A stretch of 64,000 bases of DNA. Source: a virus (lineage: Duplodnaviria; Caudoviricetes). Below the pieces are notes generated by a model that was not told the origin of the DNA, made no database searches, and was given only the letters and a program-made list of their open reading frames with translations. Where the stretch lies: IMG/VR virus record IMGVR_UViG_3300032236_001024, positions 64,001-128,000 of that record; one strand, 5' to 3'. Positions 1-64,000 of the stretch are shown here, piece by piece (position 1 is the first letter of the stretch; each line of letters starts with the position of its first letter). A program made the translations under genes and the position numbers.

Positions 1-3000
1 AAACTGGTTATCGTGGTTCTGTTGGTTATCAAGGTTCTGTAGGTGATAAAGGACCACAGGGAGACCCTGGTGGTCCAAGAGGTTATGCTGGTTCAGCTGG
101 TTCTGGTTATGCTGGTTCAGCTGGTGCTGGATATACTGGTTCGATAGGTATTGGTTATGCTGGTTCAAAAGGTGATTCAGGATTTTCTGGTTCACGAGGA
201 AATCAAGCTTTAAGCAATTTAAAATATAATTGGGCTAATTTTATTAATTCCGTTACAGTAGATAGTGGTCAAGTAAGACCATTTGCTGGTACTTCTCTTT
301 CTAATATAAGCACACTTGCATTAAGTAAAACAACTTCAGATGGAATTGGTGTATCTACTTATCTTTCACAATTATTTCTTGGCTCTAGCAATGATACTAA
401 AAATGTAAAAGGTTATATTTTTCTTAATAAAGAAAATGGCACCGTTGCAGAACAAACTATTCTTAAAATTACAAATATTACTAGTACTAATGAAGCAATC
501 GTATTTTCTTTAGAATATGTTAGTGGTTATAGCGGAACTTATTCTGAAGATACATCTATAATTATTTCATTTAATACAATTTCTATTGGTTATTCTGGTT
601 CTGTTGGATTTACTGGTTCTTTTGGGTTTGTTGGTTCGCAAGGTTACACTGGTTCCAGAGCATATACTGGTTCACAAGGTGGCACTGGTTACACTGGATC
701 AGCTAGTACTGTTGTAGGACCACCAGGTCCAAAAGGTGATACTGGTGAATATGGAGCAGTTGGTTTTACTGGTTCAAGAGGATTACGTGCAGGAACTGTA
801 AGATATTGGTCAGGTGGTGCTAGTGGTTCAACTCCTGATACATATCATTTAACATTTGATGGATCACTTATTAGATTACAGGTTGCAGATTTAAATTATG
901 TAGATTACACTTTTTCTCAAACTAGTGGTTGGAGAATTCTTGGGCAACTTATAAATTCAGTGCCAGTTATATATCCAACTCAAGTAAGAGGTATTCTTTA
1001 TGTAATTCCTGTTATAGATTATCCAAGTGAAGACAAACTTTGGACTCCTAATGTATTTGAAGTAAATAGTTCAGCTACATTAGGATACAATCAATTTGGA
1101 TCATTCTTTCAATTTAATATAAATCATGTTGCTGGTCAAAATGAATACTTTGAAGGAAAACAAGTTGAACTATTATTTGTTCCATCTGGTGAAACCGGAT
1201 TTACTGGTTCTAGAGGTGAACAAGGTGATCCTGGTGATCCTGGAATAAGAGGTTATACTGGTTCTGCAAGTACTACTGGTGGTTATACTGGTTCAAGAGC
1301 TTATACGGGTTCAGCTGGTTATGTCGGATCAGCAAGTACTATTCCTGGTTATAATGGCTCTAAAGGAGATACTGGATATACTGGATCAAAAGGTCTTGAT
1401 GGTGTTTATGCTGCATTAGGTTATACTGGTTCTCAAGGATTACAAGGACAAGATGGTGGAACAGGATTTACTGGTTCAGTTGGACCCAGAGGTGTAGGTT
1501 ATGATGGATCAAGAGGTTCATTAGGTTATACAGGTTCAATTGGATTTACTGGTTCTAGAGGATATACAGGGTCATCTGGATATGGCGGTTCAGTTGGTTA
1601 TGATGGATCAAGAGGTTATGACGGTTCGATAGGTTACACTGGATCACAAGGTGCTGGTTATACTGGTTCAGTTGGATATGATGGATCGAAAGGTGATCTT
1701 GGGTATACAGGATCAATAGGGTTTTCTGGTTCTAGAGGTATTTTTGGTTATTCTGGTTCAGTTGGTTATGCTGGTTCCGGTGGATTGGGTTATACTGGTT
1801 CAAGAGGCTCTGGTTATACTGGTTCAGTTGGGTATGCAGGATCAATAGGTGATCTTGGTTATACTGGATCGATAGGTTTTTCTGGTTCAAAAGGTGATAT
1901 TGGAACATTAGGATACGATGGATCAGTTGGATATACTGGTTCTAGAGCATATACTGGTTCTATAGGTTATACTGGTTCAAAAGGTGAAATTGGTTATGCT
2001 GGTTCTAGAGGTTTACTTGGTTACACTGGTTCAGTTGGTTATGTTGGTTCACAAGGTATTCCCGGTGCTTATGCAGCATTAGGATACACTGGATCAGTTG
2101 GTATTGGTTATACTGGTTCTGTTGGTGCTGGATATACTGGTTCAGTTGGATATGATGGATCAAAAGGTGATCTTGGTTATACAGGTTCTATAGGCTATAC
2201 TGGTTCAGTTGGTTATGTTGGTTCGCAAGGTATTCCCGGTGCTTATGCAGCATTAGGATACACTGGATCATCTGGGTTTGTTGGTTCTAGAGGATTACTT
2301 GGATATACTGGATCATTAGGTTACACTGGATCATTCGGTTACACTGGTTCCCAAAGTTATACAGGTTCAACTGGATTTGTCGGATCATTAGGCTATACAG
2401 GATCAATTGGTGTTGGATATACTGGTTCACAAAGTTATACTGGTTCAACTGGATTTATTGGATCGAGAGGTGATCTTGGTTACACTGGTTCTAGAGCATA
2501 TACTGGATCAATTGGTTATACTGGCTCTCAAAGTTACACAGGCTCTGTCGGATTTATAGGTTCAGCTGGTTATGTTGGATCGTTAGGATATACTGGTTCT
2601 ACAGGAATAGGTTATACTGGATCACAAAGTTATACTGGTTCAACTGGATTTGTCGGATCAAAAGGTGATCTTGGATTTACTGGTTCAAGAGGTGCTGGAT
2701 ATACTGGTTCTGTTGGCTTTGTTGGTTCTGTTGGCTTTGTTGGATCAAGAGGTGATATTGGATATGCTGGTTCTCAAGGTTTACAAGGTATACCTGGAAT
2801 TGCTGCAGCAATTGGATATGTTGGTTCACAAGGTCCACAAGGACCAGCTGGTGGTTATACAGGTTCTAAAGGTTACAACGGTTCATTAGGATATGTTGGA
2901 TCAAGAGGATTTGCTGGATCACAAGGTCCACAAGGAATAACTGGTTTTGTTGGTTCATTTGGTTATACAGGTTCACTTGGTAAAATTGCTGGTGCAGTCA

Positions 3001-6000
3001 GATTTACTGGTGCAAGCACAGTTGGTTCTTCTTCGAGTGGCACTCTTCCAAGTATTGGTGGATTTCAATTTGATACTAATAATGCTCTAACTACAACTAC
3101 AATTGAAATCAATAAAACTGATACTTTTGGAGCATCAAATTTACTTTCTGATATTATAAATTCAAATAATAATGCAATCAAAGGTCAGTTGTATGTTACT
3201 TCTAATGATGGTTTATATACGACTGTATATAATGTTACAAGTGGCGAATATGTACCAAATCTTTCTGGTAGTAGAGATTTAGATTTTACAAGATTAAAAG
3301 TTTCTTATTTAAGTGGGTATACAGGAACATTTACAAATATACCGGCTGATATAAGTTTCATTCCTACTGGACAGCAAGGTTATACTGGTTCTTCTGGATT
3401 TGCTGGGTCTAGAGGAGTACTAGGTCCAACAGGTTATGTTGGATCAGTAGGATTTGTTGGGTCGAGAGGTATTGATGGTGCATATGCAGCATTAGGTTAT
3501 ACTGGATCAAGAGGATATGTAGGCTCTATTGGTTATACCGGATCAATCGGATTTACTGGATCATTTGGATACACTGGTTCATTAGGTTATACCGGATCAA
3601 TCGGATTTACTGGATCATTTGGATACACTGGTTCGCAAGGTATTCCTGGTGCTTATGCAGCAATGGGATATGTTGGTTCTAGAGGTAATACTGGTTATAT
3701 AGGTTCTCAAGGATTACAAGGTCCACAAGGACCAGCTGGTGGTTATACTGGTTCAAGAGGAGCTATTGGTAGAACTGGCAATTCATTAAATTATACTTTA
3801 TTTGATTATCGATATACTATAACAAATCCTGGTGAATTTATACACAATAATGGTACTGTAGAATTATCTACTCAAGTTATATTTTCAAAATATGATAATT
3901 ATTATGTAACTGGTTTTGATTATTTTAATGGGCTGTTAACTCCAAATACTAATGAAAGAATAAAAGCCAAACTTATACTTACTCTCAGAAGAGATTATGA
4001 AAATTTTTCACAAGATTATTTAACAGTATTTAATGTTTTAAATATTGTAGATGCAGGTGATACATTCATTATTAACGTAGAATATGTTAGTAACGGTTGG
4101 CCTGAAATTTATGATCCACATACTATTGATGTTACTCTTATACCATATAATAATGGATATACTGGTTCTGATGGTTATACAGGTTCAATCGGATATACAG
4201 GTTCACAAAGCTATACTGGATCAAAAGGATATGCAGGTTCATTAGGTTATACTGGGTCTAGAGCTTATACTGGTTCACAAGGTTATACTGGCTCACAAAG
4301 TTATACGGGATCGTTTGGTTATACTGGTTCAATCGGATTTACTGGTTCAATTGGATACACTGGATCACAAAGTTATACTGGTTCATTCGGTTATGCTGGT
4401 TCACAAGGTGATCTTGGTTATACTGGATCACGAGGACCAATTGGTTATGCTGGTTCAAGAGGTTATTCTGGATCATTAGGTTATTTTGGTTCATTCGGAT
4501 ATGTCGGTTCATTTGGATACACAGGTTCAATCGGATTTACTGGATCAATCGGATATACTGGTTCTCGTGGCGATACAGGATATATTGGATCATTTGGATA
4601 CACAGGTTCAATCGGATTTACTGGCTCACTTGGTTATACTGGTTCCAGAGGTATTCAAGGTATAACAGGTTATGTAGGTTCATTAGGTTATACTGGATCA
4701 TTTGGATATACTGGATCACAAGGTTATACTGGTTCTAAGAGTTATACTGGTTCACAAGGTATTCAAGGTGATTTAGGTTATACCGGATCATATGGTTATA
4801 CAGGCTCAATTGGATACACTGGTTCTCGTGGTAATACTGGTTACTTCGGTTCAGTTGGTTATGTTGGATCAAGAGGTGCAACTGGTGCAACATATTTTGA
4901 ACGTATTCTAGATTTTGATAATGAAGGAACTTATATTGCAGATGGTGTTGGTGTTCAATTAGCATCTTCTGTTCCATTATTACCTTCTAGTGGTTATGGA
5001 AATATCGCTGTATTTGGATATGCTTCTACTGCAAGTAATAGATCAATCACAACTGCTGTAAAAAAATATCTTTCTGGATTTAATGCTATAACATTCAGTT
5101 ATAATAAAGCTAGTGGTGGACCTGGTGGTGCTACTGGTGGATGGGGAGATTTACCAGAATTAAACGAAGGATTAAGTTTCGAATATTCGGTTGATGGTAT
5201 TAATTGGACTGCGTTTGTTTATTTCAATCCATTGACTACTGTAAATAATGTTTGGACAAATTATACAGTCAATATTCCAACAGATGCAAAAGATTCGAGA
5301 GGCGTATATTTAAGATATAATCAAACAAATTATTCTGGCGGAACAGCAGATAATTGGGCAGTTACACAACCTGTTATTGCAGTTGTTGGTTATATTGGTT
5401 CTACTGGTGATCAAGGTCCAAGAGGTTATACTGGTTCACAAAGTTATACTGGTTCTAGAGGTTCTCTTGGTTATACTGGTTCAAAGGGAGAGCCAGGAAC
5501 ATTTGGCGGTGCAGCATTTGATTATCATTTTGATATCAGCACAACAAATTCTTCGCCAGCATCTGGTCGTTTAAGATTAAACAATACTAATATTACATCA
5601 GCATCAGCACTTTATATAAGTGATTCTGATTATGGTAGTATTCCTGTTTATGGTTATCTACAAACTATTGATGATTCAACATCAACAATTAAAGGTCACT
5701 TTAATATAACTGAAAGAGCAAACACAGAAAATTATGCTATGTTTGCTATTATCAATTATCATACACATCCAACTGGTTATTTTAATGTTCCTATATCATA
5801 TCTTTCTGGTAGCGGTACATTTACAGATGATATGGATATCGTTATCACTTTTGCTAGAACTGGTGATAAGGGTGATAAAGGCGATACTGGACCAATTGGT
5901 TATACTGGTTCATATGGATATCAGGGTTCCGCTGGTTACTTTGGATCAGTAGGTTATTATGGATCAGCTGGTGATAAAGGTATTCAAGGTGATACTGGAT

Positions 6001-7826
6001 ATCGTGGTTCAGTTGGTTATACATCTTCTGTTGGTTATACTTCATCTGTTGGTTATACTGGATCGGTTGGTGATACTGGTTATCGTGGTTCTGTAGGTTA
6101 TACATCTTCTGTTGGTTATACTTCATCTGTTGGTTATACTGGTTCACGAGGTGATACTGGATATACTGGATCGGTTGGTGATACTGGTTATCGTGGTTCT
6201 GTAGGTTATACTTCTTCAGTTGGTTATACATCCTCTGTTGGTTATACTGGTTCAGCTGGCTATCGTGGATCAGAAGGATACCGTGGTTCTGTAGGATATC
6301 AAAGTTCAACTGGTTACTTTGGTTCAACTGGTTACTTTGGTTCAACTGGTTATCAAGGATCAGAAGGATACCGTGGATCAGTTGGTTATACATCTTCAGT
6401 TGGTTATCTTGGTTCTACAGGTTATCAAGGTTCAGAAGGTGTTCGTGGACCTGAAGGTTATCGTGGTTCTGTAGGATATCAAGGATCAGCAGGTTATACA
6501 GGTTCACAAAGTTATACTGGATCGACTGGCTATTTTGGTTCAGTTGGTTATACTGGTTCAAGAGGCGCTGGTTATACTGGTTCTCTTGGTAGAACTCCTG
6601 CAGCACTTCGTTTCAATGTTAAAAATGGACCTGGTAATAGCAGTGGTTGGAGTCTACAGATACCAGATGTTAAAACAATATTCTTCATTGATTTTAATGA
6701 CGCTCAATCTGTACAACAAATAAACATAAACAGAACAGATTTATTTGATGTTAATGCTCCTAGTTTATTAAATCAAATTAATTTAATGACTACTTTAGTC
6801 AGAGGAAGACTATATGTAAGTGCTTTAAGTGGTGAACTATCTATTTTTGATGTTACTGATAGTTCATATGTAGATTATGATACTAGTGGATTTTTAGTAG
6901 GTCTTTCTTATACAAAAGTTAATGTAAAATATGCTAGTGGTTATACAGGATCATTTGATAATAAAGTAGTTGATATAACATTTATACCAACTTACACAAA
7001 TTATAGTGGTTCTGTAGGTTTTAGAGGTTCGGTTGGGTATCTTGGTTCTTCTGGACCAGCAACTGTAACAGAAAAAACAACTTATCCAACTGATCCTATA
7101 AATGGTCAAATGTGGTTTGATCCTGATACTGGTACATTAAGTTATTATTATCAAGGTGGAAATACATGGTTGGCTGTTGGTAGAGGTAGAATCGGAGAGA
7201 GAGGACCATTAGGTTATTCTGGTTCGTTAGGTTATACTGGATCAACTGGTGCAGGATATGTTGGTTCTACTGGTTATTTTGGATCATTTGGTTATACTGG
7301 ATCGGTTGGTTATACTGGTTCACAAAGTTATACAGGATCAAGAGGATATACTGGATCAGTTGGATATGTTGGTTCGCAGGGTGCATTTGATACTCAAACA
7401 CAATATAACTTCCAAAATACTATAACTATGAGCGCCAATCTAGTAGTAAATAATGTTACTATTGGAACATCATTTGAAATATTAAACTTTAGTGAAATTG
7501 TAAAAAATCATGGAACTATTAGTTCACCAACATTGAATCTATATGTTGCTAATGGTAACATACAAACATTGACTCTTGGAACTGATACAGTTACATTGTC
7601 ATTAATAAATACTGGAATGATAGCTAATAGATCATATAGTATGGCATTGATTGTTACTCAAGATAGTGTTGGTAATAGAAATATTGTTTTTCCAGCCAGT
7701 GTTAAGTGGCAAGGTGGTTATACACCAACATTTACAAAGACAGCATCAAAAACTGATATTATGTCATTGGTAACAGTAGATGCTGGCACATCTTGGTATG
7801 CAACATATTCTGGTAAGGGTTATTAA
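1..7826 (+). CDS. Giant Gly-X-Y (GYTGSx) repeat fibre protein, 5'-partial, >2600 aa, with interspersed globular domains
   Basis: The frame of the 960..7826 ORF is open back to base 3 (act ggt tat cgt ggt tct...), so the listed GTG start at 960 is not the true start. Gly-X-Y blocks are separated by ~120-aa beta-rich domains. The C-terminal domain (VTQDSVGNRNIVFPASVKWQGG...TSWYA) is typical of phage fibre proteins. Confidence 0.85.
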   Translation, partial: TGYRGSVGYQGSVGDKGPQGDPGGPRGYAGSAGSGYAGSAGAGYTGSIGIGYAGSKGDSGFSGSRGNQALSNLKYNWANFINSVTVDSGQVRPFAGTSLSNISTLALSKTTSDGIGVSTYLSQLFLGSSNDTKNVKGYIFLNKENGTVAEQTILKITNITSTNEAIVFSLEYVSGYSGTYSEDTSIIISFNTISIGYSGSVGFTGSFGFVGSQGYTGSRAYTGSQGGTGYTGSASTVVGPPGPKGDTGEYGAVGFTGSRGLRAGTVRYWSGGASGSTPDTYHLTFDGSLIRLQVADLNYVDYTFSQTSGWRILGQLINSVPVIYPTQVRGILYVIPVIDYPSEDKLWTPNVFEVNSSATLGYNQFGSFFQFNINHVAGQNEYFEGKQVELLFVPSGETGFTGSRGEQGDPGDPGIRGYTGSASTTGGYTGSRAYTGSAGYVGSASTIPGYNGSKGDTGYTGSKGLDGVYAALGYTGSQGLQGQDGGTGFTGSVGPRGVGYDGSRGSLGYTGSIGFTGSRGYTGSSGYGGSVGYDGSRGYDGSIGYTGSQGAGYTGSVGYDGSKGDLGYTGSIGFSGSRGIFGYSGSVGYAGSGGLGYTGSRGSGYTGSVGYAGSIGDLGYTGSIGFSGSKGDIGTLGYDGSVGYTGSRAYTGSIGYTGSKGEIGYAGSRGLLGYTGSVGYVGSQGIPGAYAALGYTGSVGIGYTGSVGAGYTGSVGYDGSKGDLGYTGSIGYTGSVGYVGSQGIPGAYAALGYTGSSGFVGSRGLLGYTGSLGYTGSFGYTGSQSYTGSTGFVGSLGYTGSIGVGYTGSQSYTGSTGFIGSRGDLGYTGSRAYTGSIGYTGSQSYTGSVGFIGSAGYVGSLGYTGSTGIGYTGSQSYTGSTGFVGSKGDLGFTGSRGAGYTGSVGFVGSVGFVGSRGDIGYAGSQGLQGIPGIAAAIGYVGSQGPQGPAGGYTGSKGYNGSLGYVGSRGFAGSQGPQGITGFVGSFGYTGSLGKIAGAVRFTGASTVGSSSSGTLPSIGGFQFDTNNALTTTTIEINKTDTFGASNLLSDIINSNNNAIKGQLYVTSNDGLYTTVYNVTSGEYVPNLSGSRDLDFTRLKVSYLSGYTGTFTNIPADISFIPTGQQGYTGSSGFAGSRGVLGPTGYVGSVGFVGSRGIDGAYAALGYTGSRGYVGSIGYTGSIGFTGSFGYTGSLGYTGSIGFTGSFGYTGSQGIPGAYAAMGYVGSRGNTGYIGSQGLQGPQGPAGGYTGSRGAIGRTGNSLNYTLFDYRYTITNPGEFIHNNGTVELSTQVIFSKYDNYYVTGFDYFNGLLTPNTNERIKAKLILTLRRDYENFSQDYLTVFNVLNIVDAGDTFIINVEYVSNGWPEIYDPHTIDVTLIPYNNGYTGSDGYTGSIGYTGSQSYTGSKGYAGSLGYTGSRAYTGSQGYTGSQSYTGSFGYTGSIGFTGSIGYTGSQSYTGSFGYAGSQGDLGYTGSRGPIGYAGSRGYSGSLGYFGSFGYVGSFGYTGSIGFTGSIGYTGSRGDTGYIGSFGYTGSIGFTGSLGYTGSRGIQGITGYVGSLGYTGSFGYTGSQGYTGSKSYTGSQGIQGDLGYTGSYGYTGSIGYTGSRGNTGYFGSVGYVGSRGATGATYFERILDFDNEGTYIADGVGVQLASSVPLLPSSGYGNIAVFGYASTASNRSITTAVKKYLSGFNAITFSYNKASGGPGGATGGWGDLPELNEGLSFEYSVDGINWTAFVYFNPLTTVNNVWTNYTVNIPTDAKDSRGVYLRYNQTNYSGGTADNWAVTQPVIAVVGYIGSTGDQGPRGYTGSQSYTGSRGSLGYTGSKGEPGTFGGAAFDYHFDISTTNSSPASGRLRLNNTNITSASALYISDSDYGSIPVYGYLQTIDDSTSTIKGHFNITERANTENYAMFAIINYHTHPTGYFNVPISYLSGSGTFTDDMDIVITFARTGDKGDKGDTGPIGYTGSYGYQGSAGYFGSVGYYGSAGDKGIQGDTGYRGSVGYTSSVGYTSSVGYTGSVGDTGYRGSVGYTSSVGYTSSVGYTGSRGDTGYTGSVGDTGYRGSVGYTSSVGYTSSVGYTGSAGYRGSEGYRGSVGYQSSTGYFGSTGYFGSTGYQGSEGYRGSVGYTSSVGYLGSTGYQGSEGVRGPEGYRGSVGYQGSAGYTGSQSYTGSTGYFGSVGYTGSRGAGYTGSLGRTPAALRFNVKNGPGNSSGWSLQIPDVKTIFFIDFNDAQSVQQININRTDLFDVNAPSLLNQINLMTTLVRGRLYVSALSGELSIFDVTDSSYVDYDTSGFLVGLSYTKVNVKYASGYTGSFDNKVVDITFIPTYTNYSGSVGFRGSVGYLGSSGPATVTEKTTYPTDPINGQMWFDPDTGTLSYYYQGGNTWLAVGRGRIGERGPLGYSGSLGYTGSTGAGYVGSTGYFGSFGYTGSVGYTGSQSYTGSRGYTGSVGYVGSQGAFDTQTQYNFQNTITMSANLVVNNVTIGTSFEILNFSEIVKNHGTISSPTLNLYVANGNIQTLTLGTDTVTLSLINTGMIANRSYSMALIVTQDSVGNRNIVFPASVKWQGGYTPTFTKTASKTDIMSLVTVDAGTSWYATYSGKGY

Positions 7827-9019
7827 TGTTTGGTGCGTCTGGAGTATTATTTTCTACAAATTATAATAATAATGGCGAAAAATTACTTACTCAAGTTTCA
7901 GATAATATTGTTATTCCAACAATACAATTAGTTTCCGATAGCAATTGGGTTCCTTTAAATTTTTCAGGATTTATAAAATCACAAAATGCTGATTCGCCAT
8001 TCGTAAATAGTAGTACTTCTTCTGGTGGTGATATATCTTTAACATTTACTACTTCATCTGATGGAAATCATTTGGCAACTACTGGTGGAACATATGCTCA
8101 ACCATATGTAAGTTCTACTGTTGGTAGTGGTCAAAGTACATATGCGAATCCTAGTGGTTCACATTCACATACAACTCCTCCAATTAGTATAGCTGGTACA
8201 AGTTTATATCCATTTCATTTAAAAACAAAAATGTATACAAGAGCTACAAATTCTAATAAAATTTTTACTCTACCAATTGGAACAATAGTTTTTGGTGAAA
8301 ATATTGAAGATAGCGGAGTTGTTGCTACTTCCACTTATAGTAGTTTATATCTTTATGCGACAACAAATGATGCTGATGTTGGTAGAATTGGTGGTGGCAC
8401 AACTTCTCGTTCTATAAATTTAACTACTAGTCAAGGAGGCTCTCATAATCATGGAGCGACTGGTGTAAGAGCGCAAAATGGTTATAATCCTGCTTTTGGT
8501 TCCGAAAAATCAGCTGCAATTGATACAAATCAAAGTACTGGTCATACACATTCTTTATCTGCATCTTTAACACAATATATTAAATATATGAAATTGAATA
8601 CATATATTGTACAACAAGAAAATGTATATATTCGTTATGGTATGATATTTGGATTTACTTCTAATAATGTTCCACCAAACTGGTATTGTTGTAATGGTCA
8701 AACTATAGATGGTTATACAACTCCAAATCTTGTTGACAGATATGTAATGTTTGGGTATCAAGCAAACCATAAAGGTATTCCACCATCTGCATACGACAAA
8801 AACGCTTTAGTATTATCCAATGTTTCTTTATCTACTGAAAATTGGTTTCATTATCATGGTACAGGTGATGGTTGGCAAACTGTTGGTAATTATGGTAGAG
8901 AAAATCGTTATCATTCAACTGTTAGTGTTCCGCATACTCATACTATTACCACTTCTTCATCATCAATTGACTATGAACCACCAAATTACAATTTGATATA
9001 TTATATTTACTTACCATAA
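7826..9019 (+). CDS. Tail-collar-like / HxH needle-type fibre protein (paralog of 10865..12070)
   Basis: WYCCNGQTIDGYTTPNLVDRY is a tail-collar-type motif. Several HxH motifs (HSH, HNH, HTH, HYH, HTH). TAATG coupling to the upstream fibre gene. Confidence 0.7.
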   Translation: MFGASGVLFSTNYNNNGEKLLTQVSDNIVIPTIQLVSDSNWVPLNFSGFIKSQNADSPFVNSSTSSGGDISLTFTTSSDGNHLATTGGTYAQPYVSSTVGSGQSTYANPSGSHSHTTPPISIAGTSLYPFHLKTKMYTRATNSNKIFTLPIGTIVFGENIEDSGVVATSTYSSLYLYATTNDADVGRIGGGTTSRSINLTTSQGGSHNHGATGVRAQNGYNPAFGSEKSAAIDTNQSTGHTHSLSASLTQYIKYMKLNTYIVQQENVYIRYGMIFGFTSNNVPPNWYCCNGQTIDGYTTPNLVDRYVMFGYQANHKGIPPSAYDKNALVLSNVSLSTENWFHYHGTGDGWQTVGNYGRENRYHSTVSVPHTHTITTSSSSIDYEPPNYNLIYYIYLP

Positions 9020-9022
9020 ATA
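9016..9022 (+). promoter_or_regulatory. Late-promoter-like ATAAATA overlapping a stop codon
   Basis: The same motif recurs at 12067, 28242, 32659, 34485, 47651 and 49211, each just upstream of a gene start. Confidence 0.6.
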
Positions 9023-9048
9023 CATTAAAATAATGAACAGAGTTTTTT

Positions 9049-10338
9049 ATGTCAATTTCATTTCCTAGTAATCCATCACTTCTTGATATAGTCGTAACTG
9101 GCGGAACCACATGGCAGTGGGATGGATATCGTTGGGCTCCAACTGCAGATGTTGGTTATCAAGGATCACTTGGATTTCGTGGTTCTGTAGGTTATACTTC
9201 ATCTGTCGGTTATCTTGGTTCAACTGGTTATCAAGGTTCGACAGGGTATCAAGGATCAGTTGGTTATGCCGGATCAGCTGGCGTCTCATATTTTCAAAAT
9301 ACTACACCCACAACACTTATACCTGGTGAATTATGGTTTGATACAGATGATGGATTTATGTCTGCATACTTTGCAGATGAAGATACATGGGTTGGTATTA
9401 ATGGTGGAATGGCTGGTTATCAAGGTTCAAGAGGTGAACTTGGATACACTGGCTCATTAGGATATACGGGTTCTTTTGGACCATATGGCGGAACTTCTAT
9501 ATATTTTAAATTTGATACTGATATTTTAAATACTCAACCAAGCACTAGTTATGTAAAATTTAACAACACAAATTTGAGTGTTGCGACTAATTTAAAAGTT
9601 AGCACTACAGACACAAATTCAGTGACAATAAGTTCTCTTATAAATTCTCTGGTTGAAACAAATTCAACAAATTATTATAATAAAGCTTATATTACTATAA
9701 CTTCTAAAGTTTCTCCAAGTAGATATGTAATTTATTATGTCACTGGTGCTACATTTACAACTGGCGATACATCTATTAATTTGCTCATATCATATGTAAG
9801 CGGAAAAACAACTCCATTTGATGCTAATGAAGATATAATTTTATCATTTAGTAAGAATGGACCTATTGGTTATACTGGATCGAAAGGTTCTTTTGATCCA
9901 AATGCTACTTTAATTTTTTCCAACACAATAACTTTTTCAAATAATATAGTCGTAAACAATGCTTTTATTGGTACATCTGTCGATTTAATTAATTATTCTG
10001 AAGCAACAAAAAATCATGGAACTCTTACTGGAGCAACCACAGTATATGTTGCAAATGGAAATATTCAATTTATGACTTTGGGTGCTTCACCTATAACATT
10101 GACTTTTTCAAATACGGGTATGCAAGATAATAAATCATACAATTTAACTTTAGTTATAACACAAGATGGTGTTGGTGGAAGAACATTATCATACAATTCA
10201 TCAAACCCAATAAAATGGACTTATGGCACAATACCACCATTGACAACAACAGCAAATGCTACAGATATTCTTACATTTTTTACTGCAAATAAAGGCGCAT
10301 CATGGTATGGCGCACTTTCTGGTAAAAATTTCATCTAA
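9049..10338 (+). CDS. Short Gly-X-Y fibre/virion structural protein
   Basis: N-terminal FP..P...W.WDG.RW motif shared with 12107. One spacer domain. C-terminal domain homologous to that of 1..7826 (VITQDGVGGRTL...KW...SWYG). Confidence 0.75.
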   Translation: MSISFPSNPSLLDIVVTGGTTWQWDGYRWAPTADVGYQGSLGFRGSVGYTSSVGYLGSTGYQGSTGYQGSVGYAGSAGVSYFQNTTPTTLIPGELWFDTDDGFMSAYFADEDTWVGINGGMAGYQGSRGELGYTGSLGYTGSFGPYGGTSIYFKFDTDILNTQPSTSYVKFNNTNLSVATNLKVSTTDTNSVTISSLINSLVETNSTNYYNKAYITITSKVSPSRYVIYYVTGATFTTGDTSINLLISYVSGKTTPFDANEDIILSFSKNGPIGYTGSKGSFDPNATLIFSNTITFSNNIVVNNAFIGTSVDLINYSEATKNHGTLTGATTVYVANGNIQFMTLGASPITLTFSNTGMQDNKSYNLTLVITQDGVGGRTLSYNSSNPIKWTYGTIPPLTTTANATDILTFFTANKGASWYGALSGKNFI

Positions 10339-10353
10339 AAGGAGAAATATATT

Positions 10354-10860
10354 ATGGAATTTAATAGAGTAACACTGGATTTTGTAAATAAAAATTGTAG
10401 TATTTCATTAAATGGAGTAAACCATTTATTCAGTTCAGTTGATAAATTTATGTCATTGTCTGGTTATCCATTTACTGATACACACCTTGTATTTTTTGAG
10501 CCAGAAAGAGGAATTTTTGTTGTAGAAAGATCAGGACCAATTACTGTTGCTGGTGAAAATATAGAAGAAATTCAATGGATAAATTCGAATAGAGATAATT
10601 TAATTCAAGCAGCACATAATGATGGTTATGGTAATGTCGAATTATCATATATGCCAACATTACAACAAATTAGAGATCAAAAATTATATGAAACTGATTG
10701 GATGGTGACTCGTCATAGGGATCAATTGGATTTGAGTATGTATCCAACTTTATCAAATATCCAATATCAAAATCTATTGACATATAGACAAGCTTTAAGA
10801 GACATTACAAAAGTATATAACAATCTTGATGATGTAGTTTGGCCTTTGCTAGATATTTAA
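10354..10860 (+). CDS. Tail fibre assembly chaperone-like protein
   Basis: C-terminal RDQKLYETDW...YRQALRDIT...VVWP motif of phage tail assembly chaperones. Strong SD (AAGGAG). Lies between fibre genes. Confidence 0.75.
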   Translation: MEFNRVTLDFVNKNCSISLNGVNHLFSSVDKFMSLSGYPFTDTHLVFFEPERGIFVVERSGPITVAGENIEEIQWINSNRDNLIQAAHNDGYGNVELSYMPTLQQIRDQKLYETDWMVTRHRDQLDLSMYPTLSNIQYQNLLTYRQALRDITKVYNNLDDVVWPLLDI

Positions 10861-10864
10861 TATA

Positions 10865-12070
10865 ATGTTAAATTTTAAACTTAGAGATATTGATCTATCT
10901 TTAGCAACTACAAAAGAATTGCCACTTGGTTCTGTTATTTTTGTTGCAAATAATGATCTTAATAATTATGCAAACAAAAGTAATTGGTCTCTGATTGATA
11001 TGTCTCAATCAGATGGTTCTCCATCATTAATAAAAATTGTTGATCCATCTTCAATCGGAAAAATTAAGTATACAACTGTTTCTGATAGTATTACTACTAA
11101 TTCAAATGGTGATCATGTTGGTCCATCTACTGGGCTTTATAGATCATGGTTGTATTATTCTGGAGTAGATACTACAAGACCATTTATAACAAAAACAACT
11201 GGGGCGCACAATCATTCTGTAAGTAATTTATCAAATTATCTTTCTAATAATTATCCACTTTCTATAGTTGTTGGAGCTTACAAATCAAATCAAATTACAA
11301 ATGTTATACCAAAAAATACTATAATTTTTACAGATTCTCCTAATAGTGATTTAGATTTAATTGATACTTCAAAAATAAATTGCTTTATGATATCTGGTAA
11401 TTCTAATTGGTTATCAACTTATTCACAATCAAATAATGGTTTATTTGGTTCTAATAATTATTCTTCTACATCCTCTTTAGTTATGGGAAGTAGTGGAGAT
11501 CATGAACATAGTAATTATGGAAATTATAATGGGTTTTCTAATATTAGTAATTACACTAATAATGGTCAAGAAAATTTGACTGCAGGCTCTCACACTCACG
11601 TTTTACAAAATTTTTCAGCTTCCATAGAACTTAAAAGAACATTATTAAAAACATATAAAACAAATAAAGATACTTTTGTTTTTCAAAAAATGATAATTGG
11701 TTATGCTAATACTGATGTGCTTTCTTTAGCATCAACAGGATGGTATGTATGTAATGGTCAAACTGTTGGAGCCTATACTACACCAAATTTAACAAATAGA
11801 TATCCACAATTGAATACAACTTTTCATAATGTTAGTAATCCTGTTGGAAGTGATTTTAATCAATATAAAATAACATCTAGTATGGCTAATGCTAACAGTC
11901 ATACTCATAAAGGAGCTACTACTTCACGTTCATATACAGATGGAACGTATATAGCTCAACATGATGATTATAATTCATGGACATGGGCTCATTCTCATAC
12001 TCTAAACAATAATTTAAATTATGAACCATCATATTATGGTCTATCATTTATAATATATTTGGGCTCATAA
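10865..12070 (+). CDS. Tail-collar-like / HxH needle-type fibre protein (paralog of 7826..9019)
   Basis: WYVCNGQTVGAYTTPNLTNRY motif. HxH motifs HNH, HEH, HTH, HTH, HSH. C-terminal YEP.YY.L.FIIYL end shared with 7826. Confidence 0.7.
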   Translation: MLNFKLRDIDLSLATTKELPLGSVIFVANNDLNNYANKSNWSLIDMSQSDGSPSLIKIVDPSSIGKIKYTTVSDSITTNSNGDHVGPSTGLYRSWLYYSGVDTTRPFITKTTGAHNHSVSNLSNYLSNNYPLSIVVGAYKSNQITNVIPKNTIIFTDSPNSDLDLIDTSKINCFMISGNSNWLSTYSQSNNGLFGSNNYSSTSSLVMGSSGDHEHSNYGNYNGFSNISNYTNNGQENLTAGSHTHVLQNFSASIELKRTLLKTYKTNKDTFVFQKMIIGYANTDVLSLASTGWYVCNGQTVGAYTTPNLTNRYPQLNTTFHNVSNPVGSDFNQYKITSSMANANSHTHKGATTSRSYTDGTYIAQHDDYNSWTWAHSHTLNNNLNYEPSYYGLSFIIYLGS

Positions 12071-12106
12071 ATACATAAAATAAAGAATAAAAGGTATTAA
12101 AAATTA

Positions 12107-15100
12107 ATGGCAATTTTATTTCCAGATAATCCAACAGTTGGACTTACACATGTTGCGGCTGGTAGAACTTGGCGCTGGGATGGTAAGCGTTGGACTACTA
12201 TTGGTGATGTTGGATATAAAGGCTCAGAAGGTTATCAGGGTTCTGAAGGTGTTCGTGGTTCTGTAGGTTATACTTCATCTGTAGGTTACACATCCTCTGT
12301 TGGTTTCCAAGGTTCTACTGGCTATCGTGGATCGGAAGGTTATAAAGGTTCTGAAGGATACAAAGGCTCTGAAGGTTACAAAGGTTCTGAAGGATATAAA
12401 GGCTCTGAAGGTTATAAAGGTTCTGAAGGATACAAAGGCTCTGAAGGTTATAAAGGTTCTGAAGGATACAAAGGCTCTGAAGGTTATAAGGGAAGCGAAG
12501 GCTACAAGGGTTCTGAGGGATATAAAGGTTCTGAGGGTTATAAGGGAAGTGAAGGCTATAAAGGGTCTGAAGGTTATAAAGGTTCTGAAGGCTATAAAGG
12601 TTCAGAAGGTTATAAAGGTTCGGAAGGATATAAAGGTTCTGAAGGTTATCAGGGATCAGTAGGATATACTGGTTCAGCTGGTGATGTTGGCTATAAAGGA
12701 AGTGAAGGTTATCGTGGATCAGAAGGCTTTCGTGGTTCTGTAGGTTATACCTCATCTGTTGGTTACACATCCTCTGTTGGCTTCCAAGGTTCAGAAGGCT
12801 ACAAGGGTTCTGAAGGATACAAAGGTTCTGAAGGTTATCAGGGTTCTGAAGGTTATCAGGGATCATTAGGATATCAAGGTTCATCTGGTATTACTGGATA
12901 TCGTGGTAGTGGTGGTGTTTCTGGTGTAACTGGTTATTCTGGTTCTGTAGGTTATCAAGGTTCTGAAGGTTATAAAGGCTCTGAAGGTTATCAGGGATCA
13001 GTAGGATATCAAGGTTCAAGAGGTTCTGACGGTTTCCGTGGTATCGTTGGTTATCAAGGTTCAGAAGGTTATAAAGGATCGATAGGTTATACCGGATCAT
13101 ATGGATATACTGGTTCTAGAGGATTTGCTGGTTCAAGAGGTATTCAAGGTATTCCCGGTGATGTTGGACCTACAGGTGATACTGGATATACTGGTTCTGC
13201 TGGTTATTCTGGTTCACAAGGATTTACTGGATCACAAGGTGACATAGGCGATAAAGGTGAAAAAGGGTTTACTGGTTCAAAAGGTCAGCAAGGCGATTTT
13301 GGTGGTGCTGCATTTGATTATAGATTTACCACAGATACTACAAGTTCTATTCCAGCAAGTGGTTATTTAAAATTTAATAGTTCTACTGTAGGTGATGTAA
13401 CATCATTATACATCAATAAAAATGATATATTTGCTAATTCTGTATATAATTATTTAAAGACTATCGATGATTCTACATCATCTATTCGTGGTCATTTTAC
13501 AGTAACTGAAAGAGCAAACACTCACAATTATAATATGTTTACTATCATTGGTAATTTACAGGATTATCAAAGTGATGGGTATTTTGTTGTTCCTGTTGGA
13601 TTTGTTACTGGCGTATCATCTGGTCTAGCTAATTTTTCAAATAATTTGGAAGTTCTTATTACTTTTGCCAGAACTGGTGATAAAGGTGATAAGGGCGATA
13701 CTGGTTATGTTGGCTCTACTGGTTATTGGGGATCAACTGGATATACTGGTTCAACTGGATATTGGGGTTCAGTTGGATTTACTGGATCATTAGGTTATTG
13801 GGGGTCTACTGGTTATGTTGGATCACAAGGATATACTGGTTCTACTGGTTATGTTGGTTCATTAGGTTATTGGGGATCGGTAGGATTTGTCGGATCAATC
13901 GGATATACAGGTTCGCAAGGATATACTGGATCAACTGGTTATTGGGGATCAACTGGATATTGGGGTTCAGTTGGATTTACCGGATCAATCGGATATACTG
14001 GTTCACAAGGATATACTGGGTCTGTTGGATATGTTGGTTCCACTGGTTATTGGGGATCGGTAGGATTTACTGGATCAATCGGATATACTGGATCAATCGG
14101 ATTTACAGGTTCAGTTGGATTTGTAGGATCAACCGGATATTGGGGATCGGTAGGATTTACTGGATCAATCGGATATACTGGATCAATCGGATTTACAGGT
14201 TCAGTTGGATATGTTGGTTCACAGGGTGTACAAGGTACTAGAGGTGTTCCTGGTCCTATTGGTGATCAAGGACCAATAGGTTATACAGGTTCTATAGGAT
14301 TCTTTGATTCTCTTGGTTATACTGGATCGATTGGTGCTGGTTATACTGGTTCAAAAGGTTATGCAGGTTCACTTGGTTATACTGGATCACTTGGATATTG
14401 GGGTTCGGTCGGATTTACTGGATCAGTTGGATTTGTTGGGTCTGTTGGTTATACTGGATCACAAGGTATACAAGGTGTAACTGGTTACGATGGTTCAACT
14501 GGTTATTGGGGTTCGGTTGGATTTACTGGTTCGATTGGTTATACTGGATCAGTTGGTGCTGGTTATACTGGTTCAACTGGTTATTGGGGTTCAGTCGGAT
14601 TTGCAGGTTCACTTGGTTATACAGGTTCTATAGGATTTACTGGATCGGTTGGATTTGTCGGTTCAGTAGGTTATGTTGGTTCACAAGGTGATCTTGGTCC
14701 ACAGGGATATATTGGCGGATCATTAATTTTTAATTTTACTACTGGTTCTACTTCATCAGGAGACCCAGCTTCAGGTTATATAAAATTTTATGGTGGAACT
14801 GGAAGTAGTTTATCTAATCCATCATCATTAACTAAAATTATGATCAGTAAAACAGAAGCAAAAAGTGGTTCTGATTTAACAAGTTATTTACTTTCATTGA
14901 CTAATTATAATACGTCAACTATAAAAGCTTATGTAACTATTTCTGATGCAAAAAATTATACAAAACATGCAATTTTTCAAATATCAGCTAGAATTCCTGT
15001 AACTTATCCTCTAGGAAATGAAAATACTAATGTAACATATATTCAATATGGTATACAGTGTATAGCAGGTAGTGGTCTCAGTAGTATTACTTCTGACGCA

Positions 15101-18100
15101 GAAGTTGCTGTAAGTTTTTCAAAAAATGGTGATAAAGGTGATCAAGGTGTAATCGGTTATACTGGTTCATTAGGTTATTGGGGTTCGGTTGGTTATACAG
15201 GTTCAGCTGGTTATGTTGGTGCAGATGGTTATGCTGGTTCTGTTGGTTATTGGGGATCAGTTGGTTATACTGGATCAAGAGGTGTTATTGGTTTAACCGG
15301 ATATTTTGGATCAGTTGGCTACACTGGTTCTATGGGACCACAAGGTGTTCCTGGAAATCCGGATGGGTATCAAGGATCGGTAGGATATCAAGGTTCAGTT
15401 GGTTATAAAGGTTCTGCAGGACAGGTAGGTTATAAGGGTTCAGCTGGTATTCAAGGACCACAAGGACCATCTGGTGGTGCAGATGGATATGCTGGTTCAC
15501 TTGGTTATACTGGTTCTAGAGGTATACAAGGAATAACTGGGTATGTTGGTTCTCAAGGTTATTATGGTTCTGTAGGCTATACTGGTTCATATGGTGATGT
15601 TGGTTACACTGGATCGATTGGTTATACTGGATCAATGCCATCACTTAATGGTGAAACTGGTCAAATTTTAGTAAATGATAATAATCTAGTAAATTCATAT
15701 GCTGGGTTTACATTTACATACTCAACTAATACATTAACAGTTTCTAACACAATAGTGGTATCAAATAATTTAACAGTTTCTAATACATTACTTACCAATA
15801 AATTAAATGTTATTGACAGCATACTTGTTGGAAATACAGTAAGAATATTCCAATCACTTTTAGTAAGTGATGAAATTTATTCTAGTAATACTATTACAAC
15901 AAAAAATTTATTAGCATCAGAAAATGATCTTACTGTTGGCAATTCAGCAACAATAACCAATACATTAACAGTTTCTAATACAATAGCAGTATCAAATACT
16001 TTAACAGTTGCTAATACATTATCGGTAGCAAACACATTAACAGTAGCTAATACTCTCATTGTCACTAAGTCACTTATTGCTTCTAATATTTTAACTGTAG
16101 GCAATAATGTAACAATAGCTAATACTTTAACAGTAAGTAACAATGCAAGCATAGCAAACACATTAACAGTTGCTAATACTCTTATTGTAACAAAATCTAT
16201 TATCGCTTCCAACACATTAACAGTAAGTAACAATGCAACTATTGCAAATACTCTTACAGTATCAAATAACGCTATAGTAGCAAATACACTCACTGTATCT
16301 AATACTATATCTACATTCAATCTATCAGTATCAAATAATGCTACTGTAGCAAATACATTAACTGTATCAAATACTGTTGTTGTTCCTATCCTAACTGTAG
16401 GAAACAATGCATTTATTGCTAATACATTGACAGTTGGCAATAACGCAACTGTGGCAAACACATTAACAGTTGCTAATACATTAACAGTATCAAATACTCT
16501 TATTGTTTCTAACACTCTTACGGTATCAAATAATGCAACAGTAGCTAATACTTTAACAGTTGCCAATACTCTTATTGTTACTAAATCTCTTATTGCTTCT
16601 AATACTCTAACAGTAAGTAACAATGCAACAGTTGCTAATACATTAACAGTATCTAATACTCTGATAGTTTCTAACACTATAACTGCTAATACCTTAACAG
16701 TCAACACATTAAGCGTTAGTAACAATCTTTCAGTATCCAACAGCATAAATGTTGGTAATAACCTTACGGTTTCCAATACAGCAATAGTATCTAATAATTT
16801 ATTCGTATACAACATTATATCATCAAATATAATGTCTGTCAATACCATAACTGTTGGGAACACATTAATAGTATCAAATACTATTTCATCTAATATTCTT
16901 TCGGTCAATACAGCAACTATTAATGCTCTGTCTGTATCCAATAATGCATCTATTGCTAATACATTAACAGTATATACAGTAAATGTTTCTAATACATTAA
17001 CAACAAAAAGTTTAATTATTTCTTCAAATACTTTATCTGTCAATACTTTGAATAGTAATACTATCAGTATTACCAACTCTAGTACTTTTGGAAATAATTT
17101 ATCAGTTGCTAATACTCTGACAGTTGGCAATACATTAATTATTGATACAAATCTTGAACTTTCAAAGAGACAAGTAAACTTCTCTAATTCACAGTTTTTA
17201 TATCTTCCTTCTGCTAATACTGGTAAATATACTCCTACCAGCACTGCAAATGGTGCTCTGAGATATAATTATGAAATAAATTCTGTTGAAATTTATGATA
17301 ATGTTGCAGTAAAGTGGATTAAGCTTGGTGCTTCACAAGATGATTTTGCTGCACTTATTGGCTCTATCAATTATCTTACAACTCAAAGCATTTATGTATA
17401 TAATGACTATGATGTTCTTTCCATCAATGCTTCTGCAGTATTTGCTGGCAATTCACAAGTAAATACAAATATCACAACACATGGTATTAGTACATCTGAT
17501 CCAAATAACAATACTACAATATCTTCGCAGGTAGTATTCGTTGGTAATAGTTCTGCAAACTCTGCTATCAGTCTTTATGGTGGTGATACTGTATTGGATG
17601 TATCATACTATAGTGTTTCGACTTCTGGTATTGCAACAATCCAAACTCGTAATGATCATGGATTGCAAGGTGTTAGAGGTGTTATCGGAAAAATTAGTGA
17701 CACTGGTTTCTATTATATTGATAGTCTCTCATCATTCAATGTTACTGATTTTGCAACATCAAATACTTTTAGTTTTGCTCTTACTTCTTCTAAGACTTCT
17801 TCAAACTTAAAAATAGAAAGTTTGGAAAGAGATGAAAATGGTGTTGTAACATATCATACTACTGGTCAACACCATTATCAAGTTGGTGATGTTATTAATA
17901 TTACTGGTATATCACCAACTCTTCCAAAGGGACCATTTAATTATAGTGGTGTTACTGTATACAATACTCCAGAAGCAAACACATTCTCGATATATGATCC
18001 TACAAAAGCAAATCTTGTTAGAAATTTAGTAACTATTTCAAATGATTATTATCCATCTACATATTCTGGTTATGTATATCTAACAGTTACTTTTGATCAA

Positions 18101-20896
18101 ACACATGATCTTAAAGTTGACAGTGACTATGTATATTTTGATACACCTGAATTAATTTCTTATTCTATTGGTGGTCGTAATCGTTCTATTGATGGAAAAC
18201 AATTCCAAGTAAAGGGAATACCAGCTTCCAATCAGATAAAAATTATTGCCTATACCAAATCATTAAATGATCGTGTAGCAGTTAGTGCTGGTTCATATAC
18301 TTTTGTTGATACTGCAACTATAACATCATTTAGAAATGTTGATCTTACTAATATTACTACATCTGCGTATGCTTCTATACCTATTGTAACACCAACTTCT
18401 CTTCCTTCAGGAAGCGTAAGATTAACAAATCCAATTTATATTTCAGTAAGTAATAGTTCTTCATTTACTAAAATTACTCCTACATCATTGTTCTTGGGAA
18501 CTCCAGGTTCAAATAACATTACCATCGATAGTTCTGGAACTAAGTTTAATACTAGAGGTTCTTATCTACAGACATTTATCAATGGTAGAGGTATCACCAT
18601 TTCTTCACTACAAGAAGAAGATGGTCAAGTTGTTCCAGAAGCAGATTTGTTCTTTGCTAACTCAAGTGTATTGAGCATTGGCAATTATAATAAATCTTCT
18701 ATAGTTTCTTCTGATATTGTATTCAGCAGCTCACTTAAAGCTGGTACTACAGATACATTCATTTCTTTGACTGGAGATACTTTATCTATATCTGATCAAT
18801 CAGGTATACAAAATACAACTATCACAACATCTTATGCTGATTTTGGTGGTGATCTTTCTGTTGCTGGTTATCTATATCTGAATACTCTTTTTGCTAATAG
18901 CAGCATTGGAACAAGAGGACAAGTTCTTACTTCAAATGGAACTGGCGGAACATATTGGTCATCTCTATCAGGTCTTGTTGGATATACTGGTTCTAGAGGC
19001 ATTCAAGGTATAACTGGTTACTTTGGATCAGTCGGTTATACTGGTTCAATCGGTGCTTCTGGCGTATCTGGATATGGTGGTTCGACTGGTTATACTGGTT
19101 CAGCCGGATATGTTGGTGCTGACGGTTATGCTGGTTCTGTTGGTTATACAGGTTCAGCTGGATATATTGGTAAAGATGGATATTCTGGTTCTGTAGGATA
19201 TACTGGATCATTTGGTTATGATGGTTCAAGAGGTTTCACTGGGTCTAGAGGTTCTGGTTATACAGGTTCCAGAGGATATGACGGGTTTGTTGGTTACACT
19301 GGTTCTATTGGCGCTGGGTATACTGGATCGATTGGTGCTGGTTTTGCTGGTTCAAGAGGAATTATAGGATTTGTTGGTTCACAAGGTATTCCCGGTGAAG
19401 CAGCTGCAATAGGTTATTCTGGATCACAAGGTTATACTGGTTTTATTGGATCATTTGGTTATACTGGTTCACAAGGTATTCCCGGCGAATTTGCTGGCAT
19501 GGGTTATACTGGTTCTCAAGGTGTTATTGGATATACTGGTTCGCTTGGTTACACTGGTTCATTGGGTGGTCTTGGTCCAAGAGGATATACTAGCTCTAGA
19601 GGTTATTCTGGTTCCCTTGGTTATTCTGGCTCACTTGGTTATACTGGTTCACAAGGTATTCCTGGTCAAGCTGCAGATAAAGGTTATGATGGATCGCAGG
19701 GATATACTGGTTATACTGGTTCATTAGGTTATGTTGGATCACAAGGTATTCCAGGTCAAGCTGCAGATAAAGGTTACGATGGTTCAAGAGGATATTTTGG
19801 ATCATATGGATATACTGGTTCTCTTGGCTATACTGGTTCACAAGGATATACTGGTTCTCAAGGTGAAAAGGGTGATCCTGGTGAATATGCTGCCATGGGT
19901 TATGATGGTTCACAAGGTGATATAGGATATACTGGGTCTATTGGTTTTACAGGTTCTCAAGGTATTCCCGGTCAGGCTGCAGATAAAGGATATGCTGGTT
20001 CTCTTGGTTATTCCGGTTCTCTTGGTTATTCTGGCTCACAAGGTATTCCCGGTGAAGCTGCATACAAGGGCTATGATGGTTCACAAGGTTATGATGGATC
20101 AACTGGATTCACTGGTTCCAGAGGAATTGTTGGATTTACTGGCTCTACTGGTGAAAAGGGTGATCCTGGTGAATTTGCTGCATTAGGATTTACAGGTTCA
20201 CAAGGTGATACTGGTGATGTTGGTTATGTTGGATCACAAGGAATTCCCGGCGAATATGCTGCATTAGGATTTACAGGTTCACAAGGTGATCAAGGTCCAC
20301 AAGGTTATTTGGGAGACCCTGGTTATACTGGTTCGCAAGGTGATGCTGGTGAAATTGGTTATACTGGTTCAGCTGGTCTTGGATTTACTGGTGATCAAGG
20401 TGAACTTGGATATACAGGTTCTTCTGGTGCTGGTTTCTCTGGATCAAGAGGTATTATTGGTTTCTCTGGTTCTAGAGGTGTTATTGGTTATGTCGGATCG
20501 GCTGGATATATTGGTCGTGATGGTTATAATGGTTCTCTTGGTTATACTGGTTCAGCTGGATATATTGGTGTTGATGGTTATTCAGGATCAGTAGGTTATA
20601 CAGGTTCAGCTGGTTATATCGGTCTTGATGGTTATGTTGGATCAAGAGGATATACTGGCTCTATTGGGTTCACTGGATCAAAAGGATTTGCTAATGGGCA
20701 ATCATTATCAGTAAATAACTTTGTAATTACTGGTTCAGTAACTGCTGGTAACAGTACTGGAACAAATATGCAGGTTCTTACTACAACTGGTTCTTCAGTT
20801 TATTGGGCAACTCTCAGTGCTGCACTCAATCTCGATGGTGGTGATCCAACATCCAATTATGGTGGAATAACTTCTATAGATGCTGGTGGTGTTTAA
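12107..20896 (+). CDS. Giant 2929-aa repeat fibre protein (Gly-X-Y blocks, NTLTV hexapeptide array, globular inserts)
   Basis: Uninterrupted ORF with GYKGSE, GYWGS and GYTGS repeats, two spacer domains, an NTLTV(S/A) array, and the LP...G.LRYN...EIY...W motif common in phage structural proteins. Confidence 0.85.
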   Translation: MAILFPDNPTVGLTHVAAGRTWRWDGKRWTTIGDVGYKGSEGYQGSEGVRGSVGYTSSVGYTSSVGFQGSTGYRGSEGYKGSEGYKGSEGYKGSEGYKGSEGYKGSEGYKGSEGYKGSEGYKGSEGYKGSEGYKGSEGYKGSEGYKGSEGYKGSEGYKGSEGYKGSEGYKGSEGYKGSEGYQGSVGYTGSAGDVGYKGSEGYRGSEGFRGSVGYTSSVGYTSSVGFQGSEGYKGSEGYKGSEGYQGSEGYQGSLGYQGSSGITGYRGSGGVSGVTGYSGSVGYQGSEGYKGSEGYQGSVGYQGSRGSDGFRGIVGYQGSEGYKGSIGYTGSYGYTGSRGFAGSRGIQGIPGDVGPTGDTGYTGSAGYSGSQGFTGSQGDIGDKGEKGFTGSKGQQGDFGGAAFDYRFTTDTTSSIPASGYLKFNSSTVGDVTSLYINKNDIFANSVYNYLKTIDDSTSSIRGHFTVTERANTHNYNMFTIIGNLQDYQSDGYFVVPVGFVTGVSSGLANFSNNLEVLITFARTGDKGDKGDTGYVGSTGYWGSTGYTGSTGYWGSVGFTGSLGYWGSTGYVGSQGYTGSTGYVGSLGYWGSVGFVGSIGYTGSQGYTGSTGYWGSTGYWGSVGFTGSIGYTGSQGYTGSVGYVGSTGYWGSVGFTGSIGYTGSIGFTGSVGFVGSTGYWGSVGFTGSIGYTGSIGFTGSVGYVGSQGVQGTRGVPGPIGDQGPIGYTGSIGFFDSLGYTGSIGAGYTGSKGYAGSLGYTGSLGYWGSVGFTGSVGFVGSVGYTGSQGIQGVTGYDGSTGYWGSVGFTGSIGYTGSVGAGYTGSTGYWGSVGFAGSLGYTGSIGFTGSVGFVGSVGYVGSQGDLGPQGYIGGSLIFNFTTGSTSSGDPASGYIKFYGGTGSSLSNPSSLTKIMISKTEAKSGSDLTSYLLSLTNYNTSTIKAYVTISDAKNYTKHAIFQISARIPVTYPLGNENTNVTYIQYGIQCIAGSGLSSITSDAEVAVSFSKNGDKGDQGVIGYTGSLGYWGSVGYTGSAGYVGADGYAGSVGYWGSVGYTGSRGVIGLTGYFGSVGYTGSMGPQGVPGNPDGYQGSVGYQGSVGYKGSAGQVGYKGSAGIQGPQGPSGGADGYAGSLGYTGSRGIQGITGYVGSQGYYGSVGYTGSYGDVGYTGSIGYTGSMPSLNGETGQILVNDNNLVNSYAGFTFTYSTNTLTVSNTIVVSNNLTVSNTLLTNKLNVIDSILVGNTVRIFQSLLVSDEIYSSNTITTKNLLASENDLTVGNSATITNTLTVSNTIAVSNTLTVANTLSVANTLTVANTLIVTKSLIASNILTVGNNVTIANTLTVSNNASIANTLTVANTLIVTKSIIASNTLTVSNNATIANTLTVSNNAIVANTLTVSNTISTFNLSVSNNATVANTLTVSNTVVVPILTVGNNAFIANTLTVGNNATVANTLTVANTLTVSNTLIVSNTLTVSNNATVANTLTVANTLIVTKSLIASNTLTVSNNATVANTLTVSNTLIVSNTITANTLTVNTLSVSNNLSVSNSINVGNNLTVSNTAIVSNNLFVYNIISSNIMSVNTITVGNTLIVSNTISSNILSVNTATINALSVSNNASIANTLTVYTVNVSNTLTTKSLIISSNTLSVNTLNSNTISITNSSTFGNNLSVANTLTVGNTLIIDTNLELSKRQVNFSNSQFLYLPSANTGKYTPTSTANGALRYNYEINSVEIYDNVAVKWIKLGASQDDFAALIGSINYLTTQSIYVYNDYDVLSINASAVFAGNSQVNTNITTHGISTSDPNNNTTISSQVVFVGNSSANSAISLYGGDTVLDVSYYSVSTSGIATIQTRNDHGLQGVRGVIGKISDTGFYYIDSLSSFNVTDFATSNTFSFALTSSKTSSNLKIESLERDENGVVTYHTTGQHHYQVGDVINITGISPTLPKGPFNYSGVTVYNTPEANTFSIYDPTKANLVRNLVTISNDYYPSTYSGYVYLTVTFDQTHDLKVDSDYVYFDTPELISYSIGGRNRSIDGKQFQVKGIPASNQIKIIAYTKSLNDRVAVSAGSYTFVDTATITSFRNVDLTNITTSAYASIPIVTPTSLPSGSVRLTNPIYISVSNSSSFTKITPTSLFLGTPGSNNITIDSSGTKFNTRGSYLQTFINGRGITISSLQEEDGQVVPEADLFFANSSVLSIGNYNKSSIVSSDIVFSSSLKAGTTDTFISLTGDTLSISDQSGIQNTTITTSYADFGGDLSVAGYLYLNTLFANSSIGTRGQVLTSNGTGGTYWSSLSGLVGYTGSRGIQGITGYFGSVGYTGSIGASGVSGYGGSTGYTGSAGYVGADGYAGSVGYTGSAGYIGKDGYSGSVGYTGSFGYDGSRGFTGSRGSGYTGSRGYDGFVGYTGSIGAGYTGSIGAGFAGSRGIIGFVGSQGIPGEAAAIGYSGSQGYTGFIGSFGYTGSQGIPGEFAGMGYTGSQGVIGYTGSLGYTGSLGGLGPRGYTSSRGYSGSLGYSGSLGYTGSQGIPGQAADKGYDGSQGYTGYTGSLGYVGSQGIPGQAADKGYDGSRGYFGSYGYTGSLGYTGSQGYTGSQGEKGDPGEYAAMGYDGSQGDIGYTGSIGFTGSQGIPGQAADKGYAGSLGYSGSLGYSGSQGIPGEAAYKGYDGSQGYDGSTGFTGSRGIVGFTGSTGEKGDPGEFAALGFTGSQGDTGDVGYVGSQGIPGEYAALGFTGSQGDQGPQGYLGDPGYTGSQGDAGEIGYTGSAGLGFTGDQGELGYTGSSGAGFSGSRGIIGFSGSRGVIGYVGSAGYIGRDGYNGSLGYTGSAGYIGVDGYSGSVGYTGSAGYIGLDGYVGSRGYTGSIGFTGSKGFANGQSLSVNNFVITGSVTAGNSTGTNMQVLTTTGSSVYWATLSAALNLDGGDPTSNYGGITSIDAGGV
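12338..12643 (+). repeat. 17 tandem 18-bp coding repeats, each encoding GYKGSE
   Basis: 306 nt = 17 x 18 nt. Amino acids are invariant while synonymous codons vary (ggt/gga/ggc/ggg, tct/tca/tcg/agc/agt, aaa/aag, tat/tac). Confidence 0.9.
15728..17140 (+). repeat. NTLTV(S/A) hexapeptide coding repeat array
   Basis: Dozens of degenerate N-T-L-T-V-(A/S) and N-N-A-T-V-A units in the 2929-aa ORF. Confidence 0.85.
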
Positions 20897-20903
20897 TCAT
20901 GAA

Positions 20904-20911
20904 TATAAATA
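20904..20911 (+). promoter_or_regulatory. T4-type late promoter
   Basis: TATAAATA upstream of the ATG at 20939. Confidence 0.7.
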
Positions 20912-20938
20912 CAATATCAATTATGTATGGGTAAATAA

Positions 20939-23900
20939 ATGGCAATTCAAATACAATTAAGAAGAGGTACTGCAGCACAATGGGCTACTGCTAATACAAT
21001 ATTAGCACTAGCAGAATTAGCCATTGAAATTGATACTTCTTTATTTAAAATTGGTGATGGATTAACACATTGGTCTGATCTTCCATATGGTGGTATTCGT
21101 GGTTTTACTGGTTCACGAGGTGATACTGGATATGTTGGTTCGTATGGGTATACTGGATCAAGAGGATATACAGGATCATTTGGGTATACTGGCTCGCAAG
21201 GTATAACTGGGTATGTTGGATCACAAGGTTATACAGGATCATATGGATATACTGGTTCGCAGGGATATACTGGATCACAAGGTATAACTGGATATGTTGG
21301 TTCACAGGGTTATTCTGGTTCTTATGGTTATACAGGATCACAAGGCTATACAGGTTCGTATGGTCCAATAGCTGGATCAAATACACAAGTTGTATTTAAT
21401 GATAGTGGAATTGCTGGTGGTAGTGCTGGATTAACATTCAATAAAAATAATTATACATTAACTACTAATAGTATCATAGCAAATACATTCTCTGGTACTT
21501 CTAATAATTCAACATATGCATTTGGCAAAACTGAAATTGCATTGAATGTAAACACTTCACTTGTATCAAATAATTCAACATATGCATTCGGTAAAACTGA
21601 AATTGCATTAAACGTAAACACTGCTCTTGTATCAAATAACGCTACTTATGCATTTGGCAAAACAGAATCCAATCTTAACGTAAACAATGCAACAACAGCA
21701 AATAATTCTACTTACGTATATGGCAAAACAGAAATTGCATTAAACGTAAACACTGCTCTTGTATCAAATAACGCTACTTATGCATTTGGCAAAACAGAAT
21801 CAAATCTAAATGTAAATAATGCTACTTATGCATTTGGCAAAACAGAATCAAATCTAAATGTAAATAATGCTACTTATGCATTTGGCAAAACAGAATCCAA
21901 TCTTAATGTTAACAATGCAGTTACAGCAAATAACTCAACATATGCATTTGGTAAAAGTGAAATAAATCTTAATGTTAATAATTCTCTTACTTCAAATAAT
22001 ACAACATATTTGAATGGACAACTTTCATCATATTACACAAATGCTTCAAATATTTCTACTGGCACATTGGGAGCATCTAGACTTCCATATGCAATGAATC
22101 AGGGCGTTTCTACTACTAGTTCTGTAACATTTGCAAATGTCTCAATAACTGGTGGTACTGTGGCAACAACTCCACAATATAGCACAGATATTGTTAATAA
22201 ACAATACGCAGATGCTATTGCTACGGGTATTAATTTTCACCCATCTGTTAGATTAACAACAACACAAACTTTTGATAGTTCTACTGCAACATATTATAAT
22301 GGTGCAAATGGTGTAGGAGCTACTATCACTGATAATTCTCCATATATTGCTTTATCATTAGATGGCGTAACTGCAGCATATGGTGATCGTATACTTATGC
22401 GTGGTTCAAGCAATTCTGTTTGGAATGGAATTTATACAGTATCTAATACTGGTTCTGGTTCTTATCCTTGGATTATGACAAGATCATATGATTACGATCA
22501 AGTTGGTACTGGTACAAATGAAATTGATCAAGGTGATTTGATATATGTGACGGCTGGTTCTACTTTAGCTGGAACTTCTTGGGTACAACAAGAATCGGTA
22601 AATACAATTGGTACTGATGCAATATCATTTGTACAATTTAGTTCTAAAGCCCTTTTTGCATTATCATCTGGTTCTGGACTATATTATAGTGCTGGTGGTG
22701 CATTTGATGGTTCTGCAGCATCTACACTTGCAGTAAATACTTCATATATTGGAACACTAACTGCTAACAATGCAACATATGCATTTGGTAAAACAGAATC
22801 CAATCTTAACGTAAACAATTCGACATATGCATTTGGCAAAACAGAATCTAATCTTAATGTAAATAATGCTACTTATGCATTTGGTAAAACAGAATCTACA
22901 TTAAGTGTTAATAATGCATTATATTTAAATGGTGTTGCAGCTTCTTATTATGTAAATACTTCTGCTTCATATACTATCACTGGTATTCATACACACAATG
23001 CTAATATTGTACTTGGAAGTATTGGTATATCTGCTAATGGTTCTTATGGAACTGACACACAAGTATTGAAAGCCAATTCTACTGGTGGTGTTTTTTGGGG
23101 AACTGGTGTTTCTGGTTATACTGGTTCACAAGGAAATCTTGGTTATACAGGATCATATGGATATACTGGTTCACAGGGTTATGCTGGCTCTACTGGTTAT
23201 GTTGGGTCTCAAGGTAATTTAGGTTATGCTGGTTCTACTGGTTTTGTCGGATCAACTGGTTATGTCGGATCACAAGGATATGCTGGATCAACTGGTTATG
23301 TTGGATCACAAGGATATGCTGGATCAACTGGTTATGTCGGTTCTCAAGGATATGCTGGATCAACTGGTTATGTTGGATCAACTGGTTATGTTGGATCACA
23401 AGGATATGCTGGTTCTACTGGTTATGTTGGATCAACTGGTTATGTTGGATCACAAGGATATGCTGGTTCTACTGGTTATGTTGGATCAACTGGTTATGTT
23501 GGATCACAAGGATATGCTGGATCAACTGGTTATGTCGGTTCTCAAGGATATGCTGGTTCTACTGGTTATTTCGGATCAACAGGATATGTAGGTTCATCTG
23601 GAACTAATGGTTATTCCGGATCAGTTGGTTATGTAGGTTCATCTGGTTCAGTTGGTTATGTAGGTTCAGCTGGAACTAATGGTTATACTGGATCAGTTGG
23701 TTATGTAGGTTCAGCTGGAACTAATGGTTATACTGGATCAGTTGGTTATGTAGGTTCATCTGGTTCAGTTGGTTATGTAGGTTCAGCTGGAACTAATGGT
23801 TATACTGGATCAGTAGGTTATGTTGGTTCAGCTGGTTCAAATGGCTATTCTGGATCAGTTGGTTATTTTGGTTCAACTGGTTATACAGGTTCGTCTGGAT

Positions 23901-24211
23901 CAGTTGGATATATTGGTTCAGTAGGTTATGTTGGTTCAGCTAGTACTGTTATTGGTTATACTGGATCAGCTGGTTCTGGCGGTTCTGGTGGTTCTTGGAC
24001 TGGTGGAACTATGTCCAATACAGTCTATTTTTCCAACACAGCCGCATCAACTAATAACGTATCTGGTGCAGTTACTGTTCTTGGTGGTCTTGGTGTGAAT
24101 GGTAATATATATACTGCAAGTCGTGTTGGATTTGCTAACTCAGGTAATACTGGTGTAGCATATACATATTATAATGAAGTTTTGAACTCAATTGATACGG
24201 TATTTGGTTAA
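20939..24211 (+). CDS. Tail fibre protein with Mtd_N-like N-terminal domain
   Basis: N-terminus IQLRRGTAAQW...E.DT..FKIGDG.T.W..LPY matches the Mtd N-terminal / hyaluronidase-type anchor. Also NNATYAFGKTE repeats, a GDRIL...NGIYTV...W..TRS.DYD phage structural domain and Gly-X-Y blocks. Confidence 0.8.
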   Translation: MAIQIQLRRGTAAQWATANTILALAELAIEIDTSLFKIGDGLTHWSDLPYGGIRGFTGSRGDTGYVGSYGYTGSRGYTGSFGYTGSQGITGYVGSQGYTGSYGYTGSQGYTGSQGITGYVGSQGYSGSYGYTGSQGYTGSYGPIAGSNTQVVFNDSGIAGGSAGLTFNKNNYTLTTNSIIANTFSGTSNNSTYAFGKTEIALNVNTSLVSNNSTYAFGKTEIALNVNTALVSNNATYAFGKTESNLNVNNATTANNSTYVYGKTEIALNVNTALVSNNATYAFGKTESNLNVNNATYAFGKTESNLNVNNATYAFGKTESNLNVNNAVTANNSTYAFGKSEINLNVNNSLTSNNTTYLNGQLSSYYTNASNISTGTLGASRLPYAMNQGVSTTSSVTFANVSITGGTVATTPQYSTDIVNKQYADAIATGINFHPSVRLTTTQTFDSSTATYYNGANGVGATITDNSPYIALSLDGVTAAYGDRILMRGSSNSVWNGIYTVSNTGSGSYPWIMTRSYDYDQVGTGTNEIDQGDLIYVTAGSTLAGTSWVQQESVNTIGTDAISFVQFSSKALFALSSGSGLYYSAGGAFDGSAASTLAVNTSYIGTLTANNATYAFGKTESNLNVNNSTYAFGKTESNLNVNNATYAFGKTESTLSVNNALYLNGVAASYYVNTSASYTITGIHTHNANIVLGSIGISANGSYGTDTQVLKANSTGGVFWGTGVSGYTGSQGNLGYTGSYGYTGSQGYAGSTGYVGSQGNLGYAGSTGFVGSTGYVGSQGYAGSTGYVGSQGYAGSTGYVGSQGYAGSTGYVGSTGYVGSQGYAGSTGYVGSTGYVGSQGYAGSTGYVGSTGYVGSQGYAGSTGYVGSQGYAGSTGYFGSTGYVGSSGTNGYSGSVGYVGSSGSVGYVGSAGTNGYTGSVGYVGSAGTNGYTGSVGYVGSSGSVGYVGSAGTNGYTGSVGYVGSAGSNGYSGSVGYFGSTGYTGSSGSVGYIGSVGYVGSASTVIGYTGSAGSGGSGGSWTGGTMSNTVYFSNTAASTNNVSGAVTVLGGLGVNGNIYTASRVGFANSGNTGVAYTYYNEVLNSIDTVFG
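21503..22920 (+). repeat. NN(A/S)TYAFGKTE(S/I)(N/A)LNV 16/22-aa repeats in two blocks (8 + 3 copies)
   Basis: Counted from the translation. Some 48-bp units are nearly identical at DNA level (about 21770-21900). Confidence 0.85.
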
Positions 24212-27200
24212 TGGCAGTAGCATCTAGATTAGATTCAGTTGGTAATTTCACGGTAGCCAATACAGGTATATTGGATGAAATATCATCATCTGATCCTAAT
24301 CAGTATAGTGTATACTCTACTAGCAGCAATAATAGTTATCTTTCTATATCAAGTGCGTCTGTTCCTGCAACTGGACCATTCACAATTGAAGCATGGATAT
24401 ACACAACAGTTTCAGCTACTCAAACAATATACAGCCAATATCTACAAAGTGGTGATGCTAATAGATGGCATTTTTCTATAGATAATAATACTGGATATAA
24501 ATTATCTTTTTCTCATGGTACAGCAGCAACAGCTTGGGGAAGCACAGTAGTTCCATTAAATCAGTGGAATCACGTTGCAGTAACAAGAGATTCTAGTAAT
24601 AATCTAAGATTTTTCTTAAATGGCGTATTAGATGGAACAACAGCATCGTATACTGCTACTCTCAGTCAGAATGCTCCAAGAATAAGTGGATTTCTTAATA
24701 CTGGTGTTAGCCAGTATAATTTTCAAGGATATATTTCTAATTTTCGTATTGTCAGTGGAACAGCTGTATATACTAATTCATTTATACCATCAAAAGCACC
24801 ATTAACAGCAATACCTAGTACAGTATTACTTACTTGTCAATCATCTACTTTTATTGATAACTCATCATCAGCAAAAACAATAACTAATGCTGGTCTAGTA
24901 ACTACATACCTACCACCACAATCAGATTTCTATGCTGCATCCTTTAATGGTAGTTCTCAATATATTTCTATACCTAATGCAGCTGGTGTAGCAAGTTATG
25001 CTAGTGATTTTACTGTAGAATTTTGGATGTATCCAACAGCTTTAGTATCTGGCACATATGGATTAGCTGGTCAATATAGACTTTCTAATGGTAGGTCTTG
25101 GTTAATAACTGTTGGCTCAAATGGATATATTCAAGTAAGTAATGGCACAACAGCATCAGGTAGTTATGTTGGCGCAGCTGTAGTTGGTGCATGGACGCAT
25201 GTTGCATGGGTTCGAAGTGGATCAATTTGGTATCTTTATATCAATGGTATTCAACAGAGCAGTCCTGCTTCAAATGGAACCCCTGCAGCAAGTACTGAAA
25301 ATATTATTATTGGAGCAAATGGTGATGCTGCAAGTCCTACTTGGTTTTTCCCTGGTTATATTTCAAACTTCCGTATTGTAAAGGGTACAGCATTATATAC
25401 TGGTGCTTTTAAACCAGATATTAATTTTACACCTGTATCTGGTACATCTGTTCTTACATTACAAAATTCTTCATTAGTAGATAACTCAACTAATATATAC
25501 ACAATAACTAACAGCACTAGTGTTACGTCATCGCTTATAAGATCACCAAATTTTCTTACAACTGCATCACAACAATCTTTTGATGGCAATCATAAAGTAG
25601 GTGGTATATATGATGAGGTAACTATTACACCGTCTAATCAATATGCTACTTCTTTTAGTGGTAGTAGTCAATACATATCAGTTCCATCTGGCCCTTTTGT
25701 AATAGGAACAAGTAATTTTACTGCTGAATGTTGGATAAATTCAAACAATTTAGCATCAAATCCAGTATTCATAGATAACTGGGCTCTTGCATCTGGTAAC
25801 TTAACAGGTCAATGGCAATTAACAGCTAATGCTACTACAATAACTTTTTGGTATGGAACTGGAACTAATACTCAATCATCTGTATCTGGTTCATTTGCTT
25901 TTTCTGCAAATACCTGGTATCACGTAGCAGCTGTCAGAGAAGGAACAGGTACAAATCAATTTAAAATATATGTAAATGGTAATGTTGTTGCAACAGGAAC
26001 TATATCAGCAAGTTTAGGTGTTAGTGTTGCTGGTAGTATTGGTAGACAAACATCTAATCAATTTTTTATGGGTGGTTATATTTCTAATGTTCGTGTAGTT
26101 ATAGGAACTGCAGTATACACTCGAAACTTTATACCTCCGGTTGCACCATTAGCTGCTGTACCTGGAACAACTTTGCTTACCTGTCAAAATGCAACCACAG
26201 TTGATAACTCATTTTATGCATACTCACTTACAAATAATAGTACGACAGTTTATAATCCGCCATACCCAACTTTTTATGCTACATCGTTTAGTGGTTCTGG
26301 ACAATACCTTGATACTCCTAGTAGTGCAACGCTAACACTAGGAACTGGTGATTTTACTATTGAATCATGGGTATATTGGAAAGGTGGAGCAAATAGAATA
26401 GTAGGTGGTAGTGGTACTAATGATACTGTTTTCAACGTTGTTATGGACGTTGCAAATGATGGCAGCTTTAATTTTGGTGGATGGACAACAGGTACAAAAT
26501 CTACCCTCAAGATTACACAAAATACATGGAATCATTTTGCTTGGACTAGAGTAGGAACAACAGAAAGATTCTTTGTTAATGGTGTGTTGAGTGATACAGT
26601 GACTCGTAGTTTTAATTTCAGTGCAACTACTTCTGTTGGTATAGGACACATAACAAATACAAATGGTCTTTGGAATGGTTATATCTCAAATCTCCGTATT
26701 GTTAAAGGTTTATCATTATATAACTCTGCTTTTACTCCATCTCAAACAAATCTAACAGCTGTAACAGGAACAGTACTGCTCACATGTCAAAATGCAACGA
26801 TTATCGATAACTCAACTAATGCATTTACTATAACAAATACTGGAACCGTGACCGTTCTTCCTGCTGCTCCATTTACTTCTGTCAGACAGCAATACTCTTC
26901 TGGCGACTATCTTGTTAGTGGAGTATTTGATGAAGTTACAGCTATAAATGAATCTTATAGTGCATCGTTTAATGGTAGTAGTCAGTATCTTTCTTTTACA
27001 GGAACTTCTTCTGTACAACTGTCAGGTAGTCCTTTTACTGTTGAATGTTGGATTAACTTAACTGGATATTCAGCAGGATATGGTCCTTCTTCTAACGTGT
27101 ATGCTGGTGCTCTTTTCTGGAATGATTATGCAGGCGGCGGTAATGGTTTTGAATTAGTACTAGCAGGTACATCATCATCTTGGACAAGTATATATTTTTA

Positions 27201-28242
27201 TTCAAAATCATCTGGCGCCCAAACAAATAATATATTAAAATCTTATGCGTTTTCGTTAAATACTTGGTATCATGTTGCTGTTGTTTCTAATGGTTCTACT
27301 CTTACATTCTATGTAAATGGTACATCAATTGGTTCTGGTGCGATAACAACTTGGACGGATACAACAACATATGCTATTGGTGGCGGTGGTAACTCGCCAT
27401 ATGGTTATTATTTTCCTGGATATATGTCAAATTTTCGAGTTGTAAAAGGTATTGCTGTTTATACTGGTAATTTTAATCCTCCACAATCACATCTAACAGC
27501 TGTTCCTGGAACTTCGCTTCTAACTTGTCAGTCAAGCACATTGGTAGACAATTCAACAAATGCATTTACAATAACTAATAATGGTTCAGTAACAACATAT
27601 AAACCACCATATTCACCATTTTATGCTGCATCGTTTAATGGTAGCAGTCAGTATTTAAGAGTTGCAAGTAATGCTGCCTTTTCTATGGGAACTGGTGATT
27701 TTACTTTTGAATTTTGGATTTATCCAACATCATTTGCTACCGCTTCGTTTCCATTAGACCTAAGAGGTGGCGTAACATTAAATCCAGCTCCATTATTTTA
27801 TATGGACACTACTGGAGCTATGGTTTTGGGCATACCCAATGGTGCAACAACTGCATATCCAGCGTCTGTACCATCGCTCACTTTAAATGCTTGGAATCAT
27901 GTTGCTTGGGTAAGAGCATCCGGATTTACATCTGCGTATTTAAATGGTGTTTATTCCAATGGTAGTGCAGATACTAACACATACGGACAATATGGTGTTA
28001 GTATTGGAGCCACAGGTGGTTCTGCTGTAAATTTATTTCCTGGATATATATCAAATCTTCGTATAGTAAAAGGCGTTGCTGTTTATACTTCAGCATTTAC
28101 ACCTCCCACTAGTCAATTGACAGCAATATCTGGTACATCATTACTTACTTGTCAATCTAGTACGTTAATTGATAATTCAACCAATGGATTTACTATAACA
28201 AATACAGGATCAGTATCAACAGTTCCTCGTGAACCGTTCTAA
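24211..28242 (+). CDS. Concanavalin A/LamG-like lectin array protein (6 domains)
   Basis: Six FT(I/V/A/F)E.W...W.H.A..R...GY(I/M)SN.R.V.G..(V/L)Y repeats. TAATG coupling to 20939. Confidence 0.85.
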   Translation: MAVASRLDSVGNFTVANTGILDEISSSDPNQYSVYSTSSNNSYLSISSASVPATGPFTIEAWIYTTVSATQTIYSQYLQSGDANRWHFSIDNNTGYKLSFSHGTAATAWGSTVVPLNQWNHVAVTRDSSNNLRFFLNGVLDGTTASYTATLSQNAPRISGFLNTGVSQYNFQGYISNFRIVSGTAVYTNSFIPSKAPLTAIPSTVLLTCQSSTFIDNSSSAKTITNAGLVTTYLPPQSDFYAASFNGSSQYISIPNAAGVASYASDFTVEFWMYPTALVSGTYGLAGQYRLSNGRSWLITVGSNGYIQVSNGTTASGSYVGAAVVGAWTHVAWVRSGSIWYLYINGIQQSSPASNGTPAASTENIIIGANGDAASPTWFFPGYISNFRIVKGTALYTGAFKPDINFTPVSGTSVLTLQNSSLVDNSTNIYTITNSTSVTSSLIRSPNFLTTASQQSFDGNHKVGGIYDEVTITPSNQYATSFSGSSQYISVPSGPFVIGTSNFTAECWINSNNLASNPVFIDNWALASGNLTGQWQLTANATTITFWYGTGTNTQSSVSGSFAFSANTWYHVAAVREGTGTNQFKIYVNGNVVATGTISASLGVSVAGSIGRQTSNQFFMGGYISNVRVVIGTAVYTRNFIPPVAPLAAVPGTTLLTCQNATTVDNSFYAYSLTNNSTTVYNPPYPTFYATSFSGSGQYLDTPSSATLTLGTGDFTIESWVYWKGGANRIVGGSGTNDTVFNVVMDVANDGSFNFGGWTTGTKSTLKITQNTWNHFAWTRVGTTERFFVNGVLSDTVTRSFNFSATTSVGIGHITNTNGLWNGYISNLRIVKGLSLYNSAFTPSQTNLTAVTGTVLLTCQNATIIDNSTNAFTITNTGTVTVLPAAPFTSVRQQYSSGDYLVSGVFDEVTAINESYSASFNGSSQYLSFTGTSSVQLSGSPFTVECWINLTGYSAGYGPSSNVYAGALFWNDYAGGGNGFELVLAGTSSSWTSIYFYSKSSGAQTNNILKSYAFSLNTWYHVAVVSNGSTLTFYVNGTSIGSGAITTWTDTTTYAIGGGGNSPYGYYFPGYMSNFRVVKGIAVYTGNFNPPQSHLTAVPGTSLLTCQSSTLVDNSTNAFTITNNGSVTTYKPPYSPFYAASFNGSSQYLRVASNAAFSMGTGDFTFEFWIYPTSFATASFPLDLRGGVTLNPAPLFYMDTTGAMVLGIPNGATTAYPASVPSLTLNAWNHVAWVRASGFTSAYLNGVYSNGSADTNTYGQYGVSIGATGGSAVNLFPGYISNLRIVKGVAVYTSAFTPPTSQLTAISGTSLLTCQSSTLIDNSTNGFTITNTGSVSTVPREPF

Positions 28243-28271
28243 TAAATAGATAAAAGCAAACAGGATTAACA

Positions 28272-28904
28272 ATGGCAAAGCTTCAAGGTGGCACAAGAAT
28301 ATATGGTACAGCTAACGTAGATTCAAATCTCTACGTAACTAGCACAGTCAATGCTGCATCATTTACTATTGGTTCAAACTTTACTGCAAATACTACTAGA
28401 TTGGGAATAGGTGTTCCTATTCTAGCTAACAATGCTATTGGTACAGCTGGACAAGTTTTAACATCAAATTCTACTGGTGGACTATATTGGTATATTGGTC
28501 CAACTGGTTATTCTGGTTCTGTTGGATATGTAGGATCGACAGGATATGTAGGATCGGTTGGTTATTTTGGTTCTGTTGGATATGTAGGATCGACAGGATA
28601 TGTAGGATCAGTAGGTTATGTAGGCTCTGCAAGTACTGTAATAGGATATACTGGTTCTCCTGGTACTGGCGGTGGTGGTTCTGGTAACGGATATACTGGT
28701 TCAGCTGGATATACTGGTTCAGCAGCAGGACCAATTGGATATACTGGTTCTCCTGGTAGCGGTGGTTCTGGTGGTGGTTTCTCCAATGGTCAATCAATTG
28801 CAGTTGCAAATCTAGCGTTTACAAATTCTACATCTAGTAGTACAGGAATAGCGTATATGTTTGTTAACACAGTTTCTTATAGTATTGATACGGTTTTTGT
28901 ATAA
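28272..28904 (+). CDS. Short Gly-X-Y fibre/adaptor protein
   Basis: MAKLQGGTRIYG N-terminus, GQVLTSN..GG.YW motif, Gly-X-Y block, C-terminal SIDTVF shared with 20939. Confidence 0.7.
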   Translation: MAKLQGGTRIYGTANVDSNLYVTSTVNAASFTIGSNFTANTTRLGIGVPILANNAIGTAGQVLTSNSTGGLYWYIGPTGYSGSVGYVGSTGYVGSVGYFGSVGYVGSTGYVGSVGYVGSASTVIGYTGSPGTGGGGSGNGYTGSAGYTGSAAGPIGYTGSPGSGGSGGGFSNGQSIAVANLAFTNSTSSSTGIAYMFVNTVSYSIDTVFV

Positions 28905-31900
28905 TGGCTAACACAGTAAGTAAAGTAGCAAATACTGGTATAATGTATACCAAAGGTGAAATTGATGAATTGTCAATTAATCCAAATGCTCAAGGTAGTA
29001 TATCATTTAATGGTAGTAGTCAATATTTAAGTTTACCAGCTAGTAGTGCTTTTGCTTTTGGTACTGGCGATTTTACTATTGAGTGTTGGGTTAATCCAAC
29101 AACAGCTCCAATTTCAACACCCGTAGCATCAACAGTTAAAGCAATATATGGTTATAGAAATGGCGCTGATACGCTTCCATATTTATATTGGGCGTTTACA
29201 GGTGGCGTTTCATTTGCTGGAGATATAACGACATATTTAGCTTCTAACGTACAATTAACTTTAAATGTTTGGACGCATATTGCTGTTGTTCGTATAGGCA
29301 CAGCAATGAATATGTATATCAATGGAACTTCTGTTGCTTCTAACTCAAGTGTAACACAAAATTTTAGCGATTCAGCAAATGTTAGATATGTTGGATTTTT
29401 TAATGGTACAAATGGTTATTATTGGCCAGGAAATATTTCAAATTTACGTATTGTCAATGGCGTAGGTGTATACACTGGAGCCTTTACTCCTCCTACACAA
29501 CAATTGCAAAAATTACAACTTGCAGGAACAAACATTGCTGCTCTTACCAATTCTGCAAATACATCGTTATTATTGAATACATTATATAATAATGCATTTA
29601 TTGATTCAAGTGATAATAATTTTACAGTTGCTAATACAGCTTCACCAACATCAACACCACAACAACCATTTAATCCTGATGGTAATTATTCATATAATAC
29701 AAATACATCTAGTACTACATCTGGTGCATATATAACTGCTCCAGCGAATGTAAACTATGCATTTGGTACTGGCGATTTTACTGTTGAAGCTTGGGTTTAT
29801 ATAACAACTGCAGCTGGTTCATCAGCTTTTTTTGGACCTTGGACAGGAACAGCTTCAACTAGTGCATGGGTTTTTACACAAGGCGCTACTGCAACAAATC
29901 TTAGGTTTGGTGTTTCAAATGGATCAGCAACTACGTTTGTTGAAGGTACTGGTGGTTTAACATCAATAAACAAATGGATTCATATTGCAGCAGTAAGAAT
30001 AAGCGGAAACATAGTATTATATTCAGATGGTGTTTCAGTTTATTCTGGAGCATTATCGCAAAATATATCTGTATCTTCACAGGTATTACAAATTAATGGT
30101 ATTAATGGCTTAACATTTTTAACAACTGGATATATTTCCAATGTAAGAGTTGTTAAAGGTGTAGGTGTATACACTGGAACCTTTACTCCACCAACTACAC
30201 CATTAAGAGCAATACAATCAGCTGGAGCAAATATTGCTGCTATCACAGGAAATACAACAGTATTTACAAGTTTGCTTACTTGTCAATCAAAAACTTTAAA
30301 AGATAATGGCGCTAATAACGTTACGTTATCTGTTCCATCAACAATAAAACCAGTTCTATATTCGAATACAATACCATTTTCTAATGTATCTTTTGCAAAT
30401 AGTGGTTTGCCTGTAAGTAAACATTATAGCAACGGGGCATTACAAATAGTTGGTTCATTAGATGAAGTATCATTGAATACAAACATGGCTGGTAGTGTTA
30501 GTTTCAATGGTACAACTCAATATTTGGTTCTGCCATTGAACGAAGCATTTAATATTGGCACTGGTGATTTTACTTTTGATGCTTGGATAATGCCAACAAA
30601 TGCTACTATTCCACAGTGGGCGTGTATTTTTGGTGGTGTTAACTATGGTTCATCTTCAGATTATGTGTTTCAAGCTGGTTCTGGTCCCAACGTTGGTAAT
30701 TATCCGTATGCGAATTTTACTAACTCACAGGCAGATAATATAAATTCTTCTGTTGCATTAGTGCCATTTAAATGGCAGCATATAGCTTTAAGTCGTAAAT
30801 CTGGCGTCACAGCTATGTTTATTGATGGGGTTTTAACTGGAACTTATTATAACCCAAATAATTCTATGAACAATACTTTACAAAAGGGTATTGGTGGTGG
30901 ATATAATGGTAACGTCAATACATTGTTCCCTGGGTATATTTCTAATGTTCGTCTAGTTAAAGGATTAGCAGTTTATTCTGGTATATGGAATTCGCCAACT
31001 ACAGCATTAACAACAACGAGTCAAAATGCTACTGCTGCTCAGGTAAGTTTATTAACAGCTCAGTCAGCAACTATTGTTGATAATTCTACTAATGCATTTA
31101 CCATTACTAACAATAATACAGTTACAAGCGGCAATTCAATAATACCATTTGCTAGCACATATAGTTATCAGTTTAATGGAACTAGTCAATACTTAACTGT
31201 TCCTAATAATGCAGCATTTCAATTTGGTACAGGTGAATTTACCGTAGAATGCTGGGTTTATCCAACAGCAGCTGCTGATGCTGCAATATATTCTAAAAGA
31301 GCAACAAGTTCTATTTATGCTGGCGTCAGTGTACACACCACAGCAGCGGGATTTTTTGCTGTATTTTTAGCAAATGCTGGTGGTACTGCTTGGACAATTA
31401 GTAATACTACAGTTTCAGCTTATTCTATTAATACTTGGTATCATATTGTAGTAACGAAAAAAACTACATTATATGGTTCACATATTTATTTTTATGTTAA
31501 TGGTTCTCTTAAATATAGAGGCACTATGAATACTGGTGCATCAGTTGCAATTTTTGATGATGCTGCTGCAGTAGCAATTGGAGCAGGTTCATCAACAACG
31601 CCATCATTTTATTTTCCAGGTTATATATCAAATCTTCGTGTTGTTAAAGGTACTGCGTTATATCAGAACCAAACTATATTTACTCCGCCATCTAGATCAT
31701 TAGACACAACACAACAAGCAAGTGCAAATATTGCAGCTATTACTAATAAATCTCAAGTTAGTTTGTTATTAGAAACAGCAAAACTTAATTATATTGATAC
31801 AAGCTTGTATAGTCATGCAATAACAAAAGGTGGAACACCTCCTTCATCTGTACAAAGTCCATTTTTAACAAATCCAAGTGGTTATTTTAGTAATTTATTT

Positions 31901-32662
31901 AATGGAACATCACAGTATCTTTCTGTTCCAAACGGTGCTGTGTCTAGTTTAGGAACAGCAACTGATTTCACTTTAGAAGCTTGGATATATCCAACTACAT
32001 TAACACCTGGTGGAGGTGGATTATCTAACGGAGTTGCTTTGTTTGGTGCATATGGTGCAACAGGAACTATTACGGGATTTTCTTTTTTCTTTTTAAATAC
32101 TGGTGCTTTATACTTTAGCTCTTATGTTGCTGGCACACAACAAGCTTTGCAAGCTACAAATAATTTTGTTACAACTAATAGTTGGCAGCATGTAGCAATC
32201 ACACGTTCAGGATCAACATATAGAATGTTTGTGAATGGTGTATCTGTAACATTTACAGGTTCAATAACACAATCACTGGATACTACTAATCCAGTTAATA
32301 TTGGCGGATTAGTATATACTACATATTATGATTATTTTACTGGATATATTTCTAACGCTCGTATTGTAAAAGGTACAGCTGTCTACACATCAAACTTTAC
32401 ACCTTCTACATCACCATTAACAGCAATAACTAATACATATCTTCTAACTTGTCAATCTGCTATAGTAACAAGAGATAACTCAACTAACGTATTTACAATA
32501 ACAAATACTGGAACAGTAACAGCAATTGATAATTTTACCCCATTTACTGCTTTGGCTAATACTGCACCAACAATTACATCTGGTACAACATTAAGAAAAC
32601 AATATGATAGTGGTAATATACAAATTATTAACCAATTCGATGAATCAACAGGAACAGCATAA
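28904..32662 (+). CDS. Concanavalin A/LamG-like lectin array protein (5 domains)
   Basis: Five LamG-type repeats (FTIECW, FTVEAW, FTFDAW, FTVECW, FTLEAW). TAATG coupling to 28272. Confidence 0.85.
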   Translation: MANTVSKVANTGIMYTKGEIDELSINPNAQGSISFNGSSQYLSLPASSAFAFGTGDFTIECWVNPTTAPISTPVASTVKAIYGYRNGADTLPYLYWAFTGGVSFAGDITTYLASNVQLTLNVWTHIAVVRIGTAMNMYINGTSVASNSSVTQNFSDSANVRYVGFFNGTNGYYWPGNISNLRIVNGVGVYTGAFTPPTQQLQKLQLAGTNIAALTNSANTSLLLNTLYNNAFIDSSDNNFTVANTASPTSTPQQPFNPDGNYSYNTNTSSTTSGAYITAPANVNYAFGTGDFTVEAWVYITTAAGSSAFFGPWTGTASTSAWVFTQGATATNLRFGVSNGSATTFVEGTGGLTSINKWIHIAAVRISGNIVLYSDGVSVYSGALSQNISVSSQVLQINGINGLTFLTTGYISNVRVVKGVGVYTGTFTPPTTPLRAIQSAGANIAAITGNTTVFTSLLTCQSKTLKDNGANNVTLSVPSTIKPVLYSNTIPFSNVSFANSGLPVSKHYSNGALQIVGSLDEVSLNTNMAGSVSFNGTTQYLVLPLNEAFNIGTGDFTFDAWIMPTNATIPQWACIFGGVNYGSSSDYVFQAGSGPNVGNYPYANFTNSQADNINSSVALVPFKWQHIALSRKSGVTAMFIDGVLTGTYYNPNNSMNNTLQKGIGGGYNGNVNTLFPGYISNVRLVKGLAVYSGIWNSPTTALTTTSQNATAAQVSLLTAQSATIVDNSTNAFTITNNNTVTSGNSIIPFASTYSYQFNGTSQYLTVPNNAAFQFGTGEFTVECWVYPTAAADAAIYSKRATSSIYAGVSVHTTAAGFFAVFLANAGGTAWTISNTTVSAYSINTWYHIVVTKKTTLYGSHIYFYVNGSLKYRGTMNTGASVAIFDDAAAVAIGAGSSTTPSFYFPGYISNLRVVKGTALYQNQTIFTPPSRSLDTTQQASANIAAITNKSQVSLLLETAKLNYIDTSLYSHAITKGGTPPSSVQSPFLTNPSGYFSNLFNGTSQYLSVPNGAVSSLGTATDFTLEAWIYPTTLTPGGGGLSNGVALFGAYGATGTITGFSFFFLNTGALYFSSYVAGTQQALQATNNFVTTNSWQHVAITRSGSTYRMFVNGVSVTFTGSITQSLDTTNPVNIGGLVYTTYYDYFTGYISNARIVKGTAVYTSNFTPSTSPLTAITNTYLLTCQSAIVTRDNSTNVFTITNTGTVTAIDNFTPFTALANTAPTITSGTTLRKQYDSGNIQIINQFDESTGTA

Positions 32663-32688
32663 ATATGAAAAACAATAGGATTTAAAAG

Positions 32689-33432
32689 ATGGCAAAATTA
32701 CTTGGTGGTTCTAGAGTTTACGGTTCGTTGACAGTTGACGGTGCAATTATTGCAGGCGTGGGTGGTGGTGGGTTTCAAAATATGGTTGTGTTTACAACTG
32801 GAACGAGTGCGACATATACCTTTCCTACTGCTCTTCAAACTCCTGGAGCAAGATTTAAAGTAACTGTAATTGGTGGTGGTGGTCAAGGTGGTGGAACTTC
32901 AACCACTGCGGGAATGACTGGGGCTGGAGGAGGTTCTGGGGCTTTAATTGCTGTCATATTAACTGTCGTTTCTGGTCAATATACATTAACATATACTGTT
33001 GGTTCAGGCGGTGCTGGCGCTGGTACAAATTCTACAGGAACTCCTGGTGGCGCTTCCAGCATTACATATAATTCATTAACATATACAGCAGGTGGTGGGG
33101 ATGGTGGTCCTACAGCTACAGCAGGTAATTATGGTTTTGGTGGTACTGTTACAGGGCAAATTACATCAACTACTACTAACGCATTAGTTTTAACAGGTGG
33201 TCAGAGTAGTTATTCAGGAACTTCTGCTGCTGTTAGTCCTATTAATGCGAAAGGAGCCGATACTCCATTAGGCTATGGATTTGGTGGCCCAATGCATGGA
33301 GTTAATACTGGTGCAGCTGGTGTAGCGGCATCTGGATATGGTGCAGGAGGTTCTGGCGCAAAAAATGGTAGCGGTACAGTTGCATATGCTGGTGGTAATG
33401 GTACTGGTGGCATCATTATTTTTGAGTATTAA
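32689..33432 (+). CDS. Glycine-rich phage adhesin-like protein
   Basis: VFTTG...TFP...G.RFKVTVIGGGGQGG...GGGSG...GAGG...G.GG.GIIIFEY pattern of Gly-rich tail-fibre-associated domains. Confidence 0.7.
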   Translation: MAKLLGGSRVYGSLTVDGAIIAGVGGGGFQNMVVFTTGTSATYTFPTALQTPGARFKVTVIGGGGQGGGTSTTAGMTGAGGGSGALIAVILTVVSGQYTLTYTVGSGGAGAGTNSTGTPGGASSITYNSLTYTAGGGDGGPTATAGNYGFGGTVTGQITSTTTNALVLTGGQSSYSGTSAAVSPINAKGADTPLGYGFGGPMHGVNTGAAGVAASGYGAGGSGAKNGSGTVAYAGGNGTGGIIIFEY

Positions 33433-33434
33433 AA

Positions 33435-34142
33435 ATGGCAAAACTTAGAGATACATCAGTTTCCGGAAACTTAACAATAGACAATTCCTTGCTATCTGGA
33501 ACTGGTATTCGTAATGGCTATCAAAATATGGCTATATTTACCACTGGTACTGCAGCTACATTTACATTTCCGGCAGCATTTCAATCTGCTGGTGTTAGAT
33601 TTAAAGTAACTATAGTTGGAGGTGGTGGTGGTGGCGGTGGTACAAACTCAGTTACTGGCGCTTGTGGCGGGGGTGGTGGTGGTGGCGGTGTATGTATAGC
33701 GTATTTAACCATGGTTAGCGGTGTTTATACTTTAACATACACTGTTGGTGCTGCTGGTACTGCTGGAGCAGCTCTTGGTTCAGGTGGCGGTGGAGGTACA
33801 TCTAGTGTTGTTTATAATGGCGTAACATATTCAGCAACTGGTGGTGGTGGTGGTGGACCGTCTACTTCAGGAGTTGGATATGGTACAGGAGGGACTGGAT
33901 CGAATGGAACTTTAAATATACAAGGCGGTTATGGCGCTAGTGGTAGTCAGAGTAGCGCAGTAAATCCTACATGGGGATGGGGCGGAATACCAGCTTTAGG
34001 TTTTGGAATAGGATATTTCATTGGTGGTGGTGGTGGAGGATATAATTATGGGGCGGGAGGTCAAGGAGGTAATAACACCACGCTTGCTACAGGCAGAGGG
34101 GGAGCTGCTGGTGCAGCTGGTCTAGTAATTATCGAATATTAA
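33435..34142 (+). CDS. Glycine-rich phage adhesin-like protein (paralog of 32689)
   Basis: Same FQNM.(V/I)FTTG...FKVT(V/I).GGGG framework and IIEY C-terminus. Confidence 0.7.
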   Translation: MAKLRDTSVSGNLTIDNSLLSGTGIRNGYQNMAIFTTGTAATFTFPAAFQSAGVRFKVTIVGGGGGGGGTNSVTGACGGGGGGGGVCIAYLTMVSGVYTLTYTVGAAGTAGAALGSGGGGGTSSVVYNGVTYSATGGGGGGPSTSGVGYGTGGTGSNGTLNIQGGYGASGSQSSAVNPTWGWGGIPALGFGIGYFIGGGGGGYNYGAGGQGGNNTTLATGRGGAAGAAGLVIIEY

Positions 34143-34152
34143 GGATAAACAA

Positions 34153-34488
34153 ATGGCTATTACGTATAATTTCAAAGTAACTAATATTAACTGCTATTCT
34201 GAATATGAATCATTAACTTATCTAGCATTTAATGTTTGCTGGATTTATATTGGAACAGATGGTGAATATACTTCTAATATGATTGGTAATACAGAAATAC
34301 CGTATGATCCTAACACAGAATACATTCCATATGGTCAATTAACAGAAACAGAGGTTATTTCTTGGATTGAACAATATACTGATCCTCAAGTTATTTCAGA
34401 TGCACAGACTCGAATTGAATTAAAAATCAATGAATTGAAAAATCCTATAAATACTATAAACCCTAAGTTGCCTTGGGATTTATCATAA
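34153..34488 (+). CDS. Small conserved phage protein following fibre genes
   Basis: YIPYGQLTETEVISWI...PW motif seen in small tail-associated phage proteins. SD upstream. Confidence 0.55.
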   Translation: MAITYNFKVTNINCYSEYESLTYLAFNVCWIYIGTDGEYTSNMIGNTEIPYDPNTEYIPYGQLTETEVISWIEQYTDPQVISDAQTRIELKINELKNPINTINPKLPWDLS

Positions 34489-34510
34489 ATAAAAGAAAAA
34501 AGAGAGTACC

Positions 34511-36880
34511 ATGGTAGATAATAATCAAACTCCAGATAATAGTCAACCAGTAGATAAGACTACTACCAAGAAATCTACGAAGATGCAAAAATCATCTACG
34601 AAAGGTGATGCTATTGATAAAGGTCATACAATGACAGGTTCAAAGCCTGATAAAATTGATATGAATCCTGAGTTCTACCACAATGTAAATAGTTCTTTTG
34701 AAGCTGATTTTGGTACTCCCATCAATGAATTGAATGTTCAGCAAAGACTTAAAAAAGCTTTGAATTTTAGAAAAATAAAGAGCAAAGTTCAATTGGCTAA
34801 AAAAAGAGCTATGCTAAGAAAAGGTACTGGTAAAGTTATTGCCAAGAGAGCCAAAGTACTAGCTATTAAAATGATTAAATCTAAACTTGCTGGAAATAGA
34901 GATATAAGTTCTCTTTCCCCTATGGAAAAGCAGAGAGTAGAAAAACTTGTAGGTAGAAGAAGTGATTCTGTAAATAAACTTGCTCTTCGTTTGATTCCTG
35001 CGGTCAAGAAAAAAGAAGCGAAGAGATTTCTTAAGAAAGAATCTATCGATCTTGATAATTTAAAGGAAACAGTAGATTTTATCAATGAAATTGTAAATAC
35101 ATCCGCTGGTGGTGGTGTAAGAGGAATGGGTCATTGTTCTGGTTATCCTGATGGCGAATCATCAAATTATGTACAGAATAATGTAAATGATGCAAATTCA
35201 TTGTCTCAACTTATAAATCAAACTGTCGATGACCACAATAGTATACATTATTCTGATGGTTCAACCAATCAAAATATTGCTCCAGATTCAGATACAAAGG
35301 ATAACATCATGGGTCAGAAAAAAAGTGGTGCTAAGGTAGCTAAAGAATCATTTAAATATGATCCAAATGATACCCACAAGAGAGATGATGGCACTGTTGA
35401 ATTGGTCAAGACATTCAAGCATGATACTCCCGGTGAAACAAAAAGTGTTAAGCCTATATTTAAAAGAGAAGTTAAAAAGAAAATCGATGAAGATTTTGAG
35501 GCATTTTTTGAATGTGATTGCGAACGTGAAGCTATGCCACGTTCTGGTCAAAATAGAAAAACAATGGATAATGTAATAAGAAATGCTACTTCTCGTAAAG
35601 TATCTGGTGGACCCTATCGTCAACAATCAATTCAGAAGAAGATCATTGATGAACAGTTGACCATTCTTGAGAATGCAGTTTCTTCTATTGATAGGGGTGA
35701 ATATGATTATGAAGGAGCCATGGCTCAGACACAACTTCAAACAATTTATCGTAACTCAAAAGAACTTGTTGATATGCTCAAAGCAGATGAAAACATGCCT
35801 GAATGGGTTCAATCAAAAATTTCTTTAGCACAAGATTATATTTCTTGTGTACGTGATTATTTACTTTCAAGAAAAGAATTGGGCGAATCATATCATGTAA
35901 AGAGTCATTCTGTATATGGTAAGGTCTTAGCAAAAGATGGTGAAGCACAATTAATGACTTATGATAGAGCAATGCATCATGCAGCAAAACATGGTGGTTC
36001 TATTTTAAAAACAATGAGTGGCAAGAAATATATTGTAAAACTTCCTGAAACAATGGATGATGGTCATGAGTTGAATCCACAGACAGTTAAGGAAGATTTA
36101 AGAAATTGGTTTAATCCAAATCATCCTGAAGGTGGATGGAAGAGAATTAATTCAAAAGGTGAAGCTATTGGACCCTGTGCAAGAGAATCAGGTGAAGCAA
36201 AACCAAAATGCATGTCAAATGAAAAAAGAGCAATGCTCACTAAGAAAGAACGTGCATCTGCGGTAAGAGCAAAAAGAAAGTATGATTCAAATCCAGAGCG
36301 TAAAGGTGATCCTATCAACGTTTCAAATTTTGGCAAAGGAAAAATTTCTGAAGCAGCAAATGCAGCACAACAAGCAGCTATTGCAATTTCTATGAAGAAA
36401 AAAGGTATTAAACCGAAGAATGAAGAAGTAGAATATATTGATGAAAAGAATTCACCAACAAATCCTGCACTTTGGAGTAAAGCAAAAGCATTAGCAAGAG
36501 GTAAGTTTGATGTATATCCATCAGCTTATGCAAATGGTTGGGCAGCAAAATGGTATAAATCAAAAGGCGGTGGTTGGAAATCGGTAAGTGAAGAAACTAT
36601 AGATGAAGTTGCTGCATGGCAACGTAAAGAGGGAAAGAATCAAGAAGGTGGATTAAATCAAAAAGGTGTGGATTCATATCGTAGAGAACATCCCGGTTCA
36701 CATCTTAAAACTGCAGTGACAACTAAACCTTCTAAACTTGATCCTGATTCAAAGGCAGCAAAGCGTCGTAAGTCATTCTGTGCAAGAATGTCTGGGATGA
36801 AGAAGAGACTTACATCTGCTAAAACAGCTAATGATCCTGATTCACGTATAAATAAATCACTAAGAAAATGGAATTGCTAA
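34511..36880 (+). CDS. Modular basic protein; candidate prohead-protease-processed internal head polyprotein
   Basis: String of unrelated small modules (EDLRNWF...KPKC; LWSKAKALARGKFDVYPSAYANGW; AWQRKEGK...RRKSFCARM...SLRKWNC), each preceded by a Glu-containing linker. Late promoter upstream. Confidence 0.6.
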   Translation: MVDNNQTPDNSQPVDKTTTKKSTKMQKSSTKGDAIDKGHTMTGSKPDKIDMNPEFYHNVNSSFEADFGTPINELNVQQRLKKALNFRKIKSKVQLAKKRAMLRKGTGKVIAKRAKVLAIKMIKSKLAGNRDISSLSPMEKQRVEKLVGRRSDSVNKLALRLIPAVKKKEAKRFLKKESIDLDNLKETVDFINEIVNTSAGGGVRGMGHCSGYPDGESSNYVQNNVNDANSLSQLINQTVDDHNSIHYSDGSTNQNIAPDSDTKDNIMGQKKSGAKVAKESFKYDPNDTHKRDDGTVELVKTFKHDTPGETKSVKPIFKREVKKKIDEDFEAFFECDCEREAMPRSGQNRKTMDNVIRNATSRKVSGGPYRQQSIQKKIIDEQLTILENAVSSIDRGEYDYEGAMAQTQLQTIYRNSKELVDMLKADENMPEWVQSKISLAQDYISCVRDYLLSRKELGESYHVKSHSVYGKVLAKDGEAQLMTYDRAMHHAAKHGGSILKTMSGKKYIVKLPETMDDGHELNPQTVKEDLRNWFNPNHPEGGWKRINSKGEAIGPCARESGEAKPKCMSNEKRAMLTKKERASAVRAKRKYDSNPERKGDPINVSNFGKGKISEAANAAQQAAIAISMKKKGIKPKNEEVEYIDEKNSPTNPALWSKAKALARGKFDVYPSAYANGWAAKWYKSKGGGWKSVSEETIDEVAAWQRKEGKNQEGGLNQKGVDSYRREHPGSHLKTAVTTKPSKLDPDSKAAKRRKSFCARMSGMKKRLTSAKTANDPDSRINKSLRKWNC
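36847..36854 (+). promoter_or_regulatory. T4-type late promoter upstream of dps
   Basis: TATAAATA ending 27 nt before the dps ATG. Confidence 0.55.
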
Positions 36881-36881
36881 T

Positions 36882-37352
36882 ATGGAACAACTAATTGAAA
36901 GCATGAAAGTTCTTCATGCAACTAATTTTGCCTTTTATCTTAAGATACATTTTTTTCACTGGAATGTAACTGGTCCTAATTTTCCTCAGTATCATGAATT
37001 TTTTGGTGATCTTTATGAAGATATTCATAATGCTGCGGATGATATTGCAGAGCATATTAGAGCAATCGAAGGATATGCGCCGGGATCATTTCAGAGATTT
37101 AAAGAATTATCATTAGTTCATGATCAGCTTGATGTAATTCCTGCACATGAAATGTTCATTCAAGCTTCAATTGACAATAGTATTGTTATTGGAGCATTGA
37201 AAAACGCATACAGACTTGCAAATGATTATGATGAAGTGGGATTGTCTAACTATCTACAAGATAGAATTGACGCACACAAGAAACACGGATGGATGATCAG
37301 ATCAACTGGTATGCTTGGCATATCTACTGCAACATCCCCATCCTCAACTTAA
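36882..37352 (+). CDS. dps: Dps-family ferritin-like DNA-protecting protein
   Basis: HFFHWNVTGPNF...HEFF.DLY...D.IAEHIR ferroxidase signature and HKKHGWM C-terminal helix. Confidence 0.9.
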   Translation: MEQLIESMKVLHATNFAFYLKIHFFHWNVTGPNFPQYHEFFGDLYEDIHNAADDIAEHIRAIEGYAPGSFQRFKELSLVHDQLDVIPAHEMFIQASIDNSIVIGALKNAYRLANDYDEVGLSNYLQDRIDAHKKHGWMIRSTGMLGISTATSPSST

Positions 37353-37418
37353 TAAAAAACCTAAATATAGTATTATAAACAATTAATTACTTTATTCTAG
37401 GTCTAAAGGAGAAATAAA

Positions 37419-38252
37419 ATGGCTCAATGGGGTAAAAATGATACAGCATCAAATTCTGTATTGTGGGGAGTTTCTGGATTTAACAAGACTGCAAATTCCG
37501 CAAATCGTGATGCTTTTTTCGATAACGTTACTAGAGGTGCTTACATTACTAACATGATCGTTGGTCAGTTTGGTGTTGACGCTACAGAAGTTGGTATTCT
37601 AAATGGTAATGTTGTTCACATTACTTTAACTTATAATGGTTCTGGTTATAGTCAAAACGTGGCATTTTCATTCACAGGCGGTGGTGGTTCTTCTGCAGCC
37701 GCTACTGGTGTTGCCAATTCAACTGGTAGAATTGCATCAGTAATTATTACTAATGGTGGTTCATCTTATGAAACAAATCCAACAGTAACAATTCCTGCAC
37801 CTTATAGCAACACATTCAATTCTGCATCTGGCGTTCTTGCCAACAGTATGATTACATTCACATCAGCTGCATTATATGCTGTAGATGACCCAATTACTTA
37901 TTCAACTCCAGCTGCTAATAGTGCAATTAGTGGTCTTGCAAACAATACAACATATTATGTACAAGCAAATGATGGTACTCGTATTGCTTTTGCTGCTTCA
38001 GTTGGTGGACCAAGAATTACTCTTACAGCCAAGGGTGCTTCAGAAAGTCATAATCTAACTGGTGCTACAGCTACTGCAGTTGCAGTTGTTGGTGGTGGTA
38101 AGAACAAGGGAATTCCTCATGCTGGATGGAATGTTCGTAAGGTAGGAACTGGTGGTAGAGCAGGGCGTGTTCAGTATGAAACACTTGTTGCTTTAGGCAC
38201 AATTACTGGTGACGCATCTGACGATGCAGTTCTTCCTGACTCTAATACTTAA
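37419..38252 (+). CDS. Virion structural protein (T4-like conserved)
   Basis: MAQWG N-terminus and HAGW...GGRAGRVQYETLVA C-terminus recalled from T4-like structural proteins. GSGY...GGGG..A.A repeat. CTAAATA late promoter and SD upstream. Confidence 0.6.
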   Translation: MAQWGKNDTASNSVLWGVSGFNKTANSANRDAFFDNVTRGAYITNMIVGQFGVDATEVGILNGNVVHITLTYNGSGYSQNVAFSFTGGGGSSAAATGVANSTGRIASVIITNGGSSYETNPTVTIPAPYSNTFNSASGVLANSMITFTSAALYAVDDPITYSTPAANSAISGLANNTTYYVQANDGTRIAFAASVGGPRITLTAKGASESHNLTGATATAVAVVGGGKNKGIPHAGWNVRKVGTGGRAGRVQYETLVALGTITGDASDDAVLPDSNT

Positions 38253-38279
38253 TAATTAAAAACCAATAGAGGGTGCGTA

Positions 38280-39815
38280 ATGCCTAAAATTTCAGAATTA
38301 AACTCGATTACTAGTTTATCAAATGATGATCTAGTACCAGTAGTAAATGATCCTAGTGGCGCACCCTCTACTAATAAAATTACTTTTGATAACTTCAAAA
38401 AAAGTGTTACTAAAAATATTGTTTTTGAAGATGGAATGATACGAGCTAATACTGGTAATTTTGACATTTCTTCAAATAATAGTATATCATTACAATCAGT
38501 TGTCAGTAATTCAACTATTGGTTGGTCTGAATTATATTGGACAAATCTAAACCCTACACCAGCAAACAATGAAATGTCATTTGCAGATTTGTATGTTTGG
38601 GGCGATGGTATGGGATATACCATGGGCAAAGTACGACAAGATTTAAATTCTATTCAATTAAATGAATGGATATGGACAAAGGATGGTAATTATATCCTTC
38701 CAGATGGTGGAGACATTATTCTAGAAGGCAATTCTGTTATCAATCGTCCTATGTTGACGCCAAGTATTACTTATACAGGCACAGTAAAAGATTTCCCAAC
38801 GTTTTTTAATCTTTCAAAAGGTCATGCGTTACTTCACACATCAAACGGTCATGTCCTTGATAATGAAACACTATATTGGATAGAAGATAGATTTTACACT
38901 TCTGATTCAGATTTTAGTTTAGCTCAAACATTAGATTTTAATAATATAGGCGGAATTAATAATAATTTTACAATTGGAACCGATTCTGAAAACCTCTTAG
39001 CAATTGTAAATTTGCATAGCATATCTGTAATAACTGGTAATATAAGTATAACAAATCTTCCAGCATTAACATCATTTAATGCAAGTAATTTAGTATTTGT
39101 TGGTGGTAATTTATCTATTGATAGTATGGATAAAACAAATACTGTATTTAATTTTTCAAGTTTAAATCATATTGATGGTAATTTATCATTAACAAATAAT
39201 TCTGTTTTACAAACATTTCCACAATTTTCAGCATTAAAAATTGTTCAAAATATACAATATAATAATAATACTTCAACAACAGGAACGCCCATATTTACTA
39301 GTCTTGAAAATTCAGAAGCTATTATTTTTAATCAAAATTCTGGATTACCATATGGTCCTCAATTCCCAGCATTAATAACATCTCATGATATTTACATCAA
39401 TAATAATGTACATATGGCTACTGCGCCTGTATTTACTAATTTGATAAATGCATATGGTGCAATTGAAATAAGTGAATGTGCTGTATTGACTGCTGCTCCA
39501 GCATTTACTAATCTTGTATTATGCAATGGCAATATGATTTTACGTGCCAATCCTAATATGAATGGTGGTATTAGTCTTCCTGCACTTAAAACATTGAATG
39601 GTGATTTTATTGCTGATAATTGTTCATGGACAGATATTCAAGTAGATTATGTTCTTAATAAATTAGCAAGTCTTGACGGAACTAATGGCACTACAAGATA
39701 TCAGGCTCGTACTATTAATATGAGTGGTGCTGGTGCTTCTCCTCGTTCTCCAAATAGTTCCACTGCTTATTATGCACTTCTAAATCGTGATTGTAATATT
39801 ATTCTGAGTACTTAA
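38280..39815 (+). CDS. Structural protein with receptor L-domain-like leucine-rich repeats
   Basis: MPKISEL...KIT N-terminal phage anchor motif followed by ~10 repeats of F/L.(S/A/N)L..(I/V).G.(L/I).(I/L)..N. Confidence 0.6.
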   Translation: MPKISELNSITSLSNDDLVPVVNDPSGAPSTNKITFDNFKKSVTKNIVFEDGMIRANTGNFDISSNNSISLQSVVSNSTIGWSELYWTNLNPTPANNEMSFADLYVWGDGMGYTMGKVRQDLNSIQLNEWIWTKDGNYILPDGGDIILEGNSVINRPMLTPSITYTGTVKDFPTFFNLSKGHALLHTSNGHVLDNETLYWIEDRFYTSDSDFSLAQTLDFNNIGGINNNFTIGTDSENLLAIVNLHSISVITGNISITNLPALTSFNASNLVFVGGNLSIDSMDKTNTVFNFSSLNHIDGNLSLTNNSVLQTFPQFSALKIVQNIQYNNNTSTTGTPIFTSLENSEAIIFNQNSGLPYGPQFPALITSHDIYINNNVHMATAPVFTNLINAYGAIEISECAVLTAAPAFTNLVLCNGNMILRANPNMNGGISLPALKTLNGDFIADNCSWTDIQVDYVLNKLASLDGTNGTTRYQARTINMSGAGASPRSPNSSTAYYALLNRDCNIILST

Positions 39816-40210
39816 TGAATATTGATAAACTTGATGAGTCTAATTTTTTATTATATGCAGCAAAACATTATGAAAACCCACAGTGTTATGATACCGTCGA
39901 ATTTTATGATGATCTGAAAAGATTTAAATATATAAAAAGATTATTTAATAGGTATGCAGAAGAAGGTGATTTGAAAGAACGATTAATATTGAATCATATT
40001 ATTGTTCTTATCAATGTATTTGGACCAGAACCAACAGCAAAAATGTTGTTTCTGAAATGTAAAGGACTGGAAGAATATTTAAAGCCATTTCTTTTGTTTT
40101 TAAATATTCTACCAGAAAAGATAGAGAATCTTGGTATAGAAAATAGAACCATATATACTATGGAAATAAAAATGGATACAAATATCCTACAGGAACTAAG
40201 GAAAATATAA
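39815..40210 (+). CDS. Conserved T4-like hypothetical protein
   Basis: NFLLYAAKHYENPQC...EFYDDLKRFKYIKRL...ERLILNHII motif, usually found upstream of T4-like primase. Confidence 0.75.
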   Translation: MNIDKLDESNFLLYAAKHYENPQCYDTVEFYDDLKRFKYIKRLFNRYAEEGDLKERLILNHIIVLINVFGPEPTAKMLFLKCKGLEEYLKPFLLFLNILPEKIENLGIENRTIYTMEIKMDTNILQELRKI

Positions 40211-40731
40211 TGGTTGTAGATGCATATTTAGTCTATAGTTTTATTAGAAGACTAGTCACACCATTTGAAAAGTATCCAGCATTCAAGGCTGGATTGATCG
40301 ATAAGGATGGAAACTTCACCAAGAGTAGAAATATGTTCACTCCTGATGAACGTAAAGCACTTCCCATATTTGATATTATGATTATCAATTTGAAGAGACT
40401 GATTGCCAAAGTTCCTTTAGGCAAAACACGCATCGCTACTATTGCAGCTGCATTGATGCTTCTAAGATCAAAGCCTTCAGCTAAAAAAGTACAAGAAGAT
40501 TATGTTGATGAGTTGTTTAATCTTGAAGAAGAATTACTTAAGACTATGGAAGAAGTAGAATCTGTTATGGAAGATGGTGCAGGTGCAGTAGTAAATAATG
40601 CTGGAGGTGGTAGTATTGCTGGATTGGGTGATAAACCATCTGTTGTAGTTGTTCCCAATAAAGCGGCAGAAAAATATAAAAAGAAAAACAAAGCTGATAT
40701 TATTATGGGTGTAGTAAAAAGGAAATTATAA
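40210..40731 (+). CDS. Conserved T4-like hypothetical protein
   Basis: YSFIRRLVTPFEK.PAF..G.ID.DG motif of the conserved pre-primase gene. TAATG coupling on both sides. Confidence 0.7.
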   Translation: MVVDAYLVYSFIRRLVTPFEKYPAFKAGLIDKDGNFTKSRNMFTPDERKALPIFDIMIINLKRLIAKVPLGKTRIATIAAALMLLRSKPSAKKVQEDYVDELFNLEEELLKTMEEVESVMEDGAGAVVNNAGGGSIAGLGDKPSVVVVPNKAAEKYKKKNKADIIMGVVKRKL

Positions 40732-41096
40732 TGTTTGGAAGATTGCCTCTTATACTTTTCGGAATAATATTTTTTATAGGCACATTTTGGACTTGGCTCG
40801 CTGTACATGATCATAATCTTAGAGTAGAGATTATTGCTGAGTTTAATGCACAACAAGAACAACTGCTTGCTGAGAAAAAGGCAGAGTTTGAAAAACAAAT
40901 GAACGATCTTAAAGATAAGACAACTATATTACAAAAAGAAGTAGATGATAAAAATGCTTCTATAGGCACAATGATAACAGAAATTGAATCAAGTGCAAGT
41001 AGAATGAAAGATGCTAATGATGATGCTGCACCATATCTTAAAGAAATTGTAAAGAATATGCAAAAGTCATTTGGTGAAAAGGTGAACAAGAAATGA
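40731..41096 (+). CDS. Putative i-spanin (Rz-like)
   Basis: N-terminal transmembrane helix then a long coiled coil. Overlaps the following lipoprotein gene. Confidence 0.7.
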   Translation: MFGRLPLILFGIIFFIGTFWTWLAVHDHNLRVEIIAEFNAQQEQLLAEKKAEFEKQMNDLKDKTTILQKEVDDKNASIGTMITEIESSASRMKDANDDAAPYLKEIVKNMQKSFGEKVNKK

Positions 41097-41374
41097 AAAA
41101 AGTATTATTAATATCTTTGCTTACTTTGACTGGATGTGCTTCTGAAGAACCAGTAAAGCTTTTAGCACCAGAATACAAGGTTGTCAAGATTCCAGAACAA
41201 CTTTATGTGTGTCCTGTCATAAAGAACTATCCAGATGCATCTAACTTGACAAATAAACAAGTTGGTAGTCTTTTGGTAAATGTTCAGAAGAATAATATGA
41301 TGTGCAAGAATTCACTTGATAGCATCAAGAAATATATGGACGAGGCAGAGGCTACAGTAGCCAACAAAAAATAA
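41093..41374 (+). CDS. Putative o-spanin (Rz1-like lipoprotein)
   Basis: Signal peptide with lipobox LTGC and a Pro-rich mature part. ATGA overlap with the i-spanin. Confidence 0.75.
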   Translation: MKKVLLISLLTLTGCASEEPVKLLAPEYKVVKIPEQLYVCPVIKNYPDASNLTNKQVGSLLVNVQKNNMMCKNSLDSIKKYMDEAEATVANKK

Positions 41375-41377
41375 CTC

Positions 41378-41405
41378 TTGACTTCTTTTTCAATGAGCGT
41401 ATAAT
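41378..41405 (+). promoter_or_regulatory. Sigma70-like promoter upstream of primase
   Basis: TTGACT-N16-TATAAT, followed by GGAG SD and the ATG at 41438. Confidence 0.7.
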
Positions 41406-41437
41406 CAGTAATGCATCATTGAAATTGGAGATATTTA

Positions 41438-42478
41438 ATGAGTAATATTTGGTTAGATCAGAAGTATGCTACACTTCTTGGAACACAACTTGAAAGATTC
41501 AAGATAGTAAATTCTAAGCCATTTGGTGCAAGATTTAGATGCCCAATATGTGGCGATTCCAAGACAAACAAGCTAAAAACTCGTGGTTACTTTTATGAAC
41601 ACAGTGATCGTATCAATGTGAAGTGTCATAATTGTGGCTATAGTACATCTCTTCAAAAGTTTATTCAGACAATTAATCCTGTTTTGTATTCAGAGTATAG
41701 GATTGAAGTCTTAAAGAACACTGATCAGCCTAAAGAAGAACCTGAGAAGTTCGTGACTGATGTTACAAAGTTTGCATCACGAAGAGTTGATCATTTTGAT
41801 CCGTTCAAATCTTTAAAAAAGATATCTCAATTGCCTCATGATCACGTTGCAAAAAAATATATTTTAGATCGAAAAATTCCCTCAAATACGCACTTTAGAC
41901 TTTACTATTCACCTACATATTATCATTGGGTGAATGAAATTGTCCCTAATAAATTCAATGAAAAGGCTTTGAAATATGATGAGCCTCGTATCGTTCTTCC
42001 TTTCATTGATGAGAGGGGATATGTATTTGGATTTACTGGCAGAGCAATTCTTCCCTCAACAGGTTTACGTTATTCCACAATCATTCTAGATGACACGAAG
42101 CAGAAGGTATTTGGTCAAGAGACAATAGACAAGAGAAAAGTTGTTTATATTGTTGAAGGACCAATCGATAGTCTGTTTCTTGATAACTGTTTAGCAATGG
42201 CAGGATCAGACGTTAACTTTAATTTGCTTGCAGACCCTAACAAGATTGTGGTAATATATGACAACGAACCAAGAAATAAGGAAATTGTTGGTAAAATTAA
42301 TAAAGCAATCGATCAAGGATTCAAAGTTTGCATTTGGCCTGATCACATCAAAGAAAAAGATATAAATGATATGGTAAAGGCTGGTCATTCTGGTGCATCT
42401 ATTCAATCGATAATTGATCACAATACATTTGGTGGTCTTTCAGCCAAAATGAGAATGCAGAGTTGGAGCAAGTTATGA
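41438..42478 (+). CDS. 61: DNA primase (T4 gp61-like)
   Basis: Zn finger RCPICGDS...KCHNC, GRA motif, and TOPRIM motifs VEGPIDSLF and YDNEPRN...KDIND. Confidence 0.92.
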   Translation: MSNIWLDQKYATLLGTQLERFKIVNSKPFGARFRCPICGDSKTNKLKTRGYFYEHSDRINVKCHNCGYSTSLQKFIQTINPVLYSEYRIEVLKNTDQPKEEPEKFVTDVTKFASRRVDHFDPFKSLKKISQLPHDHVAKKYILDRKIPSNTHFRLYYSPTYYHWVNEIVPNKFNEKALKYDEPRIVLPFIDERGYVFGFTGRAILPSTGLRYSTIILDDTKQKVFGQETIDKRKVVYIVEGPIDSLFLDNCLAMAGSDVNFNLLADPNKIVVIYDNEPRNKEIVGKINKAIDQGFKVCIWPDHIKEKDINDMVKAGHSGASIQSIIDHNTFGGLSAKMRMQSWSKL

Positions 42479-42642
42479 TATACACATCAATAATACAATC
42501 AGACGAAAATGGAGAATTGTTTATAGTTATCCCTGATGATCTAATCAATGAACTTGATTGGAAAGAAGGAGATACTTTAGACTGGTCCATTGATGGCGAC
42601 ACCGTAATTCTATCACGCAAAGAGGCAGAGAAAAATGATTAA
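42475..42642 (+). CDS. Small AbrB/MazE/SpoVT-like protein (55 aa, not in ORF track)
   Basis: MIYTSIIQSDENGELFIVIPDDLINELDWKEGDTLDWSIDGDTVILSRKE fits the IP......L.W..GD.L swapped-hairpin pattern. Overlaps both the primase stop and the nrdA start. Confidence 0.65.
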   Translation: MIYTSIIQSDENGELFIVIPDDLINELDWKEGDTLDWSIDGDTVILSRKEAEKND

Positions 42643-44929
42643 TACAGTTTTAGTAACAAAGAGAAATGGGCATAAGGAACGTTTGGATTTAAATAAATTC
42701 CATAAGGTTGTCGCATGGGCGTGTGAAGGTATTAATGGCGTATCTGAATCTGAAATTGAACTTAAGTCTCAGATTCAATTCTATTCTGGTATCAAGACTA
42801 CAGATATTCAAGAAACTCTTATCAAGGCTGCAGCTGATCTTATTTCAGAAGATACTCCCGGCTATCAGTATGTTGCAGGTCGTTTGATCAACTATCATCT
42901 AAGGAAGCAAGTTTATGGCGACTATAACATCCCTCATCTTAATGACCATATTTCTAATGTTATTGACGCTGGATATTATGACAAGGATATTAAAGAATGG
43001 TATTCTGTTGATGATATTAATATTCTTAATTCATATATTGACCACAAGCGAGACTGCCAAATTGCTTATGTGGGTATGGAGCAATTTAGAGGCAAGTATC
43101 TAATTAAGAACCGTGCGACGGGACATATATATGAGACACCACAGTTTGCATATATGCTGATTGCGATGGTGCTATTTCGTAATTATCCCAAAGAAACTCG
43201 CTTGAAGTGGGTAAAGGATTTGTATGATGCAACATCTACTTTTGAAATTTCGTTGCCAACTCCTATTATGGCAGGTCTCCGCTCGCCTCAAAAGCAGTTT
43301 TCTTCGTGCGTCCTTATCGAAACTGGCGACTCACTGGATTCAATCAATGCTACAGCTTCTGCTGTTGTTAAGTATGTTTCTCAAAAAGCTGGTATTGGTA
43401 TTAACGCTGGGCGTATTCGTGCTATCGGGTCTCCTATTCGCAATGGTGATACTACACATACTGGTGTCATTCCCTTTTATAAGCACTTTCAGAGCGCAGT
43501 TAAGAGTTGCTCACAAGGTGGTGTCCGTGGCGGTGCAGCAACTCTTTATTACCCTATCTGGCATTTGGAAGTTGAAGACCTATTAGTTCTTAAGAACAAC
43601 AAAGGAACAGAAGATAACCGTATCAGAGGTTTGGACTATGGCGTTCAATTTAACAAGGTTATGTACGAAAGGCTTCTTACTGGAGGTAATATTACTCTTT
43701 TTAGCCCTAATGATGTTCCTGATCTTTATGACTCTTTTTTTATTAATACCGATAAGTTTAGATCATTATACGAGCAAGCTGAAAACAACCCGTCAATTAG
43801 AAAAAAGTCAATCCCAGCAATAGAATTGTTCTCTGCTTTCATGCAAGAGCGCAAGGATACTGGTCGTATTTACTTGATGAATGTCGATCATGCAAATGAT
43901 CATGGTGCTTTTATTAAAGAATTGGCACCTATTCATCAGTCTAATCTTTGTTGTGAAATTGACTTGCCAACCAAGCCACTATCTGATATAAACGATGAGA
44001 ATGGCGAAATTTCACTCTGTACTTTGGCTGCTATTAATTGGGGTAAAATTCGTGAACCTTCTGATTTCGAGCGCCCTTGTACTCTTGCTGTTCGTGCCCT
44101 TGATGAGTTGCTTGACTATCAAGACTATCCAGTGCTTGCAGCCAAGAATTCCACGATGGCAAGACGCCCTTTGGGTGTTGGTATTATTAATCTTGCTTAC
44201 TGGCTTGCTCGTAACGAACTTAGTTATCAGCATATCGATGCTGATGGATTGAACAAGCTTCATACGTTTGCTGAAGCATGGTCTTATTATTTGATTAAAG
44301 CTTCCATTGATCTAGCGGAGGAAAAAGGTGCGTGTCCGAAAAGTAATGAAACAAAATACAGCCAAGGTGCGTTCCCCATACACACCTACAAGAGAGAACT
44401 GGACGATATTGTATCGCCTGAATATAAGATGGACTGGGCTTCGTTGGGCAATAAAGTTCAGCAGTACGGCATCAGGAATTCAACGCTTATGGCTCTCATG
44501 CCATCAGAAACATCAGCACAGATTAGCAACGCAACGAATGGTATTGAGCCACCTCGCTCTCTTGTATCAGTCAAACAGTCGAAAGATGGAGTGCTCAAGC
44601 AAGTTGTACCAGAAGTTCGTAAACTTAAAAAGAAATACGACCTACTTTGGGACCAACAGTCACCCGAAGGATATCTTAAGATTTGCGGGGTATTGCAAAA
44701 GTTCATTGATCAAGGAATATCCGTTAACACCTCGTACAACCCTAAGTTCTACGAAGATGAAAAGATACCGATGAGTGATATGATTGGGCATCTGCTTCTA
44801 GCGTATAAGTTGGGAACGAAACAATTATATTACTTCAACACCAATGATGGTGCTGGTGAATATGAAGACTTGACTCCTTTGGCAAAAGGTGATAATGTGG
44901 AAGAGGATTGTGAATCATGCAAGATTTAA
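42635..44929 (+). CDS. nrdA: Class Ia ribonucleotide reductase alpha subunit with ATP cone
   Basis: N-terminal VTKRNG ATP cone; PTPIMAG, QFSSCVL, SCSQGGVRGG and SNLCCEI motifs; C-terminal CESCKI. Confidence 0.97.
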   Translation: MINTVLVTKRNGHKERLDLNKFHKVVAWACEGINGVSESEIELKSQIQFYSGIKTTDIQETLIKAAADLISEDTPGYQYVAGRLINYHLRKQVYGDYNIPHLNDHISNVIDAGYYDKDIKEWYSVDDINILNSYIDHKRDCQIAYVGMEQFRGKYLIKNRATGHIYETPQFAYMLIAMVLFRNYPKETRLKWVKDLYDATSTFEISLPTPIMAGLRSPQKQFSSCVLIETGDSLDSINATASAVVKYVSQKAGIGINAGRIRAIGSPIRNGDTTHTGVIPFYKHFQSAVKSCSQGGVRGGAATLYYPIWHLEVEDLLVLKNNKGTEDNRIRGLDYGVQFNKVMYERLLTGGNITLFSPNDVPDLYDSFFINTDKFRSLYEQAENNPSIRKKSIPAIELFSAFMQERKDTGRIYLMNVDHANDHGAFIKELAPIHQSNLCCEIDLPTKPLSDINDENGEISLCTLAAINWGKIREPSDFERPCTLAVRALDELLDYQDYPVLAAKNSTMARRPLGVGIINLAYWLARNELSYQHIDADGLNKLHTFAEAWSYYLIKASIDLAEEKGACPKSNETKYSQGAFPIHTYKRELDDIVSPEYKMDWASLGNKVQQYGIRNSTLMALMPSETSAQISNATNGIEPPRSLVSVKQSKDGVLKQVVPEVRKLKKKYDLLWDQQSPEGYLKICGVLQKFIDQGISVNTSYNPKFYEDEKIPMSDMIGHLLLAYKLGTKQLYYFNTNDGAGEYEDLTPLAKGDNVEEDCESCKI

Positions 44930-45078
44930 TTGAAAAGTATGCAATCATTATGGCTCTTGGTAATAATGGTGGCGAATGGGCTACTCATTATACTGAGAAA
45001 CAGAAAGACCTTTGGCGTAAACGTGCTGAACAACTTATTAGAGATGTTCAGATGGAACTGAGTAATACACATTACTGA
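44917..45078 (+). CDS. Small hypothetical protein (53 aa, not in ORF track)
   Basis: MQDLIEKYAIIMALGNNGGEWATHYTEKQK... open frame filling the gap after nrdA. Confidence 0.55.
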   Translation: MQDLIEKYAIIMALGNNGGEWATHYTEKQKDLWRKRAEQLIRDVQMELSNTHY

Positions 45079-45079
45079 T

Positions 45080-45292
45080 ATGGATAAGGATCAACTGTAT
45101 AAAGACACCGATATTCGTGTCATCGATCAAAGAATTGGTATGGGTATCGGTGGTTTGAATACAGTTATCCGTCTCTATCATAAACCAACTGGTATCCTTA
45201 TTGAAATGCCACCAGTAATGAGAAATCAGTTCCTTGATAAGAAGTTGGCATTTGAAATGCTTGAGTATGCTCTCAGTGAAATTGGAGAATAA
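45080..45292 (+). CDS. Release-factor (RF-1 domain)-like small protein lacking GGQ
   Basis: DIRVID...G.GG...IRLYHKPTGILIE...RNQF..K..A...L resembles the class I release factor domain 3 pattern. Confidence 0.5.
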   Translation: MDKDQLYKDTDIRVIDQRIGMGIGGLNTVIRLYHKPTGILIEMPPVMRNQFLDKKLAFEMLEYALSEIGE

Positions 45293-45465
45293 TGATGGAT
45301 AAAAATGGTCTTCAGATAGTTGTTCATGAAACAGAACCGACAGCTAAAATTTATATGTTTATTGATGGAAAGTACACACATTGGGTTGAATTTGATATAG
45401 ATCAAATGTGGAATTTACTTAATACTGTTCGTGAAAAAATTGATGAAATGGCGGAGAATATGTAA
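45292..45465 (+). CDS. Small hypothetical protein (57 aa, not in ORF track)
   Basis: Open frame MMDKNGLQIVVHETEP... with TAATG coupling at both ends. Confidence 0.55.
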   Translation: MMDKNGLQIVVHETEPTAKIYMFIDGKYTHWVEFDIDQMWNLLNTVREKIDEMAENM

Positions 45466-45884
45466 TGGATAGACGTAGTATGCTTTCATTCCTTGGTTTT
45501 GGTGCAGTAGCTGCTCCAGCTGTTGTCAAACAGTACGCTTCTAATCCTGTTCCAACATATGGATATGATGATAGTATCAAAGCTACTCCTGCTATTCTTG
45601 AAGATCGTGCTGACTATATCAAGCGTATGCAAGATGAACTTTCACAACTCAACGATCCTAAAGAGTGGATGGCTAATAGATTGGCAGAAGAGTTGAGAGA
45701 TTTCTATAATGGATACAGTTCATTTCGATATGAAACTATGGACCCAGACATTCGCAATATGAAATCTGTATCAGAGTCTGCTAAAATTCGTATGCATTTT
45801 GAACGTAAAGTTAAGCGTATACACGAGTCGCAGAAAACTTCAGTTACAAATCGTATCGCAGAATTTATGGGAATAAAGGCATGA
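45465..45884 (+). CDS. Hypothetical protein with twin-arginine-like N-terminus
   Basis: MDRRSMLSFLGFGAVAAPAVV: RR, a hydrophobic core and an AxA-like site. Confidence 0.6.
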   Translation: MDRRSMLSFLGFGAVAAPAVVKQYASNPVPTYGYDDSIKATPAILEDRADYIKRMQDELSQLNDPKEWMANRLAEELRDFYNGYSSFRYETMDPDIRNMKSVSESAKIRMHFERKVKRIHESQKTSVTNRIAEFMGIKA

Positions 45885-46102
45885 GTAGCACTGTTACACA
45901 GTTGAACCCACCTATTCCTTTGATGACACCAAAAGGAAAAGCGATGGCGCATTTTCTTATTGATTATGGTATTGAGAATGATCTTATGTGGGTATGCTTT
46001 CAGGACGACACTAGTGAGTGTTGGACTTGGGAAAACGCATATATAAGAGCACGAACAAACGAAACAATTGGTCGAAACAAAATGAGTAAGATAAACAAAT
46101 GA
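45881..46102 (+). CDS. Hypothetical protein
   Basis: ATGA overlaps on both sides. QLNPPIP..TPKG...D.G...W..F...ECWTW pattern seen in phage hypotheticals. Confidence 0.6.
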   Translation: MSSTVTQLNPPIPLMTPKGKAMAHFLIDYGIENDLMWVCFQDDTSECWTWENAYIRARTNETIGRNKMSKINK

Positions 46103-47205
46103 GCTATTCAGTATTTGATTCAAATAATAAGAAAGATGCAACACAAGTAAAGGCTTTTTTCGATGATGCTCCTACTATTGCAAGATATGATAGACAGAAA
46201 TATGCTTGGATTGAAAAACTCACAGACAAGCAGCTTGGATTCTTCTGGCGTCCAGAAGAAGTCGATATTTACAAGGATGCTAAAGACTTTAAGGATTTGA
46301 CTGTTCATGAACAACACATTTTTACGTCAAATCTTAAGCGTCAGATACTCTTGGACTCTGTGCAGGGGAGAGCGCCAACTATTGCGTTTGGACCTATATG
46401 TTCCCTTCCAGAATTGGAAACGTGGATCACAACATGGGCATTCTCAGAGACTATTCATTCGAGAAGTTATACCCATATCATTCGGAACATTTACCCTAAC
46501 CCATCGAAAGTATTTGATGATATAATCGAGATCGCTGAGATTGTTGATTGTGCTAAGGATATTAGTAAGTACTATGATACTCTTATTGATATGAATCAAC
46601 GTGCTGCTAGTGCAACTCATCTTCATCTCGTGCCAGTTCCATATCAGCACAAGAAAGCTTTGTGGCTCGCTCTTATGTCTGTCAATGTTCTTGAAGGAGT
46701 AAGATTCTATGTCTCATTTGCGTGTAGCTGGGCGTTTGCCGAAGTCAAGAAGATGGAAGGTAATGCGAAAATTATTAAGTTCATCGCTAGAGATGAAAAC
46801 GTGCATCTTGCTGGAACACAACAGCTACTCAAGGCGTTACAGAAAGAAGATGAAGACTTCGCCAGAATTGCAGAGGAAACAAAGCAAGAGTGCGTCGAGT
46901 TATTTATCAATGCTGTTGAGCAAGAAAAGGCATGGGCAAGTTTTCTATTCAAAGATGGATCAATGGTTGGTCTTAACGAAACGCTCTTGAATGAATACAT
47001 CGAATGGATCGCCAACAAGCGTATGACTGCTATTGGATTGCCTACTCCTTATAAGGGTGGAAGTAATCCTCTTCCTTGGACACAGAAATGGATTTCTGGT
47101 GCAGAGGTTCAGGTAGCACCACAGGAAACAGAGATTACCAGCTATGTAAACGGAGGTGTTAAGAAAGACTTGACAACTGATACTTTTAAAGGATTTTCGC
47201 TATGA
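46099..47205 (+). CDS. nrdB: Class Ia ribonucleotide reductase beta subunit
   Basis: FFWRPEE, QILLDSVQGR, ETIHSRSY (radical Tyr), LEGVRFY, RDENVH, and C-terminal QVAPQETE motifs. Confidence 0.97.
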   Translation: MSYSVFDSNNKKDATQVKAFFDDAPTIARYDRQKYAWIEKLTDKQLGFFWRPEEVDIYKDAKDFKDLTVHEQHIFTSNLKRQILLDSVQGRAPTIAFGPICSLPELETWITTWAFSETIHSRSYTHIIRNIYPNPSKVFDDIIEIAEIVDCAKDISKYYDTLIDMNQRAASATHLHLVPVPYQHKKALWLALMSVNVLEGVRFYVSFACSWAFAEVKKMEGNAKIIKFIARDENVHLAGTQQLLKALQKEDEDFARIAEETKQECVELFINAVEQEKAWASFLFKDGSMVGLNETLLNEYIEWIANKRMTAIGLPTPYKGGSNPLPWTQKWISGAEVQVAPQETEITSYVNGGVKKDLTTDTFKGFSL

Positions 47206-47468
47206 ATGAATCAGATGAATATAAGCGTGGATGGTATGATGGATATCAGGCTGCAAAGGAAGATAAAACAAAAATCTACCAGACACAACCTCTTGGTCCA
47301 GCTAAAACAATGGATATTCAATGGCCTGATAGGATTCCAACTACAATGCCATTTCCACCCAGTCGTTATAGTAATGTTTGTACATTGTGTAAGATAGACC
47401 TAAATAAGGCGACACATTATGTGTGTTCCCATCCAAATTGTACATCACAAATCAAAGTAACATGTTAA
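47202..47468 (+). CDS. Hypothetical protein with C-terminal Cys/His motif
   Basis: YKRGWYDGY N-terminus and CxxC...CxHxxC C-terminus. ATGA overlap with nrdB. Confidence 0.55.
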   Translation: MNESDEYKRGWYDGYQAAKEDKTKIYQTQPLGPAKTMDIQWPDRIPTTMPFPPSRYSNVCTLCKIDLNKATHYVCSHPNCTSQIKVTC

Positions 47469-47478
47469 GGAGAAGAGA

Positions 47479-47643
47479 ATGAGCGATAGAGAAATCACAT
47501 GCGGTGAATGTGAAGCAGAATTTCAGGTTGTACATGATAATATTACAGACCCAGAATTCTGTCCATTTTGTGGTTCGAAGTTGAGATATGAAGACGAAGG
47601 TAATTGGTATGATGATGACGATGACGGAATAATGGACCCATAA
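47479..47643 (+). CDS. Small zinc-ribbon protein (54 aa, not in ORF track)
   Basis: MSDREITCGECEAEF...FCPFCGS with an acidic tail. AAGGAG SD upstream. Confidence 0.65.
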   Translation: MSDREITCGECEAEFQVVHDNITDPEFCPFCGSKLRYEDEGNWYDDDDDGIMDP

Positions 47644-47660
47644 TAATATAATAAATAGGG

Positions 47661-48092
47661 TTGAAGGAGAACAACCCTATGTCTTATGAAAATCCGTGGC
47701 TACATGATGATACAATAATTGAATCTGATATAATTGATAATTATGTTGGGTTTGTATATCAAATAACAAACTTGACAAACGACAGAAGATATATAGGTAA
47801 GAAGCTTCTTAAAAGGACTAAGACAAAACAAGTTAAGGGAAAAAAGAAAAGAAGCCTCGTAGAATCTGATTGGAAGACATATTATGGGTCCAATAAAGAA
47901 CTACAAGAAGATGTTATCCAAATGGGTGCATCAAATTTTAAACGAGAAATACTTCGTCTTTGTAAGACAAAAGGTGAGTGCAATTATTTCGAAGCGAAAT
48001 ATCAATTTGACCTAAGAGTTTTAGAGAGTGAAGAATTTTATAATTGTTGGATACAACTCAAAGTGCATAAATCGCACTTGAAAAATTTATGA
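47661..48092 (+). CDS. GIY-YIG endonuclease (T4 endonuclease II/DenA-like); probable start 47679
   Basis: GFVYQITN...RYIGKK and ESDWKTYYGS...REIL..C motifs. SD GGAG precedes the ATG at 47679. Confidence 0.75.
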   Translation: MKENNPMSYENPWLHDDTIIESDIIDNYVGFVYQITNLTNDRRYIGKKLLKRTKTKQVKGKKKRSLVESDWKTYYGSNKELQEDVIQMGASNFKREILRLCKTKGECNYFEAKYQFDLRVLESEEFYNCWIQLKVHKSHLKNL

Positions 48093-48104
48093 GGAGATGG
48101 TAAA

Positions 48105-48476
48105 ATGGAAGTATTAATCGCAGTTGTCGCTCTTGGTATTCTTGGGTGGTTTATTTGGCCCAAGGCTAAGAATGTTGCTGATGTAAATCATGACGGTAAG
48201 TTGAACACTGATGATGCTAAGGCTGCAGTAGCTAAGGCTGAAGAAATCGTCAAGGAAGAAGTCAAGAAGGTTGAAGAAGTAGTTGTTAAGGTTGAAACTG
48301 CTGTGGCTGCAGAAGTAAAGGAAGAAGCTGCAGCAATTGCCAAGACGATTAAGAAGAAGGTCGCAAAGGTAGAAGCTGCTGCAACTGAAACTGTTGTCAA
48401 GGCAGAAGAAAAGGTCAAGAAGGCAACGACGAAGGCAAAGGAAACCATTGCAAAATCAACATCGAAGAAGAAGTAA
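48105..48476 (+). CDS. Membrane-anchored Lys/Ala/Glu-rich protein with EF-hand-like loop
   Basis: N-terminal TM helix, DVNHDGKLNTDD loop, low-complexity KAE tail. GAGGAG SD. Confidence 0.6.
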   Translation: MEVLIAVVALGILGWFIWPKAKNVADVNHDGKLNTDDAKAAVAKAEEIVKEEVKKVEEVVVKVETAVAAEVKEEAAAIAKTIKKKVAKVEAAATETVVKAEEKVKKATTKAKETIAKSTSKKK

Positions 48477-48510
48477 TAGACCTACCAAAGCAATAAGGGT
48501 AGTAAATGAT

Positions 48511-48687
48511 ATGGGGGTCATGTCCGTAGTAGGAGAATGTCCCTCATGTCAAACAGGCGAAAGAAGTTTAATAATAACAGACTTCATTCAAAATTTTTTT
48601 AGTAGTACACAAAGCACGGTCTATATGAGGTGTATTGCATGTGATACTACATATGAGACTACAGTAAGTTCATTAGCGGAAAGGTGA
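48511..48687 (+). CDS. Small zinc-finger protein
   Basis: CPSC...CIAC. The listed 48394 start overlaps the previous gene, so a later ATG is more likely. Confidence 0.5.
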   Translation: MGVMSVVGECPSCQTGERSLIITDFIQNFFSSTQSTVYMRCIACDTTYETTVSSLAER

Positions 48688-48693
48688 TATATT

Positions 48694-48963
48694 ATGGGTA
48701 AGAAGAAGACACGTTCGAAGTACACTTCTAGTGGTGGTTCACCAACTATTTCTAGGAAGATTAGCAATGCAGTTCGACATGATGTTGATGCTGGTACAAC
48801 TTTGATTCGTCAGTTGAAGATGTGGGCTAAGGGAAAGAGAACCATGGTTACTATCGAGAATCCAAACAAGAATGAGACCAACAAGAAGTTCATTCGTGTT
48901 GAAGGTAATGATCCTCGTGCATTTGGTCCTTGGAAGAGAGCTATCAAGGAAGTTGGCGCATGA
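48694..48963 (+). CDS. Conserved basic hypothetical protein
   Basis: W.KGK...VTIENPNKNETNK.FIRV motif recalled from T4-like phages. Confidence 0.6.
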   Translation: MGKKKTRSKYTSSGGSPTISRKISNAVRHDVDAGTTLIRQLKMWAKGKRTMVTIENPNKNETNKKFIRVEGNDPRAFGPWKRAIKEVGA

Positions 48964-49205
48964 TTACGGTGTATGGAAAACACAATTGTGGGTATTGCAC
49001 CAAGGCAAAGAATCTTCTTGAGTCAAAGAAGATTCCTTATCAGTATCTAACAATTGGTGAGGATATTGGTGTGGATGAATTTGTCGCACTCTATCCAAGC
49101 GTAAGGACTGCTCCGTACATCCTAAATAATACTACAGCCATTGGTGGTTTCACTGATTTGAAATCATATTTGGAAGAAACATCTGGTGGGAATGAGAGTT
49201 TTTAA
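48960..49205 (+). CDS. nrdC: Glutaredoxin (NrdC/GrxC-like); start corrected to 48960
   Basis: MITVYGKHNCGYCTKAK with CxxC, T.P.I and IGGFTDL motifs. ATGA overlap with the previous stop. Confidence 0.88.
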   Translation: MITVYGKHNCGYCTKAKNLLESKKIPYQYLTIGEDIGVDEFVALYPSVRTAPYILNNTTAIGGFTDLKSYLEETSGGNESF

Positions 49206-49217
49206 AAAAGATAAATA

Positions 49218-49589
49218 ATGTATAACAAACATAAACAAGAAAGCCTTTATTACATGACTGATCCAATTATAACTCCTATCATGGGGAAAGTTCTATCTGG
49301 TACTGGAGGCTTTGTAGGTGGAGCTACGTTCATGGCATTTTATCGTCCAAAAAATGTGTGGGACGCAGCGATACGATCAAGCGTCAGTACAGCATCTGCA
49401 ATCATAGGTGCAATACCTTTGATAGAATACTACAACATTCCAATATCAATGGATAATATTATTCTATCTGGTGCTGTAATTGGTTTTTGTGCATGGAGTC
49501 TTTTAACACTAGCAGCAAGAATGCTACTCAAAATTCAAGACGAAAAGACAGAAATCAAACTTCCAGAATTCATTAAAACAAAACAGTAA
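49218..49589 (+). CDS. Putative holin-like membrane protein (probable start 49254)
   Basis: Three hydrophobic segments and a basic C-terminus. ATAAATA late promoter abuts the 49218 ATG, which favours the later start. Confidence 0.45.
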   Translation: MYNKHKQESLYYMTDPIITPIMGKVLSGTGGFVGGATFMAFYRPKNVWDAAIRSSVSTASAIIGAIPLIEYYNIPISMDNIILSGAVIGFCAWSLLTLAARMLLKIQDEKTEIKLPEFIKTKQ

Positions 49590-49610
49590 AACTTTACAAT
49601 ATAGGATATT

Positions 49611-50549
49611 ATGATGGAGCGAAATGAATTAAACCAACATGCTCGTGGTGGTACAGAACTCATGCAAGAACGTCTTCATGGTTCACTTTCCCCAGAACTT
49701 CTAGATCAATTTCAAATTATTCCTTCTCGTGTCAGAGAACTTGATCCTGATAAGAAGAAGATTCTTTGGCTACACGATCTTCCCAATGATCCAGAATCAG
49801 AACATCTAGCAGACCCTGAATCCAGAAAGAGGTTTGATAAAATTGTTTGTGTATCTGATTGGCAGATGCAGTTGTACAATATTACTTCAGCACTCCCATA
49901 TCAGGAATCAATCGTCATCAAGAATGCTATTGAGCCTATTCCGATTGAGAAGAAGGAATATGATGGTACTGTTCGTTTGATCTACCATACGACCCCACAT
50001 CGTGGATTGGAAATCCTTGTTCCTGTCTTTGAAGAACTCTGCAACATGCATGACAATCTTCATCTCGATGTGTATTCTTCATTCAAGATTTATGGATGGG
50101 AACAGCGTGATGCACAATTCCAAGAATTGTTTGATCGCTGCAAGGCAAATGAGAAGATCACCTATCATGGGTCAGTTTCCAATGAAGAAATCCGTGAGGC
50201 TCTTGTTCGATCTCACATCTTTGCATACCCATCAATTTGGCCTGAAACAAGTTGCTTGGCGGCTATTGAAGCAATGTCTGCAAAGAACATTGTTGTGTGT
50301 CCTAACTTCGCAGCTTTGCCTGAGACTTGTGCTGGGTTTGCGATGATGTACCCCTACAACGAGAACAAGAACCATCATGCTATTCAGTTTGCCCATACTC
50401 TCAATGGTGCAATCATGAACGTAAAAACAAATAATGGAAGTCTAGAACCATATCTAGACTTCCAGAAGCAGTACTTTGATTATTTCTATGGCTGGTATAA
50501 GCGAAAGCTAGAGTGGGAAAATCTGCTTTCGAGCATGGTCAGTAACTGA
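49611..50549 (+). CDS. GT-B fold glycosyltransferase (GT4-like)
   Basis: YHTTPHRGL...GSVS...SHIFAYPS.WPETSCLAAIEAMSA...VCPN.AAL.ET matches the E-x7-E GT4 motif region. Confidence 0.85.
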   Translation: MMERNELNQHARGGTELMQERLHGSLSPELLDQFQIIPSRVRELDPDKKKILWLHDLPNDPESEHLADPESRKRFDKIVCVSDWQMQLYNITSALPYQESIVIKNAIEPIPIEKKEYDGTVRLIYHTTPHRGLEILVPVFEELCNMHDNLHLDVYSSFKIYGWEQRDAQFQELFDRCKANEKITYHGSVSNEEIREALVRSHIFAYPSIWPETSCLAAIEAMSAKNIVVCPNFAALPETCAGFAMMYPYNENKNHHAIQFAHTLNGAIMNVKTNNGSLEPYLDFQKQYFDYFYGWYKRKLEWENLLSSMVSN

Positions 50550-50790
50550 TCCCAAGATACTCGCTGATACCTTTGTACGTGTAAGGAATCCCAAGTTTCT
50601 TACACGTAATTTTTACAGCTTTACCATCTTTGTTTGCTGAGTGACGCATAAATGCAGCGAACATTTTATCACAGACAGTCACTGCTTCATCGATCCCATA
50701 GCAATAATCATTTGGATACTTATTGATGCAGTCCATCAAGCTTTCCAGATACGTGTCTTTGAACTTTTGCTGTTTTGATGTGAGGTTCAT
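50539..50790 (-). CDS. Early hypothetical protein
   Basis: MNLTSKQQKF... with AAGGAG SD. Track start 50823 is probably too long. Confidence 0.6.
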   Translation of the reverse strand: MNLTSKQQKFKDTYLESLMDCINKYPNDYCYGIDEAVTVCDKMFAAFMRHSANKDGKAVKITCKKLGIPYTYKGISEYLGISY

Positions 50791-50807
50791 TGTAGTTCTC
50801 CTTCTTT

Positions 50808-50990
50808 TCAGTCTGTAGCCCAATCGGTAAGCTTGTAATCCCAGAAGTCAGCGTAGTTCTTAGCTTCCTCTGCCACCTTGTCTACAGCCATTGCTTTCTT
50901 GTAGTAGCCACCTTGTTGTGCTTTGATCTCTTCAAGCTTGGCAATCAGAGCGTCGATGCCTTCATTCATTTTCTGGTCTAAGGAAGTCAT
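50808..50990 (-). CDS. Early hypothetical protein
   Basis: MTSLDQKM... preceded by GAGGAG SD and a promoter. Confidence 0.6.
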   Translation of the reverse strand: MTSLDQKMNEGIDALIAKLEEIKAQQGGYYKKAMAVDKVAEEAKNYADFWDYKLTDWATD

Positions 50991-51016
50991 ATGCTTATCT
51001 CCTCTGTTCATGATTC

Positions 51017-51044
51017 ATATTACCATACTCACATGGGGTGTCAA
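51017..51044 (-). promoter_or_regulatory. Early sigma70-like promoter
   Basis: Minus strand TTGACA-N16-TAATAT with TG extension and an A/T-rich upstream tract. Confidence 0.75.
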
Positions 51045-51054
51045 GCGTTTATTT

Positions 51055-51082
51055 AAAAAAAGATAGGGGATTTCTCCCCTAC
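51055..51082 (-). terminator. Intrinsic terminator
   Basis: TAGGGGA-GAAA-TCCCCTA stem-loop followed by a U-run on the minus strand. Overlaps the stop codon of 51079..51279. Confidence 0.8.
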
Positions 51083-51279
51083 CAGTCTATCGTATAGCCG
51101 CTTTCCTTGGGGAAAAGAACCTTGTAGTCGGATTCCACATCCCACATGGCGTGACCTGAGTAACCTTCGTATTGCCAAGCTTGTACTACCTCGCCTTTCT
51201 CATCCATGACTCTGAGGATGTAGTTGAGCATCTGAGACTCAAGTTTGGTGTCGTTTGGAAGTTGGATAACTTTGGTCAT
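51079..51279 (-). CDS. Early hypothetical protein
   Basis: Open frame with SD, ending in a terminator. Confidence 0.6.
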   Translation of the reverse strand: MTKVIQLPNDTKLESQMLNYILRVMDEKGEVVQAWQYEGYSGHAMWDVESDYKVLFPKESGYTIDW

Positions 51280-51291
51280 TTTCGGTTCCTT

Positions 51292-51528
51292 TCAGAAGGG
51301 GATTTCTTCGTTTTCAGCGTAAACAGGGTTGAGGTTGTACTGATACGTTCCACAATCCTGCTCTTCAAACTCGTACTCTTCTGGATGAGGCTGCTTAGGA
51401 CCATTGTAGAAGGGGTTAGGATACCAAACGTCACGATCAGAGAGAATCCAAGCCCTATCCTGATTGTCGAAGCCTACGTTACGGGAATATTCCAGATCAG
51501 CCTGTGATTCAGTTGCCAGATAACCCAT
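51292..51528 (-). CDS. Early conserved small phage protein
   Basis: AWILSDRDVWYPNPFYNGP..PHPE motif. GAGGAG SD fits the ATG at 51528. Confidence 0.65.
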   Translation of the reverse strand: MGYLATESQADLEYSRNVGFDNQDRAWILSDRDVWYPNPFYNGPKQPHPEEYEFEEQDCGTYQYNLNPVYAENEEIPF

Positions 51529-51552
51529 GTCCATCTCCTCTGTTGATGATTC

Positions 51553-51580
51553 ATATTAACATACCCACATAGGGTGTCAA
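51553..51580 (-). promoter_or_regulatory. Early sigma70-like promoter
   Basis: TTGACA-N16-TAATAT followed by gaatcat, nearly identical to the 51017 promoter. Confidence 0.75.
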
Positions 51581-51591
51581 CTGTTTTTATG

Positions 51592-51618
51592 AAAAAAAGA
51601 GGGGTATTATCCCCTCTT
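51592..51618 (-). terminator. Intrinsic terminator whose loop holds the stop codon of the ArfA-like ORF
   Basis: AAGAGGGG-ATAATA-CCCCTCTT followed by a U-run on the minus strand. Confidence 0.8.
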
Positions 51619-51723
51619 TAAGTGCTTGATTTTCCTTGTGTATGCACCTTTTCCCTTTTTGGGTGCAACAATTTTTTGCTGAAACTGGCGTTCAGACAGG
51701 GATTTTGCTGTCAGATTTCGCAT
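51607..51723 (-). CDS. arfA: ArfA-like (alternative ribosome-rescue factor A) 38-aa peptide
   Basis: MRNLTAKSLSERQFQQKIVAPKKGKGAYTRKIKHLKRG aligns without gaps to the recalled ArfA core (N.....L....F.Q.....KKGKGSY.RK.KH). GGAGG SD upstream of the ATG at 51723. Confidence 0.65.
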   Translation of the reverse strand: MRNLTAKSLSERQFQQKIVAPKKGKGAYTRKIKHLKRG

Positions 51724-51928
51724 TTCCTCCAATCCTTTGAATTGCCTCTGATATGTGATAATCAAGGCGGTTTGAGAAGTCTTCCAGATGGTACGTATCC
51801 ATGAAATACGCATTGGACTTGATGAAAGATATCAGATAGCCAATGGTGTAATCATCTCCTTTAAGTTGGAGAAGTGTAACAAGATTCTCAATCTTGGTTT
51901 CGATTTTATCATTAGAAGTGGTATTCAT
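51692..51928 (-). CDS. Early hypothetical protein
   Basis: Open frame, start overlapping the upstream stop. Confidence 0.55.
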   Translation of the reverse strand: MNTTSNDKIETKIENLVTLLQLKGDDYTIGYLISFIKSNAYFMDTYHLEDFSNRLDYHISEAIQRIGGNAKSDSKIPV

Positions 51929-52197
51929 TATATAGCTCCCATGATACGAGGATACGAGCGAATAGGCGAACTTTTTTTGTGAACGACACGAACAAAGTCT
52001 GGGTATCGATCATATTTAGATTGCCAGACCTTGATGAACTTGTCAAGATCACAATCTTCCTCAAGATAAACGGTCTTTCCCTTCACATAGGAATATCCCG
52101 TAAAATCAGTAGGAACAAGACCAAGAGTCTCCAAAACCTTGATGGAAACTGCAACCCAACCGTGACCGGGATCAATGTAGTATTTGAAAACTTTCAT
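51928..52197 (-). CDS. Early conserved hypothetical protein
   Basis: DPGHGWVAV...YSY..G..VYLEEDCD motif common in phage early genes. Confidence 0.65.
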   Translation of the reverse strand: MKVFKYYIDPGHGWVAVSIKVLETLGLVPTDFTGYSYVKGKTVYLEEDCDLDKFIKVWQSKYDRYPDFVRVVHKKSSPIRSYPRIMGAI

Positions 52198-52209
52198 TTT
52201 CCTATCTCC

Positions 52210-52404
52210 TTAGCGAACGGGTTCGATGACAAGCTGCAGACCGTTCTTGGTGATGCAGTCATAAAAACCGGGGTGATCCTTATCCTCTTCGATGAAAAGG
52301 GCATACAGATAGGTCTTGGCGTACTCAATCGCAGCCTCATAGGACTCGTAGACGCCAATGACGTTGTAGGCGTAGATGTTTGAGATGTTCACAAGCTTGA
52401 CCAT
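52210..52404 (-). CDS. Early hypothetical protein
   Basis: MVKLVNISN... with AAGGAG SD. Confidence 0.6.
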   Translation of the reverse strand: MVKLVNISNIYAYNVIGVYESYEAAIEYAKTYLYALFIEEDKDHPGFYDCITKNGLQLVIEPVR

Positions 52405-52414
52405 GATTTTCTCC

Positions 52415-52591
52415 TTATGCCACAATCTTGGCAGTGAGGGAAGGACTTTTTGTGCTGGTAGCCAGAATTTGAGGACGAGTGACGCCCTCTTCCTTGATTA
52501 CCTCGTAGAAAAACTTACGGGCGGCATTATAGGTTTTGAAAGGAACTTCATGACGGGTCTTTTTGAAGTAGGTGTAGGTGACGGTGAACAT
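52415..52591 (-). CDS. Early hypothetical protein (58 aa, not in ORF track)
   Basis: MFTVTYTYFKKTRHEVPFKTYNAARKFFY... directly downstream of a promoter and GGAG SD. Confidence 0.6.
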   Translation of the reverse strand: MFTVTYTYFKKTRHEVPFKTYNAARKFFYEVIKEEGVTRPQILATSTKSPSLTAKIVA

Positions 52592-52615
52592 TGGCTATCT
52601 CCGTTTTGATGATTC

Positions 52616-52644
52616 AATGTAGCAGGGGGTTTCCCCCCTGTCAA
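52616..52644 (-). promoter_or_regulatory. Early sigma70-like promoter with an inverted repeat in the spacer
   Basis: TTGACA-N17-TACATT. The -35 end and spacer contain CAGGGGG-GAAA-CCCCCTG. Confidence 0.7.
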
Positions 52645-52653
52645 CACTTTTTT

Positions 52654-52875
52654 TCAGTTTGTGACGCATATTCCGTTGTGAGCATAAGCACCAACTGCCC
52701 AATCGTTACCGGAAGCAATGACCAGCGGAACGAAGGTTCCGTCCATCTTGCGGTAGATCATGTACTTGGAACCATTTTCCTTGATGGTCTCAAGGCAATT
52801 CTCTAGACGCTTCATAGCACCTTTTTCAGTCTTGAGACCGGGAATTGTTTCGAGCCATGCATTGAGGTTGGTCAT
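52654..52875 (-). CDS. Early hypothetical protein
   Basis: Open frame with GGAG SD and its own promoter. Confidence 0.6.
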   Translation of the reverse strand: MTNLNAWLETIPGLKTEKGAMKRLENCLETIKENGSKYMIYRKMDGTFVPLVIASGNDWAVGAYAHNGICVTN

Positions 52876-52902
52876 TGGTCATCTCCGTGATTCGATATAG
52901 AT

Positions 52903-52930
52903 AGATTACCACAGCCAGATATGGGGTCAA
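52903..52930 (-). promoter_or_regulatory. Early sigma70-like promoter (leftward of a divergent pair)
   Basis: TTGACC-N16-TAATCT with TG extension and an A/T tract upstream. Confidence 0.7.
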
Positions 52931-52973
52931 CTGTTTTTTATAAAAAAAAGAAGAAAAAAGACAATCTTTTTGG

Positions 52974-53001
52974 TTGACACCACCTACATAATGCTTATAA
53001 T
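52974..53001 (+). promoter_or_regulatory. Early sigma70-like promoter (rightward of a divergent pair)
   Basis: TTGACA-N16-TATAAT, followed by GGAG SD and the ATG at 53029. Confidence 0.8.
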
Positions 53002-53028
53002 GGTCACATCAACAACGGAGAAAGCCAC

Positions 53029-54138
53029 ATGGCTAGGGCTAATGCCAAGATCAAGGTCAGGAAGTCTCATTCTGAGACCTATCTGATCAACAAGAAGTAC
53101 TACGGTGACGAGCCTACTTTCGAGGCTGGTCATGAGCGTTCCAAGATGCTTGGGGCGTTCAACTGGTACAACACGATGGCTGATGAGGATGATGTTCGTC
53201 AGTACATCACTGAGTATCTCAAGTCTGTCAAGGCGGATATGGAAGCAAAGAAGTTTACTCGTGTCCCTTTCATGCGTGTTCCTCGTACAGCTGCAGCAGT
53301 TGTCCGTATGCACATGCGTGGTGCGGTTCTAGACGATGGTATGCTGGATCGTGCCAAGACCAGCATCGCTGATTGCATGAAGTATGCGGAGCAGGAGAAG
53401 AAGGACGACAATGTGGTTCGTCTTTCTATTCAGGACCATATGAACAACAAGGTCTCTGAGTTCATTGGCGAGATTGAGTCCATCCTTGATGATGGTGCTG
53501 TCGGTTTCTCCATGTACACCTCTCTGCAGAGCAACAACTTTCCTGCTGCGCTCTCGACTCGTGTTGCTGAGTACTATCGTCCCATCCAGCAAGAGATTGC
53601 GGATGCGATTGCCAAGAAAGACCCGCAACTGGTGGAAGCTTATTCTGGCTATACCAAGCCTCAGATGAAGGCAAAGCTGGCTCTGTACACTGGCATCATT
53701 GACGACTGCGAAAAGCACAGCGGAAACGTCCGCAAGGCTCGTAAGCCTCGCAAGAAGAAGGCTGTGAGCCCAGCCAAGAAGCTTAAGAGCTTCCAGTACC
53801 AGAAAGAGGATGCATCGTTAAAAATCTCCTCTGTCAATCCTGAGAGTGTTCTGGGAGCCCAAGAGCTTTGGACGTTCAACACGAAGAGCAAGGTGCTTTC
53901 TGTGTTTCGTGCAAGGGGTCCAGCTGGTCTTGAAGTCAATCGTACAGCAATCGCTGGTTACGATGCTGATACCTCCATGTCCAAGAAGATTGGACGCAAG
54001 ACGGAGGAAATTCTCAAGACAGTCACCACTGGTGGTAAGGTGACACTCAGGAAACTGTTTGACACCATCAACACCGACAAACTCAAGTTTGTTGACCGCC
54101 TAAATAGTAGCACAGTACTATTGAAGGTGGTTAGGTGA
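53029..54138 (+). CDS. Conserved T4-like hypothetical protein (early)
   Basis: 369-aa ORF with EPTF...FNWYN and KISSVNPE...GAQELWTFNTK motifs. GC-rich codon usage. Confidence 0.75.
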   Translation: MARANAKIKVRKSHSETYLINKKYYGDEPTFEAGHERSKMLGAFNWYNTMADEDDVRQYITEYLKSVKADMEAKKFTRVPFMRVPRTAAAVVRMHMRGAVLDDGMLDRAKTSIADCMKYAEQEKKDDNVVRLSIQDHMNNKVSEFIGEIESILDDGAVGFSMYTSLQSNNFPAALSTRVAEYYRPIQQEIADAIAKKDPQLVEAYSGYTKPQMKAKLALYTGIIDDCEKHSGNVRKARKPRKKKAVSPAKKLKSFQYQKEDASLKISSVNPESVLGAQELWTFNTKSKVLSVFRARGPAGLEVNRTAIAGYDADTSMSKKIGRKTEEILKTVTTGGKVTLRKLFDTINTDKLKFVDRLNSSTVLLKVVR

Positions 54139-54141
54139 ACA

Positions 54142-54501
54142 ATGACAAGTAAGATTATACAGTTTCCGGATAAGAAAAAGGGAGAGGCTGGTAATCCAGC
54201 CTCTCTCGAAGAAACAATCTCTCAGATTGAAGAAGTAAGAAAGCTTTTCTGTGATGAGATTGCAGATGATGTTTTTCAAGCAGTGTTTGCAATCATTAGC
54301 AATTATGGAATGGTTCCAAAATCATCACCAGAATTTATTCGTGATGCATTTTTCTTTGAAGAAGTTCTTCAAGCAATGCTATATAGAATGAAGAACATCA
54401 ATCATCCCATGCACTCTCTGATCGACAAGACAGTTACGATTTCAGAAGATGTAGAAAAAGAACTTGAAGAAAAATTAGAAGAGTCCTTGAATCAGCATTA
54501 A
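54142..54501 (+). CDS. Hypothetical protein
   Basis: KIIQFP N-terminus typical of T4-like hypotheticals upstream of rnh. Confidence 0.6.
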   Translation: MTSKIIQFPDKKKGEAGNPASLEETISQIEEVRKLFCDEIADDVFQAVFAIISNYGMVPKSSPEFIRDAFFFEEVLQAMLYRMKNINHPMHSLIDKTVTISEDVEKELEEKLEESLNQH

Positions 54502-54535
54502 AAAATGCATATATATAATGTATGGACAGTAAAAC

Positions 54536-55396
54536 ATGATTATTATTGACTTCAACCAAGTCATGATCTCAAATTTGATGATGCAACTTGGCAACCACAC
54601 CAACATCCCTATTGATGAGGGATTGTTTAGGCATATGGTTCTCAATTCACTTCGCTCTTATAAGCAGCAATTTGGAAACAAATTTGGTGAGATCGTTATC
54701 GCTTGTGACGACAAAAACTATTGGCGCAAGCAAGAATTCCCCTATTACAAAGCAAATCGTAAGAAGACTCGTGATGCTTCTGAGATTAACTGGACTCAGG
54801 TTTTTGAGGTCTTTAACAAGATCAAGTCAGAACTGCGTGAGTTTTTCCCCTATCGTGTTATTCAGATTGATACTGCAGAGGCGGATGATATCATCGCAAC
54901 TCTGACAGAAAATTTTGGACACGAAGAAAGAAACGATGAAAAGCTTTTGATCTTGTCTGGTGATAAGGATTACATCCAACTTCATAAGTATCAGTATGTG
55001 AACCAGTATGATCCTACTCGCAAGAAATGGATTACTCATAATGATCCACACAAATATCTTTATGAACACATCTTGAAAGGAGATTCTAGCGATGGCATAC
55101 CTAACATACTTTCTGATGGTGATACTTTTGTTAGTGGGAAACGCCAGAAACCTTTGACGCAAAAGAGAATTGATGAGTTGTATGAACTTAATCTAGAAGG
55201 CAAATTTGATCATCAATATGCGTTTGCCTATGCTAGAAATAAAAGGTTGATTGACTTGACAATGATCCCATCACATATTAAAGAACATGTATTAGCTAAA
55301 TATGAAGAAGAAGCAGGGAAGGATCGTTCAAAAATCTTCAACTACTTCATCAAGTACAAATTGAAAAATTTAATGGAAAACGTAGGCGAGTTTTAA
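54536..55396 (+). CDS. rnh: T4-type RNase H / 5'-3' exonuclease
   Basis: IIDFNQ, YKANRK, EADDIIA, SGDKDYIQL and GDSSDGIPN motifs. Confidence 0.92.
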   Translation: MIIIDFNQVMISNLMMQLGNHTNIPIDEGLFRHMVLNSLRSYKQQFGNKFGEIVIACDDKNYWRKQEFPYYKANRKKTRDASEINWTQVFEVFNKIKSELREFFPYRVIQIDTAEADDIIATLTENFGHEERNDEKLLILSGDKDYIQLHKYQYVNQYDPTRKKWITHNDPHKYLYEHILKGDSSDGIPNILSDGDTFVSGKRQKPLTQKRIDELYELNLEGKFDHQYAFAYARNKRLIDLTMIPSHIKEHVLAKYEEEAGKDRSKIFNYFIKYKLKNLMENVGEF

Positions 55397-55399
55397 ACA

Positions 55400-55828
55400 A
55401 TGTCAAAATTATCGATATATAATACACTGGTAAAGTGTTGTGAATTTGAAAAAAGAGAACATAGAATTGAAGCACTTCGTGCAAATGGGAATCCTGCAAT
55501 GTGGGCAGTCTTGAGACACATGTTTGATCCTAATATCAAGTTTCTTCTTCCAAAAGGCGATCCTCCATTTGAACCTTTGGAATTTGACGAGCCGGGAAGA
55601 CTTTATGTAGAGGCTCGAAAGTTTTACCTTTTTGTTGAGGGTGGTCATCCAACAATCACACAGATGAAACGTGAATCCCTCTTCATCAGTCTTCTTGAAA
55701 ACGTAAACAAGGAAGAAGCAAAGTTACTCCTTGCTATGAAAGACAAGAAGAGTCCTATCAAGGGACTTACCAAAAACCTAGTCGCAACTGCTTTCCCAGG
55801 GTTACTTCCAGATGAGCAAACAACTTAA
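55400..55828 (+). CDS. Conserved T4-like hypothetical protein
   Basis: FDPNIKFLLP.G.PP...RE.LFI.LLE....EEA.LL..MKDK motif found downstream of rnh in T4-like phages. Confidence 0.7.
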   Translation: MSKLSIYNTLVKCCEFEKREHRIEALRANGNPAMWAVLRHMFDPNIKFLLPKGDPPFEPLEFDEPGRLYVEARKFYLFVEGGHPTITQMKRESLFISLLENVNKEEAKLLLAMKDKKSPIKGLTKNLVATAFPGLLPDEQTT

Positions 55829-56000
55829 AAAATCGGATATGAAAAAGAAGAATCATGGTGGGTATTCCTACATGATGGAGGAAGAAGAAATCTCTCTCAA
55901 GGAGATTAAGAGAAACAAGGAACATAAGCATTATCGTAATTATGAAAATGCTTTACGTTCAAAGAATGTAGATCGTCTACTCTCATATGAGGAAGATTGA
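55812..56000 (+). CDS. Small hypothetical protein
   Basis: Overlapping, operon-like arrangement. Confidence 0.5.
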   Translation: MSKQLKKSDMKKKNHGGYSYMMEEEEISLKEIKRNKEHKHYRNYENALRSKNVDRLLSYEED

Positions 56001-56182
56001 TGTTTGAAACATTGGTAGCAGCAACAGGTCTTACTTTAATTATGATGGTCGTTTCTATCCTTTATTATTTGAAGGGAAAGAAGCAGGGGATGGAATTTGT
56101 ACTCCAGATTCTCTATGATAATGATAAAAAGGCTTTTAATCGTTTACACGCAACACTACAGAAAGAATTAACAAATGTCTGA
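55997..56182 (+). CDS. Small membrane protein
   Basis: N-terminal TM segment. ATGA overlap. Confidence 0.5.
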   Translation: MMFETLVAATGLTLIMMVVSILYYLKGKKQGMEFVLQILYDNDKKAFNRLHATLQKELTNV

Positions 56183-56378
56183 CGAAACAGTATTTCTAGT
56201 CGATGGATTGAGCATGTATGATCCAAAGATTATCAATAAGCAAATGATTAATGATGAGAAGACACCACTTCTTTGTGATCAAGTCAAGCTAGATATGCTT
56301 GCACAAGGATTGAATCCTTTGAATTCAGAAGATGTTCGAAAGTTTTGGTCCAAGAAAGGCGTAGGTCTTAATGGCTAA
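56175..56378 (+). CDS. Small hypothetical protein
   Basis: Overlapping, operon-like arrangement. Confidence 0.5.
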   Translation: MSDETVFLVDGLSMYDPKIINKQMINDEKTPLLCDQVKLDMLAQGLNPLNSEDVRKFWSKKGVGLNG

Positions 56379-56604
56379 TTATACCTTCCTGAATAAGGAA
56401 ACAAACGAAGAGTTTGATATCTCAATGCCAATCTCTGATCTTGATGATTACAAGAAAAATAATCCACATCTAGAACAGCTATTGACTGGTATCAGACTTG
56501 GTGATCCAACAAGGCTTGGATTGCGTAAACCAGATTCAGGATTTCGTGATGTTCTAAAGAAAGTGAAGCGAGCCCATAGGGGAAGCACTGTAAATACTTG
56601 GTAA
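56371..56604 (+). CDS. FmdB-like small protein (Cys-less variant)
   Basis: YTFLNKETNEEF...M.IS..D.Y...NP.L.Q...GFRDVLKK.K..H pattern of T4-like FmdB-type ORFs. Confidence 0.55.
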   Translation: MANYTFLNKETNEEFDISMPISDLDDYKKNNPHLEQLLTGIRLGDPTRLGLRKPDSGFRDVLKKVKRAHRGSTVNTW

Positions 56605-56606
56605 AG

Positions 56607-56634
56607 AAAAGGCTCCATCATCTGGAGCCTTTTA
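56607..56634. terminator. Bidirectional intrinsic terminator between convergent operons
   Basis: AAAAGGCTCCA-TCATC-TGGAGCCTTTT, with A- and T-runs on both sides. Confidence 0.85.
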
Positions 56635-56639
56635 TTATT

Positions 56640-57242
56640 TTATAATTCTTGAACTGTAAACGCAAACCAAACATCTAACTTTGTACTGTTATCTACTCGC
56701 CTCATACAAAGCGTCATCATATTTCTTGAGTCACCGCCATATAATGGGGAATATACAGAGTCACCACCTGTATTTTTACCAATGATAATACCACTATGTC
56801 TTAAATAAGTTCCTGTAGGAACAGTGAAAGCATTTCCTTGATTAGAAGAATACTTGTCCTGATATACTCGATATTGGCTATGCGTACCAAAAGTAGTCCA
56901 ACTAGGAACTGCTGCACCAGTAATAGTCAATGGCCCTTCATACCACTCGTACATAATAGTACTCGATGTAGCATTATTATTACCAATTTCATAATTTATG
57001 ATTTTTTCTATATCGCTGCTACTAGGACTCCCATTTTGAAAACTGACTACAGGTCGCATAGTATCATCCATAGTCCATCCACGATTTGCATTTGTGGCAT
57101 GGTTATTAAAAGAATAGAATGGTAAATTAGATTCATTTATAATGACACTTAATGGTGTCGCAGAAGAAATACTGGTGCCATTGCTATTAAAAATATTAAC
57201 ATTTCCAGTAACTTGTGTATTACTATTGAATAGAAAAGTCAT
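56640..57242 (-). CDS. Hypothetical, probably structural, protein
   Basis: TAATG coupling with the upstream 971-aa gene puts the start at 57242. Confidence 0.55.
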   Translation of the reverse strand: MTFLFNSNTQVTGNVNIFNSNGTSISSATPLSVIINESNLPFYSFNNHATNANRGWTMDDTMRPVVSFQNGSPSSSDIEKIINYEIGNNNATSSTIMYEWYEGPLTITGAAVPSWTTFGTHSQYRVYQDKYSSNQGNAFTVPTGTYLRHSGIIIGKNTGGDSVYSPLYGGDSRNMMTLCMRRVDNSTKLDVWFAFTVQEL

Positions 57243-60157
57243 TAAATTATTCTCCAACTTCCGTTATTATACAACATATGAATTCCACCATTATTGATCG
57301 TCAATATGAACCCTGAAGGATCGTTGTCTACATTTCCAGAAACAGTGATTGGGTTGTTGATGCAGTTGCCAGATTCATCTTTTATTATTAAGTTTCTTCC
57401 TGAAGTTGTCGATGATGGTAATGTTACAGTAACTGCACCATTTAGGTTTATACCAACATAATAGTCAGAATCAAGTATCGTATAGTTACTTGATGTTACT
57501 GTTTTCGCATTGACTACATTTGTGTTGGCCCAATATACCACCGTGCCATTTGATGAAAGAACTTGTCCTGCCTTCCCAATAGACCCATTTGCAGTGATAG
57601 TTTTTGTTGTAATATTATTTGGCACAGTAATACCAGTAGAATCAATAAAAGCAGATGTTTGAATTACATTGCTGTTTAGCGGTGTTGTTTGAAATGAAAT
57701 TCTAGTACCAGCTGCATTACTGTTAAAATCTTGTGCAGCTTCAAAGTTTATTCTTACAATAGTACCAATAAATTGATTGGTATTATTAGTCCAACCCTGT
57801 GATGTTAAACGTAATAGTGTATCATTGTTAGCAGTAGGGAGAGGAGTATCTACTGTTCCTCTTGCTGCTCTAGTTGCAATTGATCCATACGTACCAGTAC
57901 CAAATGAGTCAATACTAATACGTGCTGGCTGACCATTTTGTGCAGTTGCCTGTAATAATGTTCCAGTAAAATTACGAGGCTGTTCATAACCGGAAGATGT
58001 GCCTACTATAGAAACTGCTGATTCTGAATTTAATATAGTATCAGGCGTATTAATAGTTATTCTACCACTTCTAGTAATTGCAAATGTTGTTTTTCCAGTA
58101 TCATAACTTTTAACAGAAATTGGTCTGTTAAATACAACATTACCCGTTGCTAGTGTTGTGCCAAATAAAATATCTCTTGCATTATTAGCAATTGCAATTT
58201 GATTATCACGAAGCGTGAATTCACCTACTTTAATACCTGCAGAACCAGTAATATAGAGAAGGTTATTTGCAGCACCAATACCTATATCAGTTCCTTTTAC
58301 TTCATCTAGAACATAGATCGTATTAGCACCAAAGTACGCACCTTTAAATCTCTTAGTTGGTGATCCAAGATATACGCCTTGATCTGTATAAGGAACAATA
58401 TCAGCATGAGGAACAATAAATCCACCAGGCCCTGGATTTAAAGTAATATCTGTATTTGCTCTTGTTGTAATTGCAAGACCAGCATTAACAATAGCTCTAA
58501 CAACATACATGTATTGTAGAGGTTGAGGCCATGCTGTTTGACTTATATCACCTATTGAAGTATTAGCAATTACAATTGCTGCATTTGCACCTGTTCCAAT
58601 CCATTTAACGCCAGAAAATACTGGAACACCTGCACCAGAAATAACATCATTTATCTCTAATACTGGATCAGGATTGGTTGTAAACTTATAAACTGTCCAT
58701 GGGTGAGGTATACCGTTCCTTAATCCATAATCACCAATATTAAGATTATCACCTACACCTGTTGATGTATCGACGATGCTATCTAATATTAAAGGCGCAA
58801 CAATAACTTCTACTGTATTTGCACCAGAAATAATTGTACCTGTAGGAATGTTTACAGTTTGTACATAAGCATTGGCCCAGCTATAAGATGTATTACCTAG
58901 ATTGTAGGTGTATGTGCTATTGGGAATGATATTAGAAGGCACATGCAGCAAATCTGTTATTACCGAATGCCCAGAAGAATTCTGAATATCTCCACCTTGT
59001 GGAAGTGTAAATACTCCATTATTATCAAAACTATATGTGTTTGATCCAACATCTATATTAAGAGAATCAGATGCATGGATATGGAACCCCATAGTTCCTT
59101 CTATGTATTGTTCAGGATTAGCAGAATTAAATATAATCTTACCATGTTCTGGAAGTGTCAATACACTATCAGTTCCAAATGTCCAAAGTGAACTTGCCGA
59201 TAGAATATCAATATTAGCAGAACTTTGAATTCTAGCATTTTTACTTTCAGTATTATTTGCACTAGGTAAATTAAGTTGACCAGTGGTTGCAAGAATTACT
59301 TCATAACCATTTGCAACTAATCTATCTGGTGTGGGTGTGTTCCAATAAATTGATGATCCATTCGATGTTAGTACTTGACCATTATTACCAAACGATCCAT
59401 TAGCTTCTATTCCACCACCATCTAAAATTAAACTATCAGCATAAACATTTGCCCAATAATCAGTAGGTGAACCAATATTATAAACGCCATTAGCTCCAGG
59501 GGTTAATTGTTGATCTATATGACTAAGATCAACATTACCTTCTGCAATTTGAGAAAAAATAAATTTTTTCGTGCTATTATCATATGTGAGAAAGTGACCT
59601 TGCCTAATACTAGAACGATCAATATCATCTAGATAACGAAGATTGACTTCACCACCACCATGACTACTACCAGCAAGAGCGATCTTTCTTGATTGATCAT
59701 GTACAAGCTTGTGGAAGTCAGCCACACTCTTTTTAATAACTTCTATTTCTTTGCGAAGAGAAGCATTAATTAAATCTGCTTCTGTTTTCTTTCCATCTTC
59801 TGGAACATTAGTAGCAGATACTGCCTGTGATACAAGATTAGCTACTTCTAATACAGGAGGTTCGACTACAACTTCTTTAACGACAGGTTCTGATATCGTC
59901 TCTATATGAACAATTGGTGTCTCAACGATAATCTGTGGTGCTTTCTTGATAAACTCATCAGGAAGTTTGATTTGTTTTGGAGGTTGAATTTCTTCTTTAA
60001 TCTTTATTTCAAAGTCAGCTTTTTTTGATAAGGCTGCGCCAAAACTCTTAAGAAGACGTTCTTCTTTAAGTCTCTTTTCTTCAATCTTCTTAAGTTCTTC
60101 TTGTGCAGAAGAACCTAAAATTTTAGCAAAGTGTTCAAGAAATTTCTTTTCGTCCAT
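57242..60157 (-). CDS. Large virion structural/fibre-like protein
   Basis: Charged N-terminus, GGGEVNLRYLDDID motif, two ANGS.G..GQVL.SNG...YW motifs, and a beta-rich C-terminal domain. Confidence 0.65.
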   Translation of the reverse strand: MDEKKFLEHFAKILGSSAQEELKKIEEKRLKEERLLKSFGAALSKKADFEIKIKEEIQPPKQIKLPDEFIKKAPQIIVETPIVHIETISEPVVKEVVVEPPVLEVANLVSQAVSATNVPEDGKKTEADLINASLRKEIEVIKKSVADFHKLVHDQSRKIALAGSSHGGGEVNLRYLDDIDRSSIRQGHFLTYDNSTKKFIFSQIAEGNVDLSHIDQQLTPGANGVYNIGSPTDYWANVYADSLILDGGGIEANGSFGNNGQVLTSNGSSIYWNTPTPDRLVANGYEVILATTGQLNLPSANNTESKNARIQSSANIDILSASSLWTFGTDSVLTLPEHGKIIFNSANPEQYIEGTMGFHIHASDSLNIDVGSNTYSFDNNGVFTLPQGGDIQNSSGHSVITDLLHVPSNIIPNSTYTYNLGNTSYSWANAYVQTVNIPTGTIISGANTVEVIVAPLILDSIVDTSTGVGDNLNIGDYGLRNGIPHPWTVYKFTTNPDPVLEINDVISGAGVPVFSGVKWIGTGANAAIVIANTSIGDISQTAWPQPLQYMYVVRAIVNAGLAITTRANTDITLNPGPGGFIVPHADIVPYTDQGVYLGSPTKRFKGAYFGANTIYVLDEVKGTDIGIGAANNLLYITGSAGIKVGEFTLRDNQIAIANNARDILFGTTLATGNVVFNRPISVKSYDTGKTTFAITRSGRITINTPDTILNSESAVSIVGTSSGYEQPRNFTGTLLQATAQNGQPARISIDSFGTGTYGSIATRAARGTVDTPLPTANNDTLLRLTSQGWTNNTNQFIGTIVRINFEAAQDFNSNAAGTRISFQTTPLNSNVIQTSAFIDSTGITVPNNITTKTITANGSIGKAGQVLSSNGTVVYWANTNVVNAKTVTSSNYTILDSDYYVGINLNGAVTVTLPSSTTSGRNLIIKDESGNCINNPITVSGNVDNDPSGFILTINNGGIHMLYNNGSWRII

Positions 60158-60161
60158 ACTA

Positions 60162-60860
60162 CTACTTTAAAAATTTGGAGGTTATTTTTGTTTTGACTGT
60201 TCCTGTATTTAGGGTAACTTTCAATGCTACTCTAAGTTTGCCTTTTCCAGTACCAGCTTTGAAACCGCCACTGGTATCTAGAAAAGCTTCTTTAATATGA
60301 GTAGAATCAAATGGAATTGCGTTCATTCCAATCAATCTCTTTGTTCTCATATTGGTGCTAAATAATGAAAATTTTACGCCACCTGTTTGAACAATAGCAA
60401 AATAATCATCACCACTATCTGCCCAATGCGCTCTAATCAATTGAATAAAAAGATTGCGATCAGTTGGTGTTTTGAATTCAAAGTCTTCTTTTGGTACTCT
60501 ACCAGAAGGCACATCAATTCCATTATCACCAACAAACCCAGCATGATGATCACCTTTTATTTTTCTAAGATGATCAACATACTGTTCAAATGTATCATAT
60601 CCCTTTAGCTGTTTTATGATAATATCAACATCAGGATTTTTCTTTCCTCTTGTGATTGTTTTATCAAACACAGTAATAGAAGTGAAATCGCTAGTGCTTT
60701 TCACTTCTGCTTGCTGTAATCTATTATTTGATCTGAAAACAATATCAGGAAGATTGCTTGCTTTTCTAGCAATAGAAACTATAGGGATATCATAATTTTC
60801 TAGAATTGATGCAAAGTTAACTTGTGCTTCTGCACCTCTTTCAATACGAACTTTTGACAT
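60162..60860 (-). CDS. Putative PD-(D/E)xK nuclease-fold protein
   Basis: E...PDIVFRSNNRLQQAEVKS matches the PD-x(10)-ExK catalytic pattern. Confidence 0.5.
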   Translation of the reverse strand: MSKVRIERGAEAQVNFASILENYDIPIVSIARKASNLPDIVFRSNNRLQQAEVKSTSDFTSITVFDKTITRGKKNPDVDIIIKQLKGYDTFEQYVDHLRKIKGDHHAGFVGDNGIDVPSGRVPKEDFEFKTPTDRNLFIQLIRAHWADSGDDYFAIVQTGGVKFSLFSTNMRTKRLIGMNAIPFDSTHIKEAFLDTSGGFKAGTGKGKLRVALKVTLNTGTVKTKITSKFLK

Positions 60861-60887
60861 ATGTAAATCCTAAATAACATCTATTAT

Positions 60888-61454
60888 TTAGGCAATCATG
60901 TCGTAAAGTTCTTTCCAGTTTTTGACCAGAGGAATACCTTTATGGTTCATGTTATGCCCATGTTCCATAAGAATAGGGTTAAGACCATATTGTTTTCCAA
61001 CTTCTGCATTTTCAATCTTGTCTTCAATCCAATACAGTTCCTTATCCTTATACTTTGCAAGTGCATCATGCTTATCAGCACCAGTATCTAGATAAGTAAA
61101 TCCATCAAAAACAGTCTCACCAAAAATCTTTTGAAGATTTTGTGTCCGTAATTGACATGCAGATGGATCAAGACTAAGAGAAGTGATTACATGGAATACA
61201 TATCCATGCTCACGATGAAGCTTCTGAACATATTCAATAGCATCACGAAGAGGAGGAAGGAAACCAATCATGGCTGATTCATTAAAATCACGAATCAAAT
61301 CCTTAGCACGTTCAGTACTAATCTCATATTGAACACCAATGCTATAAAAAGTTCCTTTGTTTAAATTCTTATAGCCTTTACGTTCCATCCATACATTAAA
61401 AGCATATTCCCAATTGAGAAGTACACCATCACAATCCGTCAAAATTAGAGTCAT
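60888..61454 (-). CDS. HAD-superfamily phosphatase / nucleotidase-like (T4 30.2-like)
   Basis: ILTDCDGVLL motif I, ITS motif II, WIEDK.EN motif IV. Confidence 0.8.
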   Translation of the reverse strand: MTLILTDCDGVLLNWEYAFNVWMERKGYKNLNKGTFYSIGVQYEISTERAKDLIRDFNESAMIGFLPPLRDAIEYVQKLHREHGYVFHVITSLSLDPSACQLRTQNLQKIFGETVFDGFTYLDTGADKHDALAKYKDKELYWIEDKIENAEVGKQYGLNPILMEHGHNMNHKGIPLVKNWKELYDMIA

Positions 61455-61464
61455 AATAAACCTT

Positions 61465-61959
61465 TCACTCTTGAATTACACCTTCGTTTATTTTACGATC
61501 TTGAGCCCATTGAACAACCAAACCTATTGCTCTACCATGTGCTTCTATTTCCCATGGCTGATCCCAATACGTAACTTTAGTAGTGTCTACTTTCTTTTTG
61601 TTGTAGACATATACTTTATTATTCTTCATTGTCTGATAATATTCGCCTTTTGCCCACTGCTTGACATGCACCAATTCATGGGCAAAACAATCCACCATGA
61701 CATGAAGCTTTTGATCTGGGTCTATATCTATGGTAAAAACTTTTGGTCTGAAATGAGTATCTTCCCATATACAACAGCCAAATATTTTTTCTTCTTTAAA
61801 CATATTTTTTTTAAAAACAACAGTTATGTTGAGTTTCTTTTGCATAGATTTGGTGAAAAATTTATCAAGAATATATCCACCAAAATCTTTGAAATATTCA
61901 AGCACTAATGGCGAAACATGTTTTTGATTTTTAAATTTGATCATAATAAAATGTCCCAT
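61465..61959 (-). CDS. Putative zinc metallopeptidase
   Basis: AHELVHVKQW (HExxH) and downstream PWEIEA motif. Confidence 0.75.
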   Translation of the reverse strand: MGHFIMIKFKNQKHVSPLVLEYFKDFGGYILDKFFTKSMQKKLNITVVFKKNMFKEEKIFGCCIWEDTHFRPKVFTIDIDPDQKLHVMVDCFAHELVHVKQWAKGEYYQTMKNNKVYVYNKKKVDTTKVTYWDQPWEIEAHGRAIGLVVQWAQDRKINEGVIQE

Positions 61960-61965
61960 TTCAAC

Positions 61966-61977
61966 TATTTATAAATA
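61966..61977. promoter_or_regulatory. Palindromic back-to-back T4 late promoters
   Basis: TATTTATAAATA reads TATAAATA on both strands, between divergent genes starting at 61959 (-) and 62001 (+). Confidence 0.65.
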
Positions 61978-62000
61978 CCATAAACAATGGAGAATGTCAA

Positions 62001-62288
62001 GTGGATGTAGGTTCTATTTTCAAATTCATATCAGATGTAGGATTTCCAATAGCCGCAGCATGTGCTGGTGGTTATTTTGTTTTTCTGACCATGAAATTTA
62101 TTCTTGCTGGTGTGACCAGTTCAGTTAATGGATTAAAAGGAATAATTATAGCATTAGATAATCGTGTGAAGACAATGAACCATGACGTTATTCGCATTGA
62201 CACTCTTGTAAGTAATGCACTTGGTGTTAAGCCAGATGTTGATAGAATTGCCAGAGCAGACGGCAAAAATGATGCTAGAAGAGATTAA
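62001..62288 (+). CDS. Small membrane protein with GFP(I/L) motif (YvrJ-like; paralog of 63255)
   Basis: ISDVGFPIAA TM helix followed by a coiled coil. Confidence 0.6.
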   Translation: MDVGSIFKFISDVGFPIAAACAGGYFVFLTMKFILAGVTSSVNGLKGIIIALDNRVKTMNHDVIRIDTLVSNALGVKPDVDRIARADGKNDARRD

Positions 62289-62300
62289 TAGGAGAAAAAC

Positions 62301-62834
62301 ATGGCAGAAGTAAAACCATTATCAAGAAGTGAACGTGAAGCACAAATCAAAGATAAGGCTGGGTGGGTCATCACAGTTGTCGCTGCATTACTTGCATTCA
62401 ATACATACATCGCAAATGGTTTGAGTGGAACAGTTCTTACTAATACAATCAAGGCTAATGATACTTGGTCTTTCTATCAAGCTAAGTCAATCAAGCAGAC
62501 TATGAATGAAATGGCTGCGGATGAAGCAGAATCTCGTGGTGATAAAGCAAAGGCTGAAAAGTATCGTGCAACTGCTATTAGATATGAATCAGAACCTTCT
62601 ACTGGTGAAGGAAAGAAGGAATTGATGGCTAAGGCAATACAACTTGAAGCTGATCGTGATGCAGCAAAGAAAAGAAGTCCATGGTTAACTTTTTCTGGTA
62701 CTGCCTATCAATTAGGTATTGTGCTTCTTTCTGCATCAATTCTTGCTGTAAGTATGCCATTGTTTTGGGGTAGTATTGCTGCCAGTGCTGTAGGTGCATT
62801 ACTAATGAGTCAAGGTATATGGATGTTTTTTTAA
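62301..62834 (+). CDS. DUF4337-like membrane protein
   Basis: N- and C-terminal TM segments around an ANDTWSFYQAKSIKQ coiled-coil motif. Confidence 0.65.
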   Translation: MAEVKPLSRSEREAQIKDKAGWVITVVAALLAFNTYIANGLSGTVLTNTIKANDTWSFYQAKSIKQTMNEMAADEAESRGDKAKAEKYRATAIRYESEPSTGEGKKELMAKAIQLEADRDAAKKRSPWLTFSGTAYQLGIVLLSASILAVSMPLFWGSIAASAVGALLMSQGIWMFF

Positions 62835-62850
62835 TTAAGAGGAGTCGATA

Positions 62851-63165
62851 ATGATAAAGAAATTGGAAAATAATTCAAAATTTAATAAATTTGATATGGA
62901 TGGAGATGGTGTAGTGTCTGATGCGGAAATGAAAAAAGCTGAAGAGATGATGGAGTTTGAAAATAAGGATGCTAAAGAAGATCAATTGAGAAAGATGGCA
63001 TGGACTGCTATGATTAGTATGGTTCTTTTTACATTCTTTCTTTTCTTACCTTATGTTTCAATAGAAAGAATTGCTGCATTGGCTAGTGTTCTTCAGATGT
63101 TTTATATCGCACAGGCTGGTGTTGTTGCAACATTCTTTGGTGCTACTGCTTATGTGAGTAAATAA
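62851..63165 (+). CDS. Membrane protein with EF-hand-like loop
   Basis: FDMDGDGVVSDAE loop and two C-terminal TM helices. Confidence 0.6.
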   Translation: MIKKLENNSKFNKFDMDGDGVVSDAEMKKAEEMMEFENKDAKEDQLRKMAWTAMISMVLFTFFLFLPYVSIERIAALASVLQMFYIAQAGVVATFFGATAYVSK

Positions 63166-63166
63166 A

Positions 63167-63268
63167 ATGAATTTAGAAAAATTTGAAACATATGCAGTTT
63201 ATTGTTTTGTAGTTATAGCTATTGTCCTAGTAACATTTGTTGGATGGGATATGATTGCAAATGGATAA
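63167..63268 (+). CDS. 33-aa single-TM peptide (not in ORF track)
   Basis: MNLEKFETYAVYCFVVIAIVLVTFVGWDMIANG fills the gap between two genes. Confidence 0.4.
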   Translation: MNLEKFETYAVYCFVVIAIVLVTFVGWDMIANG

Positions 63269-63704
63269 TCTAGCAGACCTAATCAATAAATTTGGTTTTC
63301 CTTTAGTAGCCGCAGCTGGACTTGGATACTTCGTATACTTTGTTTGGCAGTGGGCTACTGTTGAAATTAAACCAGTTCTTTCAGAAGCATCAACAGTTCT
63401 TATTGCTCTTATTGATCGTATACGTATGCTTGATAACGATTTGATTCGCCTCAATCAAAAGATTAATATAGTTCTTCAATTGAGAGGAAAAGAGATTGAA
63501 TCAGAACGTCATCTTCATGATGTTGAAACAGCAGCCAAGGCTCAACAGCGTGAACTAGAAGCAGCTGATAAACAAGTAAGAGCGGCTGAGGAATTAGCAT
63601 CTAAGCATCATGGCAGTACTATCGAAATAGATCATATTACCATAAAGAACCCAGAGCATGATGCCACCAAGCAACCAGACAAAGAAGATAAGAAAGTAAA
63701 TTAA
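63255..63704 (+). CDS. Membrane protein with GFP(I/L) motif (paralog of 62001)
   Basis: INKFGFPLVAA TM helix; IALIDRIRMLDNDLIRL aligns with IALDNRVKTMNHDVIRI of 62001. Confidence 0.6.
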   Translation: MQMDNLADLINKFGFPLVAAAGLGYFVYFVWQWATVEIKPVLSEASTVLIALIDRIRMLDNDLIRLNQKINIVLQLRGKEIESERHLHDVETAAKAQQRELEAADKQVRAAEELASKHHGSTIEIDHITIKNPEHDATKQPDKEDKKVN

Positions 63705-63706
63705 TT

Positions 63707-64000
63707 TCAATCAAATTTGATTTCTATAACACCAGTAAATTTACCTTCTGGTGGTGGCAATGTAGATATAGAATTAATAATTTTTTCTGCTGTACTGTTT
63801 AGTTTTTGATTAGTAGAGTTGACTATCCAAGTTGACTCTACTTTCCCTTTTAATCCTATTAAGAAACCAATCTTTACGTTTCCTTTTAAACCATCTGGTG
63901 GACGTTTTTTATTCTTTTCAATCATTTTTTTGACATTTGCTCCATATGAAACATTGGTCATACCACCACCTTGAACACCAAAATCAACACCAGCAAGTTT
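63707..64000 (-). CDS. TonB C-terminal-domain-like protein, 5'-partial
   Basis: Frame is open to the window end. G.V.I.F.I...G.V....IV.S....L...A..II....PPP pattern of TonB/TolA C-terminal domains. Confidence 0.55.
   Translation of the reverse strand, partial: KLAGVDFGVQGGGMTNVSYGANVKKMIEKNKKRPPDGLKGNVKIGFLIGLKGKVESTWIVNSTNQKLNSTAEKIINSISTLPPPEGKFTGVIEIKFD

Follow-up and report, generated by a model that had tools for sequence, protein, structure and literature searches.

A 38-codon ArfA-family gene with its stop codon ahead of the predicted transcript end in an uncultured 202-kb T4-type phage

A small gene of the ArfA ribosome-rescue family, referred to here as mini-ArfA, was found in the genome of an uncultured T4-type phage of 202 kb. 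The ORF can be regarded as a genuine ArfA-family gene which is predicted to be expressed, and its stop codon precedes the predicted 3' end of its transcript. In the usual account ArfA serves some beta- and gamma-proteobacteria as a back-up factor, with tmRNA gating its synthesis by way of a non-stop mRNA. The reading that we favour, with moderate confidence for the full mechanistic statement, is that the phage product would be a constitutive, tmRNA-independent rescue factor which recruits RF2. The phage record is complete, with terminal repeats, 35.7% G+C and 21 tRNA genes. The locus was analyzed within a window of 64,000 nucleotides (the whole stretch of DNA under study), on whose minus strand it is read. 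Its features are distributed as follows:

51692..51928, minus strand: upstream gene of 78 codons, to which no function is assigned; over its final 32 nt it shares sequence with the ArfA gene, which is read in a different frame
51726..51730, minus strand: Shine-Dalgarno-like GGAGG, 2 nt 5' of the ATG, read from the sequence
51723..51607, minus strand: ArfA-family gene of 38 codons, from the ATG at 51723 to the TAA at 51609-51607, identified by PF03889, PDB alignment and codon variation
51596..51619, minus strand: intrinsic-terminator hairpin with a 9-bp stem and a 6-nt loop AUAAUA containing the UAA stop; the T-run extends to 51592
51553..51580, minus strand: sigma-70-type promoter of the next early cassette (TTGACA, 16 nt, TAATAT, with TG)
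52616..52644, minus strand: candidate promoter of a five-gene early operon (TTGACA, 17 nt, TACATT, with TG)

A previous sequence-only reading of this DNA had described a basic ORF of 38 amino acids hidden within a longer one. This description is exact: the encoded peptide is strongly basic and identical to the one quoted there, and the ORF is nested, in this window only, in a 68-codon ORF opening at an ATG at 51813. The same gene is present in six related IMG/VR contigs (L006-L011). In all six an in-frame TAG is located 9 nt 5' of the ATG, which fixes the start at 51723, as had been proposed; translation from 51813 is excluded by this TAG, and the longer ORF is an accident of one genome. The spacing of 2 nt between GGAGG and the ATG is short, which counts against the main explanation. 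In place of GGAGG the relatives carry AGGAG at 3 nt. An AAGGA is also present 9 nt 5' of the 51723 ATG. Gene calls in public data elsewhere yield an identical 38-aa protein, for which the PF03889 assignment is precomputed. Pfam and PHROG searches assigned the 78-codon upstream gene to no family.

Codon variation in the related viral contigs indicates that the mini-ArfA gene is under purifying selection. Over codons 12-38, five distinct copies show 9 variable codons with synonymous changes only versus 2 with amino-acid changes; the corresponding ratios in the two alternative frames are 2/8 and 0/10, and the constraint is therefore frame-specific. Both residue-changing codons fall in the tail of the peptide that is encoded by the hairpin.

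The correspondence between the peptide and ArfA, which the sequence-only reading had proposed as a colinearity with the E. coli core, is borne out by profile and structure-database searches. The Pfam family PF03889 (ArfA) is matched with 31.9 bits (E 8.7e-8), above the curated gathering cut-off of 25.5, and the alignment spans profile positions 22-43 of 44, i.e. the C-terminal half only. In a six-frame search of the whole genome (202,141 bp) mini-ArfA is the sole PF03889 match. A phmmer search against all PDB chains retrieved ArfA chains only (5U4I, 5MDV, 5H5U and 5MGP), phage residues 9-38 matching native E. coli residues 20-49 without gaps, the final four residues included. An alignment by MAFFT with Providencia ArfA and other homologs is also gapless, from the conserved Asn (N14 in E. 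coli) through the KH motif, and the phage peptide covers the counterparts of E. coli residues 12-49. PF03889 is matched as well by 10 of the 11 phage homologs, and neither PHROGs nor NCBIfam has a family for the peptide.

In E. coli, RF2 is recruited by F25 of ArfA together with the strand Q27-E30, and the KH motif occupies a pocket in the mRNA channel (PMC8012679). In the alignment, at the level of sequence, F14 and Q16-K17-I18-V19 of the phage peptide occupy the positions of F25 and Q27-E30. The KGKG loop and the RKxKH motif are retained: KKGKGAY-T-RKIKH falls on E. coli residues 33-45 in the alignment, beyond which the peptide runs on to the equivalent of residue 49. Ribosome-bound E. coli ArfA is ordered only to residues 46-48, a natural active product is devoid of the last 17-18 residues, and shortening to 40 residues abolishes activity (PMC8012679). 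The phage peptide ends approximately where this active truncated form loses order (PMC8012679).

The N-terminal part is more divergent: the counterparts of E. coli residues 1-11 are absent, a Lys is found at the position of A18, and Pfam leaves this part unaligned. The N-terminus of E. coli ArfA (residues 1-14) gains order only with open RF2, and the A18T substitution leads to a loss of RF2 activation, binding being kept (PMC8012679). Because of the missing residues and of the Lys, activation of RF2 by the phage peptide may differ from that in E. coli, or may not occur; these two traits, which recur in chromosomal alphaproteobacterial homologs, may also characterize a subclade rather than a loss of function. 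ArfA/RF2 pairs are moreover reported to be species-specific (PMC8012679), which counts against the main explanation. At the sequence level the phage gene is a member of the ArfA family, within a subclade with a short N-terminus found in Alphaproteobacteria and their phages. The in-ORF hairpin is a regulatory hallmark of the studied genes, not a family criterion.

The terminator hairpin begins directly after the His34 codon. Its energy is -14 kcal/mol alone, and the surrounding region of 66 nt has a z of -4.5 versus shuffles. The hairpin is kept in the six relatives, two of which (L010 and L011) show one compensatory change from A-U to G-C and one G-U wobble. The TAA of the loop is invariant and comes ahead of the terminator's 3' arm in 7/7 copies (this genome and the six relatives); about 15 nt separate it from the 3' end predicted in the T-run. 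Since the TAA precedes the 3' arm in all copies, the simplest reading is an mRNA that bears its stop and is independent of tmRNA, and the earlier claim that the mRNA keeps its stop codon is supported. The organization of the phage gene is thus not the canonical one, in which a terminator inside the ORF gives a non-stop mRNA. The position of the stop within a terminator, to which the sequence-only reading had drawn attention, is confirmed as such; it is not unique, since the neighbouring 66-codon gene (51279..51079, minus strand) has its TAG stop in the 5' arm of the terminator stem 51083..51062. Stops placed in terminators are therefore a habit of this compact region and not a peculiarity of the ArfA gene, and the loop position is probably a by-product of compaction upon an ancestral arfA-type hairpin. 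The point that matters is that the stop codon comes before the transcript end, not that it is located in the loop.

The promoter of the next cassette starts 16 nt past the T-run of the ArfA terminator. A near-identical promoter (51044..51017, minus strand) follows the next terminator, the terminator-promoter module being repeated at 51083..51017. No terminator-like site was found between the promoter at 52644..52616 and the hairpin at 51619, so that the ArfA gene is the apparent last gene of a five-gene early operon.

With respect to the host, blastn comparison of the region with GenBank phages, in near and distant modes, gave no match. Homologs of the neighbour gene 53029-54138 occur in T4-type phages that infect Alphaproteobacteria (Rhizobium phage RHph_I1_18, the Sinorhizobium phiM12 group and Caulobacter phage Cr30), and the host is most likely an alphaproteobacterium. 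When 401 alphaproteobacterial genomes were searched by blastn with the tmRNA of the phage, the only matches were stretches of 36-60 nt in the conserved core.

This tmRNA is of the permuted, two-piece kind and is located at G000:C1:23988-24355 in the same genome (locus L017:977-1305). ARAGORN gives its tag as ANDNNAYDVALAA, and the Rfam model alpha_tmRNA (RF01849) is matched over its full length with 128 bits. Searches of the phage genome for SmpB and for RF-1 domains found neither, and consequently both rescue routes would need host partners. A permuted alpha-type tmRNA and a stop-bearing mini-ArfA occur together in this genome, in a close relative of 157 kb (G006), in a distant relative of 110 kb (G008) whose tmRNA flanks are about 50% identical at the protein level, in a 338-kb phage (G007) having nothing in common with this one beyond these genes, in Brevundimonas phage Bajun, and in Erythrobacter phage XM05, which is unrelated to this phage outside these genes and whose tmRNA is detected by Rfam only. 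The permuted tmRNA of Bajun (L120:1527-1959) is found by ARAGORN and Rfam in agreement (57 bits with Rfam). This observation stands against the paper on the Brevundimonas phages, which reports that no tmRNA was detected (PMC10070969).

No tmRNA was found beside the ArfA-like gene in Caulobacter phage Cr30, Citromicrobium phage vB_CbaS-RXM, Roseobacter phage CRP-212 and two incomplete large contigs, and a search for alpha tmRNA in five smaller ArfA-bearing viral contigs revealed none. The tmRNA-like matches of Brevundimonas phages Gurke and Kikimora were rejected, as they are under the Rfam threshold and ARAGORN finds none. The Methylophilales phage Melnitz has a tmRNA and no ArfA match. A tmRNA is paired with a stop-bearing mini-ArfA in no fewer than four independent lineages of large phages. 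This pairing is a lead, its tally being that of a handful of large genomes without a base rate. A broader proposal, which we put forward tentatively, is that large phages of Alphaproteobacteria repeatedly build a two-part rescue kit from their own permuted tmRNA and a stop-bearing mini-ArfA. ArfA would be uncoupled from its tmRNA gate, both routes would be active at once during infection, and ribosomes would be kept available under host-mRNA decay or cutting by defence nucleases.

The distribution of ArfA-like genes was then considered in phages and bacteria. ArfA genes of 36-60 codons were already annotated in phages of Alphaproteobacteria before this analysis, and the novelty attached to a phage ArfA in the sequence-only reading was overstated: such genes are in GenBank, and gp10 of phage RXM is mentioned as ArfA in a paper of 2022 (PMC8953757). 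By tblastn against cultured phages, ArfA-like ORFs were found only where the hosts are Alphaproteobacteria. The annotated RXM gp10 has 60 codons and a hairpin past the motif. In the three Brevundimonas phages (Bajun, Gurke and Kikimora) the genes have 36-38 codons and plain stops, and in XM05 42 codons and a plain stop. KIKIMORA_04590 is annotated as an alternative ribosome-rescue factor, and the CDSs of Bajun, Gurke and XM05 are unnamed. In Cr30 an unannotated ArfA-like ORF (L002:1447-1599) lies between two annotated CDSs; it ends in RKGK and its stop overlaps the next ATG. In CRP-212 a 41-codon ORF (L004:1492-1617) occupies an alternative frame of the acidic 3' end of the 1203-codon gp38, which corresponds either to an overlapping gene or to an over-extended gp38 annotation.

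A pattern scan of IMG/VR identified 62 loci with 34 distinct peptides, which fall into three types: stand-alone genes of 34-43 codons with plain stops; the classical form with a hydrophobic tail; and a third type, in which the ArfA module is fused to an uncharacterized C-terminal domain. The fusions (L026, L030-L035, L058, L061, L064, L065 and L070) are 101-247 aa long, and Pfam sees their ArfA part only. Their C-terminal domain is conserved over 60 residues, with the motifs NKAGNYTKP and GQWSARKAQMLA, and terminates in AGGGY. Other phage lineages have a short ArfA of 34-43 codons with a plain stop and no hairpin, in some cases overlapping the start of the next gene. A profile searched against 1.84 billion cluster representatives matched 849 clusters at E <= 0.001. 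The 150 best of these have a median length of 48 residues, and 61 of them are no longer than 45. Of the 86 representatives with the strict motif, half (43/86) end at most 8 residues past it. The short stop-bearing form of ArfA is common in nature and yet essentially undescribed. This abundance, together with the co-occurrence of stop-bearing mini-ArfAs with phage alpha-type tmRNA in at least four unrelated lineages, is what is new here.

In bacteria, reviews confine ArfA to some beta- and gamma-proteobacteria (PMC8012679), and a survey found arfA in 0 of 2,376 Alphaproteobacteria (PMC11633108). In our sample of 401 alphaproteobacterial species genomes PF03889 was matched in 10, of which 8 are above the cut-off. 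The published beta/gamma-only range of ArfA appears incomplete and gives no ground for excluding the phage gene. The genes of high-GC Alphaproteobacteria (L094, L096, L104 and L108) have about 45-50 codons and a hairpin or clear terminator within the ORF, over the RRRPKH codons, a layout indicative of the classical non-stop design. Three others (L101, L106 and L107) belong to genomes of 1.2-1.3 Mb with 25-30% G+C, and consist of 34-40 codons with plain stops. A short N-terminus is common to all these genes and to the phage, with 2-4 residues before the conserved Asn versus 13 in E. coli. Two further observations were made during this survey. A TPP riboswitch (L101:1404-1491, minus strand) directly adjoins the mini-arfA of a 1.2-Mb low-GC alphaproteobacterial genome. 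A 4.6-kb contig of a MAG labelled 'Gammaproteobacteria' (L080, 41% GC) encodes the same mini-ArfA, without any difference, as the 338-kb viral contig from which L024 comes; it is probably a piece of phage DNA that binning placed in a bacterial MAG.

From the homology to ArfA we infer ribosome binding, RF2 recruitment and a role in rescue, in the following way. Where host ribosomes have stalled at the 3' ends of broken messages, the basic C-terminal KKGKGAY-x-RKIKH would enter their empty mRNA channel, F14 and the strand Q16-V19 would recruit host RF2, and RF2 would release the nascent peptide. With the TAA upstream of the transcript 3' end, translation would terminate in the ordinary way and give an untagged 38-mer, escaping tagging by tmRNA. 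Early transcription would then set the level of mini-ArfA, which in E. coli depends instead on whether trans-translation is saturated. The phage would in this manner add two host-dependent rescue routes, its permuted tmRNA and mini-ArfA, a plausible benefit being that ribosomes are not tied up during the destruction of host mRNA or its cleavage by defence nucleases.

Other explanations were weighed against this one. The peptide might fill the empty mRNA channel without activating RF2, and act as a competitor which blocks host tmRNA-SmpB or ArfB, either to steer rescue to the phage tmRNA or to shut down host rescue. The absence of the first 11 residues and the Lys at the A18 position go in this direction, as do the ordering of the E. 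coli N-terminus only with open RF2 and the A18T phenotype, in which activation is lost but not binding (PMC8012679). We nevertheless consider a competitor unlikely. The sequence-only reading was right that the N-terminal residues are missing; their absence extends to the whole clade, chromosomal genes included, and this argues against an inhibitor. Rescue is favoured over inhibition because the chromosomal alphaproteobacterial homologs with this same short N-terminus keep the in-ORF terminator, which is the classical design of a tmRNA-gated back-up factor; the RF2-contacting Phe and strand, needless for an inhibitor, are in addition conserved in the phage peptide. Far less credible still is a chance ORF, or a decaying remnant devoid of function. 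The gene is indeed very short and has 32 nt in common with the end of another gene, but this explanation, which we hardly entertain, is at odds with the frame-specific purifying selection, with a PF03889 score over the threshold and with the 849 related clusters of the profile search.

The remaining alternatives concern the stop codon. It might couple translation to termination: a ribosome paused at the TAA would cover the 5' arm of the hairpin, and RNA polymerase would read through into the next cassette, which begins only 16 nt past the T-run. The stop is located exactly in the loop in 7/7 copies, as such a device would have it. However, the next cassette has its own strong predicted promoter, and as the neighbouring terminator also overlaps a gene stop, compaction is a sufficient cause; coupling of this kind seems to us rather improbable. 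The gene might also still be gated by tmRNA, if processing or premature termination removed the TAA, in which case most of its mRNA would be non-stop and the stop in the loop would be a fail-safe. The placement of the hairpin just past RKxK(H), as in the arfA genes of Providencia, of alphaproteobacterial chromosomes and of phage RXM, is consistent with such a residual gate. The stem is however merely 9-10 bp long, and a stem of 9-10 bp is short for RNase III; a T-run follows it, with the expected 3' end about 15 nt past the TAA; and in several other phage lineages the short gene ends in a plain stop, is devoid of a hairpin and, in some cases, overlaps the next start. A residual gate is accordingly very improbable in our view, and a stop-bearing messenger for a rescue factor recruiting RF2 is the explanation that we retain.

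Compared with known systems, mini-ArfA is homologous to and colinear with E. coli ArfA (YhdL; PF03889; 5MDV, 5U4I, 5H5U, 5MGP) over residues 12-49 of the latter. Common to both are the Phe and the strand that contact RF2, the KGKG(S/A)Y loop and the RKxKH motif of the mRNA channel. Mini-ArfA differs from the E. coli protein in being phage-encoded, in having neither the first 11 residues nor the hydrophobic tail, and in the Lys at A18; in the phage gene, unlike E. coli arfA, an in-frame stop precedes the end of the transcript, and tmRNA gating is not expected. Gp10 of RXM belongs to the same family but has the classical layout, with a hairpin after the motif in a 60-codon ORF including a tail, whereas the versions of the Brevundimonas phages and XM05 are likewise short (36-42 codons) with plain stops. 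None of the annotated phage ArfA genes (RXM, Kikimora, Bajun, Gurke and XM05) has its stop in a terminator loop, and none has been studied past annotation. The chromosomal alphaproteobacterial genes (L094, L096, L104, L108, and L101, L106, L107) agree with mini-ArfA in the core and in the short N-terminus, (K/R)(R/K)NP-x-A. Those from high-GC genomes differ from the phage gene by the terminator within the ORF, and those from the low-GC genomes of 1.2-1.3 Mb resemble it by their plain stop.

BrfA of Bacillus subtilis, likewise a small rescue factor that depends on RF2, also places a KH motif in the mRNA channel (PMC8012679). Except for this KH it has no detectable homology with the phage peptide, and it is produced from a non-stop mRNA. 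The two-piece tmRNA of Melnitz and of pelagimyophages is a rescue component of T4-type phages of streamlined aquatic bacteria (PMC9004378), and the paper describing it does not mention ArfA. The tmRNA of the present phage is of the same alpha type. Unlike the ArfA peptide, the Melnitz-type tmRNA is an RNA which acts by trans-translation.

The ArfA family is now found in a phage in a minimal form of 38 residues with an ordinary stop, as part of a large and barely described clade distributed among phages of Alphaproteobacteria and small low-GC alphaproteobacterial genomes. With this distribution, the range of taxa given for ArfA would need to be corrected as well. If active, the phage peptide would be the smallest natural ArfA, and the 11 N-terminal residues of E. 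coli ArfA would be dispensable in some RF2 contexts. Ribosome rescue would then be a resource that phages actively supplement.
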